Positions 1 through 64,000 of a DNA stretch of 64,000 nt are shown piece after piece (the first letter of the stretch is position 1; each line of letters opens with the position of its first letter). The translations under genes were made by a program, and so were the position numbers. The stretch is from contig OZ251518.1 of the NCBI GenBank assembly GCA_965242965.1, forward strand, positions 3,488,001 to 3,552,000. The letters run 5' to 3'. This DNA comes from Candidatus Poribacteria bacterium. Lineage in GTDB: Bacteria > Poribacteria > WGA-4E > WGA-3G. The notes below the pieces were generated by a model, which was not told the origin of the DNA, ran no database searches, and worked only from the letters and a program-made list of their open reading frames with translations.

Positions 1-1722
1 GGAAATCCACCCTATAACGCCGGGCAGAAAAACGAGAATGACAATAACCCGAACCGCAAATATGAAGGCGTGGATGCGCGCGTGCGCGATACTTACGCCA
101 AAGATTCTGTGGCGCAACGAAAAGGCGCGCTCTATGATCCGTATGTGAAATCCTATCGCTGGGGCACCGATAAACTCGGCATCGAGGGGCTCGTTGCTTT
201 CGTCACGAACCGCTCCTTTATTGACGGCATCGCGTTTGACGGCATGCGCAAGCACCTCGCCCAAGATTTTGACACCCTCTATGTGCTGGATTTAGGCGGA
301 AATATCCGCGCGGGCGACCCGGGCACCTCCAACGTCTTCGGCATCCAGGTCGGCGTGTGTATCACCATCTTGGTGAAAAAGCGAGACGCTTCGCAGAAAC
401 CGGCCCGCATCCTCTACCACGGCGAAACCGCCAAGTGGGATGCCAGCCGCAAGATGGATTGGTTGAACGAACGCGAACACGTCGGCAATCTCACGTGGCA
501 GGACATTCAACCCAACGAACGTCACATCTGGCTCACCGAGGGGCTCCGCGACGAATTCAACACCTTTCTCCCCATCGGCAGCAAGACGGTAAAGGCGGCG
601 AAAGGCGCAGGCATCGGCACGATGTTTAAGACTTACAGCAACGGCGTGAAAACGGGCCGCGATGAATGGGCGATCAACTTCAACGAGGCCGCTCTCACGG
701 CAAATCTGTCTCGGATGATGGAGTTCTACAACGCCGAAGTTGCGCGATGGCAGCAGCGCACTGATTTTGAGATACCTCTCAACAATTTTGTGAGTGCTGA
801 CAACACCAAAATCAAGTGGGATGAAAGGCTCAAAGCGGAATTGAAAAGAGGCAACCTCGCTGCGTTCTCAGCAGCAAAGGTGCGCGATCATCTCTATCGG
901 CCCTTTACCAAATCGAACCTCTATTTCGACAGGCAGATAGCTCATCGAGTCTCTCTGATGCCCTCCATTTTCCCGGTGCCTGAGACAGAGAACGAGAATC
1001 GCGTGATTTGCGTCAGCGGGATTGGCAGCGGCAAGCCGTTCCAAACGCTCATGACAGATTTGCTCCCATCGGTTGATATTCTTGAAAAAACGCATTGCTT
1101 TCCGTTCTACACCTACGCGGAGGATGGTTCGGAACGCCGTGAGAACATCACCGATTGGGCATTGGCGGCGTTCCGCGCGCACTACGGCGACGAAAGCATC
1201 ACGAAGTGGGACATCTTCAACTACACCTACGGCTTGTTGCATCATCCCGACTATCGCGAGACGTATGCCGATAATCTCAAATTAGATTTACCGCATATTC
1301 CGTTCGCGTCGGATTTCTGGGGGTTTGCGAAGGCGGGTGCGCAGTTGGCGGAGCTCCATGTCAATTATGAGTCGTCGCCGGAGTATGCGGGGTTGCAGCC
1401 TATTGAGAACCGCGAGCTTCCGATCGATTATCGGGTGTCAAAGAAGATGAAATTCTCGGCGGATAAAACGGCGTTGCGCTACAACGATTTCCTCACGATA
1501 GGCGGGATTCCGTCGTCGGCGTTTGCGTATCGGTTGGGTGCGTATTCGGCGTTGGAGTGGGTGGTGAATCAGTATCATGTGAAGACGCACAAACGGAGTC
1601 AGTTGCTCTCCGATCCGAACCGCGTTGCTGATGATGAATATATTGTTCGGCTTCTTGGGCAGGTGGTAGAGGTGAGTGTTCGGACGGTGGGTATTGTTGG
1701 GGGGTTGCCGGAGTTATTTTGA
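1..1722 (+). CDS. Type ISP/IIG-like restriction-modification enzyme, 3' part (N6-adenine MTase catalytic region plus C-terminal specificity domain); 5'-truncated by window edge
   Basis: Frame is open from base 1 (GGA AAT CCA CCC TAT = GNPPY, MTase motif IV). Downstream motifs FVTNRSF, LDLGGN, NVFGIQVGV, LYRPF, YTYGLLHHPDYR and SALEWVVNQY are typical of LlaGI-like C-terminal regions. Confidence 0.85.
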   Translation, partial: GNPPYNAGQKNENDNNPNRKYEGVDARVRDTYAKDSVAQRKGALYDPYVKSYRWGTDKLGIEGLVAFVTNRSFIDGIAFDGMRKHLAQDFDTLYVLDLGGNIRAGDPGTSNVFGIQVGVCITILVKKRDASQKPARILYHGETAKWDASRKMDWLNEREHVGNLTWQDIQPNERHIWLTEGLRDEFNTFLPIGSKTVKAAKGAGIGTMFKTYSNGVKTGRDEWAINFNEAALTANLSRMMEFYNAEVARWQQRTDFEIPLNNFVSADNTKIKWDERLKAELKRGNLAAFSAAKVRDHLYRPFTKSNLYFDRQIAHRVSLMPSIFPVPETENENRVICVSGIGSGKPFQTLMTDLLPSVDILEKTHCFPFYTYAEDGSERRENITDWALAAFRAHYGDESITKWDIFNYTYGLLHHPDYRETYADNLKLDLPHIPFASDFWGFAKAGAQLAELHVNYESSPEYAGLQPIENRELPIDYRVSKKMKFSADKTALRYNDFLTIGGIPSSAFAYRLGAYSALEWVVNQYHVKTHKRSQLLSDPNRVADDEYIVRLLGQVVEVSVRTVGIVGGLPELF

Positions 1723-2762
1723 AGGGTGAAAGCCGCCTTCATCGTAGGGCTTGGGCCCTCGGATGCCACACGCGCATGCGAGCGGGTTTCCCTCGCCATG
1801 CTGCGATCGCGGGGGACAGGCCCCCGCCCTACGGAAAAAAACGCCTCCCCGCACCGTAGGGCGAGGGCCTGTCCCTCGCCATCGTCGGTGCTACGCAAAA
1901 AAACGTCTCTTGTTCTCTTAAGTCCGTAGGACCTTAATGTCTATAGCAGCCGGCGACGTGAAGAGATTTAAGGTCCTTTAGGTCCTTAATAGGTTTTGCC
2001 ATGCGGCGCGTGTTTTTTATTAAGGACCTAAAGGACCTTGACATGGGGCTGACACGTTTTTCTATAGACATTAAGGACCTAAAGGACCTAAGACGGCATT
2101 TTGGCGATGGAGATCGCGGGGGACAGGCCCCCGCGCTACGGGGAAAAAACGCCTCCCCCCTCACCGTAGGGCTTGGGCCCTCGCATGCCACACGCGCATG
2201 CGAGCGGGTTTCCCTCGCCATGCTGCGATCGCGGGGGCCTGTCCCCCGCGCTACGGAAAAAAACGGTACGTCATCGTCCGCGCACTCCAACGATCGCGGG
2301 GGACAGGCCCCCGCGCTACGGTGAAAAAAAACGGCATTCCCTCATCGTAGGGCGGGGGCCTGTCCCTCGCCATGCTGCACTCGCGGGGGACAGGCCCCCG
2401 CGCTACGGTGGAAATAACGTCTTTTAGGTCTGTAGGACCTTAATGTCTATAGCACGTGAGGCTCCGAAGAATTCTAAGGTCCTTTAGGTCCTTAATGTGT
2501 TTTGCCAGGGCCGCGTGTTTTTTATTAAGGACCTAAAGGACCTTGACATGGGGCTGACACGTTTTTCTATAGACATTAAGGACCTAAAGGACCTAAGACG
2601 GCATTTTGGCGATGGAGATCGCGGGGGACAGGCCCCCGCGCTACGATAAAAAAAACGGTTTTGAGCCATCGCGGGGGACAGGCCCCCGCGCTACGGGCAC
2701 ATCGAGACCGGGAGGTCTCTCCTACGGGGAAGGCATCGAGACCAGGAGGTCTCTCCTACGGT
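1723..2762. repeat. Composite cluster of GTAG-REP hairpins and two long AGGACCTAA-based inverted-repeat elements
   Basis: Repeated GTAGCGCGGGGGCCTGTCCCCCGCG, GTAGGGCGAGGGCCTGTCCCTCGCC and GTAGGAGAGACCTCCCGGTCTCGAT in both orientations; nested inverted elements at about 1920-2095 and 2425-2600. Confidence 0.9.
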
Positions 2763-2799
2763 AACATCGCTAATCCCTTTGTGCTTTTTCGATTTTGGT

Positions 2800-2829
2800 T
2801 TGACAACGCTTTAGACGTTATGGTATCCT
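2800..2829 (+). promoter_or_regulatory. Putative sigma70 promoter of the DUF433-DUF5615 pair
   Basis: TTGACA-N18-TATCCT with TG extended -10 element. Confidence 0.5.
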
Positions 2830-2862
2830 ATCTTCAAACGCTTTTGACGAGGTGCAGGAACG

Positions 2863-3105
2863 ATGGAAAAATTAGACCGGATTACTTTTAATCCAAATGT
2901 GATGAGCGGTAAACCAATCATCCGTGGCATGCGAGTCACGGTTGGCACGGTTGTCGGGCTAGTCGCTTCCGGGTATTCGACGGAGGAGATTCTGGATGCG
3001 TATCCTTATTTAGAAGCCGAGGATATTCGTCAGTCGTTGTTATACGCGGCGTGGCGCGTTCAGGAACGTGAGGTCCTCTTGGAGCCTTATGAAGGTGATA
3101 ATTGA
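2863..3105 (+). CDS. DUF433 family protein (putative antitoxin)
   Basis: RITFNPNVMSGKPIIRGMRVTV...EEILDAYPYLEAEDIRQSL signature. Confidence 0.9.
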   Translation: MEKLDRITFNPNVMSGKPIIRGMRVTVGTVVGLVASGYSTEEILDAYPYLEAEDIRQSLLYAAWRVQEREVLLEPYEGDN

Positions 3106-3463
3106 TATGAACCTTTCCCCGAAGTGGGTTCAGGTTTTTAAGCAGCAGGGGTGGCACGCGGTTCATTGGCGAACGCTAAGCGATCCGCTCGCATCGGATA
3201 GTGCCATTATGGACTGGGCACGCGAACACGGCTATGTTGTCTTCACGCGCGATCTTGACTTTGGAACGCTGCTTGCGACTACCTATGTTCAAGGCCCCAG
3301 CGTCATTCAAATTCGCGATGAGAACATGATGCCTCATCATTTGGGTGACTGGTTAGCGGCGATATTGCGTCAACACGAGGCGGAATTAGAATCTGGTGCA
3401 TTGTTAACTGTGCACAAAGATCGGACTAAGATCCGCGCGCTCCCCTTCCCTGGTGGTTTATAG
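3089..3463 (+). CDS. DUF5615 family PIN-like protein (putative toxin, VapC45-like)
   Basis: MKVIIDMNLSP...D..IMDWA...VVFTRDLDFG motif; overlaps DUF433 stop; start adjusted to ATG at 3089. Confidence 0.85.
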   Translation: MKVIIDMNLSPKWVQVFKQQGWHAVHWRTLSDPLASDSAIMDWAREHGYVVFTRDLDFGTLLATTYVQGPSVIQIRDENMMPHHLGDWLAAILRQHEAELESGALLTVHKDRTKIRALPFPGGL

Positions 3464-3494
3464 GGCAAAGCCTTTTTGACGAGGTGCAGGAACG

Positions 3495-3737
3495 ATGGAA
3501 AAATTAGACCGGATTACTTTTAATCCGAATGTGATGGGCGGCAAGCCAATCATCCGTGGCATGCGCGTTACGGTGGGGATGGTTGTCGGGCTAGTCGCTT
3601 CCGGGTATTCGACGGAGGAGATTCTGGATGCGTATCCTTATTTAGAGGCAGAGGATATTCGTCAGTCGCTGTCCTATGCGGCGTGGCGCGTCCAAGAGAT
3701 TGAAATTCCCCTGGAGCCTTATGAAGGTGATGATTGA
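3495..3737 (+). CDS. DUF433 family protein, second tandem copy
   Basis: Near-identical to 2863..3105, including the upstream leader CTTTTGACGAGGTGCAGGAACG. Confidence 0.85.
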   Translation: MEKLDRITFNPNVMGGKPIIRGMRVTVGMVVGLVASGYSTEEILDAYPYLEAEDIRQSLSYAAWRVQEIEIPLEPYEGDD

Positions 3738-3742
3738 TATGA
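3721..3742 (+). pseudogene. First ~7 codons of a second DUF5615 toxin gene, truncated at a MITE end
   Basis: ATGAAGGTGATGATTGATATGA matches the start of 3089..3463, then runs into GAGGGTGTTTCATAA. Confidence 0.75.
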
Positions 3743-3975
3743 GGGTGTTTCATAACTCCGTTTCGGTATTTATTTCCCCTTGCGGGGACGGGCGAATACC
3801 GATAGAAAAGCGAGGGGGCGCATCGGGCCCACCTCTGTAGTTCGGGAGCGCCCGCTCCCGAACGGATCAGGATCAGGCGATCCTGACCTACAGGGGTGAC
3901 GAGGTCTGCGAGCCAAACGCATGGCGAGGGACAGGCCCTCGCCCTACGTGAAGGGGCGGCGTTTTTTTCACCGTA
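3741..3975. mobile_element. MITE left end (GAGGGTGTTTCATAA) followed by REP hairpins
   Basis: Same terminal sequence as the complete elements at 32559 and 55086; no matching right end seen nearby. Confidence 0.65.
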
Positions 3976-4014
3976 TCGCGAGAAAAACAAAAATCTTGCA
4001 AAATTTCTCATTAA

Positions 4015-4992
4015 ATGTTAAAATTCATGGCACAACTAAAACAGCGAACCCATCTTGAATACTGGTTTGCCCTTGCATCCGTAGAAGGGCTCGGCGGCGT
4101 GCGGATTAGGCGGCTCATGACGCGGTTCGGGAACGTGGCGAACATTTTTGATGCAGAGCTCCCCGAAATCGCGCGCTTACCCTCTTTCAATCCGGTCTTG
4201 GCATCGCGGATACTCACCGTGGCGCAGAATTTTCCGGCATTACAAGAGCGGCTAGACGCGCTCAACAGCCAGCAGGTGGAGGTGCTTTGCCCGGAAGACG
4301 CGACATACCCAGCACAGCTTAAAGCAGTGCCGGATGCCCCGGCGATTCTGTGCAGAATCGGCACCCTCTCCCAAATCCACGAACGGTGCGTCTCTATTGT
4401 GGGAAGTCAGCAACCGAGCCCGGAAGGGGTTCAGGTGACGCTGGAGCTCGCCGTGAAGTTGGCGCAGGCCGGCGTTACCGTTGTCAGTGGACTCGCCACC
4501 GGCATTGATGCAACCGCGCACAACGGTGCCTTGGCGGGAGGCGGACGCACAGTCGGCGTGTTGGCAACCGATTTTAGTGCCGTCTACCCGTTGCGAAATC
4601 AAGACCTCGCCGCGAAAATCTACGAGACAGGATGCTTGTTCACCGAACATCCGTTTCCGACATCGCCATCTCCCGGGAACTTCGTGTTGCGGAATCGGAT
4701 TATCAGTGGGCTTTCAATGGCGACAATCGTCGTAGAGTCACAAAAAAGTGGTGGCGCGATGCATACCGCACGCTACGCGCGGCGGCAAGGAAGACACCTC
4801 TTCGCATGCCGGTGGAAAACGCAAGACGAACGCAGCGAAGGAACGCGGGAACTCATTAACACCGGTGCCATCCCTTTTTTGCCTAACGAACTTGACAAAG
4901 TCGTTGAAGACGTTACGCATCCGGAACAGTTGGAAGAGCAAAGTGCCATCGGTGCATCCGGCCAACAGATGGGGCTTTTTGATGCCGGATAA
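4015..4992 (+). CDS. dprA: DNA-processing protein DprA
   Basis: YPAQLKAVPDAP, SIVGSQ, VVSGLATGIDATAH, NFVLRNRIISGLS and VVES..SGGAMHTA motifs. Confidence 0.93.
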   Translation: MLKFMAQLKQRTHLEYWFALASVEGLGGVRIRRLMTRFGNVANIFDAELPEIARLPSFNPVLASRILTVAQNFPALQERLDALNSQQVEVLCPEDATYPAQLKAVPDAPAILCRIGTLSQIHERCVSIVGSQQPSPEGVQVTLELAVKLAQAGVTVVSGLATGIDATAHNGALAGGGRTVGVLATDFSAVYPLRNQDLAAKIYETGCLFTEHPFPTSPSPGNFVLRNRIISGLSMATIVVESQKSGGAMHTARYARRQGRHLFACRWKTQDERSEGTRELINTGAIPFLPNELDKVVEDVTHPEQLEEQSAIGASGQQMGLFDAG

Positions 4993-5210
4993 CCTGATGT
5001 CCGCAGCGTTTTTTTCGTAAAATAAAACATTACAAAAAAAATCGCAAAAAAATTTGATTTTTTTTTGAAAATGTGGTATACTATATATGTCTATAGACGG
5101 CATTAGGGAAGACGTGTACCCTTTTTTGATTTCACAACGTTTAAGAAATGTGGTATACTCCGAAGAAAATAGCAGGTTTTCCTAGAAAATAGGAAAAATG
5201 AAGTTTTTTC

Positions 5211-5239
5211 TTGACAAAAACAACAAATTTTTGTAGAAT
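5211..5239 (+). promoter_or_regulatory. Putative sigma70 promoter, one of several in 5040-5330
   Basis: TTGACA-N17-TAGAAT; further TGTGGTATACT -10 boxes near 5072 and 5149. Confidence 0.55.
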
Positions 5240-5688
5240 TGCTTCATTAAATCCAAATGCAGGCAGAACTTGCAGATTTCTCTTCGTAAAATTCTCTTGA
5301 AAAAGTTTGCAAACTTTGCTAAACTTTGGATAGACACTTTCGGGCGAGGCGCGATAATCTAGATGGTATGGGGGCAAAACCCCCGCTGACGAGCCGCCCT
5401 CGCGAGATTTGTTCTCAACGTGTCGGTCCGTCCGCTGGCACACCGCAGTGGACGACAAACGAAATAGCCCAACGTTACTCGACTTTATGAGGATATCATG
5501 ATTGGTTTCCATCGCCGCCGTTGCATTGCAAACAACAGCGGTAGCGAAACCAACCGTTCCCAACGGCGAGAGCCCGCGGGACAACACCGAAAGTTTTCTA
5601 GCGGCATCTATACCCGTAGCGCGCTGACAAAACGCGCTGTCTGGATAGGTGCATTCTGATTAACCTTAAATTTAAGGAGTTAACTCAA

Positions 5689-6339
5689 ATGAAAAAAATG
5701 TTTAGAACCTTGGCTTTATTGATGGCGGCACTGCTCGCTGTCTATGTGATTGGCTGCGGTGGCGACGACGACGCAGAAGAGACGGAAGCTGCACCGGCGG
5801 CATTCCAGAGTGCAACACCGCCTGGGGGCGAAGTCGCTGCGAACGGAACAATCTCGGTTACCTTTGACAATGCCCCCTCCGGCGTTTCGGTAACCGCGGG
5901 AACTGTTACCGTAGCCGGCAAGACGGCCACCATCACGGGGCCCTTCACCCCTGGTCCGCTCGCGCTGACCATTAACTGGGATGATGGGAGCCATACGCTC
6001 AACTACACCGTTACGGCACCGGATACCACCGCGCCGACGGTCACGGGTGGCACGGTGAGTGATGGCGACAAGGATGTCGATCCCGAGCAGATCAACACCG
6101 ATGCCATGATTGAGGTTACCTTCAGCGAGGATGTCACCGGAAGCATCGCCCTGCAGACAGAGGGCGGCGATGATGTCGGCTGGCTTGGCAAAGTCGAAGG
6201 CACCACAGGCACCTTGGAACTCGTCAAGGGTAAGGAAATCGGCAATGAGACTACCTACGTTATCGCAGGTAAAGTTTCTGACGCTGCCGGCAACGCCCTT
6301 GATGTCAGCATCACCTTTGTCACAAAAGGTAAAGAGTAA
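5689..6339 (+). CDS. Lipoprotein with Ig-like (Big_5/SbsA-type) domains
   Basis: Strong RBS AAGGAG; signal peptide with lipobox VIGC; DTTAPTV, IEVTFSEDV and VSDAAGN motifs. Confidence 0.8.
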   Translation: MKKMFRTLALLMAALLAVYVIGCGGDDDAEETEAAPAAFQSATPPGGEVAANGTISVTFDNAPSGVSVTAGTVTVAGKTATITGPFTPGPLALTINWDDGSHTLNYTVTAPDTTAPTVTGGTVSDGDKDVDPEQINTDAMIEVTFSEDVTGSIALQTEGGDDVGWLGKVEGTTGTLELVKGKEIGNETTYVIAGKVSDAAGNALDVSITFVTKGKE

Positions 6340-6363
6340 GTTTGCGGCTATTTCGCTTACGCG

Positions 6364-6397
6364 GGCAGCGTATCTTTAAGATGCGCTGCCTTTTTTT
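6364..6397 (+). terminator. Rho-independent terminator
   Basis: GGCAGCGTATCT-TTA-AGATGCGCTGCC stem followed by T7. Confidence 0.8.
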
Positions 6398-6404
6398 ATG
6401 CTCT

Positions 6405-6900
6405 TCAGTCCCGTAGGAGAGACCTCCTAGTCTCGATTCCCTGTCGTCGCGCCGTCCCGGTCTTGATTTCCCCGTAGCGCGGGGGCCTGTCCCCCGCGAT
6501 CGTTGGATTACACTTGCGCGAGAACGCTGGCGAGGGACAGGCCCTCGCCCTACGGTGAGGGCGGGCGTTTCTTATCGTAGCGCGGGGGCCTGTCCCCCGC
6601 GAGTGTTCGTCCCTCACAGCATGGCGAGGGACAGGCCCTCGCGCTACGGTGAAGGGGGCGTTTTTTTATCGTAGCGCGGGGGCCTGTCCCCCGCGATCGT
6701 TGGATTACACTTGCGCGAGAACGCTGGCGAGGGACAGGCCCTCGCGCTACGGTGAAGGCGGCGTTTTTTTTATCGTAGCGCGACGGCCCTCGGATGCCAT
6801 ACGCGCATCCGAGCGGGTTTCCCCCGCGAGCTCGCCCAGAAGGTTGCATCGAGACCGGGAGGGCTCTCCTACCGGAAAAAACGAGTTATGAAACACCCTC
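6405..6900. repeat. REP/BIME-like cluster ending in a MITE right end (TTATGAAACACCCTC)
   Basis: Alternating inverted REP pairs; terminal sequence at 6886-6900. Confidence 0.85.
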
Positions 6901-6919
6901 ATTTTAATGCAAATTATTC

Positions 6920-7005
6920 TTGACAAAAAAAACGATTCACGTTAAAATCTACAATTAATAATTTATGAAAAAAGTTTGAACGGTTTTTGAAATAGGGTTG
7001 TCTAA
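6920..7005 (+). promoter_or_regulatory. Putative sigma70 promoter plus putative ECF (autoregulatory) promoter
   Basis: TTGACA-N17-TAAAAT at about 6920-6948; GAAC...GTCTAA at 6978-7005 resembles RpoE-type consensus. Confidence 0.5.
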
Positions 7006-7067
7006 ATAATCAGAGACAGGTAGATGCGCGCGTAGCAACGCGCAGTTACCAAAGGAGATAACGTTCC

Positions 7068-7658
7068 GTGGAAAGAACTGAGGCATTGCTCATCGCCGAA
7101 CTCTGTGAAGGGGACGAGACCGCGTTTACCGTCCTTGTGGAGAAGTATCAGCATACGGTGTATCGCCTTGCGATGCAGATTACACAAAACCACGCTGATG
7201 CCGACGATGTCATGCAAGAAACCTTCATCAAAGCCTACCGGTCCATCCACACGTTTCGGCAGAATGCCGCCTTTGAGACGTGGTTGTATCGCATCGCCGT
7301 GAACGAGGCACTCAATTTCGTCAAACGGCGGGACCGGCGGCGCGAATACGCGTTTGATGCCTCGGCGGAAGCCACGATGGATGCTGTCGCACGGTATAGA
7401 GCTGAAGAAGCGTCCGACCCGCATCTCCAAGCAGAGAAATCCGAGTTGCGGCACTGGGTCACCGAGGCTGTCAACAGTCTATCGCTGAAACACCGGACCG
7501 TCGTGCATCTCCATGAATTTGAAGGATTAACGCACGCCGAGATAGCCGCAATCCTCAACTGCTCCGAAGGAACAGTCCGGTCGCGCTTGCACTACGCCCG
7601 GAAAAAACTCAGGACTTTGCTTAAACCGTATATCGATGCCAGCACAGAACCCGAGTAA
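7068..7658 (+). CDS. ECF RNA polymerase sigma-70 factor (RpoE/SigW-like)
   Basis: Region 2 (DADDVMQETFIKAY, FETWLYRIAVN) and region 4 (EGLTHAEIAAIL..SEGTVRSRLHYAR). Confidence 0.93.
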   Translation: MERTEALLIAELCEGDETAFTVLVEKYQHTVYRLAMQITQNHADADDVMQETFIKAYRSIHTFRQNAAFETWLYRIAVNEALNFVKRRDRRREYAFDASAEATMDAVARYRAEEASDPHLQAEKSELRHWVTEAVNSLSLKHRTVVHLHEFEGLTHAEIAAILNCSEGTVRSRLHYARKKLRTLLKPYIDASTEPE

Positions 7659-7670
7659 TACCGATTCATT

Positions 7671-7970
7671 ACCGTAACGCGGGGGCCTGTCCCCCGCGAG
7701 GCTGATTTCTCAAATCAACCGGTGAACGCGACTGGCTGTTCGTCACCGTAGCGCGGGGGCCTGTCCCCCGCGAACGTTCGCGGGCCCCAGAGCTCGGCGA
7801 GGGACAGGCCCTCGCCCTACGATAACCGAGCACGTTGTCTTCACCGTAGCGCGGGGGCCTGTCCCCCGCGAGCGTTCGCGGGCCCCAGAGCTCGGCGAGG
7901 GACAGGCCCTCGCCCTACGATAACCGAGCACGTTGTCTTCACCGTAGCGCGGGGGCCTGTCCCCCGCGAC
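7671..7970. repeat. BIME-like tandem array of inverted REP pairs (98-bp period)
   Basis: Unit REP-A/spacer/REP-B(rc)/spacer repeated at about 7742 and 7840. Confidence 0.9.
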
Positions 7971-7999
7971 TGGTTTCTAAAATCAAAAGGGAACGTAAC

Positions 8000-8947
8000 A
8001 TGTTGATAACAAAATGTTACACCGTCCAACACCAGTTATCTGATTACCTTGATGACACTCTTTCCGCACGGCAGAAGACTGCAGTTGCGGCGCATCTCCG
8101 CGCCTGTCAGCACTGCCGAAACGAGATGAAGGCGTTAAAGAAAACCAGCGAGCTCGTCGGGAGTTTCTACGTTACGCCCAAGGCATCCGAAGCCTATCAC
8201 GCGCGGTTTGCCGCTCGACTCCATGAACGGATGGAGCAGACACCGCGGAACGGTTTGCATCACCACATCGCCGCCGCTGTCTCCCGCTTGGGTTGGCAGC
8301 TGCAGACATACGCGCGCCGGTGCTTGCCCAGTGCCAAAAGTCTGTCTGGCTTCCCCGGCATTCCCTCGCGAGTGCTGCCTGTCTATGTGTTGTTGCTAGC
8401 GATGTCGGCGTTAGGGATTGCGACACTCCTCCTTCATGAGGACGCGCCGCTTCCCCCTGTAGCACGCGTGGAACAACAAGATACCGGGCGCGGCTCTAGT
8501 GCCGAGAAAGACGCGCTGCCGCAGATGCCCGTTGGCGAAAAGCGCGCGCTCTCTGTCGGGACATACACCGCGCGCGAGACATCCACCGGAACGCCCAACG
8601 AACCGTCGGTGACACCGAAGCCTCTTGGACATCGGCATCGGCAGGTGTCCGCCGCCCCGGTTGCCGCGGGCAGCACAAGAACGCAGCCAGCCGCACCGCG
8701 GGGAGAAACGTTCTTGCAGCAGGACGCTTTGCACCAAGACGAAAAACTGCCCACGCGCGGGATGCTCTTGACAGACACTGCCTATGGCCTCTTGTTAGTG
8801 CAAGGGCTCTTCGGCACAGCCGACGAGGGATGGAAACCTTATCAACCTAAATGGCGCGGGACACCGACAGGTTTCGGAAGGAAACTGAGGGACGTGCCGT
8901 TAGAAACACGAACTATTCGTGAAGTTTACGATGCAATTAAGTTGTAA
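8000..8947 (+). CDS. Anti-sigma factor with zf-HC2 domain and transmembrane helix
   Basis: C...LSDYLD...HLRACQHC (HxxxCxxC), hydrophobic segment VLPVYVLLLAMSALGIATLL; follows the ECF sigma gene. Confidence 0.85.
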   Translation: MLITKCYTVQHQLSDYLDDTLSARQKTAVAAHLRACQHCRNEMKALKKTSELVGSFYVTPKASEAYHARFAARLHERMEQTPRNGLHHHIAAAVSRLGWQLQTYARRCLPSAKSLSGFPGIPSRVLPVYVLLLAMSALGIATLLLHEDAPLPPVARVEQQDTGRGSSAEKDALPQMPVGEKRALSVGTYTARETSTGTPNEPSVTPKPLGHRHRQVSAAPVAAGSTRTQPAAPRGETFLQQDALHQDEKLPTRGMLLTDTAYGLLLVQGLFGTADEGWKPYQPKWRGTPTGFGRKLRDVPLETRTIREVYDAIKL

Positions 8948-9038
8948 ATGTCACCGTTCATTTCCGAACGGTGATGCCTATAGGAAAAGTGCCTGCGTTG
9001 CAACGCTTCTGCGGGCCATCTAGAAAAGGAGAAACTAA

Positions 9039-12000
9039 ATGAACCCAAGAATTTTGGGCATTATCGGCGGCTTGGCACTCCTCGTCGCCCTCTTATCGCC
9101 CTTCATGATGGGCAGCTCCAAGAAAGTGGAGCAACTCTTCAATTCCGCCGAAGACCTTTATGGACAAGCGGACTATGAAGGCGCGATTGCCAAATACAAC
9201 GAAGCACTTGAAGAATCCACCAAGCGCGGCGTCAAGACAGAAGTCATCGACAAAGACTTCCCCACGCTCGCGAACTTCAAGATTGCCGTCAGCTACTCGC
9301 AACTCGCCGAACAATCCGGCGATGTCAACCACTACGACACCGCGATAGCCTACATTGAGAAAGTCGCACCAACCGCCACCATCCCCAAGCACCAAGAAGG
9401 CTTAACCTACTTGTGGGGACAGATTCTCTATCGCACCGAACAGTTCGAGCTCGCCGAACCCAAGTTCATGCAGCTCATCGAGAACTTCCCGAACTCCCTG
9501 TTCGTCGAGAACGCGTGGTATGCCATCGGGCAGCTCAACTACAAGCTCCAAAACTACGAGGACTCCCGGAACGCCTTCAAATCCGTGTTGGACGGATTCC
9601 CCAACTCCGATTTCAAAGACGATTCCCAGCACCTCATCGCGCAATCCTTCCTGAACGAGTCAAACTACGAACAGGCTTATCAGGAATTTGACAAAATTGC
9701 CACCGAAGAATTCAAAAACTACCCGGACTTGCAAGCCGAAGCGATGTATAAAGCCGCCTACAGTCTCAACCAACTCGGACGAGACGACGAGGCGATTAGC
9801 CGTTATACCAACTTCATCACGCAGTTCCCGGAGAGCCAGTACGTCACCGCCGCCTACTTCGACCAGGGTGCCATTTACGCCCGGCAGAAGGATTATGATA
9901 ACGCGCGCGTCAACTACGAACTCGCCCTCCAGAACACCGCGGACCGGGTGCTCCAAGCAGAAATTCAATCCGCCATCGGGCGAACCTACTATGACCAGGG
10001 TGACTACGAGAACGCAATCACCTCCTATACCACCCTGTTAGAAGAATACCCCGAGAGCGACTTCATCGCCGAGGCAAAACTCGGCATCGCCGATAGTCAC
10101 TTCCGGCTGCAACGCTGGAACGAAGCAACCGTCGCCTACGAGCGCGTCATCAACGAGCACGAAGAGGAAACCGACTTCATTCCTTACAGCTCCTATCAGA
10201 TTGGCGAGGCTTACTACAAACTGGGCACCGTGCAACGGGAGTCGGCTCAGGATGAAGAAAGCCGAGAACAAGCAATGACAACGCTTGAGCTCGCGCTCAC
10301 CTGGTATCAGAAGACAATAGACGACTTCCCGCAAGATGCCGTCGCACCTCACGCGCTTTACGGCGCAATCTGGGCCCTAAACGACTTAGGGCGCAAAGAA
10401 GAGTTAGAGACAGTCGCCCGCGAGTTTATCGACAAAAACAGAAACGACAACGAGTTCGATATCCTCGCCGCCGAAGTCCAACTCCGCTTTGCCGACATCA
10501 AACGGCAGGAATTCAAACAATATGTCGAAGCCGCCCAAGAATACGCAAAGCTGTGGGACTACCGTCCATTACCCAAGTTCCACCTCGTCAAGCTCATGGG
10601 CAAATTCTTTGAAGGCCGCTCCTACTACGAAGCCGCCAAACCCGATGGCTATCAGGAAGGCGACACCGACGCGACGTTCAACAACGAATACCTCCAGAAC
10701 TCCGTCGCCGCCTATCAAGATGCCATCGGCATGTTCAACGACGAAGCATTCCTCCCCGGTGTCGCCGAAGAACGTTACGACGACTTCTCCGAACGCGTCG
10801 CCCAAGTCGAAGCATGCGTCATGAACGAAGCACTCTCACACGAGATGCTCGGTGACTGGGAACAGGCACGCAACCGCTACGCCGCAATTCCCGAAACCAG
10901 CGAGTATTACGAACGCGCCCTACTTCTCGTCGCCAATAGCTACGTCAAACAAGGCGACAAAGAAGGCGCGATTGACTACTACAACAGCATCCTTGCCAAA
11001 CTCGCCGATGCTGACAACCGTTCGTTGGCAGAGATTAAACTCGCCGACTTACTGCGCGCCGAGAAACGCTTCGCCGAAGCCGCTGTTCAATATCAGGCCG
11101 TCGTCGACGGCAATCCGTCCGGTGAATACGCCGACGACGCGCTCTACCTCGTCGGGCTCTGCTACTACCACGCCAGTGCCGACGATGCCACGCTTATCCC
11201 GCAATCCGAAGCCGCGTTCCAACGCGTCATCGCCGATTATGCCGATAGCCCCAACGCCGTAGAAGCATATTACGGCTTGGCTCTCGCCTATCGCGATGCC
11301 GCCCAAAAGCACGGCGATACCGAGAAGTGGCCCCTCGTCCTCCAAATCGCTGACGAAGCAAACGATAAGTATGCCAGCAGCGAAGAAGAACTGGTGCTAC
11401 GGACGCTGGGACATATTGAATTAGTGAAAGCCACCGCGATTGAGAATACCAGCGAAGATGTCGATATCGATGTCCTCGCAGCCTCCCTCAAGCGCATAGT
11501 TAACAACACCGGCGCACCCGCAGATGCACGCAGCCGTTCGCAGTTGAAACTCGGGCACACCTACTACGGCGCGAAGCGTTACGAAGAAGCACTCGCCGAG
11601 TATCTCCTCTTCGTTGAGATGTTCCCGAGCAACGAACTCGCACCGAACGCGCAGTATCAAGCCGCCGTCTGTCACTACCAAATCGCGCAAGCCGCCGGCG
11701 ACAAAGGCACGAAGGACCTGGCACTCCAGAACGCCGTCACTGCCGCCCAAAAAGTCGCAACTCTCACCGATGATGCCGACAACCGCATCAGTGCGAGTTA
11801 CACCGAAGGCTTGGCGAAATTTGGATTAGATGACGAAGCTGGCGCGGCCGCCGCTTTCAAACAGGTGACTGCATTAGAGGGACAGACAGAAGATGAAAAT
11901 CGCAAGACGCTCATCTTCCAAGCCCATTCCCGACTCGCTGAACTCAACGGAAACCTCGGGGACCACGCCGCCGCCGTCCAGGAATATCAATACATCATTG

Positions 12001-13754
12001 AGAATACCGAGGACGCCGACTTGAAAGGCCGCTCCTACTTCGCCATGGCGTTCGCGCAAGACGAGCAGTTGAAGGCGTATCCTGAAGCATTAATGGGTTA
12101 CCAAAACGCCATTCAGTTGGTAGAAGATAACCTAGTCCAAGCGCAGGCATACTATCGGATGGGGCTTATCTATCAAGACAAACTCCGACAGCCGGAGAAA
12201 GCCTTGGAGACATTCCAGACGCTCATTAGCGACTATAGCGGTTCCGAGAACGCCAGCATCGCCTCCATGGTATCCGATGCCGGCATCCGCCGTTCCTCGC
12301 TCTACGTCGAACTCGGCAGGCTCAACGAAGCAATTGCCGAAGCAGAAGAATCACTGGAACGGACGAAAGCCAATCCGACAGCATCCATGTCAGAAAAATG
12401 CGCCGCGCAATATAACCTCGGCTTCCTCTATTCTGACCAGGCGCGCTCCCTCTTCTCGAACGAAGCAGGCACTGAGTTGCAACCTTACATCGATGCAAGC
12501 CGCGCCGCCGGCACCGCCTTCTTTGAGGTGAACACACTCGCCATGCCCGTTGAAGAAGCCGCCAAAGACGCTGTCAAGAGTCAGACCGTCATTCCTTACG
12601 TCCAGAATTCACTCTTCCAAGCCGGACAGATTTACTACTCTGTCGGTATCGGAGTCAAACTGGACCAGGATTTGAGAAGCTGCCTCGCGCCGCTCACCAC
12701 GTTTGTGGATTACGTCGATAAGGGACTCTTCCCCGCATCCGGAGACTTGCGGAAAAACACCGAAACGGCACTCAACTACCTCGCCTCCGCCAACTTTGAA
12801 CTCGGCCGGATGCAGGTAGGCATGGACGGAGAAATGTCCGAAAAAGCCGTCAGCTACTTTGACGATGCCGCCGATGTCTTCCGCGCGCTAGCGAAACGCT
12901 ATCCGAATGCCAATGATGCCGCCTACTGGCAATACCAGGTCGGCGAGTCCTACTACGCTTCGCAGCAATTCGAGCGCGCCATCGGCGAATACGAAAAGGT
13001 CCGCGGTGTCAACAGCGAACACAAATCCGCCGCCGAATCGTTATACGCCATCTCAACCTGTAGCCAGCTCCTCTCCGAAGCCGCCGAAAAAGCCGGCGAC
13101 GAAGAAGCCAAGCAACGCTGGTATGACAGACTGTTCGCCGCCAACGAAGCACTCGCCGCGGAATACCCGAACAGCGTCTATACCGCCGATGCACTCATCA
13201 ATATCGGCAATAAATACTATAACGCCGGCTCCGAGGCTGACTTGGAGCAGACAGAGCGCATTCGGCTCTACCAGATGGCAATCCAGCATTATCAACGCGC
13301 CATTGATACGCCCGGCATCAGTAACGACTCCAAAGTCACAGCGCGCGGCTATCTCACCGATACCGCCAGCGCGCTCGCCTATTACGAGTATGATACTGCC
13401 ACGGCGCAATTTGACGCCGCGAAGGTAACGCAAAACGCGGACGACAAGAAGACCGCGATTGAAGCCGTTATCGCCGAGTTTGACAAAATCATCGCCGCGT
13501 ATCCGATGACGAAATACGCGGATCTCGCACTCGTTCAGATAGGCGAAGCATACATGGTGCTCGCCGATAAGGACGATGCCTATTACAATAACGCTCTGGA
13601 TTACTTCAACCGGCTCTGGGCGAAATACGAGACGACACCGCCTGTCGACACCAAGGTGGCTCAGGCACTCGACTACGCCATCCGCCAAATTCAGGGAATC
13701 CAGAACTACATGAAGAGCGAGAACATCCAGATTCAGGATGTCGGCGGCGGATAA
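9039..13754 (+). CDS. Giant (1571 aa) membrane-anchored or exported tetratricopeptide-repeat protein with BamD/YbgF-like repeats
   Basis: RBS AAAGGAG; N-terminal hydrophobic segment; many repeats of type A..Y..LIE.FP.S.....A.Y..G. Confidence 0.85.
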   Translation: MNPRILGIIGGLALLVALLSPFMMGSSKKVEQLFNSAEDLYGQADYEGAIAKYNEALEESTKRGVKTEVIDKDFPTLANFKIAVSYSQLAEQSGDVNHYDTAIAYIEKVAPTATIPKHQEGLTYLWGQILYRTEQFELAEPKFMQLIENFPNSLFVENAWYAIGQLNYKLQNYEDSRNAFKSVLDGFPNSDFKDDSQHLIAQSFLNESNYEQAYQEFDKIATEEFKNYPDLQAEAMYKAAYSLNQLGRDDEAISRYTNFITQFPESQYVTAAYFDQGAIYARQKDYDNARVNYELALQNTADRVLQAEIQSAIGRTYYDQGDYENAITSYTTLLEEYPESDFIAEAKLGIADSHFRLQRWNEATVAYERVINEHEEETDFIPYSSYQIGEAYYKLGTVQRESAQDEESREQAMTTLELALTWYQKTIDDFPQDAVAPHALYGAIWALNDLGRKEELETVAREFIDKNRNDNEFDILAAEVQLRFADIKRQEFKQYVEAAQEYAKLWDYRPLPKFHLVKLMGKFFEGRSYYEAAKPDGYQEGDTDATFNNEYLQNSVAAYQDAIGMFNDEAFLPGVAEERYDDFSERVAQVEACVMNEALSHEMLGDWEQARNRYAAIPETSEYYERALLLVANSYVKQGDKEGAIDYYNSILAKLADADNRSLAEIKLADLLRAEKRFAEAAVQYQAVVDGNPSGEYADDALYLVGLCYYHASADDATLIPQSEAAFQRVIADYADSPNAVEAYYGLALAYRDAAQKHGDTEKWPLVLQIADEANDKYASSEEELVLRTLGHIELVKATAIENTSEDVDIDVLAASLKRIVNNTGAPADARSRSQLKLGHTYYGAKRYEEALAEYLLFVEMFPSNELAPNAQYQAAVCHYQIAQAAGDKGTKDLALQNAVTAAQKVATLTDDADNRISASYTEGLAKFGLDDEAGAAAAFKQVTALEGQTEDENRKTLIFQAHSRLAELNGNLGDHAAAVQEYQYIIENTEDADLKGRSYFAMAFAQDEQLKAYPEALMGYQNAIQLVEDNLVQAQAYYRMGLIYQDKLRQPEKALETFQTLISDYSGSENASIASMVSDAGIRRSSLYVELGRLNEAIAEAEESLERTKANPTASMSEKCAAQYNLGFLYSDQARSLFSNEAGTELQPYIDASRAAGTAFFEVNTLAMPVEEAAKDAVKSQTVIPYVQNSLFQAGQIYYSVGIGVKLDQDLRSCLAPLTTFVDYVDKGLFPASGDLRKNTETALNYLASANFELGRMQVGMDGEMSEKAVSYFDDAADVFRALAKRYPNANDAAYWQYQVGESYYASQQFERAIGEYEKVRGVNSEHKSAAESLYAISTCSQLLSEAAEKAGDEEAKQRWYDRLFAANEALAAEYPNSVYTADALINIGNKYYNAGSEADLEQTERIRLYQMAIQHYQRAIDTPGISNDSKVTARGYLTDTASALAYYEYDTATAQFDAAKVTQNADDKKTAIEAVIAEFDKIIAAYPMTKYADLALVQIGEAYMVLADKDDAYYNNALDYFNRLWAKYETTPPVDTKVAQALDYAIRQIQGIQNYMKSENIQIQDVGGG

Positions 13755-13756
13755 TT

Positions 13757-14000
13757 TTGTCCTGGCGCAAAGCGTTCGGTTAGGTGGGTTGGCGCATGAA
13801 CGCCTCTCTACGTAGATCCGCAATCGACGTTGTCGATTGCTTGTGGTCTGGTGCTAATTCTTGTTATCAAGAGTCGCATCGAAAACATAGGTAGCGTGCT
13901 TACGCGGCGCGACGCACGCACGTCTTCTGTCGGCGTAACGATTGACAACGTCAATGACGGCTTACGTAGAACGATGTTCATGCACCAACCCACCTAACCG
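13757..14000. mobile_element. ~240-bp non-autonomous element with long inverted ends (family G)
   Basis: GCGCAAAGCGTTCGGTTAGGTGGGTTGGCGCATGAAC ... GTTCATGCACCAACCCACCTAACCGAACGCCTTGCG; homologues at 20733-20971 and 22600-22797, partial copies elsewhere. Confidence 0.75.
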
Positions 14001-14069
14001 AACGCCTTGCGAACAACGAAAAAACAGGGCGGATATATCCATATCCGCCCATGCCTACTCGCATTTCAA

Positions 14070-14376
14070 TATCTTGCAAATCCGGAGCAGGATTATCACG
14101 ATTATCACGATTTACTAGGATTAGGAGCAGGATTATCACGATTTCCAGGATTTCACAGGATTAGGTCGCTGAGGCACCGGACACCGTTTCGGTGCATCAG
14201 AACCTATAATCTTGCTAATCTTGCCAAATCTTGTAAATCCGGCTCAATCTTGTAAATCCGGCTCAATCTTGCCAATCCGGCTCAATCTTGAAAATCTTGT
14301 AAAGCCTGCTCATCTCTTGCGAAATCGTGATAATCTTGTAAATCCTGCTTCAAATCCTGCTTCAAATCCTGCTCCT
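14070..14376. repeat. 9-mer-based inverted-repeat element (GGATTATCA/AATCTTGTA type)
   Basis: GAGCAGGATT plus 9-nt units, a central GCACCGGACACC...GGTGC core, then inverted AATCTTG.. units ending AATCCTGCTCC. Confidence 0.75.
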
Positions 14377-14382
14377 AAAAAT

Positions 14383-15579
14383 ATGAAACCTATTACCAAC
14401 TCCCGTGAATTAACAGTCCCCACGCGCATCCTCCTCGGCCCCGGACCCAGCGAAGCCAACGCGCGCGTCCTCAAAGCCATGACAACCCCCATGCTCGGCT
14501 ATTTAGACACCGCCTTTGTTCACGTCATGGACGACACCGTCGCACTCCTCCGACAAGTCTTCGGCACAAACAACCCGCTGACGTTCCCCATCTCCGGCAC
14601 CGGCACCGCCGGCATGGAAGCCGCCCTCGTCAACGTCATCGAACCCGGTGACGCTGTCGTCGTCGGAGTCAACGGCTACTTCGGCGGCAGGATAGCCGAC
14701 ATCGCCGCCCGCTGCGGCGGTGACGTGACAACTGTTGAAGCCGAATGGGGCACGCATATCCCTGCCGAACGCATCGCCGATGCCGTGACGAAAACGCACC
14801 CCAAACTCGTCGCCCTCGTTCACGGCGAGACATCGACAGGCATACTCCAACCCCTAGACGAAGTCATCGCCATCGCGCATCAACACGACGCGCTCTTCCT
14901 CGCAGACTGCGTCACCTCCCTCGGCGGACAGCCTGTCGACGTAGATGCCCGCCGCATTGATATCGCCTATAGCTGCACCCAGAAATGCCTCGCCGGGCCC
15001 CCTGGCTTATCCCCCATCACCTTCAGCGAACGCGCCCTTAACGTCATTCGACAGCGCAAAGCACCCGTTCAAAGTTTCTACCTCGACATAACGCTCCTTG
15101 AGCAATACTGGTTTGGAACGCCCCATGCACCCCAGCGCGCATATCATCACACCGTCTCAATGTCCCTCATCTATGCCCTCCGAGAAGCACTCCGCGTCGT
15201 CATGGAAGAAGGATTAACCGCGCGCTATCGCCGACACGAACTGCACGCGCAGGCACTCCTCGCCGGCGCGAAAGCCATCGGACTCGCACCCGCAGCCGAA
15301 GAAGGCTATCGCGCACCCATGCTGACGACACTTCGTATCCCTGATGGCTGTGACGATGTCACCATTCGGAAAGGGCTCTTAGAAGAAGATGGCATTGAAA
15401 TCGGTGGAGGATTAGGCATCTTTGCCGGGAAGGCGTGGCGCATCGGCCTCATGGGCGAATCGTCCAACGAACGGAACGTCATGCTCGTGCTCAACGCGCT
15501 AGAAAAACGGCTGCGCGCTGCGGGACAAGCTATTACCCCCGGTACCGCCGTGCAAGCCGCCGCGCAGGTGTATCAATGA
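14383..15579 (+). CDS. Alanine-glyoxylate/serine-pyruvate aminotransferase (class V PLP enzyme)
   Basis: LLGPGPS, SGTGTAGMEAA, HGETSTG, DCVTSLGG, CTQKCLAGPPGL; start moved to ATG 14383 because the upstream frame is repeat DNA. Confidence 0.92.
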   Translation: MKPITNSRELTVPTRILLGPGPSEANARVLKAMTTPMLGYLDTAFVHVMDDTVALLRQVFGTNNPLTFPISGTGTAGMEAALVNVIEPGDAVVVGVNGYFGGRIADIAARCGGDVTTVEAEWGTHIPAERIADAVTKTHPKLVALVHGETSTGILQPLDEVIAIAHQHDALFLADCVTSLGGQPVDVDARRIDIAYSCTQKCLAGPPGLSPITFSERALNVIRQRKAPVQSFYLDITLLEQYWFGTPHAPQRAYHHTVSMSLIYALREALRVVMEEGLTARYRRHELHAQALLAGAKAIGLAPAAEEGYRAPMLTTLRIPDGCDDVTIRKGLLEEDGIEIGGGLGIFAGKAWRIGLMGESSNERNVMLVLNALEKRLRAAGQAITPGTAVQAAAQVYQ

Positions 15580-15587
15580 AGAAAAAC

Positions 15588-15875
15588 GGAGCAGGATTTC
15601 CAAGATTATACAAGATTTACCAAGATTAGGTTTCTGGTGCGCCGGACACCCTTTTGGCAGGCCACGGGGTATTTGATGCACCAAGCCCTAATCGTGCGAA
15701 ATCGTGATAATCGTGCAAATCCTGCTCCTAATCGTGAGAATCCTGCTCCGGTGCGTCGCGGAGATGACAAGAATTAGCACCAGACCACTAGCATGCAACA
15801 ACGGCGCATGCGGGTCTACGTAGAGAGACGTTCATGCGCCAACCCACCTAACCGAACGCCTTGCGCCAGTACGAA
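15588..15875. repeat. Second 9-mer element plus inverted partial family-G end
   Basis: GGAGCAGGATT...AATCCTGCTCC (15588-15749); 15765-15875 is the reverse complement of about 13755-13870. Confidence 0.75.
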
Positions 15876-15877
15876 AA

Positions 15878-17524
15878 TTACTCCCATTCAATCGTGCTCG
15901 GAGGTTTGGAACTAATATCATAAACCACGCGGTTGATACCCTGCACCTCATTGATAAGCCGCGTCGAAACCCGCGCCAGCACCGCATCAGGAATCCGCGC
16001 CCAATCCGCTGTCATCGCATCGCTACTCGTGACAGCCCGGAGCGCAACCACGTTCTCATACGTCCGTTCGTCCCCCATCACGCCCACGCTCTTGATAGGA
16101 AGTAGCACCGCCAATGCCTGCCATATCGCATCGTAAAGACCGGCGGTTCGCAGTTCATCAATGAAAATCGCATCGGCAGCGCGGAGAACAGAAAGACGCG
16201 CCCGTGTCACCTCACCCAGAATCCGCACCGCCAGCCCGGGACCGGGAAACGGATGTCTACCCAGCACATGCGGCGGGACGTTCAGAGCCGCACCCAGCGC
16301 GCGCACCTCATCTTTAAACAGTTCCCGGAACGGTTCAATCAGTTCAAACGGCATATCCTCTGGCAAGCCACCGACATTGTGATGCGTCTTAATCGTCGCC
16401 GAGGGGCCCTTGACAGAGACGCTCTCAATCACATCCGGATAGAGCGTCCCTTGCGCCAGAAAATTGATGTTCGGCGTTCCGCCTGCATCCATTTCTAGAC
16501 GACTGACCACCTCCCGAAACGTCTCAATAAACCGCGCCCCAATCGCTTTCCTCTTCTCCTCCGGATGCACCACACCCGCCAGCGCGCCTAAAAACGCATC
16601 CGTCGCATCCTCAAAATGAATCGGAATCCCCAGTTCCTTGCAAGTAGCCAGCACCCCTTTCGCCTCGTTTTGACGCAGCAGCCCCGTGTCCACAAACACC
16701 GGCACCAGCGCATCCCCGATGGCCCGATGCAACAGCCTCGCCAGCACCATTGAATCGACACCGCCGCTGACTGCACACAAGACCCGTTCTCCCCGCACCT
16801 TCTCCCGCAACTCCCCTGTCACCCTCGCGATAAACGCCTCCATCGTCCACGTCGCTTGACAGCCACAGATATCGCGCACGAAATTGCCCAGAATCTTGTC
16901 AGCATCCTGCGTATGTTCAACTTCCGGGTGAAACTGAAGTCCGTAAAATCCCTTCTCTGGATGCACCATCGCCGCAATCGGTGAATTCAAAGTGTACGCA
17001 ATTCTCTTAAACCCCGTCGGGAGCGCGTCAATCCTGTCACCGTGACTCATCCATGCCGCAAACGTTGACGGTAAACCCGCGAATAATGCATCGGCGGTGA
17101 GATGCAGTTGCGCGTGCCCATATTCCCGTTCCGTCGCCGGATGCACCCTTCCGCCGTCCATGAGGTGCGCCATCAGTTGCATCCCATAGCATAAGCCGAG
17201 CACCGGGATGCCGAGCGTGAAGAGGGCTGGTTCAACTTTCGGCGCGTCGGGGGCATAGACACTCGCCGGTCCGCCGCTTAAAATGATGCCTTTCGGCGCG
17301 ATGGCTTTAATGCCAGCCAGCGGCAGCGTATACGGGTGGATGTCGCAGTAGACATGTTGCTCGCGGATGCGACGAGCAATCAACTGCGTATATTGTGAAC
17401 CGAAGTCCAGAATGAGGAGAGTATCGTGTTTTTTAGCGGCAGAGGTATCGTGCTTTTCGGATGCAACGCACGTAGTTTGTATGGGCGTGTTCATGTCGTC
17501 CTCAGTGTTGTCCTCGGTAAACAT
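15878..17524 (-). CDS. guaA: GMP synthase (glutamine-hydrolysing)
   Basis: [54 protein letters not shown]; start chosen by RBS GAGGGAG. Confidence 0.97.
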
Positions 17525-17542
17525 TGTCTCCCTCACGGGGTT

Positions 17543-17827
17543 TTAAAGGGATGGCACGTTGCTTTCTTGTGCTACGATGTCGCCTGTCTGCCGTTCAAAG
17601 ATAGTGCCGTAGTCTCCCGGCGGCGCGAACGTCTCATCGCTCAACATCGCCAGCCCGGTGTTTGCGTCCTCAACATACCAGTCGCCGCGATGCGGATGCC
17701 CCGGTGTGTCAATGCACCGGACATAATAACAGTGGTTATGGAATTGGACGGTGTTGCCGTTGACGACGATATACCTGTCGCCGAATAGGTTCAGGGCGAT
17801 CTGGTGGACAAGATAGGGGGTACTCAT
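17543..17827 (-). CDS. Hypothetical protein (94 aa)
   Basis: ATGA overlap with the upstream gene stop; operon-like packing; plausible globular sequence. Confidence 0.6.
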   Translation of the reverse strand: MSTPYLVHQIALNLFGDRYIVVNGNTVQFHNHCYYVRCIDTPGHPHRGDWYVEDANTGLAMLSDETFAPPGDYGTIFERQTGDIVAQESNVPSL

Positions 17828-19521
17828 GGCGTTGTTCGTATAGTGATGTCGATGCGGCGGTTCAGTTCTTCAGCGGTTCCGAGGGGTTCGGTTTCCCCTA
17901 AGCCTATCGCTGTTAGCCGTTTCTTCTCGAGTCCGCCTTCTTCAATGAGAAACATTTGCACCGCCTTTGCGCGTCCCTCGCTGATGTGCATGTTCACGCC
18001 GGCTCCACCGCTCGTCGCCGTGTGTGCTTCAATCCGGAGGGGATATTCGGCAAACGCTGTCCGCCGGAGCACCTTTGCGATTTGCGCGAACGTTGGGAAA
18101 AATGCCGGTTTCAATGCCGTGCTGCCAACGGCAAACAGGTTACCGCTGATACGAAGCCGCACGCCTTCGTTCACCTCCACTACCTCTGTCACCTTCGGGA
18201 GTTTTTGTAATGCTTGCATCAGGTTCCTTTTCGCTGAGGTGAGCTGCTGCGTATTGGCGATGGCGCGCTGCAAAGTTTCCGTGCTATCTGCGGCTGCCTG
18301 TATCGCGGCGGGATAGTCCTTCTCGGCTAACGCCGTTTTCGCCGCGGCGAGTGCATCCTGCGCAAGTTGATAGAGCCGCGCTTCCAGCCGCGGCACATCG
18401 GTGTTCGCCTGCGCTGCTATTTCCTGTTCAGCAGTCTCTACGGCACGCTGTGCTTCCGTTGTGAGGGTAGCCAATTCTTTCTGCGCACGCTGCCGGTATT
18501 CCAGAACTTCCGCAATCCCTACTGCAGTGTCAGCGCGTTGTTGAGACGCTTCCGCTGCACGCCGTGCCTGTGCATACTGACGTGCGTTGAGGTGCTGCTG
18601 CGCTGTTTTCAGGTGTGCTGCCGCTTCTTCAAACGGTTCAAGCGCGTGTTGCCTTGCACTCAGGTATTGTGCCCGTTCAATAATCAACGCTGCCTTCGCT
18701 ATCGCTACGCGTGCCTCTGTTTCTTCGGCATGCTCCTTGTTCCGATTTTGCACAGCGGTTTCATAGAGCGCGTTCGCCTGCTGCTGTGCTTCTCCTGTCG
18801 TTTTATCTGCCGCTGTGAAATCGTCCTCGCGAGCCAGGAGGCTACCTGCGAGAGCCAACGTCGCCTGCGCGCGTTCGTAGTCCGCTGTCGCTTCAATCGC
18901 GGGATAGAGTTCCTTGGCGATGTTCACGAGTAACGCTGCGCTTGATAACGTCACTTGCAGCTCTGTCCGCTGCAGCGATGCCGTTAATTCCGCTACATCT
19001 GTTGTCAACGCGCCTTCACGTTTTTTGTCCTGTCGGTGGACTGCTTCTGCTTCTGCTAGCGATTCCTTTGTGAGTTCATGCTGGATACGTGCGATGGCGA
19101 GTTCATCGGATAACGCGGCGATGCGTGCCTGCGCGGCTTGTTCGCGGACAAGCACGCGCTGTTCGCGTGCCTGGTGCTGCCGCGCCTTTGCGTGCGCAAT
19201 CCGCCCCACTAACTCCGCCTGATAGGCGAACTCCGCGCTCTGTGCGATGTCACCGTTCTCCTGCGCCTCTTGAGCAAGCGCGAGCAGTTTGACAGCGCGC
19301 CCGAACTCCTCTATCGGCAACCTCTCTGCCTCAAGTTCAGATGCACTCTCAATCGCCTGTTGCGCGCCTTGGAGCGATGTCTCCAGCAGCACGCTGTCTA
19401 TTTTCGGGCCCGCGCATCCGAACAACAGGATGAACAGGACGAGCAAGCCTATTTTTGGTATTTCGCCATGCGTTTGATTTTTTTGTTGTTCGCGAGGCGT
19501 TCGATTAGGGTTTCTGTGCAT
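17824..19521 (-). CDS. Lipoprotein with alanine-rich helical (DUF4398-like) repeats and C-terminal OmpA-like peptidoglycan-binding domain
   Basis: Lipobox LLFGC; C-terminal LF..GS..L, IEAHT, N..ISEGRAKAV, GLGETEP, NRRIDI. True start uncertain; the nearest in-frame ATG lies in a repeat element. Confidence 0.8.
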   Translation of the reverse strand: MHRNPNRTPREQQKNQTHGEIPKIGLLVLFILLFGCAGPKIDSVLLETSLQGAQQAIESASELEAERLPIEEFGRAVKLLALAQEAQENGDIAQSAEFAYQAELVGRIAHAKARQHQAREQRVLVREQAAQARIAALSDELAIARIQHELTKESLAEAEAVHRQDKKREGALTTDVAELTASLQRTELQVTLSSAALLVNIAKELYPAIEATADYERAQATLALAGSLLAREDDFTAADKTTGEAQQQANALYETAVQNRNKEHAEETEARVAIAKAALIIERAQYLSARQHALEPFEEAAAHLKTAQQHLNARQYAQARRAAEASQQRADTAVGIAEVLEYRQRAQKELATLTTEAQRAVETAEQEIAAQANTDVPRLEARLYQLAQDALAAAKTALAEKDYPAAIQAAADSTETLQRAIANTQQLTSAKRNLMQALQKLPKVTEVVEVNEGVRLRISGNLFAVGSTALKPAFFPTFAQIAKVLRRTAFAEYPLRIEAHTATSGGAGVNMHISEGRAKAVQMFLIEEGGLEKKRLTAIGLGETEPLGTAEELNRRIDITIRTTP

Positions 19522-19612
19522 GAACGTCTCTCTCCGTAAACCCGCAACGGCTGGCACGTGTGCCAGACCTTGCATCATTGTTGCATGCTTGATTTCTGTT
19601 GTGATACTTGTC
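19484..19612. mobile_element. Partial family-G element
   Basis: TTGTTGTTCGCGAGGCGTTCGATTAGGG...TGGCACGTGTGCCA, nearly identical to 22600-22720. Confidence 0.7.
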
Positions 19613-19985
19613 ACGGTTTCCTGTTCTGGAGTTCCGTGAGTGCTTGGCGCGTTTCGGCGGCTCGCTGTTGACTGATGACGAGTTGCGCCTCCGCTTCTTG
19701 GAGGGCGGCTTCTAGTTGGAGAGCGTGTGCTGTCTCGGTTGCGATGCGCGCGTGGAGATAAGCGCGCAATGCCAAGCGATAGGCGCGCTCTGTATCCCCC
19801 GATTCCATTGCGGCTGTCGCCCCAGTCAGGAGTTCTTGCGCGGTGTGCGTCTCGGGCGCGCCGGATGCTTCCGCCGCCGCTAAAGTTACCTGTGCGTTTT
19901 CCAGTGTCTCCACGGCGAGGTGCTGCAGTTGCCCACCGCATCCAAGCAGCCCCACGAAGAGGATGATACCGATTAGCCGTTTCAT
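19611..19985 (-). CDS. Small DUF4398-like lipoprotein
   Basis: RBS AAGGAG; MKRLIGIILFVGLLGC lipobox; alanine-rich helices; typical partner upstream of OmpA-domain genes. Confidence 0.7.
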   Translation of the reverse strand: MKRLIGIILFVGLLGCGGQLQHLAVETLENAQVTLAAAEASGAPETHTAQELLTGATAAMESGDTERAYRLALRAYLHARIATETAHALQLEAALQEAEAQLVISQQRAAETRQALTELQNRKP

Positions 19986-20097
19986 AAGCCTACTCTCCTT
20001 ACACGCTATCCATGAAAAGAGAAAAAGCCCCGCCCGCGGCGAGGCTCTATCAGGGTTGTCCTTCGGGAATTCTCCCATCGGGATGGGAGCGGATTCC

Positions 20098-20364
20098 CTA
20101 ACATTCAGGACGTTCTGTATAGACACTCACCTTCCGGCGATATTTGTCTTTTCGCTCGAACGCGACGTAGCCGTTAATCTTCGAGAAGAGCGTGTAATCT
20201 CTTCCCACACCGACGTTGCTGCCGGCGTGCAGATGCGTGCCACGCTGTCGGACGAGAATGCTGCCGGCGGTGACATAGTTGCCGGCGAAGCGTTTCACAC
20301 CGAGCCGTTTGCCGATGCTATCGCGTCCGTTTCGGGTGCTTCCCCCGCCTTTCTTATGTGCCAT
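20098..20364 (-). CDS. rpmA: 50S ribosomal protein L27
   Basis: [22 protein letters not shown] signature. Confidence 0.98.
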
Positions 20365-20713
20365 GGGATTCTTCCTCCTCAGCAGAATGGTTTCCGTTTT
20401 CCGCGCCGATGGCGGTAATTTTTACGCGGGTAAACGATTGCCGATGTCCGAGTTTGCGCTTGTAGCCTTTGCGCCGTTTGGACTTGAACACAATCGTCTT
20501 TTTCGCGCGTGCCTGTTGAACTACCTCACCCGTGACGGCGGTATCCGCCAGATAAGGGGTGCCGGCTTGCAACTGGCCCTCTTGGTTAACAATGGCTAAA
20601 ACGGATGGAAACGTGACGGTGTCGCCTACGGCGGCATCCAATTTCTCAACATCAATGAGGGTGCCTACCTCGGCGCGATGTTGTTTCCCTCCGCTTGCAA
20701 ATACTGCATACAT
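20354..20713 (-). CDS. rplU: 50S ribosomal protein L21
   Basis: [31 protein letters not shown]. Confidence 0.97.
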
Positions 20714-20732
20714 TTTTGACTATAACTCCTTT

Positions 20733-20971
20733 TTTCGTCCTGGCGCAAAGCGTTCGATTAGGTGGTTGGTGCATGAACAGCTCTCTGCGTAGACCCGCAT
20801 GCGCCGTTGTTGCATGCTATAGTTCTGGTGCTAATTTTTGTTATCAAGATTAGCATCGAAAACCGAGTCATTGACAACGTCAAACGGCTGGCAGCGAGTG
20901 CCAGACCTTGACGGCTTACGTAGAACGATGTTCATGCATTCACCACTCAAATCGAACGCCTTGCGAACAAC
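20733..20971. mobile_element. Family-G element between rng and rplU
   Basis: Inverted ends GTCCTGGCGCAAAGCGTTCG / CGAACGCCTTGCGAACAAC; homologous to 13757-14000. Confidence 0.75.
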
Positions 20972-20972
20972 A

Positions 20973-22574
20973 TTATTCCAAAAACACCTCTTCGCCGTTC
21001 CCTGCAAAGATGCGGTAATCTTCGAGGTGCAAGTTGATGTCGGGTTCAAGGACGAGGTTCAACTTCAGCGAACGCTTCAAATCGCGCAATTTATCCGACA
21101 TTGCCGACTTCAGGTGCGAGACGACATCGTCATTGGCGATAACGCGCAATTCGGGCTTCTGTGTTTGCCGATGCGCCGCTTTTATTGCCCGGAACAACTG
21201 AATGCCGACGGTTTCAATGGAGAGCACGGTGCCGTGTCCATCGCAATAAGGGCACGGCTCCATCAGGAGCGTAGAGAGACTGGGCCGCGTGCGCTGCCGC
21301 GTCATCTCCACGAGCCCCAAATCCGAGAAGTGGAGGATGTTGGTGCGCGCCCGGTCCTTCCGCAACGCGTCTTGCAACATTTTGAAGACACGCTTCCGGT
21401 GAGAAGCCTCTTCCATATCAATGAAATCGACGACGATGATGCCGCCCAAATCGCGCAGCTGCAGTTGCCGCACGACTTCCTCGACTGCCTCCATGTTGGC
21501 ACTCAGAATCGTGTTATCCGGGTCGGATTTTCCAACGAACCTGCCGGTGTTGACATCAATGGATACCATCGCCTCGGTCTGCTGGATAATAATGTGTCCG
21601 CCACACTTGAGCCAGATTTTCTCGCTGAGTGCATTCCTGAGTTCACGCTCCACGCCGAATGCGTTAAACAGCGCGGTCTTCTCTTGGTAGAGGGTTACCC
21701 GCTTCTGCAAATCGGGCATCACGGATGAGACGTAATCCATCGTTTCTTGATACCCGGCTTTTGAGTCAATGAGAAGCTGCTTGACATCTTTCGTGAACAT
21801 GTCGCGGACGATACGGTTCGTAAACCCGAGGTCTTTGCTCACGAGGCTGGGTGCGGATTTCCGATTTGCGCGCGCCAGCGTCTGCTTCCATTGGTTAATC
21901 AGGTATCGGATTTCGGCGGCGAACTCGGCTTCGTTGAGTCCTTCGGCGGCGGTGCGGATGATAAACCCGCCTTCCACGTCTGCCTTGACTGTCTGCGCCA
22001 TGTTTCGGAGTCTATCGCGTTCACTCGCGGATTCGATGCGGCGTGACACGCCGATATTAGAAGAATTCGGCATGTAGACGACGTAACGTCCGGGCAGCGT
22101 GATGTTGCTGGTGACGCGTGCCCCCTTGTTTCCCATGGGCTCCTTGCCGACTTGGACGAGGATTTCCTGCTTTTTTGAGATGAGGTCGCTTATCAAAAAA
22201 GGGAATCCCCGTCCGCCGCGCGATGCCTTGGGCCGCTTCGCTTTCAAATCCAAAACAGTATTCTTGGCCGACTTGCCGTTCCGGTTGCCATTGCCGTTGC
22301 CGTTCCGGTTGCCGTTACCGTTACCGTTCAAGGTTACGTCCACGCTTTCATACTTCAAATCGGAGATATGAAGGAAGGCGTGCCGGTCCAAGCCGATGTC
22401 GACAAAAGCGACTTGCATCCCCGGTAAGACGTTCGCGACGCGTCCCTTGTAGAGATTTCCCAGCGTCTGGGTATCGGCTTTCCGTTCGATGTAAATTTCG
22501 TTCAACACGCCGTGTTCAAGAACGGCACAGCGTGTTTCGTACTCGTCATCAGAAATAAGTATCTCCTTTTCCAT
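20973..22574 (-). CDS. rng: Rne/Rng family ribonuclease (RNase G-sized)
   Basis: GNLYKGRVANVLPGMQVAFVDIG (S1), IDVNTG, LRDLGGIIVVDFIDM, GLVEMTRQR, CPYCDG. Confidence 0.93.
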   Translation of the reverse strand: MEKEILISDDEYETRCAVLEHGVLNEIYIERKADTQTLGNLYKGRVANVLPGMQVAFVDIGLDRHAFLHISDLKYESVDVTLNGNGNGNRNGNGNGNRNGKSAKNTVLDLKAKRPKASRGGRGFPFLISDLISKKQEILVQVGKEPMGNKGARVTSNITLPGRYVVYMPNSSNIGVSRRIESASERDRLRNMAQTVKADVEGGFIIRTAAEGLNEAEFAAEIRYLINQWKQTLARANRKSAPSLVSKDLGFTNRIVRDMFTKDVKQLLIDSKAGYQETMDYVSSVMPDLQKRVTLYQEKTALFNAFGVERELRNALSEKIWLKCGGHIIIQQTEAMVSIDVNTGRFVGKSDPDNTILSANMEAVEEVVRQLQLRDLGGIIVVDFIDMEEASHRKRVFKMLQDALRKDRARTNILHFSDLGLVEMTRQRTRPSLSTLLMEPCPYCDGHGTVLSIETVGIQLFRAIKAAHRQTQKPELRVIANDDVVSHLKSAMSDKLRDLKRSLKLNLVLEPDINLHLEDYRIFAGNGEEVFLE

Positions 22575-22599
22575 TTATGACTTGTTAGAAAAACTTTTT

Positions 22600-22797
22600 T
22601 GTTGTTCGCGAGGCGTTCGATTAGGGTTTCCGTGCATGAACGTTTCTCTGCGTAACTCCGCAACGGCTGGCACGTGTGCCAGACCTTGCATCATTGTTGC
22701 ATGCTTAGTTCTTGTGCTAATTCTTGTTGTCAGGATTAGCATCGAAAACGTAGGTAGCGTGTTTACGCGGCGCGACGATTGAACGCCTCGCGAACAA
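22600..22797. mobile_element. Family-G element upstream of rng
   Basis: TGTTCGCGAGGCGTTC ... GAACGCCTCGCGAACA inverted ends. Confidence 0.75.
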
Positions 22798-23033
22798 TGC
22801 CAAGTCTGTTTGCCGTTCGGCAGCGAGTGCCGAACCTTTGCGGGTTTTTCTAACTCTCCTTTCTTTGCGTTTTGACGGATTCCTCCGTCAATCTAGGGAG
22901 ACATGCTCTAGTGCCTTGGCGGCTAGAAGATGCTCCGGCTCGTCGGAGGGTTCTGCGGCGTTCTTTCGTAGGGGGTAACCTCCGCTTTGGGGCCCGTCCC
23001 CACTCGTTTTGTTTCTACGCGTGCCCGTTTAGC

Positions 23034-24641
23034 TTAACGGGGTGTCAGCGTGACAACGGGGGTTATCAATTCGCCCATGGAAATGCCGCCGTGTTGGAAT
23101 CCTCCTTGGAACTGCCGTTTATACTTGTAAAAATCGTTAGGGTAGACGAAATAGTAGTCGTCTTTGGCGAAAATATAGTTCTTACTCGCCGTTTCTGCTG
23201 GTAGCCGGTAGACTTGCGGGTTTCGGAGATGCACGGCGTGGTTCGCGTCACATCCGAGGTTGGAACCGATTTTAAACCGGAGACTCGTCGTCGTCTCACG
23301 GTTGCCAAGGGCGCGGGTGGCTCGGTTACAAAAGACGGAACCGTGGTCGCTTGTTAAAACGACGGTGGCATCTTGCGCCGCAACGATGCGCAAAATATCA
23401 AAAAGCACGGAATGCTCAAACCAGGAACGCGTCACATCGCGGAAGGCGGCTTCATCCGGTGCAAGCTGCTGTAGGACATCCGACTGTGAGCGTTGGTGTG
23501 TCAAGATATCAACGAAGTTAACGACGAGGGCAGAGAGGCTGACGCGCGCGGCAGCGGCGACACGCTTTTTGTATGCCTGTCCGCCTCGGACATCGAAAAT
23601 TTTGAAGTATTGAAGTGCCGGCTTCAACTTGATACCCCGGCTTTTCACGTGTGCATCGAGCAGTTCGCGTTCATAGCGGTTCATACTGGTGCTCCCCTCG
23701 GCGTTTTCCTGCCAGTATTGTGGGTAGCGCGATGCCAATTCTTCGGGATATAACCCGCTAAAGAGCGCGTTTCGTGAATAGACTGTGGCACTCGGTAAAA
23801 TCGAGAAACTATAGTGTCTGTCGATTGAAAAATACGGGTACACCTGCGATTCGATGGCCATCCAGTGGTCTAACCGAAACGAGTCGACGACGATAAAATA
23901 TACCGATTTTCCGGCGCGCAGCAACGGGATGACGTGTTCATCTAACACGTTGACGGACAGCGGCGGTGCGTCCGAACTTCCTGCCACCCATTCCGGGTAG
24001 CGTGCTTCCACAAAATCGGAGAACTCCGTGTTGCACTCTTTCTTTTGTGCGAGATGCGTTTCCTCTAAGCCGCCTTCTGTCAGCCGGTCGGAGACAAGTT
24101 CCCATTCCGAGAGTTTGACATAGATGTCCACCCAGTCTTGCCAGTTGGGGTTTGACTCCTTGAGGACGCGGATGGCATTAAAATCTGCCGTGTAGCGGCC
24201 CGGGATGCTATCGTCAATAATCTGCTGCTGTTCAAGCACCCGTTTCAGGGTTGTCGCGATTTGGGCAACCCCGATAGGTTTGACGAGGAAATCGGTTACC
24301 TGTTTTCCCAGGGCGTTATTCACGAATGTGTCATCACTAGATTGCGTTACGAAAATCACCGGCACCTGTGGATGAATGGCGCGGAGCCCCTCCAACGTCT
24401 GGATACCGTCCTTGCCGGGCATCACCTGGTCAAGGAGGATAGCACTATACTGCGTGTCACCGCGCTTCAGGAGCGCGATGCCGTCTTCGCCGTTTGTGGC
24501 AGGCGTTACGGCGTATCCCCGCTCTTCTAAAAAGAGGATGTGCGGCCGCAGTGCTTCTATCTCGTCATCTATCCATAGGATGTGGTGTGATTTTTTAGTA
24601 TTTCGCAATGCGTTTGATAAAGTAGATTCGTGCAATGACAT
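23034..24641 (-). CDS. PorX-like response regulator (REC domain plus PglZ/alkaline-phosphatase-like domain)
   Basis: ILWIDDEI, LLDQVMPG, FLVKPI receiver motifs; VVDSFRLDHW, SILPSATVYSRNALFSG, TSDHG, QHGGIS PglZ motifs. Start uncertain. Confidence 0.88.
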   Translation of the reverse strand: MSLHESTLSNALRNTKKSHHILWIDDEIEALRPHILFLEERGYAVTPATNGEDGIALLKRGDTQYSAILLDQVMPGKDGIQTLEGLRAIHPQVPVIFVTQSSDDTFVNNALGKQVTDFLVKPIGVAQIATTLKRVLEQQQIIDDSIPGRYTADFNAIRVLKESNPNWQDWVDIYVKLSEWELVSDRLTEGGLEETHLAQKKECNTEFSDFVEARYPEWVAGSSDAPPLSVNVLDEHVIPLLRAGKSVYFIVVDSFRLDHWMAIESQVYPYFSIDRHYSFSILPSATVYSRNALFSGLYPEELASRYPQYWQENAEGSTSMNRYERELLDAHVKSRGIKLKPALQYFKIFDVRGGQAYKKRVAAAARVSLSALVVNFVDILTHQRSQSDVLQQLAPDEAAFRDVTRSWFEHSVLFDILRIVAAQDATVVLTSDHGSVFCNRATRALGNRETTTSLRFKIGSNLGCDANHAVHLRNPQVYRLPAETASKNYIFAKDDYYFVYPNDFYKYKRQFQGGFQHGGISMGELITPVVTLTPR

Positions 24642-24708
24642 TTCTCTGCGTAACCCGACATTGACAATGTCAATAACGTCAATGCCGACGTTCTTGGATA
24701 ACAGGTGG

Positions 24709-26277
24709 CTATAGAAGCCGTTCTGGACTCCCTTTTGAGCCGGGCGCGGCCGGCAGGCGGATTTCAAACGTTGTCCCCGCCGGACTCGTTTCAAGGAGGC
24801 GAATGCTTCCTTGATGGTATTCATGAATGATGCGCCGTACGACTGTCAAGCCGAGTCCCCATCCGTGCGCTTTCGTGCTCATCCCCGGTTCAAAAACCTT
24901 TCGCTGGTTCTGGCGCGGGATGCCTCTGCCGTTATCGGTGTATCGGACGACAACTGCTGCGCGCCGTTTATCGTAGTGATGCTGCATCTCAATGCGCCCG
25001 GCCGGTTTATCCATTGCATCTAACGAGTTGCGGATGAGATTCTCGAACACCCACTGCAACAGATGCACGTTGGCGAAAATCGCCGGCGTTTCACCCGGTA
25101 ACACGTGAATTTCAACGCGATGCTGCCCGACGTGCGGGAGCCGCTTCTCAAAATATGCAAGCACTTCGGCGAACACTTCTTCTAGTTGCACCGCGGTTCG
25201 TGGCGGTTGTGTGCCAATCATTCCGAAGCGTGCAGTAGTCTTCTGCAATCGCTCCAGATCGCCCTGCATCGTTGTGGCGAGTTCTGCGAGTGCCGCGTCG
25301 TTCGTTTCTCGGCTGCGTTCCTGTAGCAATTCCGCCCATGCTAACAGCGAGGAGACCGGGGTGCCGAGTTGATGTGCTGTCTCTTTCGCCAGGCCGCCCC
25401 AGACAGCGGCGTATTCATAAGACTTTATCCGCCGGTAGATAAGAAAACAGACGATGCCAAACACCGGGAGCACAATGCCTAACACGATAGGCAGCGTCCA
25501 TTTCAACGCGTAATACGGTTTCGTCTCATAATAGAGGAGGCCTTGATACTGCGTTGGCGTTGTCTGTAGCACAGCGGACGCGGGTGCATTTTGGATGAAA
25601 AGTTCGGCGCGCCGCCGCTCCTCCGGCGTAGCCGTCTCAGCCGTGATGACATCACCCCATATCTGCCATTTCTGCGGGGCGCGCGTCGTATCTGTCAGCA
25701 CAAATGGCAATTGCGCCACCGCGCTCGGCGAGACATCACCGTAGTAGATGTAACCGTAAACCGTCCTATTTTCCAAAAAGTGCGGTATTTTACGCGGCGG
25801 ATGCTTTCGCTTCATCCGTGCCAACGTGGCAGCAAGCAGAGCCTGTTCCTTCTCTGTTAACGAAACCCCTTCTGTCAAGTTGACCTTCGTGTCAAATTCA
25901 GGGTTAACGCCTCGTGCAATCAGCGGTTTTCCGTCGGCATCCATGATAATGAATGAAAACGGCTTCGATCTGTCTTCGGCGAGTGATTCCTCCCGAAGAA
26001 TCTCAATCAGTTGTTTCTGTAGCGTCCTATCTTCGACGCTCGGCAACAGTGCGGCGAGATTCGCGAAAATGTCCACCTGTTTGTCAATATCGGCATCTAA
26101 TTGCGAGATTTGCCGCGTATAATACGCGAACGCGAAAATCAGCGTGCCTAATCCGACGACGAAGTAGAGGAGCATTAACCGCCCGGTCGGATAGTTTTTG
26201 TTGTTCGCAACCTGTTGCGCGCTTTTGCGAAGCAACGCACGCAGTTTGTCTAGGCGTAACCTTTTTGGTGCAATCAT
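24709..26277 (-). CDS. Membrane sensor histidine kinase
   Basis: Two TM segments; H-box AKETAHQLGTPVSSL; N-box ENLIRNSLDAM; DNGRGI; GWGLGL. Confidence 0.92.
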   Translation of the reverse strand: MIAPKRLRLDKLRALLRKSAQQVANNKNYPTGRLMLLYFVVGLGTLIFAFAYYTRQISQLDADIDKQVDIFANLAALLPSVEDRTLQKQLIEILREESLAEDRSKPFSFIIMDADGKPLIARGVNPEFDTKVNLTEGVSLTEKEQALLAATLARMKRKHPPRKIPHFLENRTVYGYIYYGDVSPSAVAQLPFVLTDTTRAPQKWQIWGDVITAETATPEERRRAELFIQNAPASAVLQTTPTQYQGLLYYETKPYYALKWTLPIVLGIVLPVFGIVCFLIYRRIKSYEYAAVWGGLAKETAHQLGTPVSSLLAWAELLQERSRETNDAALAELATTMQGDLERLQKTTARFGMIGTQPPRTAVQLEEVFAEVLAYFEKRLPHVGQHRVEIHVLPGETPAIFANVHLLQWVFENLIRNSLDAMDKPAGRIEMQHHYDKRRAAVVVRYTDNGRGIPRQNQRKVFEPGMSTKAHGWGLGLTVVRRIIHEYHQGSIRLLETSPAGTTFEIRLPAAPGSKGSPERLL

Positions 26278-26520
26278 GTCTGTCTGCGTAACCTGTCAAG
26301 CGTTGTTCATTCAACGTTGTCGATGACTAGGTTTTTGGGCTTAATAGACATTTTAGACAAATTTTTTGATACATTAATATTATACCCTATTTTAAACAAT
26401 TTTTCAAGTTTATTTTGCAAATTTCACAAAATGGGGTATTATTTCTTGATTTTCTGGCGGCGGCGTGGTAAACTAAATGCAAGGTAACCTTGTTTCTGGG
26501 AGAGAAATAGGAAAAATTCA

Positions 26521-27276
26521 ATGCTCAAAGCAATTACGTTTGACTTTTGGCAGACACTTTATGCGGATTCGCATGAAAATTGGATGAGACGGCAGGCGGT
26601 GCGCGTAGACAAATGCCACGATTACCTGCGCGGCCGCGGGTATGCGTGTGACGTGCCAGGCGTTCAGTCTGCCTTGTCCGCCGCTTACGAGTTGACGCAC
26701 GTTCGGTGGCATCGGCATGTAGGTGTGCCTGTGGCAGTGGGGATGCAGGAATTAGCATCGGCACTTGATTTCACGCTGGATGCCGAGGAAATTGCGGCAC
26801 TCGTTTCGGTGATGGGCGCGTCCTTTTTAGCGTCACCGCCGCGTCTGATACCGCATGTTAAGCCGGTGCTGGAACGGCTCAGCGCGAAGTATCCGCTGGG
26901 GATTGTCTCCGATTCCGCGTTGACACCGGGCATGTTCGTCCGCAAGCTCATGGAACGCGATGGGCTTTTGCACTGCTTTCAAGCGTTCACGTTTTCCGAT
27001 GAGACAGCGCACACCAAACCCGAAGTCGCGCAATTCCATGCCACTTTAGCGCATCTCGGGGTGGAGCCAGCGGAAGCCGTGCATATCGGCGACATTTTCC
27101 GCACGGATATCGTCGGCGCGAAGAATGCCGGTATGAAGGCGATTCGTTTCTGTGGCTTCAACCGCAGTGAACGAAACGACACACTCAGCGATGCTGTCGT
27201 TGACGATTATCGCGAATTGGAAGAGGCTATTTTTTCGTTGTTCGCAATGCGTTTGGATAGTGCTCTGGCGCAATGA
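26521..27276 (+). CDS. HAD-superfamily hydrolase
   Basis: AITFDFWQTL, KP...F, HIGDIFRTDIVGAKNAGM. Confidence 0.9.
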   Translation: MLKAITFDFWQTLYADSHENWMRRQAVRVDKCHDYLRGRGYACDVPGVQSALSAAYELTHVRWHRHVGVPVAVGMQELASALDFTLDAEEIAALVSVMGASFLASPPRLIPHVKPVLERLSAKYPLGIVSDSALTPGMFVRKLMERDGLLHCFQAFTFSDETAHTKPEVAQFHATLAHLGVEPAEAVHIGDIFRTDIVGAKNAGMKAIRFCGFNRSERNDTLSDAVVDDYRELEEAIFSLFAMRLDSALAQ

Positions 27277-27368
27277 CGTAAGTTTGCATAGCTTGTCAAG
27301 GACTGGCACACGTGCTAGCCGTTTGACGTTGTTGATGACTACGTTTTTTTAGAGAGGAGGCGAGTCCT

Positions 27369-28268
27369 ATGGGAACCACCGTATTGATTACTGGCGCGAC
27401 CGGCTTTATCGGCAGTCGCGTCTGTGACGCGCTCGTCGAGAGAGGCGATGCATTTGGAGTCCTCTCTCGAAATCCGGCACGCGCGCGTGAGAAGTTCAGC
27501 GCGGCGAAAGTTGTCCACGGCTGGGATACCGAGGCGGAGTCCGTCTCAGGCGTAGAGGCAGTGATGCATCTCGCGGGTGAGACTATCGCGGGCCGGTGGA
27601 ATGCCGAGAAAAAACGGCGGATTCGAGAGAGCCGCATCACCTCCACACAGCAGCTTGTCGGTTTGCTCGCCGCTGCTGAAAAGAAGCCTTCCGTGCTGGT
27701 TTGCGCCTCGGCAATCGGTTACTACGGCGATAGCGGCGATGCAGATTTCACAGAAACTTCCGCTGCCGGTACCGACTTCCTCGCCGAAGTCTGCCAGGAG
27801 TGGGAGGCGGAGGCACTCAAAGCGACAGAACTCGGCATCCGTGTCGTCACGGTGCGCATTGGCCTGGTGCTTGGTAACGGCGGTGGATTGTTGGCGCAGG
27901 TGCTTCCGCCGTTTAAAATGGGTGTGGGCGGCAAACTCGGCAGTGGTAATCAGTGGATGTCGTGGATTCACGTTGACGATGTCGTCGGTATCTTGCTGCA
28001 TGCGATGGACAACGCCTCGGTAAGCGGTGCGCTCAACGCGACGGCACCCGCACCGGTGAGAAACATAGAATTTACGAAGACACTCGGTGCAGTGTTAGGG
28101 CGGCCGACGTTGTTCCCCGTACCGAAGTTCGGTTTGAAGTTAATGATGGGCGAATTCGCGGATTTTGTCGTGCTGAGCCAAAAAATTCTGCCGGAGAAAA
28201 CAGAAGCGAGCGGCTATGCATTTCAGCATCGGACGCTGGAATCGGCACTGAGGGCATGTCTGGCATGA
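27369..28268 (+). CDS. TIGR01777 family NAD-dependent epimerase/oxidoreductase (YfcH-like)
   Basis: ITGATGFIG, HLAGETI, SAIGYYG, GSGNQWMSWIH. Confidence 0.92.
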   Translation: MGTTVLITGATGFIGSRVCDALVERGDAFGVLSRNPARAREKFSAAKVVHGWDTEAESVSGVEAVMHLAGETIAGRWNAEKKRRIRESRITSTQQLVGLLAAAEKKPSVLVCASAIGYYGDSGDADFTETSAAGTDFLAEVCQEWEAEALKATELGIRVVTVRIGLVLGNGGGLLAQVLPPFKMGVGGKLGSGNQWMSWIHVDDVVGILLHAMDNASVSGALNATAPAPVRNIEFTKTLGAVLGRPTLFPVPKFGLKLMMGEFADFVVLSQKILPEKTEASGYAFQHRTLESALRACLA

Positions 28269-29599
28269 ACGTCCTTCGCGAGATTTCACTTTCTGAATAC
28301 GGAAAAGCGTCAAGCACGCCTTCCCCGATAAATCGGTTGATGACAGATTTCGCTGTTGATTTTCGGGATGGATGGGACATCAACCTCGGCGCGGGCTATG
28401 TCAACGAAAACACTATTCCGCGCGAACAGATTCTGCATGCGTGTGGAGAAGTGCTCGCGCGTCCCGAAAAGTATCGCGCCGCGCTCAATTACGGCGGCGC
28501 GCAAGGTTCGCCGAACCTGATTGCGTCCCTCCGCCGGTTTTACGTTGAGAACCGCATCGGCGGCATGACAGAACAAACCTTCCGCACGCGAGATATTCTC
28601 ATCGGCGCGAACGGCGCGACGAGTCTGTTGGAAGGCATCACGCAACTGCTACCGGCAGGTATCGTTCTCACTGCCGAACCGATGTATTATATTTACTGCA
28701 ATGACTTGGGTAGAAAGGGCTTCCGCGTTATCGCCATCCCTGAAGATGACGAAGGACTTCAGACAGAACTACTGAAGGCGAAGTTAAAGCGGTTGGGACG
28801 CGAGAAGGATGCGATTCGCTTTGTCTATGTCGTAACGGTGAACAACCCGACGAGCACCATCATGTCCAATCGCCGCATGCGGGAATTGGTGGAGATTGTT
28901 ACGCGGTTGTCTCACGAAATCGGCAGGAAAATCCCGCTCTTTTTTGATAATGCGTATCGCGATTTAGTGCATGATTCGTCTGTGGAGCCGATAGTTTCTC
29001 CGATGCTTGATGATACCCTCGGCATCGTCTATGAAATCGGCACGTTGTCCAAGATTCTCGCGCCGGGGATGCGTATCGGCTATCTTATCGGGCCGAAAGG
29101 TGATTTTTTCAACGGCATGGTGCAGCGGACTACAGATATTGGGTTTAGCGCGCCGTTAATCAACCAAGAAATCGCCAGTTACTTGCTTGACAACGGCATT
29201 GAAATGCAAATAACGAAGGTGAATGGCGCGTACCGACAGAAGGCGACACAGGTGAAAGCGTGGATAGCAGCACTGCTCGGCGATGAGATTGCGGCGTGCA
29301 GCGGCGGGAGCGCGGGGTTCTATTTCTATCTGACACTTTCACGTGTTGAGACAGGCGCGGGGAGTGACTGTTTCAAGTTTTTGACGCGGACTACCGGGGA
29401 TGCCGAGATAGATGGCACGGTAAGTGCCCCGCAGCCAAAGGTGATTTACATTCCGGGTGAGCACTGCGTCCATCCTGAAGGCGATATGGTTGAGGTTGGC
29501 AAGCGGCAGTTGCGTATCTCTTACGGGTTTGAGGAGCTCCCGCAGCTTCACACGGCGTTGAAGCTGATGAAAGCTGCGATAGATTTTAGTTCCCGGTAG
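28265..29599 (+). CDS. PLP-dependent aminotransferase class I/II
   Basis: NNPT, DNAY, GTLSKILAPGMRIGY, LRISYG; ATGA overlap with the upstream gene. Confidence 0.88.
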   Translation: MNVLREISLSEYGKASSTPSPINRLMTDFAVDFRDGWDINLGAGYVNENTIPREQILHACGEVLARPEKYRAALNYGGAQGSPNLIASLRRFYVENRIGGMTEQTFRTRDILIGANGATSLLEGITQLLPAGIVLTAEPMYYIYCNDLGRKGFRVIAIPEDDEGLQTELLKAKLKRLGREKDAIRFVYVVTVNNPTSTIMSNRRMRELVEIVTRLSHEIGRKIPLFFDNAYRDLVHDSSVEPIVSPMLDDTLGIVYEIGTLSKILAPGMRIGYLIGPKGDFFNGMVQRTTDIGFSAPLINQEIASYLLDNGIEMQITKVNGAYRQKATQVKAWIAALLGDEIAACSGGSAGFYFYLTLSRVETGAGSDCFKFLTRTTGDAEIDGTVSAPQPKVIYIPGEHCVHPEGDMVEVGKRQLRISYGFEELPQLHTALKLMKAAIDFSSR

Positions 29600-29638
29600 G
29601 CGCGCTTTGCAAGCGCGCCTATTGATGCTTTGGGGAAC

Positions 29639-30457
29639 CTAGGCCGATTTGACAAATCCGATGAGCGTCTGCACCAGCCATTCTGTATCTGGGAATTCCT
29701 CAAACGTCTTATGCAGCATCGCGAATTCAAGTTCCGCGAGGTAGCGTGCCTCTTCCTGCGCGTTTATCTCCTGTCTCCATTGCTTGAGAGCCGTGCGTTT
29801 ACCCCCTGTTTCAATGTCGTGCATGCAAGCCGCAATAAGGTGGCTGTGCGTCTCCGCGGCTTTCATGAATTCCGAAGGATTTCCATTGAAATTTGCGCGT
29901 ACGTCATCGTCAAGATGGCACCATTCTGTCATCCCTGCAAGCGCGAAAATCTGAAGTTCCTGGCGGTTCCGGTGAAGTGCATGTTGCCACGGTGCCAGTT
30001 CGTTGCGGAGATGCTGGATGTCATCACGCGTTTTTACGGTGATGTTGAGATTTCCGTTAGTCCTCTCAATACCCTTACGGCCCGGATGGTGCCGGAAGAG
30101 TGTCAATTTGAGCCCGGTGATGGTAGTCGCGAGTAGCACGTCTGGGTAAAGACGATGCGCGGGAACGATGTGCGCTTCGACATGTCTGCGGAGGGATTTT
30201 TCAATGTGCGCGAGCATTGCTAGCGTGTCGCCTTCATAGTCCCACTCCTCAAGTTCATCGATGGCAGCGGGTTCAACGCCGAGGAGTTTGGCAAATTCCG
30301 ATTGCGTCAGCCCAGTGGAGGTGCGTAAATTGTAGATATGTTCGGCAATCTTTAATTTAATCTCTTCACTAAGCGGCCCTTCTATTTTGGGGTGTCGCCC
30401 TAAATAAAACTGAGATATGGACGCAACCCCAGATGTGATTCTGCTTTGTTCACTCAT
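29639..30457 (-). CDS. XRE-family helix-turn-helix protein with uncharacterised C-terminal domain
   Basis: IYNLRTSTGLTQSEFAKLLGV HTH; RBS AGGAG before ATG 30457. Confidence 0.7.
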   Translation of the reverse strand: MSEQSRITSGVASISQFYLGRHPKIEGPLSEEIKLKIAEHIYNLRTSTGLTQSEFAKLLGVEPAAIDELEEWDYEGDTLAMLAHIEKSLRRHVEAHIVPAHRLYPDVLLATTITGLKLTLFRHHPGRKGIERTNGNLNITVKTRDDIQHLRNELAPWQHALHRNRQELQIFALAGMTEWCHLDDDVRANFNGNPSEFMKAAETHSHLIAACMHDIETGGKRTALKQWRQEINAQEEARYLAELEFAMLHKTFEEFPDTEWLVQTLIGFVKSA

Positions 30458-30582
30458 TGGTGCTCTCCTGTGTGTGAGTGCCCGGGTCTTGCTCAAAATT
30501 GCGTTTGTTGCGGAGCGCGCGTTGGATTTCATTTTCGGGTGCGGCGGCACTCTTTTTGATGATGCCATGATCTCCATACATC

Positions 30583-30970
30583 CCGGTAGGAGAGACCTCC
30601 CGGTCTCGATGCCGCGGTGGGCTTATTTTCTCGTGCAGGCGTGCCTTATCTTGACCTGTTCGGGTGCAGGCGCACCCGAACTATAGGGCTTGGGTGCGCG
30701 CCGCCTGTAGTTCAGGAGCGCCTGCTCCTGAATTGGTTGTGCTAGGCGATTGCAAACGACAGCGGGTGTCTCAATGTTTTCCCGATACGAAAAATCGAGA
30801 CCGGGAGGTCTCTCCTACGGGGACATCGCTTGCATCGAGATCAGGAGGTCTCTCCTACAAGGACATCGCTTGCTCGGTATTCACCCCCAATCGGGATAAA
30901 TACCGAAACGGATTTATGAAACACCCTCATTTTAGTCCCCGGTAGGCGCGCTTTGCAAGCGAGCCTACCG
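30583..30970. repeat. REP cluster with MITE right end (30914-30928) and REP-E hairpin
   Basis: GTAGGAGAGACC..., GTAGTTCAGGAGC..., TTATGAAACACCCTC, GTAGGCGCGCTTTGCAAGCGAGCCTAC. Confidence 0.85.
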
Positions 30971-31007
30971 GGCCGGGGGAGGTTTTCAAGGATACGCGGA
31001 TTGGAGG

Positions 31008-31466
31008 CTAGAGAATCTCGACAACAGCTCCTAGAACTTCCAAGCGTTCCTTTATTTCCGCAGCGGCTTCGCGACTGATTCCCTCTTGGATAATGACAGG
31101 GGCAGATTCAACCTTTTCCTTTGCTTCCTTCAGGGATAATCCGGTAATGTCACTAACGACGACAATCACGTCCGCCTTTTGATGGGATTTGCCTAAACTT
31201 TCTAGGGTAACCCCATATCCTTCGCGAGAGATCTCCTCTCTTTGGACGGTAGGACCTGTCGTTTCTCCTACGATAGGATCCCTCCTTTCTTCAGCATCCT
31301 TTTTTTCACTCGGGTGCTGCTGAAGTTTGTCCAAGCTTTGCGCAATTCTCCGAAGATCTTCCGCGATGCTCTTCAGATGCACCCGCATCCCATAGAGGCT
31401 GCTGACGATGAGGATAACGATAATGATATGGATAAGGACGGCGATGAGATAGACTACTTCAACCAT
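31008..31466 (-). CDS. Membrane-anchored protein with ribosomal L7/L12 C-terminal-like domain
   Basis: N-terminal TM helix; K..VI..V..ITGLSLKEAKEKVESAP.II.EGIS.E.A..IK..LE..GA.VEI. Confidence 0.8.
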   Translation of the reverse strand: MVEVVYLIAVLIHIIIVILIVSSLYGMRVHLKSIAEDLRRIAQSLDKLQQHPSEKKDAEERRDPIVGETTGPTVQREEISREGYGVTLESLGKSHQKADVIVVVSDITGLSLKEAKEKVESAPVIIQEGISREAAAEIKERLEVLGAVVEIL

Positions 31467-31674
31467 TGCAATTTGCCTCCTTTCGTTGGGCTGCGAAACC
31501 GAGGGCGGCCCGAATACCTTCCTCAGTTAAGCGCGGATGCGCCTCAAGCAGCTGCTCGAACGTTTCGCCGGCTGATAACTTCTCCAAAATTAATTCAACC
31601 GTAAGTCGCGTGCCGGCGATAACCGGCTTCCCCATCATGATTGAGGGGTTGGATTGTATCAATTGAGTTGTCAT
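31459..31674 (-). CDS. DUF433 family protein (orphan)
   Basis: SNPSIMMGKPVIAGTRLTVELILE...HPRLTEEGIRAAL. Confidence 0.85.
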   Translation of the reverse strand: MTTQLIQSNPSIMMGKPVIAGTRLTVELILEKLSAGETFEQLLEAHPRLTEEGIRAALGFAAQRKEANCNG

Positions 31675-31712
31675 GTTCAGACCTCGGGTTTTTGATTTGG
31701 TGTTGTGAGGTG

Positions 31713-32519
31713 CTACCACCGCACCTGACAAAACTCTTCATAATCAATAAGTTTGTCAATCGTCGGATTTGCGCCGCACATCGGACAATTCTCATCGTGA
31801 CGGAGTTTCAATCGCTTGAAATCCATCGTCAGCGCGTTGAAAAGCAGCAGACTGCCGATGAGCGGTTCACCGATGTTGAGCAGCACCTTAATCGCTTCAA
31901 CGGCTTGAATCGTGCCGATGATGCCGGGCAACACGCCGAAAACCCCTGCCTCTTGGCAGCTCGGCACCATCCCCGGCGGCGGGGGTTCCGGATAAAGGCA
32001 CCGATAGCACGGCCCTTTGCCCGGATAAAAGACAGTTACCTGTCCCTCAAATTGGAAGATGCTCCCGTGCACGATAGGTTTACCTAACATCACGGAGGCA
32101 TCGTTGAGGAGATATCGCGTCGGCAAGTTATCGCAGCCGTCCACAATCAACTCGTATTGCTCCAAAATGCGGAAGGCATTTTCAGAGGTGATGCGTTCGT
32201 TATGCGGAATCACCTTGACATCAGGGTTCATCTCGGTAATAGTAGCTGCGGCAGACTGCGTTTTCGGGATGCCGATATCGCTGGTGCCGTGCAAAATCTG
32301 CCGTTGCAAATTGCTCCTATCTACGACATCGTCATCAATGATACCCAGCGTGCCGACACCTGCCGCCGCCAGATACACACCCACCGGTGAGCCGAGTCCA
32401 CCTGCACCGATGAGAAGCACTTTTGATTCAAGCAGGCGCGTCTGCCCCATCCCGCCTACTTCTTTGAGGATGATATGCCGACTATACCGCTCAATCTGTT
32501 CGTTGCTGAAGTTAAACAT
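31713..32519 (-). CDS. moeB: MoeB/ThiF family adenylyltransferase
   Basis: RYSRHIIL, GAGGLGS, SNLQRQILH, PCYRCLY, CPMCG. Confidence 0.9.
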   Translation of the reverse strand: MFNFSNEQIERYSRHIILKEVGGMGQTRLLESKVLLIGAGGLGSPVGVYLAAAGVGTLGIIDDDVVDRSNLQRQILHGTSDIGIPKTQSAAATITEMNPDVKVIPHNERITSENAFRILEQYELIVDGCDNLPTRYLLNDASVMLGKPIVHGSIFQFEGQVTVFYPGKGPCYRCLYPEPPPPGMVPSCQEAGVFGVLPGIIGTIQAVEAIKVLLNIGEPLIGSLLLFNALTMDFKRLKLRHDENCPMCGANPTIDKLIDYEEFCQVRW

Positions 32520-32558
32520 TTTTTGTTGTTCCTATCGGATGAGTCAATCGGTTAAATT

Positions 32559-32855
32559 GAGGGTGTTTCATAACTCGCCCAACGTCGCGAGGACAGTCAC
32601 CGGTGCTGCGGTAAAAAAACGCCGCTCCTTCACGTAGGGCGTGGGCCCTCGCATGCCACACGCGCATGCGAGCGGGTTTCCCTCGCCATGCGTTTGGCTG
32701 TCAGACCGCATCCCCTCTGTAGGTCAGGATCGCCTGATCCTGACTCGTTTGTGATCAGGCGATCACAAACTACAGAGGTGGGCCCAATGCCTGCCGGTAT
32801 TCGCCCTCCCTCCAAGGGCGGAATAAATACCGAAACGGTGTTATGAAACACCCTC
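32559..32855. mobile_element. Complete MITE with perfect 15-bp terminal inverted repeats carrying REP hairpins
   Basis: GAGGGTGTTTCATAA (32559) ... TTATGAAACACCCTC (32855); flanked by 17-bp direct repeats with 2 mismatches. Confidence 0.8.
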
Positions 32856-32857
32856 AG

Positions 32858-33436
32858 TTAACCGGTTAAATTGGCGCGGAGCTCCGAAAGCGGTTTATCG
32901 GAATTCGCGGAAATCCGAAGAGCGAACCGTTCGCGCGCGTCCTCCGAAGTCCGTTTCACCGTAAAAGCATCGTTGCCATACATCTGCTGCAGCACGGGAG
33001 TGAGAACTGCCTGGAGGGTATCCGCTGTCGCCTGCGTATTCGGCGCGAGATTGCGGTTGTTCACCATAAATAGGAGATTCGCGCCGCTGAAATGCACGGC
33101 ATCTTCCAATTCGGCGGACGCTTCCAACTGTTCGCATTTGGACAGTACTTCCGCAAGTGCCTGGCGAATCTTTTCGGCGTTGTCGCCTTTGACGGCGTGC
33201 TTCCGGTTGTAGAGGAAGCCCGGCTGATGCCACGCGTTGTCAATGCTGTAGTTAGCGCGCTTGGAAATCAGCAGCACGCCCGGTCCCGCGTCGACATGCG
33301 AATAATCGGCGTAGTTGAGATAGTCATCTTGCTCACCTTCGTCCATCCAGCGGTTGAAAACCTTGATGAAGTCGGTGTAGTTGATACGGCTGTCTTCGGT
33401 GGTAAACACCTTGATATTAATCTGTTGTAAATCCAT
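32858..33436 (-). CDS. Conserved hypothetical protein
   Basis: 192-aa ORF with typical codon use; motif ADYSHV..GPGVLLI; function not assignable by eye. Confidence 0.7.
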   Translation of the reverse strand: MDLQQINIKVFTTEDSRINYTDFIKVFNRWMDEGEQDDYLNYADYSHVDAGPGVLLISKRANYSIDNAWHQPGFLYNRKHAVKGDNAEKIRQALAEVLSKCEQLEASAELEDAVHFSGANLLFMVNNRNLAPNTQATADTLQAVLTPVLQQMYGNDAFTVKRTSEDARERFALRISANSDKPLSELRANLTG

Positions 33437-33444
33437 TTTTTGTC

Positions 33445-33700
33445 TTTCGCAATGCGGTTTTTGTTGTTCGCAATGCGTTCGGCTACGTCTTTTGTTGTCT
33501 GACGTTTCCTTACGTTAGAGGGCTCTCCTACTGGGAGGAGTCGAGACCGGGAGGTCCCTCCTACCAAGGCAGGAGTCGAGACCGGGAGGTCTCTCCTACC
33601 CAGAGGGTATTGAGATTCTGTCATCGACTATTGACGTTGTCGATGGTTGTCGATGCCTCGTTTTCTGGTGCTAATTGCTACCAGTCGTGAAAGTGTGAAA
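33445..33700. repeat. Degenerate family-G remnant interrupted by REP-C copies
   Basis: TTGTTGTTCGCAATGCGTTCGG, TCGAGACCGGGAGGTCTCTCCTAC, TTGACGTTGTCGAT, CTGGTGCTAATT. Confidence 0.6.
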
Positions 33701-33765
33701 AAACTCGTTAGGCGCGGCGTTGCAAACGCGCGTGTTCCTCGTGAAAATAGGCTCGGTTGATTCCT

Positions 33766-34011
33766 TTAGGCTATCCCCAGTTCGCTCACGTTTTGCCCAT
33801 CAACGCTGACAACGGTGACTTCCGCTGAGGGTAGCCAGAAAATCTGCCCATTGTTGTCACAGATACAAACCATTGCGTATTCGCCTGCGTCTACGTTGGC
33901 GAGAAAATTGCCCAAAAAAGCGTTCGGTGCCGCCGACTTATAGGCACCAAAACCGGTGCCGAGCAAACAGTAACGTTTGCCGGTTCGCACGTATTCCACG
34001 ATTGTTGCCAT
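33766..34011 (-). CDS. Small conserved hypothetical protein
   Basis: 81 aa; MATIV...Y.LLGTGFGAYKS pattern; purine-rich leader before ATG. Confidence 0.65.
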   Translation of the reverse strand: MATIVEYVRTGKRYCLLGTGFGAYKSAAPNAFLGNFLANVDAGEYAMVCICDNNGQIFWLPSAEVTVVSVDGQNVSELGIA

Positions 34012-34226
34012 CTGTTCTTCCTTCGTAGGCGCGCTTTGTCATCGCGCTTCCCAAATGGGCGTTTTAGGAATTCGCGTCCAGTTTGGACGTTATTAGTTTA
34101 ACACAAACCGTAATCTCGTGCAAGCGATTTTCATTCTCGCTAGAAAACCGCCGTCCCTCTGTCGCGCGAGTGCCTGTCTTTCGCAATCCTGTCTTTCGCA
34201 ATCCTGCCTGGCGCAATCTCGTTCCG

Positions 34227-35243
34227 TTACTGAACCTCCTCATTCGCGCGCTTCACCAACGCATTCATGTAGGCGATGGTATACGCGGTGCCAACGCGAG
34301 AATCGCCAGCCATGCTCGGAATGTGGTCTGGAATCATCACGCCGTTGAAGTTCACCTCTCGAAGAACCTTCGCAACCTGATACATATCCTGATAGCCGTT
34401 GTCGACGAACGTCTCCACGAAGTGCGGGAGCGGCTGATCTACGTTGCGGAAATGCACCTTGAAAATCTTGCCGCGTTCGCCGAAGTATCGGATAGATTCA
34501 ATGACATCTTTGCCCATCAATTCGCCGCCTTCGAGCCAGCAGCCGACGCAGAAGCACATCCCGACGTTCGGGCTATCCGCAATCTCAAGCGCGCGTTTGT
34601 AGCCCTCGAAACTGCTGAAAATGCATCGCGGAATGCCGGCGAGATGCACTGCCGGCGGATCATCGGGATGGATGCCTATCATCACGCCTGCCTCCTCGGC
34701 GACAGGCGCGGCTTCCTTGATGAAGTGCGCGTAGTTATCCCACAACTCCGCCTCGCTGAATTCGCGTCCGTGCGAAAGCGGCATCGGGTAGGTATTACCA
34801 CCCCAGTGTCCCTCTTGCGCGGTTTCCAGATTGAACGCCCGCGCGCTTGCACCGCCACGCGTCGTCTCGCGCGCAGTGCTCCAAATGCCGTTGCCCATGT
34901 GCGCATACGTCGTGTAGGGAATCCCGGCTTTGCCCAAGTCGCGAATATACCGCTTATACTGCTCAAGTTTGGCATCGCGATTCGCTAGGTTCAACACGAT
35001 GCTGTCCTGATTATGGACATCGCTGTTGCCGAATCCATAAATTTTCAGACCGGCGTTCTCGAAAATCTCGCGGCGGCTCATGAAATAGTCGTAATTTGCA
35101 TTCGCGCCGTTCGTCCACAGCACCACGTAATCAACATCCATCTGCTTAGCAAATTGCAAGTCTTCCGGGGTTGGCTCCGGCGACATCTGCGCCGTGACTT
35201 TGATGCCGGGTTCAATGTTTTGTAACGGGTTTTGTGTTGCCAT
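34227..35243 (-). CDS. uxuA: Mannonate dehydratase (UxuA) family protein
   Basis: PVAEEAGV.IGIHPDDPP, DSPNVGMCFCVG, IFKVHFRNV, F.ETFVDNG, MIPDHIP. Actual substrate uncertain. Confidence 0.75.
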   Translation of the reverse strand: MATQNPLQNIEPGIKVTAQMSPEPTPEDLQFAKQMDVDYVVLWTNGANANYDYFMSRREIFENAGLKIYGFGNSDVHNQDSIVLNLANRDAKLEQYKRYIRDLGKAGIPYTTYAHMGNGIWSTARETTRGGASARAFNLETAQEGHWGGNTYPMPLSHGREFSEAELWDNYAHFIKEAAPVAEEAGVMIGIHPDDPPAVHLAGIPRCIFSSFEGYKRALEIADSPNVGMCFCVGCWLEGGELMGKDVIESIRYFGERGKIFKVHFRNVDQPLPHFVETFVDNGYQDMYQVAKVLREVNFNGVMIPDHIPSMAGDSRVGTAYTIAYMNALVKRANEEVQ

Positions 35244-35285
35244 TTTACGGTTCCTCCGTGAGCGGTGGTTTGTCATACTGGAAGT

Positions 35286-35740
35286 GAGGGTGTTTCATAA
35301 ATCCCCGTAGGAGAGACCTCCCGGTCTCGATGCAATAGAGCGGCGAGCCTACCGGGGCGGCGGCAGAAAGCCCCTTCATCGTAGGGCGAGGGCCTGTCCC
35401 TCGCCATCGTCGGCGCAATCCAACGCTCGCGGGGGACAGGCCCCCGCACTACAAAAAACGTCTCTTAGGTCCGTAGGACCTTAATGTCTATAGCATGCGC
35501 GAACGCGAAGAATCCTAAGGTCCTTTAGGTCCTTAATAGTTTTTGACATGCGGCGCGTTTTTTATTAAGGACCTAAAGGACCTTGAAAACGTAACGACAC
35601 GTGTATCTATAGACATGTAGGTCCTAAAGGACCTAAAACGTCCCCTCTTGACGCTGGCCAACGCGGGGCCTGTCCCCCGCGCTACGGGAACATCGAGACC
35701 AGGAGGTCTCTCCTACGGGGAGCCCTCGCCTTACGGGCAC
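35286..35740. repeat. MITE left end plus REP cluster and AGGACCTAA element
   Basis: GAGGGTGTTTCATAA at 35286; nested inverted element at about 35465-35640. Confidence 0.85.
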
Positions 35741-35746
35741 AGGCAT

Positions 35747-37144
35747 TTATTCCTCATCCTTTGCCTCTGCCTTCAGCCGATACAGTTCTGCTGTGAGTTC
35801 GGTGACGATGTCGGCATATCTCGGGTCAGCGTAGACGTTGCGCATTTCGCTCGGGTCCTTCTCCAGATCGAAGAGTTCCCATTCCGGCTGTTTCGATTCA
35901 TCAACGGAGCCTGTCGTGCCGAGTGCTTCGCCGTAGTAATAGATGAGTTTATACCGATGCGTGCGGATGCCGTAGTGCGCGCCGACATAGTGGTGCGAGA
36001 GGTGCATCCAATAGCGGTAATACATGGCGGTTCGCCAGTCGTCCGGAGACTCGCCGTTAAGTAACGGACGAAGGCTGCGTCCCTGCATATCGTCAGGAAT
36101 TGGGAGCCCGGCGTAATCGAGCCATGTCTCGGCGAAGTCAATGTTCAACGCCATTGCATCGCAAGAACTCCCCGGCTGAATTTCGCGCGGGTATCGGACG
36201 ATGAAGGGCATCCGCAACGATTCTTCATACATGAACCGTTTGTCATACCACCCGTGGTCCCCCAAGAAAAAGCCCTGGTCGGACGTGTAGATGACTATCG
36301 TGTCATCGGCGATACCGTCGGCATCGAGATAGTCAAGCATCCTGCCGACGTTGTCATCAATTGAGGCGACGCAGCGGAGATATTCCTTCATATAACGTTG
36401 ATATTGCCACTTCGCCAGTTCTTCCTCTGACAACCCATCCGGCGGCGGACCGAGTGTGTCAAATTTCAGGTCGCGGGCGTTCATATCGCGTGCCACCCGC
36501 ATTTTCGCCTCCTTCGCGGCGTTTGAGCGATTGGCGTAATCGTCAAAGAAGGTGTCAGGAAGCGGCACATCCTCGTTTTCAAACAGATGCGCGTGCTTCT
36601 CATCTGAATCCCACGGACGATGCGGTGCCTTGTGATGACACATCAGGAAAAAAGGGCTTTCCCTGTCCCGATGCTGCAGCCATTCCAATGAGAAATCGGT
36701 GATGATATCCGTGGCGTAACCTTTATGCCTTTTCTCGCCGTCTGAATCCAGCATCACCGGATCGTGATAGAGTCCCTGTCCGGGCAAAACGTTCCAATAG
36801 TCGAATCCAGTTGGATCTGCGTTACCGCCGTGTCCGAGGTGCCATTTGCCTACCATTGCCGTTTGATAACCGGCTGCCTGTAGCATCTTCGCGACGTTCG
36901 GTTTTCTGCCATCAAGTTTGTCTGCCAGCGTTTTGACCCCGTTGAGGTGGCTATGTTTCCCTGTCAAGATGTTTGCGCGGCTCGGCGTGCAGATAGAGTT
37001 GACACAGAAGCAGTTACGGAGGAGCATGCCGCCATCGGCGATGCGATCCAGTTGCGGGGTTTGGTTGATGCGACTTCCGTAGCAACTCATCGCGTGAGCC
37101 GCATGGTCATCGGACATGATAAATAGGATGTTCGGAGTGCTCAA
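35747..37144 (-). CDS. Sulfatase (Cys-type, family S1)
   Basis: PNILFIMSDDH, CTPSR, GKWHLG, YTSDQG, YDKRFMYEESLRMP. Confidence 0.93.
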   Translation of the reverse strand: MSTPNILFIMSDDHAAHAMSCYGSRINQTPQLDRIADGGMLLRNCFCVNSICTPSRANILTGKHSHLNGVKTLADKLDGRKPNVAKMLQAAGYQTAMVGKWHLGHGGNADPTGFDYWNVLPGQGLYHDPVMLDSDGEKRHKGYATDIITDFSLEWLQHRDRESPFFLMCHHKAPHRPWDSDEKHAHLFENEDVPLPDTFFDDYANRSNAAKEAKMRVARDMNARDLKFDTLGPPPDGLSEEELAKWQYQRYMKEYLRCVASIDDNVGRMLDYLDADGIADDTIVIYTSDQGFFLGDHGWYDKRFMYEESLRMPFIVRYPREIQPGSSCDAMALNIDFAETWLDYAGLPIPDDMQGRSLRPLLNGESPDDWRTAMYYRYWMHLSHHYVGAHYGIRTHRYKLIYYYGEALGTTGSVDESKQPEWELFDLEKDPSEMRNVYADPRYADIVTELTAELYRLKAEAKDEE

Positions 37145-37159
37145 TATAATCTCCTTTTC

Positions 37160-38376
37160 CGGTAGGAGAGACCTCCCGGTCTCGATGCTCTTTAGTAGGA
37201 GAACCCTCCCGTTCTCGTTTTCCGGTAGGAGAGACCTCCCGGTCTCGATGCGTGACTCTGCCTTTTCATGATTAACAGCCCTATTAGTGAATAGACGGCC
37301 AATTTATAGTAAGTTTATCAGAAAGTGTCAGAATTGTCAAATTCGTTCAACAATTTCCAAAAAACTTTAGGATGCATCAGCGTAACGAGCACCAAAAATC
37401 CCGCGAGAGCTCTGATAGAAAATTTATCCGCTGGGGCACGTTTCCGCACATGTAGAAATTGAGTATACCATAAAATCGTTGGAATGGCAAATCTTTTTTC
37501 TTCACCAGAGCGATTCAGTTCTTCCCAGTAGGTGCGCCTTCCCAATCTTGATTTCTGGTAGGAGAGACCTCCTGGTCTCGATTACCGTAGGGCGTGGGCC
37601 TGTGCCTCGCCGGGGTATCGCGCGCGGAGCGATCGCGGGGGACAGGCCCCGCGCTACGGTAACAGGTCATCTTCTTCACAAAACGTCCCCTCATCGTAGG
37701 GCGAGGGCCTGTCCCTCGCCATGCTTCGATCTACCGAATGATCGCGTGGGCCTGTCCCCCGCGCTACGGTAGGCGGATTATCTTCTTCACAAAACGCCCC
37801 CCTTCACCGTAGGGCGTGGGCCTGTCCCTCGCCGGGGTATCGCGCGCGGAGCGATCGCGGGGGACAGGCCCCCGCGCTACGGTGAAAAAAATGCCTCCTC
37901 TTCACGTAGGGCGTGGGCCTGTCCCTCGCCATGCTCCGATCTACTGAATGATCGCGGGGGACAGGCCCCCGCGCTACGGTAACGGGCTATCTTCTTCACA
38001 AAACGCCCTCATCATCGTAGGGCGAGGGCCTGTCCCTCGCCATGTCTCGGGTTACCGAATGATCGCGTGGGCCTGTCCCCCGCGCTACGGTGAAAAAAAT
38101 GCCTCCTCTTTACGTAGGGCGAGGGACAGGCCCTCGCCGCTGGATCCTGACTCGTTCGGGATCAGGCAATCCCGAACTACAGAGTTAGAGTGCGCGCCGC
38201 CTAGTTCAGGAGTGTGCATCGAGACCAGGAGGTCTCTCCTACTGGGGGAGTCGAGACCGGGAGGTCTCGCCTACGCGTCGGGGTAGGAGGGACATCCTTG
38301 TCCCGATACGAAAAATCGAGACCGGGAGGTTTCTCCTACGGTGGTGCATCGAGACCAGGAGGTCTCTCCTACCGGA
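37160..38376. repeat. Large REP/BIME cluster (37160-37250 and 37556-38376) around an AT-rich promoter region
   Basis: Many REP-A/B inverted pairs with repeated spacers, plus REP-C, REP-D and GTAGGAGGGACATCCTTGTCCCGAT. Confidence 0.88.
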
Positions 38377-38377
38377 T

Positions 38378-39799
38378 TCAGGATTGAGTAGCTGTCCGCA
38401 AGATAGTCCGATCTGCAGTCCAATTATCCCGATACCATGTGCATGTCTCAAACGTATCGTTGAGTGCCGCCATGCGTGCTTTCAACATCTCGCGGAGAGC
38501 ATCTCGGAGAGATGTCGATGTAGGTTCACTAATGAGATTGTGCATTTGGAACGGATCTGCGACGTTATCAAAGAGTTTCTCGCTGCCATCGGCGCGGTGA
38601 ACGGCGTAGGTATGCTGCTTCGTCCGCAATGCGCGCCACTCATACCCATCCTCCCACTTCGCCGTGCAGCCCATGCCTTGCATAAACGCGGCATCCGGTT
38701 CATCGGTTTGGGCACGGTTTCCTTGCGCCGCGGGCCCTAAATCTGTTCCTTCTACCTCATCAGGAATCGGCAGATGCATGAGTGAGAGGAGCGTCGGCAT
38801 GATGTCAGGCGTATTCAGGCAGGCATCCGAGACATGTCCTGCGGGAATATGCCCCGGCCATCGGATGAGGAATGGGATGCGCACTGCTTCTTCATAAAAA
38901 ATGTTTTTCGCGCGGCGGCCCTGCGCACCGAACATCTCACCGTGGTCGGACGTGAAAACGAAGAGGGTGTTATCGCGCAGTCCAAGTTCATCGATTGCGC
39001 ACAGCAACCTGCCGAGTTGCCTATCCAAATTCGTCGTCATAGCGTAATAGACGCGCATCCATTCGGGTAATTTGCGACGTTCTGTGGGGAACATCTGGGC
39101 CCACGTGTCGCCGAGTGGGTCATTTTCGGCGCGGTAGTTGGGCGGCAGCGGGAAGTTGACATCTCGGAATAGTTCATAATCGGCGGCAGGGACGTTGTCT
39201 TGTGTCCACGGGTCATGCGGTGTGCCGATGGAGAGGAAGAGCGCGAACGGCTTCTCATGCGATGCTTCTCGCAATGCCGCGATTGCCATATCGGTTTGCC
39301 CCTCCGGTTCATAGCCGGGGAGCGGAATCTTCTCAGGCGAGTTTCTGTGGTAATACGCGTCAAAATAGCGGTGATGGAAATTGTAAGCCGCCCAGTCTCC
39401 ATCAAAACCGAGCCGATGCGGGCCTGGCGGGATGTAGGAATTCCTCGGGTCATCGTGATTTCCGAGTTGATTTGCCCACAAGTGCCATTTGCCGATATAG
39501 TGCGTCTGGTAGCCATTTCGATGCAAGACGTGCCCGAGGCAGTCATGGTTTGGGTTCATCCGGAGTTCGTTAATCGCCATGCCGGTACTGCTGGCATATT
39601 TCCCCGTGAAAAGTGAGGCGCGGTAGGGCGCGCACATCGGGCTTCCGGAGACAGCGTTGCAGAAGTTCACGCCTTCTGTGGAGAGTCTATCCATATTCGG
39701 CGTGCGCGCTTTTGCATCGCCGGCATAGCCGCACGATTGATACCGGAGCTGATCGGCGAAGACATAAACGAGGTTCGGTTGGGTTTGTGAGGTTGACAT
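38378..39799 (-). CDS. Sulfatase (Cys-type, family S1)
   Basis: PNLVYVFADQLR, CAPYR, GKWHL, FTSDHGEM. Confidence 0.93.
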   Translation of the reverse strand: MSTSQTQPNLVYVFADQLRYQSCGYAGDAKARTPNMDRLSTEGVNFCNAVSGSPMCAPYRASLFTGKYASSTGMAINELRMNPNHDCLGHVLHRNGYQTHYIGKWHLWANQLGNHDDPRNSYIPPGPHRLGFDGDWAAYNFHHRYFDAYYHRNSPEKIPLPGYEPEGQTDMAIAALREASHEKPFALFLSIGTPHDPWTQDNVPAADYELFRDVNFPLPPNYRAENDPLGDTWAQMFPTERRKLPEWMRVYYAMTTNLDRQLGRLLCAIDELGLRDNTLFVFTSDHGEMFGAQGRRAKNIFYEEAVRIPFLIRWPGHIPAGHVSDACLNTPDIMPTLLSLMHLPIPDEVEGTDLGPAAQGNRAQTDEPDAAFMQGMGCTAKWEDGYEWRALRTKQHTYAVHRADGSEKLFDNVADPFQMHNLISEPTSTSLRDALREMLKARMAALNDTFETCTWYRDNWTADRTILRTATQS

Positions 39800-39879
39800 A
39801 TTGGTGCCTCGTCATCCAGAAAATCTTGTTCTATTTTAGCATGAAAAGTCAAAAACGTGCGGATAAAAAAAGGAGGTGT

Positions 39880-40168
39880 CGGTAGGAGAGACCTCCCGGT
39901 CTCGATTACCGTAGGGCGAGGGCCTGTCCCTCGCCATGCCTCGGCACCCCGAACGATCGCGGGGGACAGGCCCCCGCGCTACGGTGAAAAAACGCCGACT
40001 CTTCACGTAGGGCGAGGGCCTGTCCCTCGCCAGGCTGCGGTTTACCGGAAGATCGCGGGGGAAACCCGCTCGCATGCGCGTGTGGCATGCGAGGGCCCCC
40101 GCGCTACGGTAATCGTCGCGGCAGTCTCTCCTACCCGGCGGGCATCGAGCGATTTATGAAACTCCCTC
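39880..40168. repeat. REP cluster ending in MITE right end variant TTATGAAACTCCCTC
   Basis: REP-C, REP-B/A pairs, loop-expanded REP-A, terminal sequence at 40154-40168. Confidence 0.85.
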
Positions 40169-40287
40169 AGATTAAAACTGATTGCCTTTGCCGAGACTAT
40201 CAGAATTTGCGTAAATCTTGTATAATGTTCCTAATCAACTTTGCGAGGGCGGCTGTCTCTCCGTCCGTTACTTAAGGAGTCTTTCTC

Positions 40288-43179
40288 ATGCCTAACAATC
40301 CAACGCTCGTTTTTCTTGCTATGTTTAGTTTCATGTTCGGCTTTCTCCTCCCGGCTTTTTCACACGATGAGGGAGCGGCAGATGCGACTTTCACTCTCCA
40401 ACTGCTCCACGCGGCAGACATGGAAGGCGGCGTGGAGGCACTTGAAAACGCCCCGCGCTTCTCATCCGTGCTAAACGCGCTCAAGGCAGAAGTTGCCGAT
40501 ACCGTGATTATCGGTGCAGGCGACAGTTACCTCCCCGGCCCGTTTTTCATCGCCGGTAATGACCCGAGTCTCCGTGACGTTTTGGGGCGCGAAGGTTCTG
40601 GACGCGCCGATATCCTAATGCTCAACGCCATGGGTTTTATGGCATCCGCGCTCGGCAACCATGAATTTGATGCTGGCACCGGAGGGCTTGCTAGTTTAAT
40701 TCAAGACGATGGACGCGGCTACGTCGGCACGGCGTTCCCGTTCCTGAGCGCGAACTTAGATTTTAGCACCGATAGCAACCTCGCCGGGCTCGTCGTGAGT
40801 CCTGGGCAAGAGGCTAGCACAATTCCGAACAGCATCACCAAAAGCGTCGTAATTACGACGGCTTCCGGTGGAAAGGTGGCGGTTGTCGGTGTGACTACAC
40901 CGCGGCTCCGCATGCTCGCTTCACCGGGAGATGTGGGGATTGCGCCGGCAGCCCCGGGGGATATTGCGGCACTCGCGGCCATCGTCCAAGAAGCTGTTGA
41001 CGCGCTGACAGCGGAGGGGATTAATAAAATTATCCTCACCGGACATCTGCAGCAGATTCAACTTGACGAGACGATGGCACCCATGCTGCGCGATGTGGAC
41101 ATTATCATCGCTGGCGGCTCAAATACACTCCTTGCGGATACCACCGACCGGATGCTTGATGGCGACATTGCCGAGAAAACCTATCCCATCCTCACCCATT
41201 CCGCGACGAATGAACCGATTGCCATTGTCTCCACCGATGGGGCTTACCGATACGTCGGCCGGCTCGTCGTCGAGTTTGATGGAGTTGGTATCTTAATGCC
41301 TGAGTCCATTGATGCTGCGGTGAGTGGTGTCTTCGCTACGGACGAACAAGGCGTTGTGGATACCGGCAACGCGGCACCTGCACCGCGCGTCGTTGAAATT
41401 ACCGAAGCAATCCGGAACATCGTCGTGGTGAAAGATGGCAATCTCTTTGGGCAAACCAGCGTCTACCTGAACGGCAGTCGCCGTTCTATTCGGACAGAAG
41501 AGACGAACATGGGTAGTTTAACCGCCGCTGCAGACTTGGCAGCGGCAAGACGCGTCGACCCGGGCGTGGTGGCATGCTTCAAAAATGGCGGCGGCATCCG
41601 CGGTTCCATCGGCGTGCGGGCTTACGGCGAAACGCTTCCACCGCCTGCGAACCCGTTAGTCGGCAAAGCAGCAGGACAAATCTCGCAGATGGACATCGAA
41701 AACGTGCTGCGTTTCAACGACGATTTGTCGTTGCTCACACTGACAGCACCGCAACTTCTGGCGGTTGTGGAGCACGCTGTGGCAGCCTCAGAGCCGGGTG
41801 CAACCGCCGGACAGTTTACGCAGGTTGCTGGGCTCGCTTTCAGTTTCGATTTGGCGCAGCCCCCGGGTTCGCGCGTGCAATCGCTTGTCATCACCGATGC
41901 CGATGGAAACCCCACCGATGTCGTTGCACAGGAAGGGAAACTTATCGGCAGCCCCAAACGGGCTTTCCGCATCGTTACGCTTAATTTCCTTGCCGATGGC
42001 GGCGATGGCTATCCGTATCCGAATTTCCCGAATACTGACAGGGTGGAACTTCCGACGCTGTTAACGGAGGAACTTTCCGGTGGAAACGCGACGTTTGCCA
42101 GACCGGGGACGGAGCAGGACGCGCTGGCGGAATATCTCGCCGCGCATTTCTCTGAAACGCCGTTCGCCGTTGCCGATGTCGGCCCCGAAAGCGATGAACG
42201 CATTCAGAATCTAGCCTTCCGTGCGGATAGTTTGAGCGGGTTAGCACCGACACCTAGCACCTTTGACGTTGAACTCAGCGCGGGATTGAATATGGTGAGT
42301 TTACCGCTGATGCCAGCCGAACCTTATACTGCGCGTGCCTTCATGGAGAAAGTCGGCGCGACGGCTGTCATTGCGTATAATACGGCAATTGGGAAGTTTG
42401 TCGGGTTCACCGCGAATTCTGCTGGCGATGGATTTGCCATTGATGGCGGGAAAGGCTACATCGTCAACGTCACTGAAGCGAAAAGCGTCAGTTTCACCGG
42501 GAATGGATGGGAAAACGCTCTCGCTGCACCCTTGAATGCCACACGCGCAGCCGAGCGGGTTAACGCGCACGTAGCGCGAGTGCCTGTCCCTCGCGATTCC
42601 TCGGCATGGGCATTTATTCTGCACGCGCAACTTGAAGGCATCACTGGTGTGACGTTGACTGTCTATAACAGCCGCGGCAAAGTGGTTTCCGAAAGTGTTG
42701 ATGGAAGTCACGCAGTCTGGGCAAACATGAGTCAGCAGGCGGTTGTTTCTGCTGGTGATACGCTGACGATTGAGGTGCGCGATGCAAGCGATGACGTAAT
42801 TCACAGGCTGCAACATCGGGTTACTGCTATGGATATCCAGCGCGCGTTCACAGAACTGCGCCTTACACCCCCTGATTTGAAACCGACGCAGACAGGCTTG
42901 TTTGCCAATTATCCGAATCCGTTTAACCCGGAAACGTGGCTGCCGTATCAGTTGGCGAATGACACTGATGTCGTCATTCACATCTACGCCGCGAACGGGC
43001 AACTTGTCCGTAGACTGGAGTTCGGATTCCAGAGTGCTGGCTATTACGTTGACAAATCACGCGCCGCGTATTGGGATGGCAGAAATGAACTGGGCGAACC
43101 GATGGCTTCCGGTGTCTATTTCTATCAACTCATCACGCCTGAATTCACAACGACTCGGAAGCTGGGTATTGTGAAGTAG
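40288..43179 (+). CDS. Secreted 5'-nucleotidase/metallophosphoesterase with C-terminal FlgD-Ig/T9SS-type-A-like sorting domain
   Basis: Signal peptide; LLHAADME, GAGDSY, GNHEFD, NGGGIR; C-terminal NYPNPFNPETWLPYQL...WDGRNE.GE..ASGVYFYQL. Confidence 0.88.
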   Translation: MPNNPTLVFLAMFSFMFGFLLPAFSHDEGAADATFTLQLLHAADMEGGVEALENAPRFSSVLNALKAEVADTVIIGAGDSYLPGPFFIAGNDPSLRDVLGREGSGRADILMLNAMGFMASALGNHEFDAGTGGLASLIQDDGRGYVGTAFPFLSANLDFSTDSNLAGLVVSPGQEASTIPNSITKSVVITTASGGKVAVVGVTTPRLRMLASPGDVGIAPAAPGDIAALAAIVQEAVDALTAEGINKIILTGHLQQIQLDETMAPMLRDVDIIIAGGSNTLLADTTDRMLDGDIAEKTYPILTHSATNEPIAIVSTDGAYRYVGRLVVEFDGVGILMPESIDAAVSGVFATDEQGVVDTGNAAPAPRVVEITEAIRNIVVVKDGNLFGQTSVYLNGSRRSIRTEETNMGSLTAAADLAAARRVDPGVVACFKNGGGIRGSIGVRAYGETLPPPANPLVGKAAGQISQMDIENVLRFNDDLSLLTLTAPQLLAVVEHAVAASEPGATAGQFTQVAGLAFSFDLAQPPGSRVQSLVITDADGNPTDVVAQEGKLIGSPKRAFRIVTLNFLADGGDGYPYPNFPNTDRVELPTLLTEELSGGNATFARPGTEQDALAEYLAAHFSETPFAVADVGPESDERIQNLAFRADSLSGLAPTPSTFDVELSAGLNMVSLPLMPAEPYTARAFMEKVGATAVIAYNTAIGKFVGFTANSAGDGFAIDGGKGYIVNVTEAKSVSFTGNGWENALAAPLNATRAAERVNAHVARVPVPRDSSAWAFILHAQLEGITGVTLTVYNSRGKVVSESVDGSHAVWANMSQQAVVSAGDTLTIEVRDASDDVIHRLQHRVTAMDIQRAFTELRLTPPDLKPTQTGLFANYPNPFNPETWLPYQLANDTDVVIHIYAANGQLVRRLEFGFQSAGYYVDKSRAAYWDGRNELGEPMASGVYFYQLITPEFTTTRKLGIVK

Positions 43180-44076
43180 GGACAACCTACGCGGGGGACA
43201 GGCCCCCGCGCTGCGGAAAAAAACGGCACGTCATCGTAGGGCTTGGGCCCTCGCATGCCACACGCGCATGCGAGCGGGTTTCCCTCGCCATCGTCCGCGC
43301 TACGCAAAAAACGTCTCTTGTTCTCTTCAGGTCCGTAGGACCTAAAAACATAACTTGACGATGGAGATCGCGGGGGACAGGCCCCCGCGCTACGATGAAA
43401 AAAACGGCGTGCGTTACCGTAGGGCGAGGGCCTGTCCCTCGCCATCGTTCTCGGCCACGGACACTCGCGAGGGACAGGCCCCCGCGCTACGGTAAAAAAC
43501 GGTATGTCATTGAACGCTCGCGGGGGCCTGTCCCCCGCGCTACCGGGAAAAAACGGCACTTCACCGTAGGACCTTAATGTCTATAGCACGCGCGCCCGCC
43601 AAGAACGCTAAGGTCCTTTAGGTCCTTAATAGATTTTGCCAGGTCCACGCGTTTTTTATTAAGGACCTAAAGGACCTTGAAAAGGTGCCTGCACGTGTTT
43701 CTATAGACATTAAGGACCTAAAGACCTAAAACGCCACCGTTTGACGATGGAGATTGCGGGGGACAGGCCCCCGCGCTACGGGGAAAAAACGGCACTTCAC
43801 CGTAGGGCGTGGGCCTGTCCCTCGCAATCGTTCGGGCACCCCAACACTCGCGGGGGACAGGCCCCCGCCCTACGGGAACATCGAGACCGGGAGGTCTCTC
43901 CTACCGGTGTTGCATCGAGATTCGAGGTTTCTCCTACCGGAAGGAATCGGGCCCATCTCTGTAGTTCGGGAGCGCCCGCTCCCGAACGGGTCAGGATCGG
44001 GCGCTCCTGAACTACAGAGGTGATGACGTTGCGCGATTTATGAAACACCCTAGGCGCGCTTTGAAAGCGCGCCTAC
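43176..44076. repeat. Large REP cluster with AGGACCTAA element, MITE right end and REP-E between convergent genes
   Basis: All GTAG-REP types A-E present; TTATGAAACACCC at 44038-44050. Confidence 0.9.
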
Positions 44077-45465
44077 TGGTTTCCTCCATTGCCCCGCAGT
44101 CACCTGCTCAATCAAAATGCGCGCCTTCTGACTTTCGCGCACCTGTCTCTCAATCTCAACAGGATTCCAGTCTTCTAGGAGTTGTGCCTCCAGTTCCTCG
44201 CGAATCGCTTGATACGCGGGCTCATCAGCGAGGTTATGAAATTCCCCCGGGTCTTCGCTGATGTCATAAAGTTCCGGCGCATCGCCGAGGCTATAGTTGA
44301 ATTTGTATCTCCCTTGCCGCAGCATCGCCATAGGGCGCGCCACCCCGTGCGCGAGGTATTCCGAGAAGGCGAAATTGTTCCACTCAGGCGCAGTGCCTTG
44401 TATCAAAGGCATCAGACTATCGCCATCCATCTGTCTCCCCTGCTGCGCGTTTGCTAAATCAACCAACGTCGCCGTCAAATCGACAAGCGAGACGACTTCA
44501 TCGATGCGTTTCCCTGCCTGCAGATGTCCCGGCAACTTCATTTGCAACGGCACGCGCGCCGATGCCTCGTAGAAATTAGACTTCCGCCACATCCCGTGCT
44601 CGCCGTTCATTTCACCGTGGTCGCTGGTGTAAATAACCACGGTATTCTCCGCCTGTCCGGTTTCCTCAAGAGCCGTGAGTAACCTGCCGATTTTCTCGTC
44701 AAGGTAAGTAATCAGGCCATAATAGCCGGCTCTCCCTCTGCGCACCAGTTCTTCGGGGAAATCGATACATCCGAACATGCGCCGCATCCGTTGATAGACA
44801 GGATGCTGGTTTTCGAGGTGTCCCTTCGGGATGTGAGGCATATCGATTTCGTCAAGCGGATAGAGATTCCAAAATCGCTGCGGCACGACAAGCGGAAAGT
44901 GCGGTGCGATAAAGGAGACGTTGAGGGCCCACGGTTGCTCCTTCCGCGCCGTATCGCGGAGATATTCCAACGCCGCCGTTTCTGCTAAATCATCCACCTT
45001 GATTTCTTCAGTCGTGCCGGGGCCTGCTTGTGCGAGTCCTTGCCATGGACGCTTTGCCGGTGGCGTGCCGTTTTCCCAATCGGTGAGCGCGTGCTGTCGT
45101 TCGGCGTGCAAATCGCGGGCGAGTTGTGCGCGGAATCCGTGGAGTTGTTCCATGCCGCCGAAGTGCTGTTTCCCGGCGAGAACGACATCGTAACCTGCGT
45201 TGCGCAGCAGATGCGCCCATGTGATTTCATCGGATGCCAACGGTGTTGCATTATCCCACGTGCCGATGTGGTGGATGTATTTGCCAGTCATGAAAGACAT
45301 CCGCGACGGCATGCAAAGCGGCGAGTTGCAATAGGCGTTCGTGAATGTGATGCCGTTTTCAGCGAGTCTGTCGAGATTCGGAGTCTGAACGAGTGGGTGT
45401 CCGTATGGGCTGCTGAACATGGGTGCGTGTTCATCGGACATGATGATGAGAAGGTTTGGGGGCAT
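44050..45465 (-). CDS. Sulfatase, choline-sulfatase (BetC)-like
   Basis: PNLLIIMSDEH, CMPSRMSF, YTSDHGEM.GEHGMWRK..FYE.SARVP, SEYLAHG. Confidence 0.9.
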   Translation of the reverse strand: MPPNLLIIMSDEHAPMFSSPYGHPLVQTPNLDRLAENGITFTNAYCNSPLCMPSRMSFMTGKYIHHIGTWDNATPLASDEITWAHLLRNAGYDVVLAGKQHFGGMEQLHGFRAQLARDLHAERQHALTDWENGTPPAKRPWQGLAQAGPGTTEEIKVDDLAETAALEYLRDTARKEQPWALNVSFIAPHFPLVVPQRFWNLYPLDEIDMPHIPKGHLENQHPVYQRMRRMFGCIDFPEELVRRGRAGYYGLITYLDEKIGRLLTALEETGQAENTVVIYTSDHGEMNGEHGMWRKSNFYEASARVPLQMKLPGHLQAGKRIDEVVSLVDLTATLVDLANAQQGRQMDGDSLMPLIQGTAPEWNNFAFSEYLAHGVARPMAMLRQGRYKFNYSLGDAPELYDISEDPGEFHNLADEPAYQAIREELEAQLLEDWNPVEIERQVRESQKARILIEQVTAGQWRKPVGALSKRA

Positions 45466-45492
45466 GGTTGGGGTTTCCTCCTATAAACATAG

Positions 45493-47505
45493 TTACCTGA
45501 ACTCATTGGCGACTTGCACCAGATCCAGCACATTCACAACACCATCGCCGTTGACATCTGGAGCGGCTTTGCCGAAACCATTCGCCACGTGAACGAGGTC
45601 CAGAATGTTGATAACGCCATCGCCGTTGACATCGTTTTTGTCGGTTGTCTGTTTCAGATAGATTTCGCCATCCAAATCGGGGAGGGTGTGGCGTGTGTTT
45701 CGCAAGCCGCTCTCAACGCCTGTCGCTTGCTGTGGTAGATGGATGGTTTGCTGCGCACGGCTGCGGTTGTAAACAGCCCATCCGTTGGTGAATTCGCGGA
45801 TGAAGACCCCGGGGCGATTTCCATAAAGTTGCGCTTTGGGGCCGATGGGTTGTCCGAGCTCTGCATCCCAGAAATCATACCAGTAGTGTTCGTGCTGATG
45901 GTCATGCGCTTTTCCACTCACGTGCTCTGCCGCATGCCCAGCCCAAATCTCGTAGTGATGTTCATGATCTTGCGAGCCGATTCCGGTGACATAGACGACA
46001 TATCCATCGGAATGCGTGAGACTGAGGGTTGTGATAACTCGCATCCACCGCTGATTCTTCGGGGTATCAAGCGGTTCAGTCTCAATTCCCCACCCTTCCA
46101 AGCCGTTTATTTGAGGGGCTCGTAAATTTTCCTCGGCCCAGAGAAGCGTGCTTTCAAGTTCGTAAAGGCCACCGTGGGTGTAACCCTCGTCGTGATCTCG
46201 GCCCGTTTCCATAAACGTCCCGTTCACATAAGGCGCAGAACGCGGGATCTTACTACGATTGGTGTTCACCATAATGAGAAAATCATCGCCAACCTCGGCC
46301 CGAATGCGCTGGAGGATGCTTACCATCGCATCCACCTCCGTGGCGAGGTCGCGATGGCCCTGTAACGCGCTCCACTCCTCACTCCACCAATCAAAGAAGA
46401 TACCGTCGTAGAGTCCGCATCTTGCCACGGCTATTGCCTTTTGAACGATTCCCTCTTGCACGTCCGGATGTGTGAAGTCAATGAGGAAGCTACTCCATCC
46501 TACATCCCTGACACGGTTGCCAGCTTCATCTCTGACCCAGTGCGGCCAGTCCTCTGGATACTCCTTGGGCCCCGCCAAATTAAACTCAACTCCGACAAGG
46601 AACAGCATGTTTGGATTTTGAGAAAACAGTGCATCGCGTTGTTCCTGTGCCGCCGCCAAATCACCCATAAGTTGAACCCCTTGGGCGGTAGATTGCCAAT
46701 ACAGTCCAAACAAGGGACAACAAAAATACAGGTCATGATACGCCAATCGCTCGTCCCGTGACAAGGTAGGCAGATTGATGATGTTATGCCATGCGGCAAA
46801 AATGGAAGGAAAGTTTCGTTCCATGAGCCGGTCGGCGAGCTGTGTTCCCGGCAGTTCGCAACTCATATCGTATTTAAACTCCAACAATGGCAGCGCACGA
46901 AGCGGCTCATAATCTTGAATAGGGTTGCCCTGCAGATGGAGTGACTTCAAATTTGTTAGGTTCACAAGCGGTGTCACATCAAAAATCTGATTGCCTGCCA
47001 ACCACAAATCTTCCAGTCGTGTCAGACGTGCTAACGGTATTATATCTTCGATCAAATTCCACTGAACGCGAAGCCCTTCCAGTTGTGTTAAGTTTTGAAT
47101 CGGGGTGAGATCTGAAATTTGACATCCCCCCAGATCCAGCCATGTCAAATTCGTGAGGTTTGATAACGGCGTGAGATCTGAAATTGCGTTCTCAAAGCCC
47201 ACGATACTTTCTAAGCGAATTAATTCCGCTAAAGGCGTAAGATCTCGAATAGCATTGCGTGCAATTCCGAGATACGTCAAATGTGTTGCGTGCTCCAACC
47301 CGGTCAGGTCTGTTATCTGGCGACCGGAAGCCTCCAGTCGAGTTAACCGAAGCATTTCGACTGGCTGCAATGAGAGCTCATTCGGCATCCCGAGTTCGTC
47401 GCGCACGGCCTGTCGTAAGCTCGGGTCGGGCATCCACTCTTCCTGCGCCGCTGCAATGCCGACAGCAATCAAGGAGGAGATGCAGCCTATCAAAATCTGC
47501 TTCAT
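45493..47505 (-). CDS. Secreted protein: internalin-like leucine-rich repeats, putative TIM-barrel glycoside-hydrolase-like domain, dockerin-like repeats
   Basis: ISDLTPLSNLTNLTWLDL repeats; IDFTHP..YDGIFFD motif; two DVNGDGV.N.LDLV repeats. Confidence 0.8.
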   Translation of the reverse strand: MKQILIGCISSLIAVGIAAAQEEWMPDPSLRQAVRDELGMPNELSLQPVEMLRLTRLEASGRQITDLTGLEHATHLTYLGIARNAIRDLTPLAELIRLESIVGFENAISDLTPLSNLTNLTWLDLGGCQISDLTPIQNLTQLEGLRVQWNLIEDIIPLARLTRLEDLWLAGNQIFDVTPLVNLTNLKSLHLQGNPIQDYEPLRALPLLEFKYDMSCELPGTQLADRLMERNFPSIFAAWHNIINLPTLSRDERLAYHDLYFCCPLFGLYWQSTAQGVQLMGDLAAAQEQRDALFSQNPNMLFLVGVEFNLAGPKEYPEDWPHWVRDEAGNRVRDVGWSSFLIDFTHPDVQEGIVQKAIAVARCGLYDGIFFDWWSEEWSALQGHRDLATEVDAMVSILQRIRAEVGDDFLIMVNTNRSKIPRSAPYVNGTFMETGRDHDEGYTHGGLYELESTLLWAEENLRAPQINGLEGWGIETEPLDTPKNQRWMRVITTLSLTHSDGYVVYVTGIGSQDHEHHYEIWAGHAAEHVSGKAHDHQHEHYWYDFWDAELGQPIGPKAQLYGNRPGVFIREFTNGWAVYNRSRAQQTIHLPQQATGVESGLRNTRHTLPDLDGEIYLKQTTDKNDVNGDGVINILDLVHVANGFGKAAPDVNGDGVVNVLDLVQVANEFR

Positions 47506-47587
47506 CGTTTTTCATTTCCCTTTGTGTGCGGGCGGATGTTGACATCCGTCCTGGGTTTAGGTTTTCGCGATGGCATTGTGCTATCGA

Positions 47588-48754
47588 TTACGCCGCGAAT
47601 TGCTGGAGATTGGTGCCGTTCTGGTTCTGGAGCGAGTCCGTTGATAGTTGGCGCATCTCGCGGTTAAATTTTCCGTGCTGAATCAGGTTTTCCTCCGCAG
47701 GTTGTGTGCGGCTTTCCTCTTCTCGCTCCCCTGTCAGCATTGCAGCAATATCTTCCGGCAATTCAACGCCTCGTTCGCGGGCGGCAGCCAGATCTACTTC
47801 GGCTTTTTCCCATTCGCGCAGGTATGCCGACGCTAGGGCACGGGCGTAATAGGCTTGCCCATCAGGTTTCAATTTTATCGCTTTCGTGTAGTCAGCAATG
47901 GCTCGTGTAATCTTGCCTTTGCTAAAGTAAGCGTTGCCACGGATGAAATAGGCCTGAGATTCATTGGGCTCTCGTTCTATTGCCGCGTCATAGTTTGCAA
48001 TAGCCTTATCTATCTCGTCTTTTAGAAGATAAGCAACGCCGAGATTGAGATAGGCTCTCGCCTCCTCAGGGGTAAGTTCTATCGCTTTTTGGCAGTTTGT
48101 AATAGCCGAATCAGTTTCGCCTTTTTCGATGAAAGCAAAACCGAGACTGAGATAGGTTCTTGCATCAGTGGGATTCAGTCTTATTGCCTGCGTGTAGTCT
48201 TCAATCGCCAAGTCAACTTCGCCATTAGTGTAGTGAACGTCGCCGCGCTTGACGTAGGCAGCGGCGTATTTGGGATTGAGTTCTATTGCCGTGGTAAAAT
48301 CCATAACGGCTCTGTCAAACTCGCCTGCGAGTATGTAGACACCGCCGCGGTTATGGTAGAACTTAGCGTTCTCCGGATTGATGCGTATCGCCTGAGCGCA
48401 GTCCTTGATGGCGAGGCCGAACTTGCCTTTGATGGCATAGGCAGTTCCTCGTTGCGCGTATGCTTCGGCATAGTCCGAATCAGACCGGATTGCGGCGGTG
48501 AAGTCCTGAATCGCTAAGTCAACTTCACCTTTTCCATTGTAGGCGATGCCGCGGCTGTAATGGACGCGAGCACGCCGCCGGGTTCGTCTTAACGCGGAAG
48601 TAAAGTCCGCAATCGCCAGATCGAACTCCCCCATGCTGAGGTAGACATCGCCGCGGTGAATGTAGGGCACGACAAAGGGGTGACTCATCTCAATCGCGTT
48701 GGTAAAGTGCTTGACAGATTGTCTGTAATGCTCAAGCTGCGTTTGGGTTACCAT
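47588..48754 (-). CDS. Tetratricopeptide-repeat protein
   Basis: About nine canonical 34-aa repeats (AY..RG..Y...G..D.AI.D...AI.L.P). Confidence 0.88.
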   Translation of the reverse strand: MVTQTQLEHYRQSVKHFTNAIEMSHPFVVPYIHRGDVYLSMGEFDLAIADFTSALRRTRRRARVHYSRGIAYNGKGEVDLAIQDFTAAIRSDSDYAEAYAQRGTAYAIKGKFGLAIKDCAQAIRINPENAKFYHNRGGVYILAGEFDRAVMDFTTAIELNPKYAAAYVKRGDVHYTNGEVDLAIEDYTQAIRLNPTDARTYLSLGFAFIEKGETDSAITNCQKAIELTPEEARAYLNLGVAYLLKDEIDKAIANYDAAIEREPNESQAYFIRGNAYFSKGKITRAIADYTKAIKLKPDGQAYYARALASAYLREWEKAEVDLAAARERGVELPEDIAAMLTGEREEESRTQPAEENLIQHGKFNREMRQLSTDSLQNQNGTNLQQFAA

Positions 48755-49472
48755 TTTCTGAGTCTCCTTTCCGTTTATAGGCTAAGCCCAGATAAATCTC
48801 CGTGTAGAGTTCTAGGGTGCGGCGTTGATGGCCAATAAATCCGTGGATGTCGTTATAGATAGTCGCCGGCGTGATACCGTGATACCTATCAAGGTGTTCC
48901 CGCAACGGCTTTTTGAGGCCTGCTGGAATGTTGATAACGTCGTTCCTGTTCGGTTCAATAAAACCGTCGGGATGTTCGACAAATACGCTTTTCTGTGCGA
49001 TAACGCGATTTATCGGTTCATAAGGTTCTGCGATGTAGGCATTTAACAGTGCCTTTTCCTGCAAGATAACCCTACCGTTTTCACCAGGCGAACCGTCGCA
49101 GGCAAAGAAGAGCGCGATGAGGTAGTCCTCCGTAAAATCGATGAGGTTGGTTTTTCCACCGTAGTGTTGGATTTCGGAGAGGCGTTCAAGTTCCTCCACC
49201 GGTTTACGGGAAAACTCTTTCACCGTGTCCAACATTTCTGTTTGGACTTCCGCTATATCAAATTGCTCCTGCACAACGTCAAAACCTTCGCGTCTGAGGA
49301 AGACGCGGTAGAGGTTTGATGAAACTTTCCCATGATAAGGCGGTTCCTGATAATGCGCCGGTTCACCGCGAAAAAGGTAATCGTCCTCGCGCGATTTTGC
49401 CTCAATTTTTCGGAGAAGTCCCTCAACGGTAGATTCCCCGTTGAGGGACTCGGTTTTGTTCGGTTTGCTCAT
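48732..49472 (-). CDS. FRG-domain protein
   Basis: YLFRGE, QHYGGKTNLIDFT..YLIALFFAC, N.RVIAQKSVF motifs. Confidence 0.85.
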   Translation of the reverse strand: MSKPNKTESLNGESTVEGLLRKIEAKSREDDYLFRGEPAHYQEPPYHGKVSSNLYRVFLRREGFDVVQEQFDIAEVQTEMLDTVKEFSRKPVEELERLSEIQHYGGKTNLIDFTEDYLIALFFACDGSPGENGRVILQEKALLNAYIAEPYEPINRVIAQKSVFVEHPDGFIEPNRNDVINIPAGLKKPLREHLDRYHGITPATIYNDIHGFIGHQRRTLELYTEIYLGLAYKRKGDSENGNPNAA

Positions 49473-49543
49473 TCCTGCTCCTTTTAAAAATGATACCTTA
49501 TTTGACAAAAGATATCAACCAAAAAGCGAGGCAGTGAATGCGA

Positions 49544-50587
49544 CTAACCCGCAGCAGTCTCTCCTGCTTCCTGCAAGGCCGCCGCTGCGCGCACTGCCGG
49601 TTCCGCAGTCGCGTCGCGCTTGATGATGCGGTTTAAATGCAACACGGCACGGGCATCGCCACCCCTCGCTAACTCCAACGCTTCCTCGAAACCTCTGTTG
49701 CCGTAACTGAAGTCTCTCGGAATCACCGTGAGTTCGTGAGCCTTCCAATAATACTTCAGTTCATCGGAGTGCCAGTCGCGGTAGACATCTTCCCACTGGA
49801 GCGCGTTGAAGATGTTCAGGTGCGGCTCAAGCATGTGCTCCGCGATGGGCGCGTCGACTGCCTGATAACGGTTGTCTAGAGACACGCGAAGCCGGTCTTC
49901 CGTTAAATTCGGCAGTGCCTTGTGGATAGTCAGCGCAGGGAAAATCAGCGTATCCCCGATTTCGTAGTTTGTAGAGTGCCATTCGCCTTCCAAATCGTCG
50001 GTATTGACGCACAGCCCACCGGCCCCGAGCGAGAAGTGGTGTTCCAGCACCTTATTGGATTTGTGCGAACCCGGCAGCACCGCCAAGCCGCCTAACTCAA
50101 TGGGGCAATCCCCGACAGGTGCCCAGCAGGTATACGTCTCGAAATTGCCTTGGAAGTGGACGAAGTCCTGATGGATAGGGGTGGTATGCGCCGTATACTT
50201 CGGAAACCAGAGGCGCGCAATCTTCTGTGGGTGCGGCAGCACCGGCTTGCCGATAATCTTCTCCACCATCCCGATGACCTCGGGCCAATGCCCCGAGCGG
50301 TGGAACGCCTCTAGTTTATACACCTCGTGGTAAACCTCCGCGTATTCCGAGTCGCCTTCGGTGCATTGGGTGGAGATATCGGCGATGCCATCTATCGGTT
50401 CGGTGCCAGCGACGAGCCAGCCGCCGGCTTGGATGGTTGTAAGCATCTCCTCGCGGAGAGCCCAGAGTTTACCCGGGTCTTGCAACTTCTTGAAGAAGAG
50501 GTATCCTTCCTCGGCGATGCGGAGACGGAGTTCTTCCGGGTTATTCATCGCGTCGTTTGAGACGCGGAGTTCTTTTAATGCTGACAT
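49544..50587 (-). CDS. Phytanoyl-CoA dioxygenase (PhyH) family 2OG-Fe(II) oxygenase
   Basis: HQD facial motif, W.P.GD.P...GGL.VLPGSH, H...PN...R.S.D.RY. Confidence 0.9.
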   Translation of the reverse strand: MSALKELRVSNDAMNNPEELRLRIAEEGYLFFKKLQDPGKLWALREEMLTTIQAGGWLVAGTEPIDGIADISTQCTEGDSEYAEVYHEVYKLEAFHRSGHWPEVIGMVEKIIGKPVLPHPQKIARLWFPKYTAHTTPIHQDFVHFQGNFETYTCWAPVGDCPIELGGLAVLPGSHKSNKVLEHHFSLGAGGLCVNTDDLEGEWHSTNYEIGDTLIFPALTIHKALPNLTEDRLRVSLDNRYQAVDAPIAEHMLEPHLNIFNALQWEDVYRDWHSDELKYYWKAHELTVIPRDFSYGNRGFEEALELARGGDARAVLHLNRIIKRDATAEPAVRAAAALQEAGETAAG

Positions 50588-50699
50588 CTGACTTTCTCCT
50601 TGCTAATAGGTGTAAATTAAGGATACCACATGAGGAGGTCTGGAGTCAAGTTGTTTTGCGTTTTTAGTCAGAGCGGTTCCGTTTTCCGTTTGGATTGAG

Positions 50700-51012
50700 G
50701 ATTTGCGAGGGACAGGCTCTCGCCAGCATCCGCGCACTCCAACGCGCGCGGGGGCCTGTCCCCCGCGCTACGATAAAAAACGCCGCCCCTCACCGTAGGG
50801 CGAGGGCCTGTCCCTCGCCATCGTTCTTGCGCCAGGCCCTGTAGTTCGGGCTCGCCGGATCCTGACCTGTTTGTGATCAGGCGCGCACAAACTACAGCGG
50901 GGGAAACACACATCATGCCGATGGAGATCGCGGGGGACAGGCCCCCGCGCTACGGGACAATCGAGACCGGGAGGTCTCTCCTACCGAACACATCGAAATA
51001 TGAAACACCCTC
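50700..51012. repeat. REP cluster with MITE right end; ~200 bp shared nearly identically with 56460-56660
   Basis: Same REP order and spacers (…CAAACTACAGCGGGGGAAACACACATCATGCCGATGG…) in both places. Confidence 0.85.
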
Positions 51013-51014
51013 AT

Positions 51015-52925
51015 TTATTCTAGGTTATTGTGCCCTGCACCAATCCCCAACTCCTTTTTCGCAATAGGGATGTTAAACACAGCGCGATGCACTTGCAAAG
51101 TTATCTTTCGCCGCGGCCAGGTTAGATGTTCTTCGCGGAACGATTCAGGGAGGAATGCCTCGCTCACCATCACGGGATACTCGGATGCCAGCGTGTCTGG
51201 AAAGATACTATCCATATCGTGGTAACCGAATGCTTCGGCAATAACTGTTTTCGGAAACCAGATGCCCGGTTCGTATATTGCGAGTTGATACGTTTGGCTA
51301 GAGATATGAAGCACTTCTATAGGTTGCACACTTGGCTGGCTTAGAGGCCAGATGTTACCCTCAACGGGGAAAAGCGAAGTTATTCGATTGCACGTCATCA
51401 TGCGCGTCGCGTGATAGGCTTTCTGCGGATGCATCCAGATTTCGTGCGTCGTGGCTGTATCCGCGTTGTCTTTTTCCGCCTCGCGGTACAACTTGAGATA
51501 ATAGTAAGGGGTGCCCTCAAGTTCAACGGTTTCTACCTCCACCGGTTTGGAGGAGTGGATGAATCTTTCAAAGGTAGTGCCGTGAGGGGCCCAACTCCAC
51601 CAGCGAGGATTGAAACGCTTATCAAAAAATGACCCGGGGATATTTGGCGATGGGTACTGTTTCCATTCCGTCCCATCACGGATGAACAGCCTTTGCCCTT
51701 TTCTCAGGTATTGATGGTGTGTCTCCTGCCAAATGTCGGAACTGACTCCATCTTCTATCCAAGTTAGGGTAGGGCGGCCGTTAAGTTCCTCCTTTTTACG
51801 GGCTTTCACATCATAAAATTGATATTCACCATCAAACCGGTGGGTGATATACCAGTATCCTCTGTCTTCATACGAGGGGACATTCTCCACAGTGTCCACC
51901 TTCGGTGACTGAAGCAATTTTAAAAGAGAGTCCCAGAAATTCCGCCGTTGTGGGAGTTTTCTACTGAGTGTCAATGAGAATTCAAGTTCGCCGCTTTTCA
52001 ACTGCGCGGTGTGGGCGGCAACTGCCGTTTTGAGATGTTCTAGCTGTTGTGCAGATTCGGTGCGCTGAATGGGTGGAATGTAGGGTTCTCCCGACTCAAT
52101 GCCGTGGAGATGTGCTTGTGCGACGATGTCATTCTCGGGCCTTTCTTTGAGAATGTCTAACGCTTTGTCGTAGTCTCCAAGTCTTTGGTATGCAAAGGCT
52201 AAATAGGCATTTGCGAGACCAGGGTCCTTCAGTTTTGCCTTTTCGAGATGTTGAACGGCTTCTTCGGGTTGCACCCAATAAATTGATTCTCCGAGTCCAA
52301 CTAATGCTGTGAGAGAAGTGGGCTCCATTTCCAGCAGTTTGCGATAGCCTGCCTCCCGTTCTGGGTTGTGGGCATAACTCTGGTAAGGCTGGAGCCGGGT
52401 CCACAGGAGAATTGTGTCAAAGTCATTTGGGTTCTCTGCGAGTGCTTGGACTGTCAATTCACGAATATACGGAGTATAGCGTCCTTCGCGTCCGCGGTTT
52501 AACTCGTAGAGAAACTTCGCTGCGGTGAAGGCATCCATTCCTGCGGTGAGGTTTTCAACCCGCTCTTCCTCCTGCTGCAACCACGCTTTTGCCTGCTCTG
52601 TTTCGCTTGGTAACTGAGAGGCGGCCGGCAGTGATGGTGGGAGTTGAGAGGGTGCTAGTTGAGAAGGCGGCAGGGACACAGGGAGGCTGTTTACATGGAC
52701 TCCCTGCTTGTTGAATGCCCCTTGTGACGGCCCCTCAACCGGAATTCTCCCTGCGGGGTTAGTTTTCTGCAGACCTATCGCTTTGGCCATTGGCTCAGGT
52801 GGCAACGGCGTGGATGCGCTGCGCTGGCGGTGGATAAACAAAAGGACTGCACCAAGGAGGAGACAAAGCACAGCGAATGCCAACATGTGTCGATTCTTCA
52901 GTTGGTTAAGCATGGGTAACCTCAT
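51015..52925 (-). CDS. Membrane-anchored hypothetical protein with TPR-like segment
   Basis: N-terminal TM helix, Pro/Ser/Gln linker, helical repeats (AYLAFAYQRLGDYDKAL), unknown C-terminal domain. Confidence 0.7.
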   Translation of the reverse strand: MRLPMLNQLKNRHMLAFAVLCLLLGAVLLFIHRQRSASTPLPPEPMAKAIGLQKTNPAGRIPVEGPSQGAFNKQGVHVNSLPVSLPPSQLAPSQLPPSLPAASQLPSETEQAKAWLQQEEERVENLTAGMDAFTAAKFLYELNRGREGRYTPYIRELTVQALAENPNDFDTILLWTRLQPYQSYAHNPEREAGYRKLLEMEPTSLTALVGLGESIYWVQPEEAVQHLEKAKLKDPGLANAYLAFAYQRLGDYDKALDILKERPENDIVAQAHLHGIESGEPYIPPIQRTESAQQLEHLKTAVAAHTAQLKSGELEFSLTLSRKLPQRRNFWDSLLKLLQSPKVDTVENVPSYEDRGYWYITHRFDGEYQFYDVKARKKEELNGRPTLTWIEDGVSSDIWQETHHQYLRKGQRLFIRDGTEWKQYPSPNIPGSFFDKRFNPRWWSWAPHGTTFERFIHSSKPVEVETVELEGTPYYYLKLYREAEKDNADTATTHEIWMHPQKAYHATRMMTCNRITSLFPVEGNIWPLSQPSVQPIEVLHISSQTYQLAIYEPGIWFPKTVIAEAFGYHDMDSIFPDTLASEYPVMVSEAFLPESFREEHLTWPRRKITLQVHRAVFNIPIAKKELGIGAGHNNLE

Positions 52926-53440
52926 GGTAGATCTAAAAACTCGTAAGGAGCGATACCGCCTTCTGAAAAAGAAAGCACTTTTATATCCGATGGAATGTCT
53001 GCCTCCGTAAAACGGACTCCCTTTTCATCTTCAATAGCTCGAATCCGATCGCAAGCATCCGGGTCTCCTGCCATATTGCGGATATATTGTCTACGCGCTG
53101 TTTTTGCCCATTCGACGTAGACGGTATCTGAAATCGTTGGGTATACCAAGCCGTTTTCCATGATGGAACCCATGACATCTATTCCCTGATGAGCCAGTTT
53201 TATCTCAACGCGCGTCATTAATTCATGGTTTGCAGAAATGCAGGGCCAGATCTGATCGGCTGGCCACCCTGCTGGCAATTCAGGATAGGGCCCGAAACCG
53301 TAAGGGGAAACGGGGATGTCGGCTATCTTCTTTGGAATGCGTTCGCCATGCCAACGATAGAGCAGGCTGCCGGCGATGAGAAGGACGCAGCCGATGAGCC
53401 CGGCGCGAACGAGTTTGCTTGAGAGCATGTCCCGTAACAT
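52922..53440 (-). CDS. Membrane-anchored hypothetical protein (paralogue A)
   Basis: RBS AGGAG; TM helix; SPYGFGPYPELP motif shared with 55315..56109. Confidence 0.7.
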   Translation of the reverse strand: MLRDMLSSKLVRAGLIGCVLLIAGSLLYRWHGERIPKKIADIPVSPYGFGPYPELPAGWPADQIWPCISANHELMTRVEIKLAHQGIDVMGSIMENGLVYPTISDTVYVEWAKTARRQYIRNMAGDPDACDRIRAIEDEKGVRFTEADIPSDIKVLSFSEGGIAPYEFLDLP

Positions 53441-53679
53441 GTGCATTCTCCTGGGTAAGGATGCCCGATGTTGCAAAAAAATTCAACCAATACTTTCAGG
53501 TAATCAAGGGTGTTTCCTAACTCGTTGTTGTCAAAAGGGTTTCGCGACACCCTGAACAATTCCGTTTCCCCGGTAGGAGAGCCCTCCCGGTTTCGATTGC
53601 TCCCCGTAGGAGAGACCTCCTGGTCTCGATTTCTTCCGTGTGTTCAGAAGAGGGACGTTAGGTCTGACAGCGCAGTGGC

Positions 53680-54648
53680 TCACTTTGAGTTTCGTTGTTT
53701 GAGTGTTGCCCAGCGCGTCGTCAGTCGGTTTGTAGGTTCCACCGCATACGCGCTCTTCGTCCAGTCAAACATCGGAACACCCCCGTCACCTTTTATATTT
53801 AAAATTTCTTCATGAGGGCCTCCATCAAGAGGTGCCACGTAGTTATGATATAAATTATCCGGCCCGTAGACGGTATAAACGAGTGCCTGTCCATCAGGTG
53901 TCCATTTGAGGGCTATAAAGGCTGAATGTTCTCCAAGGGCTATCGTCTTCAAGCGGCGACGCGGCTCAAGCGAAATAATGTTAATCGCGGTCGCGTCGGC
54001 TAAAAACGTGTGAACAAAAGCGAGGCGGTTACCTTCCGGAGAGAAAGCAGGGTAGCGGCCGTGGGCACTAACTCCTGATGAACCCCCTCTGGTTAAGACA
54101 TTGTAGATATAAATACCGCCCCCCAAGACTTCATAGGCAATATGGACACCATCCGGTGCCCATGTTACATTGGATGCTTCTCTTGCAAATAGCAGCTCGG
54201 CTTTAGGGAAATCGTTTTTTAATTCGTCACGGGGAATCAAATAGATGCCATACGGCGGTTCTGGCTCTATGCCTGTCGGCGTGTTTGTGAAAACAACATC
54301 ACCCGCGTGTGAGATGTCGATGTTCCAAACGAAATCAAAGCGATTTTGCGTTAGGTTGTGTGCTTTTGCATGAACCTGATTTCTATCAATCAGGTAAGCG
54401 TCGGCAGCAAAAAACCCATTATCCGGGTCGGCAGCGATGAGGATATAAGGCCCATCTCTTTGGACAGCCAACTCATAAATATCTTGGGTATGTTTAAACA
54501 TCCGGCGTGCGTTGCGTGTATCCCCCACATCGGATATCCATAATTCGGATTTCTTTGGATGTCCAAAGATAACTTCCGCGGTAAGTTTGGCATCCGTTGT
54601 CAGTGGCAACAGCAAGGCCAGACAGAGACTTATCAGACCGTATTTCAT
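53680..54648 (-). CDS. Secreted TolB/PD40-like beta-propeller protein with C-terminal AVEP..LTT.WA.LK tail (paralogue B)
   Basis: Signal peptide; WAPDG..IAY, PAFSPEG..LAF, WTPDG repeats. Confidence 0.8.
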   Translation of the reverse strand: MKYGLISLCLALLLPLTTDAKLTAEVIFGHPKKSELWISDVGDTRNARRMFKHTQDIYELAVQRDGPYILIAADPDNGFFAADAYLIDRNQVHAKAHNLTQNRFDFVWNIDISHAGDVVFTNTPTGIEPEPPYGIYLIPRDELKNDFPKAELLFAREASNVTWAPDGVHIAYEVLGGGIYIYNVLTRGGSSGVSAHGRYPAFSPEGNRLAFVHTFLADATAINIISLEPRRRLKTIALGEHSAFIALKWTPDGQALVYTVYGPDNLYHNYVAPLDGGPHEEILNIKGDGGVPMFDWTKSAYAVEPTNRLTTRWATLKQRNSK

Positions 54649-54742
54649 GAGGACTCCTATTTTGCTGAGGGGAGAGTGGCGGAGTTTTCCATTTCCATGG
54701 GGAATTCGCCTAAGTCAATAATGTGTGGCTTTCCTTTTTCCC

Positions 54743-55075
54743 TCACTCATGCTGAAGCGTGTTTACGTTGTTCTCAGGTTGGGTATAGTCCACAAACGCT
54801 GTCGGATCTGTCCCGTTGAGGTATTCCTCAATGTCGGTGTATCCGTCGCTGTCTCTATCCTTTGAGGCATTGGACGCGTCACGAGGATTAAGCCCGTATC
54901 TGACTTCCCATTCGTCCGGCAGACAATCTCCATCGCTGTCAAGGGGCGCAGACAGACTCTTGAGTTCCGGCCATCCGCCGACATCTGCCTGTGAGTCAAT
55001 AATACCGCATTTTGTTGGTAAGATTAATAGCGCGGCGAACGTGATAATTGCGCGAAGAAAGTTTAGACTCTTCAT
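54743..55075 (-). pseudogene. Probable internal-deletion remnant: signal peptide joined directly to a pectate-lyase-type C-terminal Ca-binding tail
   Basis: GIIDSQADVGGWPEL...DSDGDCLPDEWE..YGLNP.D..D.D.DGYT.IEEYLN immediately after a signal peptide, with no catalytic domain. Confidence 0.55.
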
Positions 55076-55085
55076 GAGTTTACCT

Positions 55086-55296
55086 GAGGATGTTTCATAA
55101 CTTGTTTTCCCCGGTAGGCGAGACCTCCTGGTCTCGATTTCTTCTCGATAGGCGAGACCTCCTGGTCTCGATTTCTTCTCGGTAGGCGAGACCTCCTGGT
55201 CTCGATGTGGTGCGTATCGGGACAGGGATGTCCCTCCTACTGGGAAACATCAAGACACCCGCTCGTTTGCAAGAAGGCGATTTATGAAACACCCTC
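55086..55296. mobile_element. Complete MITE with 15-bp TIRs, tandem REP-C cargo and perfect 9-bp flanking direct repeat
   Basis: AGTTTACCT|GAGGATGTTTCATAA ... TTATGAAACACCCTC|AGTTTACCT. Confidence 0.88.
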
Positions 55297-55314
55297 AGTT
55301 TACCTCACCAAAGT

Positions 55315-56109
55315 TCAACGAGTTAAGCCTAAGAATTCATAGGCATCAATGTAACCGTCTGGCAATTCATGGACGGTTATCCCTGGTGGAATTTCACCTT
55401 CATCAAGATATGGCTCATAGATATGCGCTGTGTCGGGATGACCGCGGGTGACTCCCGCATATCTATGAGTTATCCCGTCATCATCTGTCCAGTAGTCCCA
55501 TTTAACATAAACAACATCAGGATAGAGCAGATAGACTTTACCGTCGGCATCACCTGTAACGCCTACGTTTTCAAGTGATATTCCTTGTTTCCAGAATTCA
55601 ACGATGAGTCGTTTTTGGAGCTCAAGAGCTTTACGCATATCTGAGTCTCCCATTGAAGCAAGACTTTTGAATATGTCCGGTTCAGGGAAGTCCTCTGGAA
55701 TCTCTGGATAAGGCCCGAATCTGAAGGGCGATATAGATAGGGCTACCGATTCTTCCTCGGCGGTTTCTTTGTCGGAAGCCGGCAATTCCGGGGCTGCTGC
55801 GGTATCCCCGCGCGCCGCCTTTGCATTCGGAAGACGCTCTGTGATGTCAAACACCGTTGCCGCACCATTGTCCGTTGCAACGGATTTCGCGGCTTGTTCT
55901 TCCGCGTCTCTGTCTGTTATCTGCCGCGGCTGTTGTGCATTCGTGGTCTGGCGATTTTCTAGTTGCTGTAGGAACCGTTGGGTTCTGACTTCGTCGTTTC
56001 GGATGTCGCGTTCGCCATGCCACCGATAGAGCAGGCTGCCGGCGATGAGAAGGACGCAGCCGATGAGCCCGGCGCGAACGAGTTTGCTTGAAAGTATGTC
56101 CTGTAACAT
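55315..56109 (-). CDS. Membrane-anchored hypothetical protein (paralogue A')
   Basis: N-terminus nearly identical to 52922..53440; SPFRFGPYPEIP motif; C-terminal AYEFL. Confidence 0.7.
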   Translation of the reverse strand: MLQDILSSKLVRAGLIGCVLLIAGSLLYRWHGERDIRNDEVRTQRFLQQLENRQTTNAQQPRQITDRDAEEQAAKSVATDNGAATVFDITERLPNAKAARGDTAAAPELPASDKETAEEESVALSISPFRFGPYPEIPEDFPEPDIFKSLASMGDSDMRKALELQKRLIVEFWKQGISLENVGVTGDADGKVYLLYPDVVYVKWDYWTDDDGITHRYAGVTRGHPDTAHIYEPYLDEGEIPPGITVHELPDGYIDAYEFLGLTR

Positions 56110-56202
56110 GTGCATTCTCCTGAGTAAGGATACACGATTTCGCAAAAGAAGTCCACCAATACTTTCAGGTAATCATCAAAGTTGCGTCGGATGTCTTTAA
56201 CT

Positions 56203-56690
56203 GAGGGGGTTTCATATTTCGATGCGTTTGGTAAGAGAGACCTCCTGGTCTCGATTTCTTCCCGGTAGGAGAGACCTCTGGTCTCGATGCAATCGGACAG
56301 CGCGCCTCCCGGGGCCGCGGCGGCAGAAATCCCCCCTTCATCGTAGGGCGGTGGGAAGACCTGTCCCTCGCCAGCATCCGCGCACTCCACCGCTCGCGGG
56401 GGAAACCCGCTCGGATGCGCGTATGGCATCCGAGGGCCCCCGCGCTACGAAAAAAAACGCCCCCTCACCGTAGGGCGAGGGCCTGTCCCTCGCCATCGTT
56501 CTCGCGCCAGGCCCTGTAGTTCGGGCTCGCCGAATCCTGACCCGTTTGTGATCAGGCGCGCACAAACTACAGCGGGGGAAACACACATCATGCCGATGGA
56601 GATCGCGGGGGACAGGCCCCCGCGCTACGGGACAATCGAGACCGGGAGGTCTCTCCTACGGTGACACTGCTTGCATCGAGACCGGGGGGT
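56203..56690. repeat. MITE left-end variant plus REP cluster
   Basis: GAGGGGGTTTCATATTTCGATG is the inverse of 50991-51012; REP-A/B/C/D follow. Confidence 0.8.
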
Positions 56691-56727
56691 GTCAGAAGAG
56701 GGACGTTAGGGCTGACAGAGAGGCTGC

Positions 56728-57714
56728 TCACTTTGAGTTTCGTTGTTTGAGTTGTGCCCAGCGCGTCGTCAGTCGGTTTGTAGGTTCCACCGCATACGCG
56801 CTCTTCGTCCAATCAAACATCGGAACACCCCCATCACCTTTTATATTTAAAATCTCTTCATGAGGGCCTCCATCAAGAGGTGCCACGTAGTTATGATATA
56901 AATTATCCGGCCCATAGACGGTATAAACGAGTGCTTGTCCATCAGGTGCCCATTTGAGGGCTATAAAGGCTGAGTGCTCTCCAAGGGCTATTGTCTTCAA
57001 ACGGCGTATCGGCTCAAGTGAAATAATGTTAATGGCGGTCGCGTCGGCTAAAAATTTGTGAACAAAAGCAAGACGGTTACCCTCTGGAGAGAAAACAGGG
57101 TAATATCCATGTTGGGCAACACCTCTTGAAGGCCCTCGGATAACGGTATTGTAGATAAAAATATCGCCCCCTACGACATCATAGGCAATATGGACACCAT
57201 CCGGTGCCCATCTGACATGGAGCGCGTCATGTCTAATTAGCAGCTTGGCTTTAGGAAAATCGTTTTTCAGTTCGTCACGGGGAATCAAATAGACACCATA
57301 CAGCGGTGCAGGCTCTATGCCTGTCGGCGTGTTTGTGAAAACAACATCACCTATGTGTGAGATGTCTACCTTAAAAATCTCATCAAAGCGCCGACGTGTG
57401 AGATTATGCGCTGCTGCATGACGATGGTTTCTATCAATCAGGTAAGCCTCAACATCAGGAAGGTGTCCCTCATGTTCGGCAACAAAAACGACATAATCCC
57501 CATGGTTTTGGACAGCCAGTTCGTAAATATCTCGGGTATGTTTAAACATCCGGCGTGCGTTGCGTGTGTCCCCCACATCGGATATCCATAATTCGTTGAA
57601 ATCCTTCTCTGGATGTCTAAAGATGACTTCCCCGGTAAGTTTGGCATACGTTGTCAGTGGGAGAAGCAAGACCAGACAGAGGGAGAGACAGAGACTTATC
57701 AGACCGTATTTCAT
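56728..57714 (-). CDS. Secreted TolB/PD40-like beta-propeller protein (paralogue B')
   Basis: Highly similar to 53680..54648; same RBS (AGGAG) and C-terminal tail. Confidence 0.8.
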   Translation of the reverse strand: MKYGLISLCLSLCLVLLLPLTTYAKLTGEVIFRHPEKDFNELWISDVGDTRNARRMFKHTRDIYELAVQNHGDYVVFVAEHEGHLPDVEAYLIDRNHRHAAAHNLTRRRFDEIFKVDISHIGDVVFTNTPTGIEPAPLYGVYLIPRDELKNDFPKAKLLIRHDALHVRWAPDGVHIAYDVVGGDIFIYNTVIRGPSRGVAQHGYYPVFSPEGNRLAFVHKFLADATAINIISLEPIRRLKTIALGEHSAFIALKWAPDGQALVYTVYGPDNLYHNYVAPLDGGPHEEILNIKGDGGVPMFDWTKSAYAVEPTNRLTTRWAQLKQRNSK

Positions 57715-57803
57715 GAGGACTCCTATGGTGCTGAGATGTATTGAGACATCGCATTGTCTTTTCGCCTCTTGCGCGAGGGCAGAGTTTTGAACTACCGCCT
57801 CAC

Positions 57804-57848
57804 AAAAGGTTTTCCGGCGGTGTATTAACTTTCCCACGGGGTTGCCCC
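57804..57848 (-). other. Partial duplicate of the 5S rRNA 3' end (att-like remnant)
   Basis: 17-bp and 20-bp exact blocks shared with 58914-58957, separated by 7-8 divergent bases. Confidence 0.8.
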
Positions 57849-57863
57849 TGGGGTTTCATCAAT

Positions 57864-57893
57864 AAGGATACCCGATTTCGCAAAAGAAGTCAA
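57864..57893 (-). promoter_or_regulatory. Putative sigma70 promoter; related copies at about 53457, 56126, 50619 and 57965
   Basis: Minus strand TTGACT-N17-TATCCT. Confidence 0.55.
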
Positions 57894-58011
57894 CCGAAAT
57901 GTTGAAGAAAAATCGCAGCACTTACGCGCCCCACCCCGATGATAGAATTTGCATCAGGCATCTTAAGCATACCACATGAGGTGTCTGAAGTCAAGGTTTT
58001 TCTCACAGAAT

Positions 58012-58045
58012 AAAAAAGGGTAGGCCATAAGCCTACCCTGAAAAA
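58012..58045 (-). terminator. Rho-independent terminator downstream of hicA
   Basis: AGGGTAGGC-N-GCCTACCCT stem followed by a T-run on the minus strand. Confidence 0.75.
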
Positions 58046-58087
58046 GGTTTGCCACATTCACTATTCATCATAGTGAACCTAGCGATG

Positions 58088-58321
58088 TCACGAATTGTTT
58101 TTAGTTTTCAATCTTGTCTTCCAATCCCACCCGGCTTGGCGGTAGATCTCGCGCAGGGTTCCTCTCGCGAGTTCTTTATTTCCTCGCGACGGTCGAGGGA
58201 CAACAACCCGCCCCCGCGCCGGATGTTTATAGTGGTGATGACTCCCTCGGGTACGAAGATATTCAAAACCGTCCTGCCGCAGCCTCGCGACCACTTGATT
58301 GAAAGTCAGAAGGAAAGCCAT
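58088..58321 (-). CDS. hicA: HicA family toxin (dsRBD-fold mRNA interferase)
   Basis: L...GF...R.RGSH..YKHP...VVVP...L..GTL..I.RQAG; RBS AAAGGAG. Confidence 0.88.
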   Translation of the reverse strand: MAFLLTFNQVVARLRQDGFEYLRTRGSHHHYKHPARGRVVVPRPSRGNKELARGTLREIYRQAGWDWKTRLKTKNNS

Positions 58322-58537
58322 AGAAACTCCTTTCTCCACATGGGAGAGTTCGTAGGTTAAAACGTTCGAGATTAGTTAATCACCTTTTTCCTTTTAGTCC
58401 ACCCATTGGCTTAAACGGAAGCCTGAGTGCACTTGTTTAAAGCCCGATGTGTCACAACGGGCTAAGCCTTAAGTAAGTGCCGGGGTCTCCGCATTCTGGC
58501 ACAGGACACTGCCTGCTGCGGGTTTGGTTAAAGCGGA

Positions 58538-58855
58538 TTAGCCGACAGCTGCATTAGAAAAACTCGGGGACTTTCCATAGACGACTTCATCAGTCAGTGC
58601 GGCGAGATCTACTGACACCGTTTCCCACACACCATCGGCGTAATCGGGATTATTTTTATGGAAAGCGATGTTTTTGGGAGTAGGGATGGGCTCACTGTCA
58701 AGCAATAAGCCTTCAAGATAACATTCAATGGCTTCGACAGCTTGCGTCTGCGCATCCTTGACCGTTTCCCCGGAAGTGAAGCACCCTGGTAAATCAGGCA
58801 CTGTCACTCCATAGTCACTGCCCGGGTCTTTGTGGAGAACAATGGAATAACGCAT
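58538..58855 (-). CDS. hicB: HicB family antitoxin, apparently lacking the C-terminal DNA-binding domain
   Basis: Y.IVLHKD..SDYGVTVPDLPGCFTSGET..DA.....EAI. Confidence 0.88.
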   Translation of the reverse strand: MRYSIVLHKDPGSDYGVTVPDLPGCFTSGETVKDAQTQAVEAIECYLEGLLLDSEPIPTPKNIAFHKNNPDYADGVWETVSVDLAALTDEVVYGKSPSFSNAAVG

Positions 58856-58880
58856 TAAGCACCTTTAGTTCTGATAGATG

Positions 58881-58910
58881 AAGGGACAGGCTCGGTGCCT
58901 GTCCCCTTTT
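58881..58910 (-). terminator. Hairpin terminator after 5S rRNA
   Basis: GGGACAGGC-TCGGT-GCCTGTCCC stem; the minus-strand U-tract is weak. Confidence 0.6.
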
Positions 58911-58921
58911 CCAAAAAGGTT

Positions 58922-59039
58922 TTCCGGCGGCGACTTACTTTCCCACGGGGTTGCCCCCGCAGTATCATCAGCGCAGAAGGGCTTAACGGCCGTGTTCGGG
59001 ATGGGAACGGGTGGTGCCCCTTCGCTATAGCCACCGGAA
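58922..59039 (-). rRNA. rrf: 5S ribosomal RNA
   Basis: Minus strand TCCGGTGGCTATAGCGAAGGGGCACCACCCGTTCCCATCCCGAACACGG...GAAAGTAAGTCGCCGCCGGA. Confidence 0.96.
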
Positions 59040-59126
59040 AGGTGTTTTGTCATATATTGTATTGACAAGAAAATTTGACAATTGCATAGATTAGGTGAGG
59101 GTGTCGGTAGAAGAAATAATAAAGAA

Positions 59127-62124
<2,998 letters not shown>

Positions 62125-62215
62125 GGTGATATTATTATTCTACCGATTTACCCTCTCTATGCAATTGTCAAAGAACCCCGCCTTGCACAGGAGCGGGCGC
62201 TCCCTTACAAGACGA

Positions 62216-62288
62216 TGGAGATGAGCGGAGTTGAACCGCTGACCTTCTGGTTGCAAACCAGATGCTCTCCCAACTGAGCTACACCCCC
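62216..62288 (-). tRNA. tRNA-Ala (UGC), CCA not encoded
   Basis: GGGGGTGTAGCTCAGTTGGGAGAGCATCTGGTTTGCAACCAGAAGGTCAGCGGTTCAACTCCGCTCATCTCCA; G3:U70 identity pair. Confidence 0.95.
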
Positions 62289-62306
62289 AAGTGGCATTAC
62301 TCTTTA

Positions 62307-62738
62307 AGTATACCACAAAAAAACGCATTTGTCAAATTTATTTTTCAAAAAAACGGATTTGCTGACACAAACCCTCGCGATGGTATATAGTATACCACGA
62401 AAACTGCGCAATGTCAAATTAAAATCAAATTAAAATGACAATTTCGTCATCGTTGAGGTTAATTATACCACAAAAAAGATGCAATGTCAAATTAAAATGA
62501 CGATTTCTGCGAATTTCTGCTGAATTACGCCACAAAAAGTGCGCGATGTCAAATTAAAACGACAATTTCGTCATCGTTGAGGTTAATTATACCACAAAAA
62601 TGACGCAATGTCAAATTAAAATGACATTTTCTGCGGAATTCTTGTTAATTCTGCCCCAAAAAGTGCGCGATGTCAAATTAAAACGACAATTTCGTCATCG
62701 TTGAGGTTAATTATACCACAAAAATGACGCAATGTCAA
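62307..62738 (-). promoter_or_regulatory. Tandem array of seven sigma70 promoter units upstream of tRNA-Ala-23S-5S
   Basis: TTGACA (plus-strand TGTCAA at 62330, 62412, 62485, 62547, 62609, 62671, 62733), each followed by N17 and TATAAT, TATACT or a degenerate -10. Confidence 0.85.
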
Positions 62739-62740
62739 AT

Positions 62741-64000
62741 TTATTTAAAAAAAGTGCTCGTATCCCACAGCAGAATGGTGCCATCGAAACTGCCGCTCGC
62801 CAAAAGCGCGCCATCCGGCGAAAAGGCAAGAGACTGAATGTCAGTGGAATGTCCCCAGAAAGTGGCGATGTTCTCACCCGTTGCAACCTCCCAGAATCTG
62901 ATGGACATCTTATCCGTGCCTTGCCACGCTGCCCCCGATACGAGATACCTGCCACATGGCGAAAATGTCAACGCCTCCGGTCTTTGGCATCCTTGCGGCA
63001 GGCATATCACCATGAGCGTTTCATACCTTTTCGCGTCCCATAGCCAAATTTCCCGGAAAATTCCACCGGCAATCACGTTCCCGCATGGCGAAAATACAAC
63101 AGTCTTTGGAACAGCATTGTATTCTATCCGTTTAAGTGCGCGTTGAATTTGACGCGCATCGCCTTTATATTTCTCTAAATCTTTGGGACGGTGAGTGGAC
63201 AGTTCCGTGATGAGCCGCCAATCGTCAACATCCCAAAGGAACGCTTTCGTATAGGGAGACGCGACAGCGAGGGACTTTCCATCAGGCGAAAAAGCGATGT
63301 GCCAAATCCAATCCGATTTTCCGTTCAGCGTCTGTAGCGCGGTTCCGTTTTGTAAATCCCACTCTATCAGGCCGCCGCCACCATCTGCGCTCACTAATCG
63401 TTCCTCTGTTGGAGAGAACGCGACAGCATAAATCGGTTTTTCCTGATGTCCCGTTAACTTCGCAATCGGCGCGTCGGGTTTCTCAACGTCCCACACCCTG
63501 ACTATGCCATCGTAGGCACTGGCGGCGAGTTTGTTTCCACACGGCGAAAAACTGATTGAACGGATTGTCATCGGTTCTTCTGCGAAAACGACTTGCGGTT
63601 CTCGCCGCGCAACATCCCAAAAGATTATGTCTCCTATCCAATGGCCGGCAGCCAACTTTTTTCCATCTGGGGAGAATTTGACGCAGCCACAGACATAGGG
63701 ATGCTTCCGAATAAGGGCTTCGTGCGGCGTGGCCTCGCCGATATTCCACACCTGAATTGTGCGAGGACCGGCGATGGCCACGTGCGACTCTGTGGTTTGC
63801 GAAAAATGCGTGGCATGCGAAATTTCGCGCAGCTCTTTATGTTCCAACGCCGCTAATTTTTTGTTGCGTTCCATATCCCACACAATGAGCGTGGTGCCGC
63901 TGACCTCGGATGCGAGCAAAGTTCCCTTTGACGAATAAGCGAATCTCTTCCGGCCATTTGTCGAGGAGACGGTTGAAGGTTCTCCGGTTTCCGCGAGTCG
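62741..64000 (-). CDS. WD40-repeat protein, 5'-truncated by window edge
   Basis: Repeats such as GHSTDIQSLAFSPDGALLASGSFDGTILLWD; frame stays open to base 64000. Confidence 0.92.
   Translation of the reverse strand, partial: RLAETGEPSTVSSTNGRKRFAYSSKGTLLASEVSGTTLIVWDMERNKKLAALEHKELREISHATHFSQTTESHVAIAGPRTIQVWNIGEATPHEALIRKHPYVCGCVKFSPDGKKLAAGHWIGDIIFWDVARREPQVVFAEEPMTIRSISFSPCGNKLAASAYDGIVRVWDVEKPDAPIAKLTGHQEKPIYAVAFSPTEERLVSADGGGGLIEWDLQNGTALQTLNGKSDWIWHIAFSPDGKSLAVASPYTKAFLWDVDDWRLITELSTHRPKDLEKYKGDARQIQRALKRIEYNAVPKTVVFSPCGNVIAGGIFREIWLWDAKRYETLMVICLPQGCQRPEALTFSPCGRYLVSGAAWQGTDKMSIRFWEVATGENIATFWGHSTDIQSLAFSPDGALLASGSFDGTILLWDTSTFFK

Follow-up and report, generated by a model that had tools for sequence, protein, structure and literature searches.

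A high-copy MITE family that appears to carry REP hairpins as cargo in a Candidatus Poribacteria genome

The 229 bases at positions 55077-55305 of the window (the whole 64,000-nucleotide stretch of DNA analysed here) are best read as a single member of a high-copy family of non-autonomous DDE transposons, a MITE, which holds REP hairpins as cargo, was moved by an IS982-like transposase and was later remodelled; we put the probability of this reading at roughly 0.8. Copies of the family share short terminal inverted repeats (TIRs), are flanked by 8-9-bp duplications that differ from copy to copy and hold no transposase gene, while both an autonomous element with matching ends and empty sites are found in related genomes.

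Results

Structure and surroundings of the copy at 55077-55305

Direct inspection of the sequence divides this stretch into a 211-bp element and a perfect 9-bp duplication, laid out as AGTTTACCT (55077-55085) / GAGGATGTTTCATAA (55086-55100) ... TTATGAAACACCCTC (55282-55296) / AGTTTACCT (55297-55305). The direct repeat AGTTTACCT is exact, and the ends of the element are inverted copies of each other with one mismatch in 15: the left TIR, GAGGATGTTTCATAA on the plus strand, departs from the family consensus at one position, and the right TIR, on the minus strand, is the exact consensus (reverse complement of GAGGGTGTTTCATAA). Inside 55086-55296 there are three tandem plus-strand hairpins of one type, REP-C, at 55114-55137 (GTAG followed by CGAGACC/TCCT/GGTCTCG), 55148-55171 and 55182-55205, with their tags reading GTAG at 55114, ATAG, a degenerated form, at 55148, and GTAG at 55182. 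A fourth hairpin, of another type (REP-D, 55216-55240), lies in the opposite orientation, its GTAG tag being read on the minus strand. The original prediction had described precisely this arrangement of ends, hairpins and 9-bp duplication. Between REP-D and the right end lies a low-copy linker (55241-55281), the first ~30 bases of which are common to a larger TIR-less composite repeat elsewhere in the genome; the interior is in fact a piece of this larger composite (two REP-C, REP-D, linker), which elsewhere also occurs without ends. The 211-bp element has no second full-length copy elsewhere in the genome, the best other matches of its interior covering positions 1-166 or 18-187 at 74-80% identity. 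The only ORF of at least 50 aa in the element is a 65-aa GTG frame spanning the hairpins, and there is no transposase gene inside.

The element lies between two co-oriented minus-strand ORFs, 55315-56145, which has no Pfam match, and 54743-55075, which encodes a small TSP3-repeat protein. The stretch begins one base upstream of the ATG of the latter gene, and 18 bp would separate the two ORFs if the element and one duplication copy were removed. On the minus strand the left duplication copy supplies an AGG 9 nt before this ATG, and the duplication preserves this AGG. A search of the 64-kb window with Rfam returned rRNA and tRNA only.

The end motif in the window and in the genome

With up to two mismatches allowed, the window has 13 occurrences of the end motif where 0.12 would be expected, the largest count in 100 shuffles being 1. 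About a dozen had been predicted, and all are at the predicted positions except one, which starts at 53506 and not at 53507. Four of the sites form pairs, namely the copy described above and a 297-bp element (32559-32855) without an abutting duplication, for which a 10-bp repeat lies 7 bp past the right end. The other nine are solo ends: 3741-3755 and 35286-35300 (plus strand), 6886-6900 and 30914-30928 (minus), 40154-40168, 44038-44052 and 50998-51012 (minus, one mismatch each), and 53506-53520 and 56203-56217 (plus, two mismatches each). Associated direct repeats of 17 and possibly 39 bp, which had also been predicted, were not found in the window, where the sole repeat abutting a pair of ends is the 9-bp one at 55077-55305.

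The genome (G000), that of a sponge-symbiont bacterium, has 989 such sites on its 5.66-Mb contig C1 (396 exact, 411 with one mismatch and 182 with two), and none was counted on the 38-kb contig C2. When the 807 ends with at most one mismatch were aligned, conservation reached inward to about position 20, GAGGGTGTTTCATAA[A/C]TC[G/C].T, giving a 15-bp core and a 19-bp extended consensus; outward, a weaker palindromic preference, A.TTAA.T, spans eight flanking bases. Adjacent ends within 3 kb of each other are in the inward-facing orientation '+-' in 304 cases, '-+' in 120, '--' in 52 and '++' in 46. Inward-facing pairs shorter than 1 kb number 290, with a median length of 365 bp and a 5-95% range of 206-727 bp. 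Solo ends make up 409 of the 989, and 329 of these have no partner within 1.3 kb even at four mismatches (325 in a wrong-side control).

Target-site duplications

A duplication was called when the flanks matched over at least 7 bp exactly or at least 8 bp with one mismatch. By this definition 159 of the 290 pairs are duplicated, compared to a mean of 5.35 of 290 when the right flanks were shuffled among elements (20 shuffles), and 131 show no recognisable duplication. The lengths are concentrated at 8-9 bp (140 pairs), with 3 pairs at 7 bp and 16 at 10-14 bp; 62 pairs have exact 8-bp and 25 exact 9-bp duplications. The duplicated sequences vary between copies and are AT-rich, with a GC content of 21.7% compared to 54% for the genome as a whole. 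Inverted complementarity ends 0-2 bases past the motif in 279 of the 290 pairs, and therefore the flank repeats are duplications, not an extension of the inverted repeats. A catalogue of paired ends had been named as a check on the claim that these are DDE-type MITE ends, and the excess of duplications over chance bears that claim out.

A parent insertion sequence in related genomes

The original prediction had called for a transposase gene bounded by these ends; it exists in related genomes, and in the present genome we found relics only. Across the phylum, 150 other genomes were scanned for the exact 18-mer end, which was present in 23, all within one family-level group and with at most 11 copies, compared to 186 here. 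One of these genomes, G077, has six assembled copies of a 1,112-bp element with perfect 17-bp ends identical to the MITE ends and a single ORF, of 332 aa from the first ATG. Duplications, of 8, 8 and 9 bp, flank three of these six copies; the other three have half-sites in common with one another, a pattern that recombination between copies would produce. Several contigs of G117 and G136 start or break 37 bp inside an identical end, as happens when an element with many copies collapses in assembly, and G030 has a 1,111-bp inward pair of ends.

The 332-aa product scores 35.1 bits against Pfam DDE_Tnp_1_3 (cut-off 27) and 54.9 bits against NCBIfam transpos_IS982 (E=9.4e-15), the latter below the cut-off of 130. 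Its closest annotated relatives, plasmid proteins, are labelled 'IS982 family transposase' and are 23-25% identical over more than 80% of the length. It has 1,310 homologues at E<=1e-5 in a large protein collection. Among the matches listed, 120 of the 1,310, most are 331-335 aa and a few 273-342 aa long, all but two carry PF13612, many are encoded on ~1.1-kb contigs, and the few that are named are all called hypothetical proteins, the organism, where given, being Candidatus Poribacteria. Members of the IS982 family are about 1 kb long, with one ORF, short duplications of up to 9 bp and ends beginning AC. The parent element, with its 1,112 bp, one 332-aa ORF and 8-9-bp duplications, fits this description, except that its ends start GAGGG, not AC. 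By these sequence comparisons it appears to be an unnamed insertion sequence (IS) that is distantly IS982-like, and we refrain from assigning it to the IS982 family. The predicted kinship with IS1182-like families and their variable long duplications is rejected, as the score against transpos_IS1182 is 19.2 bits (cut-off 270) and the duplications are mostly 8-9 bp. An affinity to IS5/IS903 was also dropped, Pfam and NCBIfam having pointed to DDE_Tnp_1_3 and IS982 (the IS5 model gives ~20 bits or less).

Genome-wide, no match to PF01609 (DDE_Tnp_1) or PF13612 (DDE_Tnp_1_3), and no intact transposase of this kind, was found in the present genome. Nor did a transposase lie in any of the 17 combinations of paired ends that are separated by 0.8-15 kb and agree in their 8-10-bp flanks; these enclose ordinary genes or REP arrays instead. 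A tblastn search with the transposase recovered nothing beyond a remnant in two pieces at C1:2371347-2371744 (~41% identity, residues 1-65 and 208-271), and BLASTN recovered the terminal ~50-150 bp of the IS in eight copies, six of which abut REP arrays. The remnant and the IS-end copies indicate that the parent IS was once present in this lineage and has since decayed. Since the 43 copies of the master form described below have a mean pairwise identity of 0.869 and a maximum of 0.94, there is no sign of recent copying. Judged from the relics and this 87% mean identity, the family is probably immobile in this genome now.

REP families and RAYT genes

A scan for GTAG followed by a stem found 6,628 hairpins on both strands, compared to 612 on the one strand scanned in the reversed-sequence control. 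Core motifs number 4,687 for REP-A, 1,476 for REP-B, 1,753 for REP-C and 373 for REP-D. The sole RAYT (Y1 transposase) gene of this genome, of 154 aa (C1:3147499-3147963), has REP-B arrays, and REP-B alone, on both sides; no RAYT for REP-C or REP-D was found in G000, and none for REP-A. A RAYT homologue in the related genome G108, 56% identical to that of G000, is flanked by REP-C and REP-D, and on this ground the hairpins in 55077-55305 are true REPs of the RAYT type, even if this genome lacks the RAYT that belongs to them. This agrees with the earlier designation of the GTAG hairpins as HUH-type REPs.

REP-B cores number 1,476 here. G152 has 145 of them (control 34) and G108 has 60 (control 45), and three genomes from other genera show control levels only. 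Counts of the ends are 989 here (up to two mismatches), 8 in G152 (up to one mismatch) and 1, exact, in G108. The numbers of REP-B and of ends thus run parallel. As three related genomes are compared, one of them fragmented, the parallel is descriptive and does not amount to a test.

REPs inside the ends

The ends had been predicted to sit at the borders of REP clusters facing inward, and genome-wide they do: a GTAG hairpin lies within 200 bp on the inner side of 838 of the 989 ends and on the outer side of 95. The asymmetry is seen in paired ends (507 vs 47 of 580) as well as in solo ends (331 vs 48 of 409), and 275 of the 290 inward pairs hold at least one GTAG hairpin. We defined MITE territory as the paired elements plus 400 bp inward of each solo end, which amounts to 4.9% of the genome, and took equal-sized outward regions as control. 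The fractions of REP cores in MITE territory and in the control are 28.6% vs 2.0% for REP-A, 51% vs 1.3% for REP-B, 36.5% vs 2.5% for REP-C and 20% vs 2.1% for REP-D. By family, 49-80% of the copies, i.e. most, are outside this territory. MITE-type linkers occur outside it in 24-34% of cases, and near 125 of the 719 outside REP-B cores; some 'free' REPs are thus MITE debris, and most are not.

Many elements follow one plan. The 266-bp master form consists of an end, a linker, REP-A, a linker, inverted REP-A, a linker, a REP-B doublet, two linkers and an end; 62 of the 290 pairs cover at least 90% of it and a further 70 cover 70-90%, so that 132 reach at least 70%. In the consensus of 43 master-form copies the linkers are as well conserved as the REPs. 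A second subfamily, to which the 211-bp copy belongs, is marked by a variant end (CATAT), immediately after which come a REP-C array and REP-D, and a REP-C core is found within 60 bp after 170 of the 989 ends. When the architecture of each pair was written as a string, 232 different strings resulted among the 290 pairs, part of this diversity being detection noise; some copies have nested ~30-bp palindromes within their REP-A loops, and the number of REP-C units differs between copies.

The predicted spread of variable REP arrays in TIR shells is upheld to the extent that REPs travel inside the shell, and the occasional gene cargo that went with it is rejected: there are two long pairs with exact 8-bp repeats, about what chance would give (by our own estimate, ~3 exact 8-bp matches are expected among the candidate pairs). 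Two pairs with exact 9-bp repeats, of 894 and 1,094 bp, are long elements filled with REPs.

Empty sites in sister genomes

In the comparison with G108, 400 kb of that genome were examined, both flanks of 18 G000 elements were located, and ends were counted with up to three mismatches. Ends are absent from all 18 orthologous G108 intervals, and 14 of the 18 have no REP core, the totals being 5 cores in G108 vs 77 in G000. Insertions of the MITE into REP-free sites in G000 bring 1-10 REP cores each. Several junctions, such as those at G000 1851241 and 2287089, correspond to clean single-copy targets in G108, with no REP there.

The second sister genome, G152, assembled in 210 contigs, belongs to the same genus as G000 and is ~90% identical to it in syntenic DNA. 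Its ends include those of a 263-bp master-form element and of a 198-bp element with a REP-B doublet. The 198-bp element is absent from a clean single-copy target in G000, and the G000 elements at 3019427-3019888 and 3020976-3021364 are absent from G152; these reciprocal empty sites indicate that REP-loaded elements inserted in both lineages after their split. One insertion is orthologous: G152 has the intact 263-bp canonical element, and G000 has the right end only, with a different, longer interior and extra repeats. This pair shows how solo ends arise.

The sister genomes thus supplied the empty sites that had been asked for, and the public reads yielded none for 55077-55305. Both filled junctions of this copy are present in Logan contigs of four public runs from three studies, and no empty allele is among the Logan contigs listed, which are short and cannot show absence. 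Some Logan contigs have joints inside the element (skips of 69-134) whose sides are only 19-26 letters; these probably come from other REP copies. An empty site for this very locus was not found in G108 either, where the region is not syntenic and the counterpart of the small neighbouring gene belongs to a larger one.

Discussion

From the ends, the duplications, the target preference and the matching IS, we infer mobilisation in trans. A transposase would bind the two inverted ends of the MITE (17-19 bp, GAGGGTGTTTCATAAATCG), which are also the ends of the 1,112-bp Poribacteria IS, and would insert the element at AT-rich A.TTAA.T sites by a staggered cut, giving rise to the 8- or 9-bp duplication. 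On this reading founder elements already held GTAG-tagged REP hairpins between their ends, so that each transposition also copied REPs into REP-free intergenic sites, as the shared architecture and the empty sites show. Later, the interiors would have been remodelled through changes in the number of REP units, nested insertions and loss of one end, a course which we see directly in one case and extrapolate to the others, and such remodelling would explain the 409 solo ends. Much of the present REP content may postdate insertion or have changed since.

The order of events could have been the reverse, with a plain TIR element spreading first and REPs or REP doublets entering its resident copies later, through RAYT or recombination, so that the interior would be a landing pad and not a vehicle. 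The multitude of architecture strings (232 among 290 pairs), the palindromes nested in REP-A loops, the variable number of REP-C units and the orthologous insertion that is canonical in G152 and remodelled in G000 would all be natural outcomes of such late entry. It is difficult, however, to see how independent entries would place doublets at identical positions, between linkers that are themselves conserved, in 43-62 copies whose sites are unrelated, and the 43-copy consensus points to the REPs in different MITEs, together with the linkers, being each other's closest kin. The TIR variant CATAT goes with the REP-C subfamily, the newly inserted G152 copy already holds its REP-B doublet, and insertions into REP-free sites arrive with 1-10 REP cores. 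We therefore regard late entry as an unlikely account of the family as a whole; remodelling of the interiors is real but secondary.

Two further readings would change the nature of the association altogether. The element might prefer to insert beside or into existing REP clusters, making REPs its target and not its cargo, and there is good precedent for this in the well-documented IS elements that target REPs, as the available part of a review has it (PMC3184786); 4 of the 18 G108 intervals do contain a REP core. Still, the duplicated target is AT-rich (21.7% GC, A.TTAA.T) and is not REP sequence, hairpins lie inside the ends far more often than outside (838 vs 95 of 989), 14 of the 18 intervals have no REP core, and the clean empty sites have no REP, all of which makes REP targeting, to us, highly improbable. 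The original prediction had allowed for ends that repeatedly target REPs, and this part of it fails on the target preference and the REP-free G108 loci. More improbable still, we think, is that the 15-bp motif is not a transposon end at all, but serves protein binding or regulation within a BIME-like mosaic spread whole by a RAYT (HUH) enzyme. The interior does resemble a BIME, with REPs alternating in orientation between fixed linkers, and MITE-type linkers are found outside TIR territory (24-34% of cases); against this, IS200/IS605-type Y1 transposases are not known to produce 8-9-bp direct duplications, a DDE transposase gene lies between identical ends in related genomes, and the only RAYT in this genome is flanked by REP-B alone. 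Returning to our preferred reading, the shared architecture, the AT-rich non-REP target and the empty sites argue that REP hairpins are cargo of the TIR element, not its target. For the cooperative two-tier system that had been envisaged there is no evidence; the relation between MITE and REPs is one of hitch-hiking and later remodelling.

Several components of this picture are already known, namely IS982-derived MITE bursts, a MITE with a repeat array inside, and REP-targeting IS elements (PMC9769881, PMC4596501, PMC3184786); our comparisons draw on the available parts of these and the other cited texts. Among the closest is MITECca01 of the Cardinium endosymbiont cOegib (PMC9769881), a gene-less element of ~240 bp whose parent is ISCca4 of the IS982 family. 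It likewise is a lineage-specific burst with the inverted ends of an IS982-family IS in a host-associated bacterium, where, at 169 copies and 3.5% of the chromosome, it is the most abundant mobile element. However, MITECca01 keeps parent IS sequence beside its left end and has intact parents in its genome, whereas the Poribacteria MITE has only the 17-19-bp ends in common with its parent, has a REP interior, is represented by 290 pairs and 989 ends, and has no intact parent. The BrickBuilt MITE of Porphyromonas gingivalis (19 copies, with a 23-nt minisatellite interior; PMC4596501) resembles it in that another class of repeat, with variable unit number, fills the space between small inverted-repeat ends, and is described as always intergenic. 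Its cargo is a simple tandem repeat, unlike the independently mobile, transposase-associated REPs of the Poribacteria MITE, which itself has copies in the hundreds.

The cargo hairpins themselves resemble known REP/REPIN-RAYT systems and BIMEs, with a 5' GTAG tag, a GC-rich stem, copies in the thousands, inverted doublets and a single-copy RAYT flanked by them (PMC2817692, PMC3116915, PMC3733652, bioRxiv 10.1101/2021.07.10.451892). As far as the available parts of these accounts go, REPs/REPINs and MITEs are kept apart as classes that differ in their enzymes, duplication rates and fates (PMC3733652, PMC3184786, bioRxiv 10.1101/2021.07.10.451892); in the present genome, in contrast, REP doublets lie in TIR-bounded units with target duplications. 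The REP-targeting insertion sequences IS1397, IS621 and IS1594, reviewed in PMC3184786, are also DDE or other IS elements physically associated with REP clusters, but there the REP is an insertion target outside the IS, whereas the Poribacteria MITE has an AT-rich non-REP target and REPs inside. Our literature search, with supplements, subscription journals and ISfinder outside its scope, brought up no paper in which REPs are the cargo of a MITE or in which these repeats are reported from Poribacteria.

Lastly, we consider what the finding means for this family of repeats. REPs and MITEs are physically nested here genome-wide, ~5% of the chromosome being MITE territory that holds 20-51% of each REP family, and the case documents an unnamed, phylum-restricted IS982-like IS and a MITE swarm that has outlived its transposase. 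The ~1,000 ends and thousands of hairpins explain the breaks of related short-read assemblies at such sites. One may go further and propose that the MITE served as a fast second vehicle for RAYT-type REPs in this Poribacteria genus and that its burst largely drove the expansion of a whole REP family. That family would be REP-B, half of whose cores lie in MITE territory and whose count here, like that of the ends, is far above those of the two sister genomes. We hold this tentatively and lean towards doubting it. Most REP copies lie outside MITE territory, and the MITE is thus not their sole vehicle. If true, REP/REPIN populations, usually modelled as slow vertical replicators tied to one RAYT, can jump at transposon rates, and REPs could persist after loss of their RAYT, as REP-A, REP-C and REP-D, without a RAYT here, perhaps illustrate; MITE carriage would be a route for REP families to outlive it. 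MITE-borne REPs might also stay RAYT substrates, so that the same DNA could be mobilised in two independent ways. From the nesting itself it follows that part of a genome's REP census can be a by-product of a DDE transposon burst, which would mislead both population-genetic inference on REPINs and estimates of RAYT activity drawn from REPs. For us, the case is of interest mainly in that a transposon burst can raise the number of REPs in a genome and change where they lie.

Discussion

The genome of the Candidatus Poribacteria bacterium (G000) carries one RAYT gene only, the Y1 transposase tied to REPs, at positions 3147499-3147963 of its 5.66-Mb contig (C1) and outside the window, and its neighbours are REP-B arrays alone. 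No RAYT was found in G000 for REP-A, with its 4,687 core motifs, for REP-C or for REP-D. The homologue in the sister genome G108, 56% identical to the G000 protein, has REP-C and REP-D on its flanks (G108:C1:3732903-3736352).

Some REP-A copies carry in the hairpin loop a nested palindrome of ~30 bp (AAACCCGCTCGGATGCGC...GCATCCGAGGG), as at C1:90059-90316 and 178867-179160, outside the window; this is a repeat inserted within a repeat, itself within a MITE. A further palindromic family, with units GGTCCTTTAGGTCC and GGACCTAAAGGACC, is likewise nested in some MITEs outside the window (C1:3019427-3019888 and 3014560-3015080).

Three of the six parent IS copies in the related genome G077 (L010-L015) are without matching target-site duplications, yet half-sites are shared among those three: AATTAAGT lies to the right of L010 and to the left of L015, and AATTGTCT to the left of L011 and to the right of L015. 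Such sharing suggests rearrangement by recombination between IS copies, or else assembly joins. In the window, the paired element at 32559-32855 is without an abutting duplication; the 10 bases on its left (CGGTTAAATT) are found again 7 bp past its right end, and this displaced repeat may be the source of the 17-bp repeat of the original prediction.

Outside the window, at C1:54311-57212, two paired ends spanning 2,902 bp in all are flanked by an exact 8-bp repeat. Between them lies an open frame of 607 codons (stop to stop), the C-terminal part of which is ankyrin-like. Because the exact 8-bp match lies within the range expected by chance on our own estimate, we rejected this pair as evidence of gene cargo.

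Logan contigs contain joints that skip 69-134 bases in the REP-C array of the 211-bp element under study (window 55136-55277). The sides of these joints are just 19-26 letters, and they may represent variants in unit number, or cross-matches from other REP copies.

This element, in the region 54743-56145 of the window, lies upstream of a gene for a small TSP3-repeat protein, at a distance of one base from the ATG, and with the element absent the spacer after the open reading frame at 55315-56145 would be 18 bp. Given this placement in the short spacer between the two genes, its four REP hairpins probably lie within a two-gene transcript.
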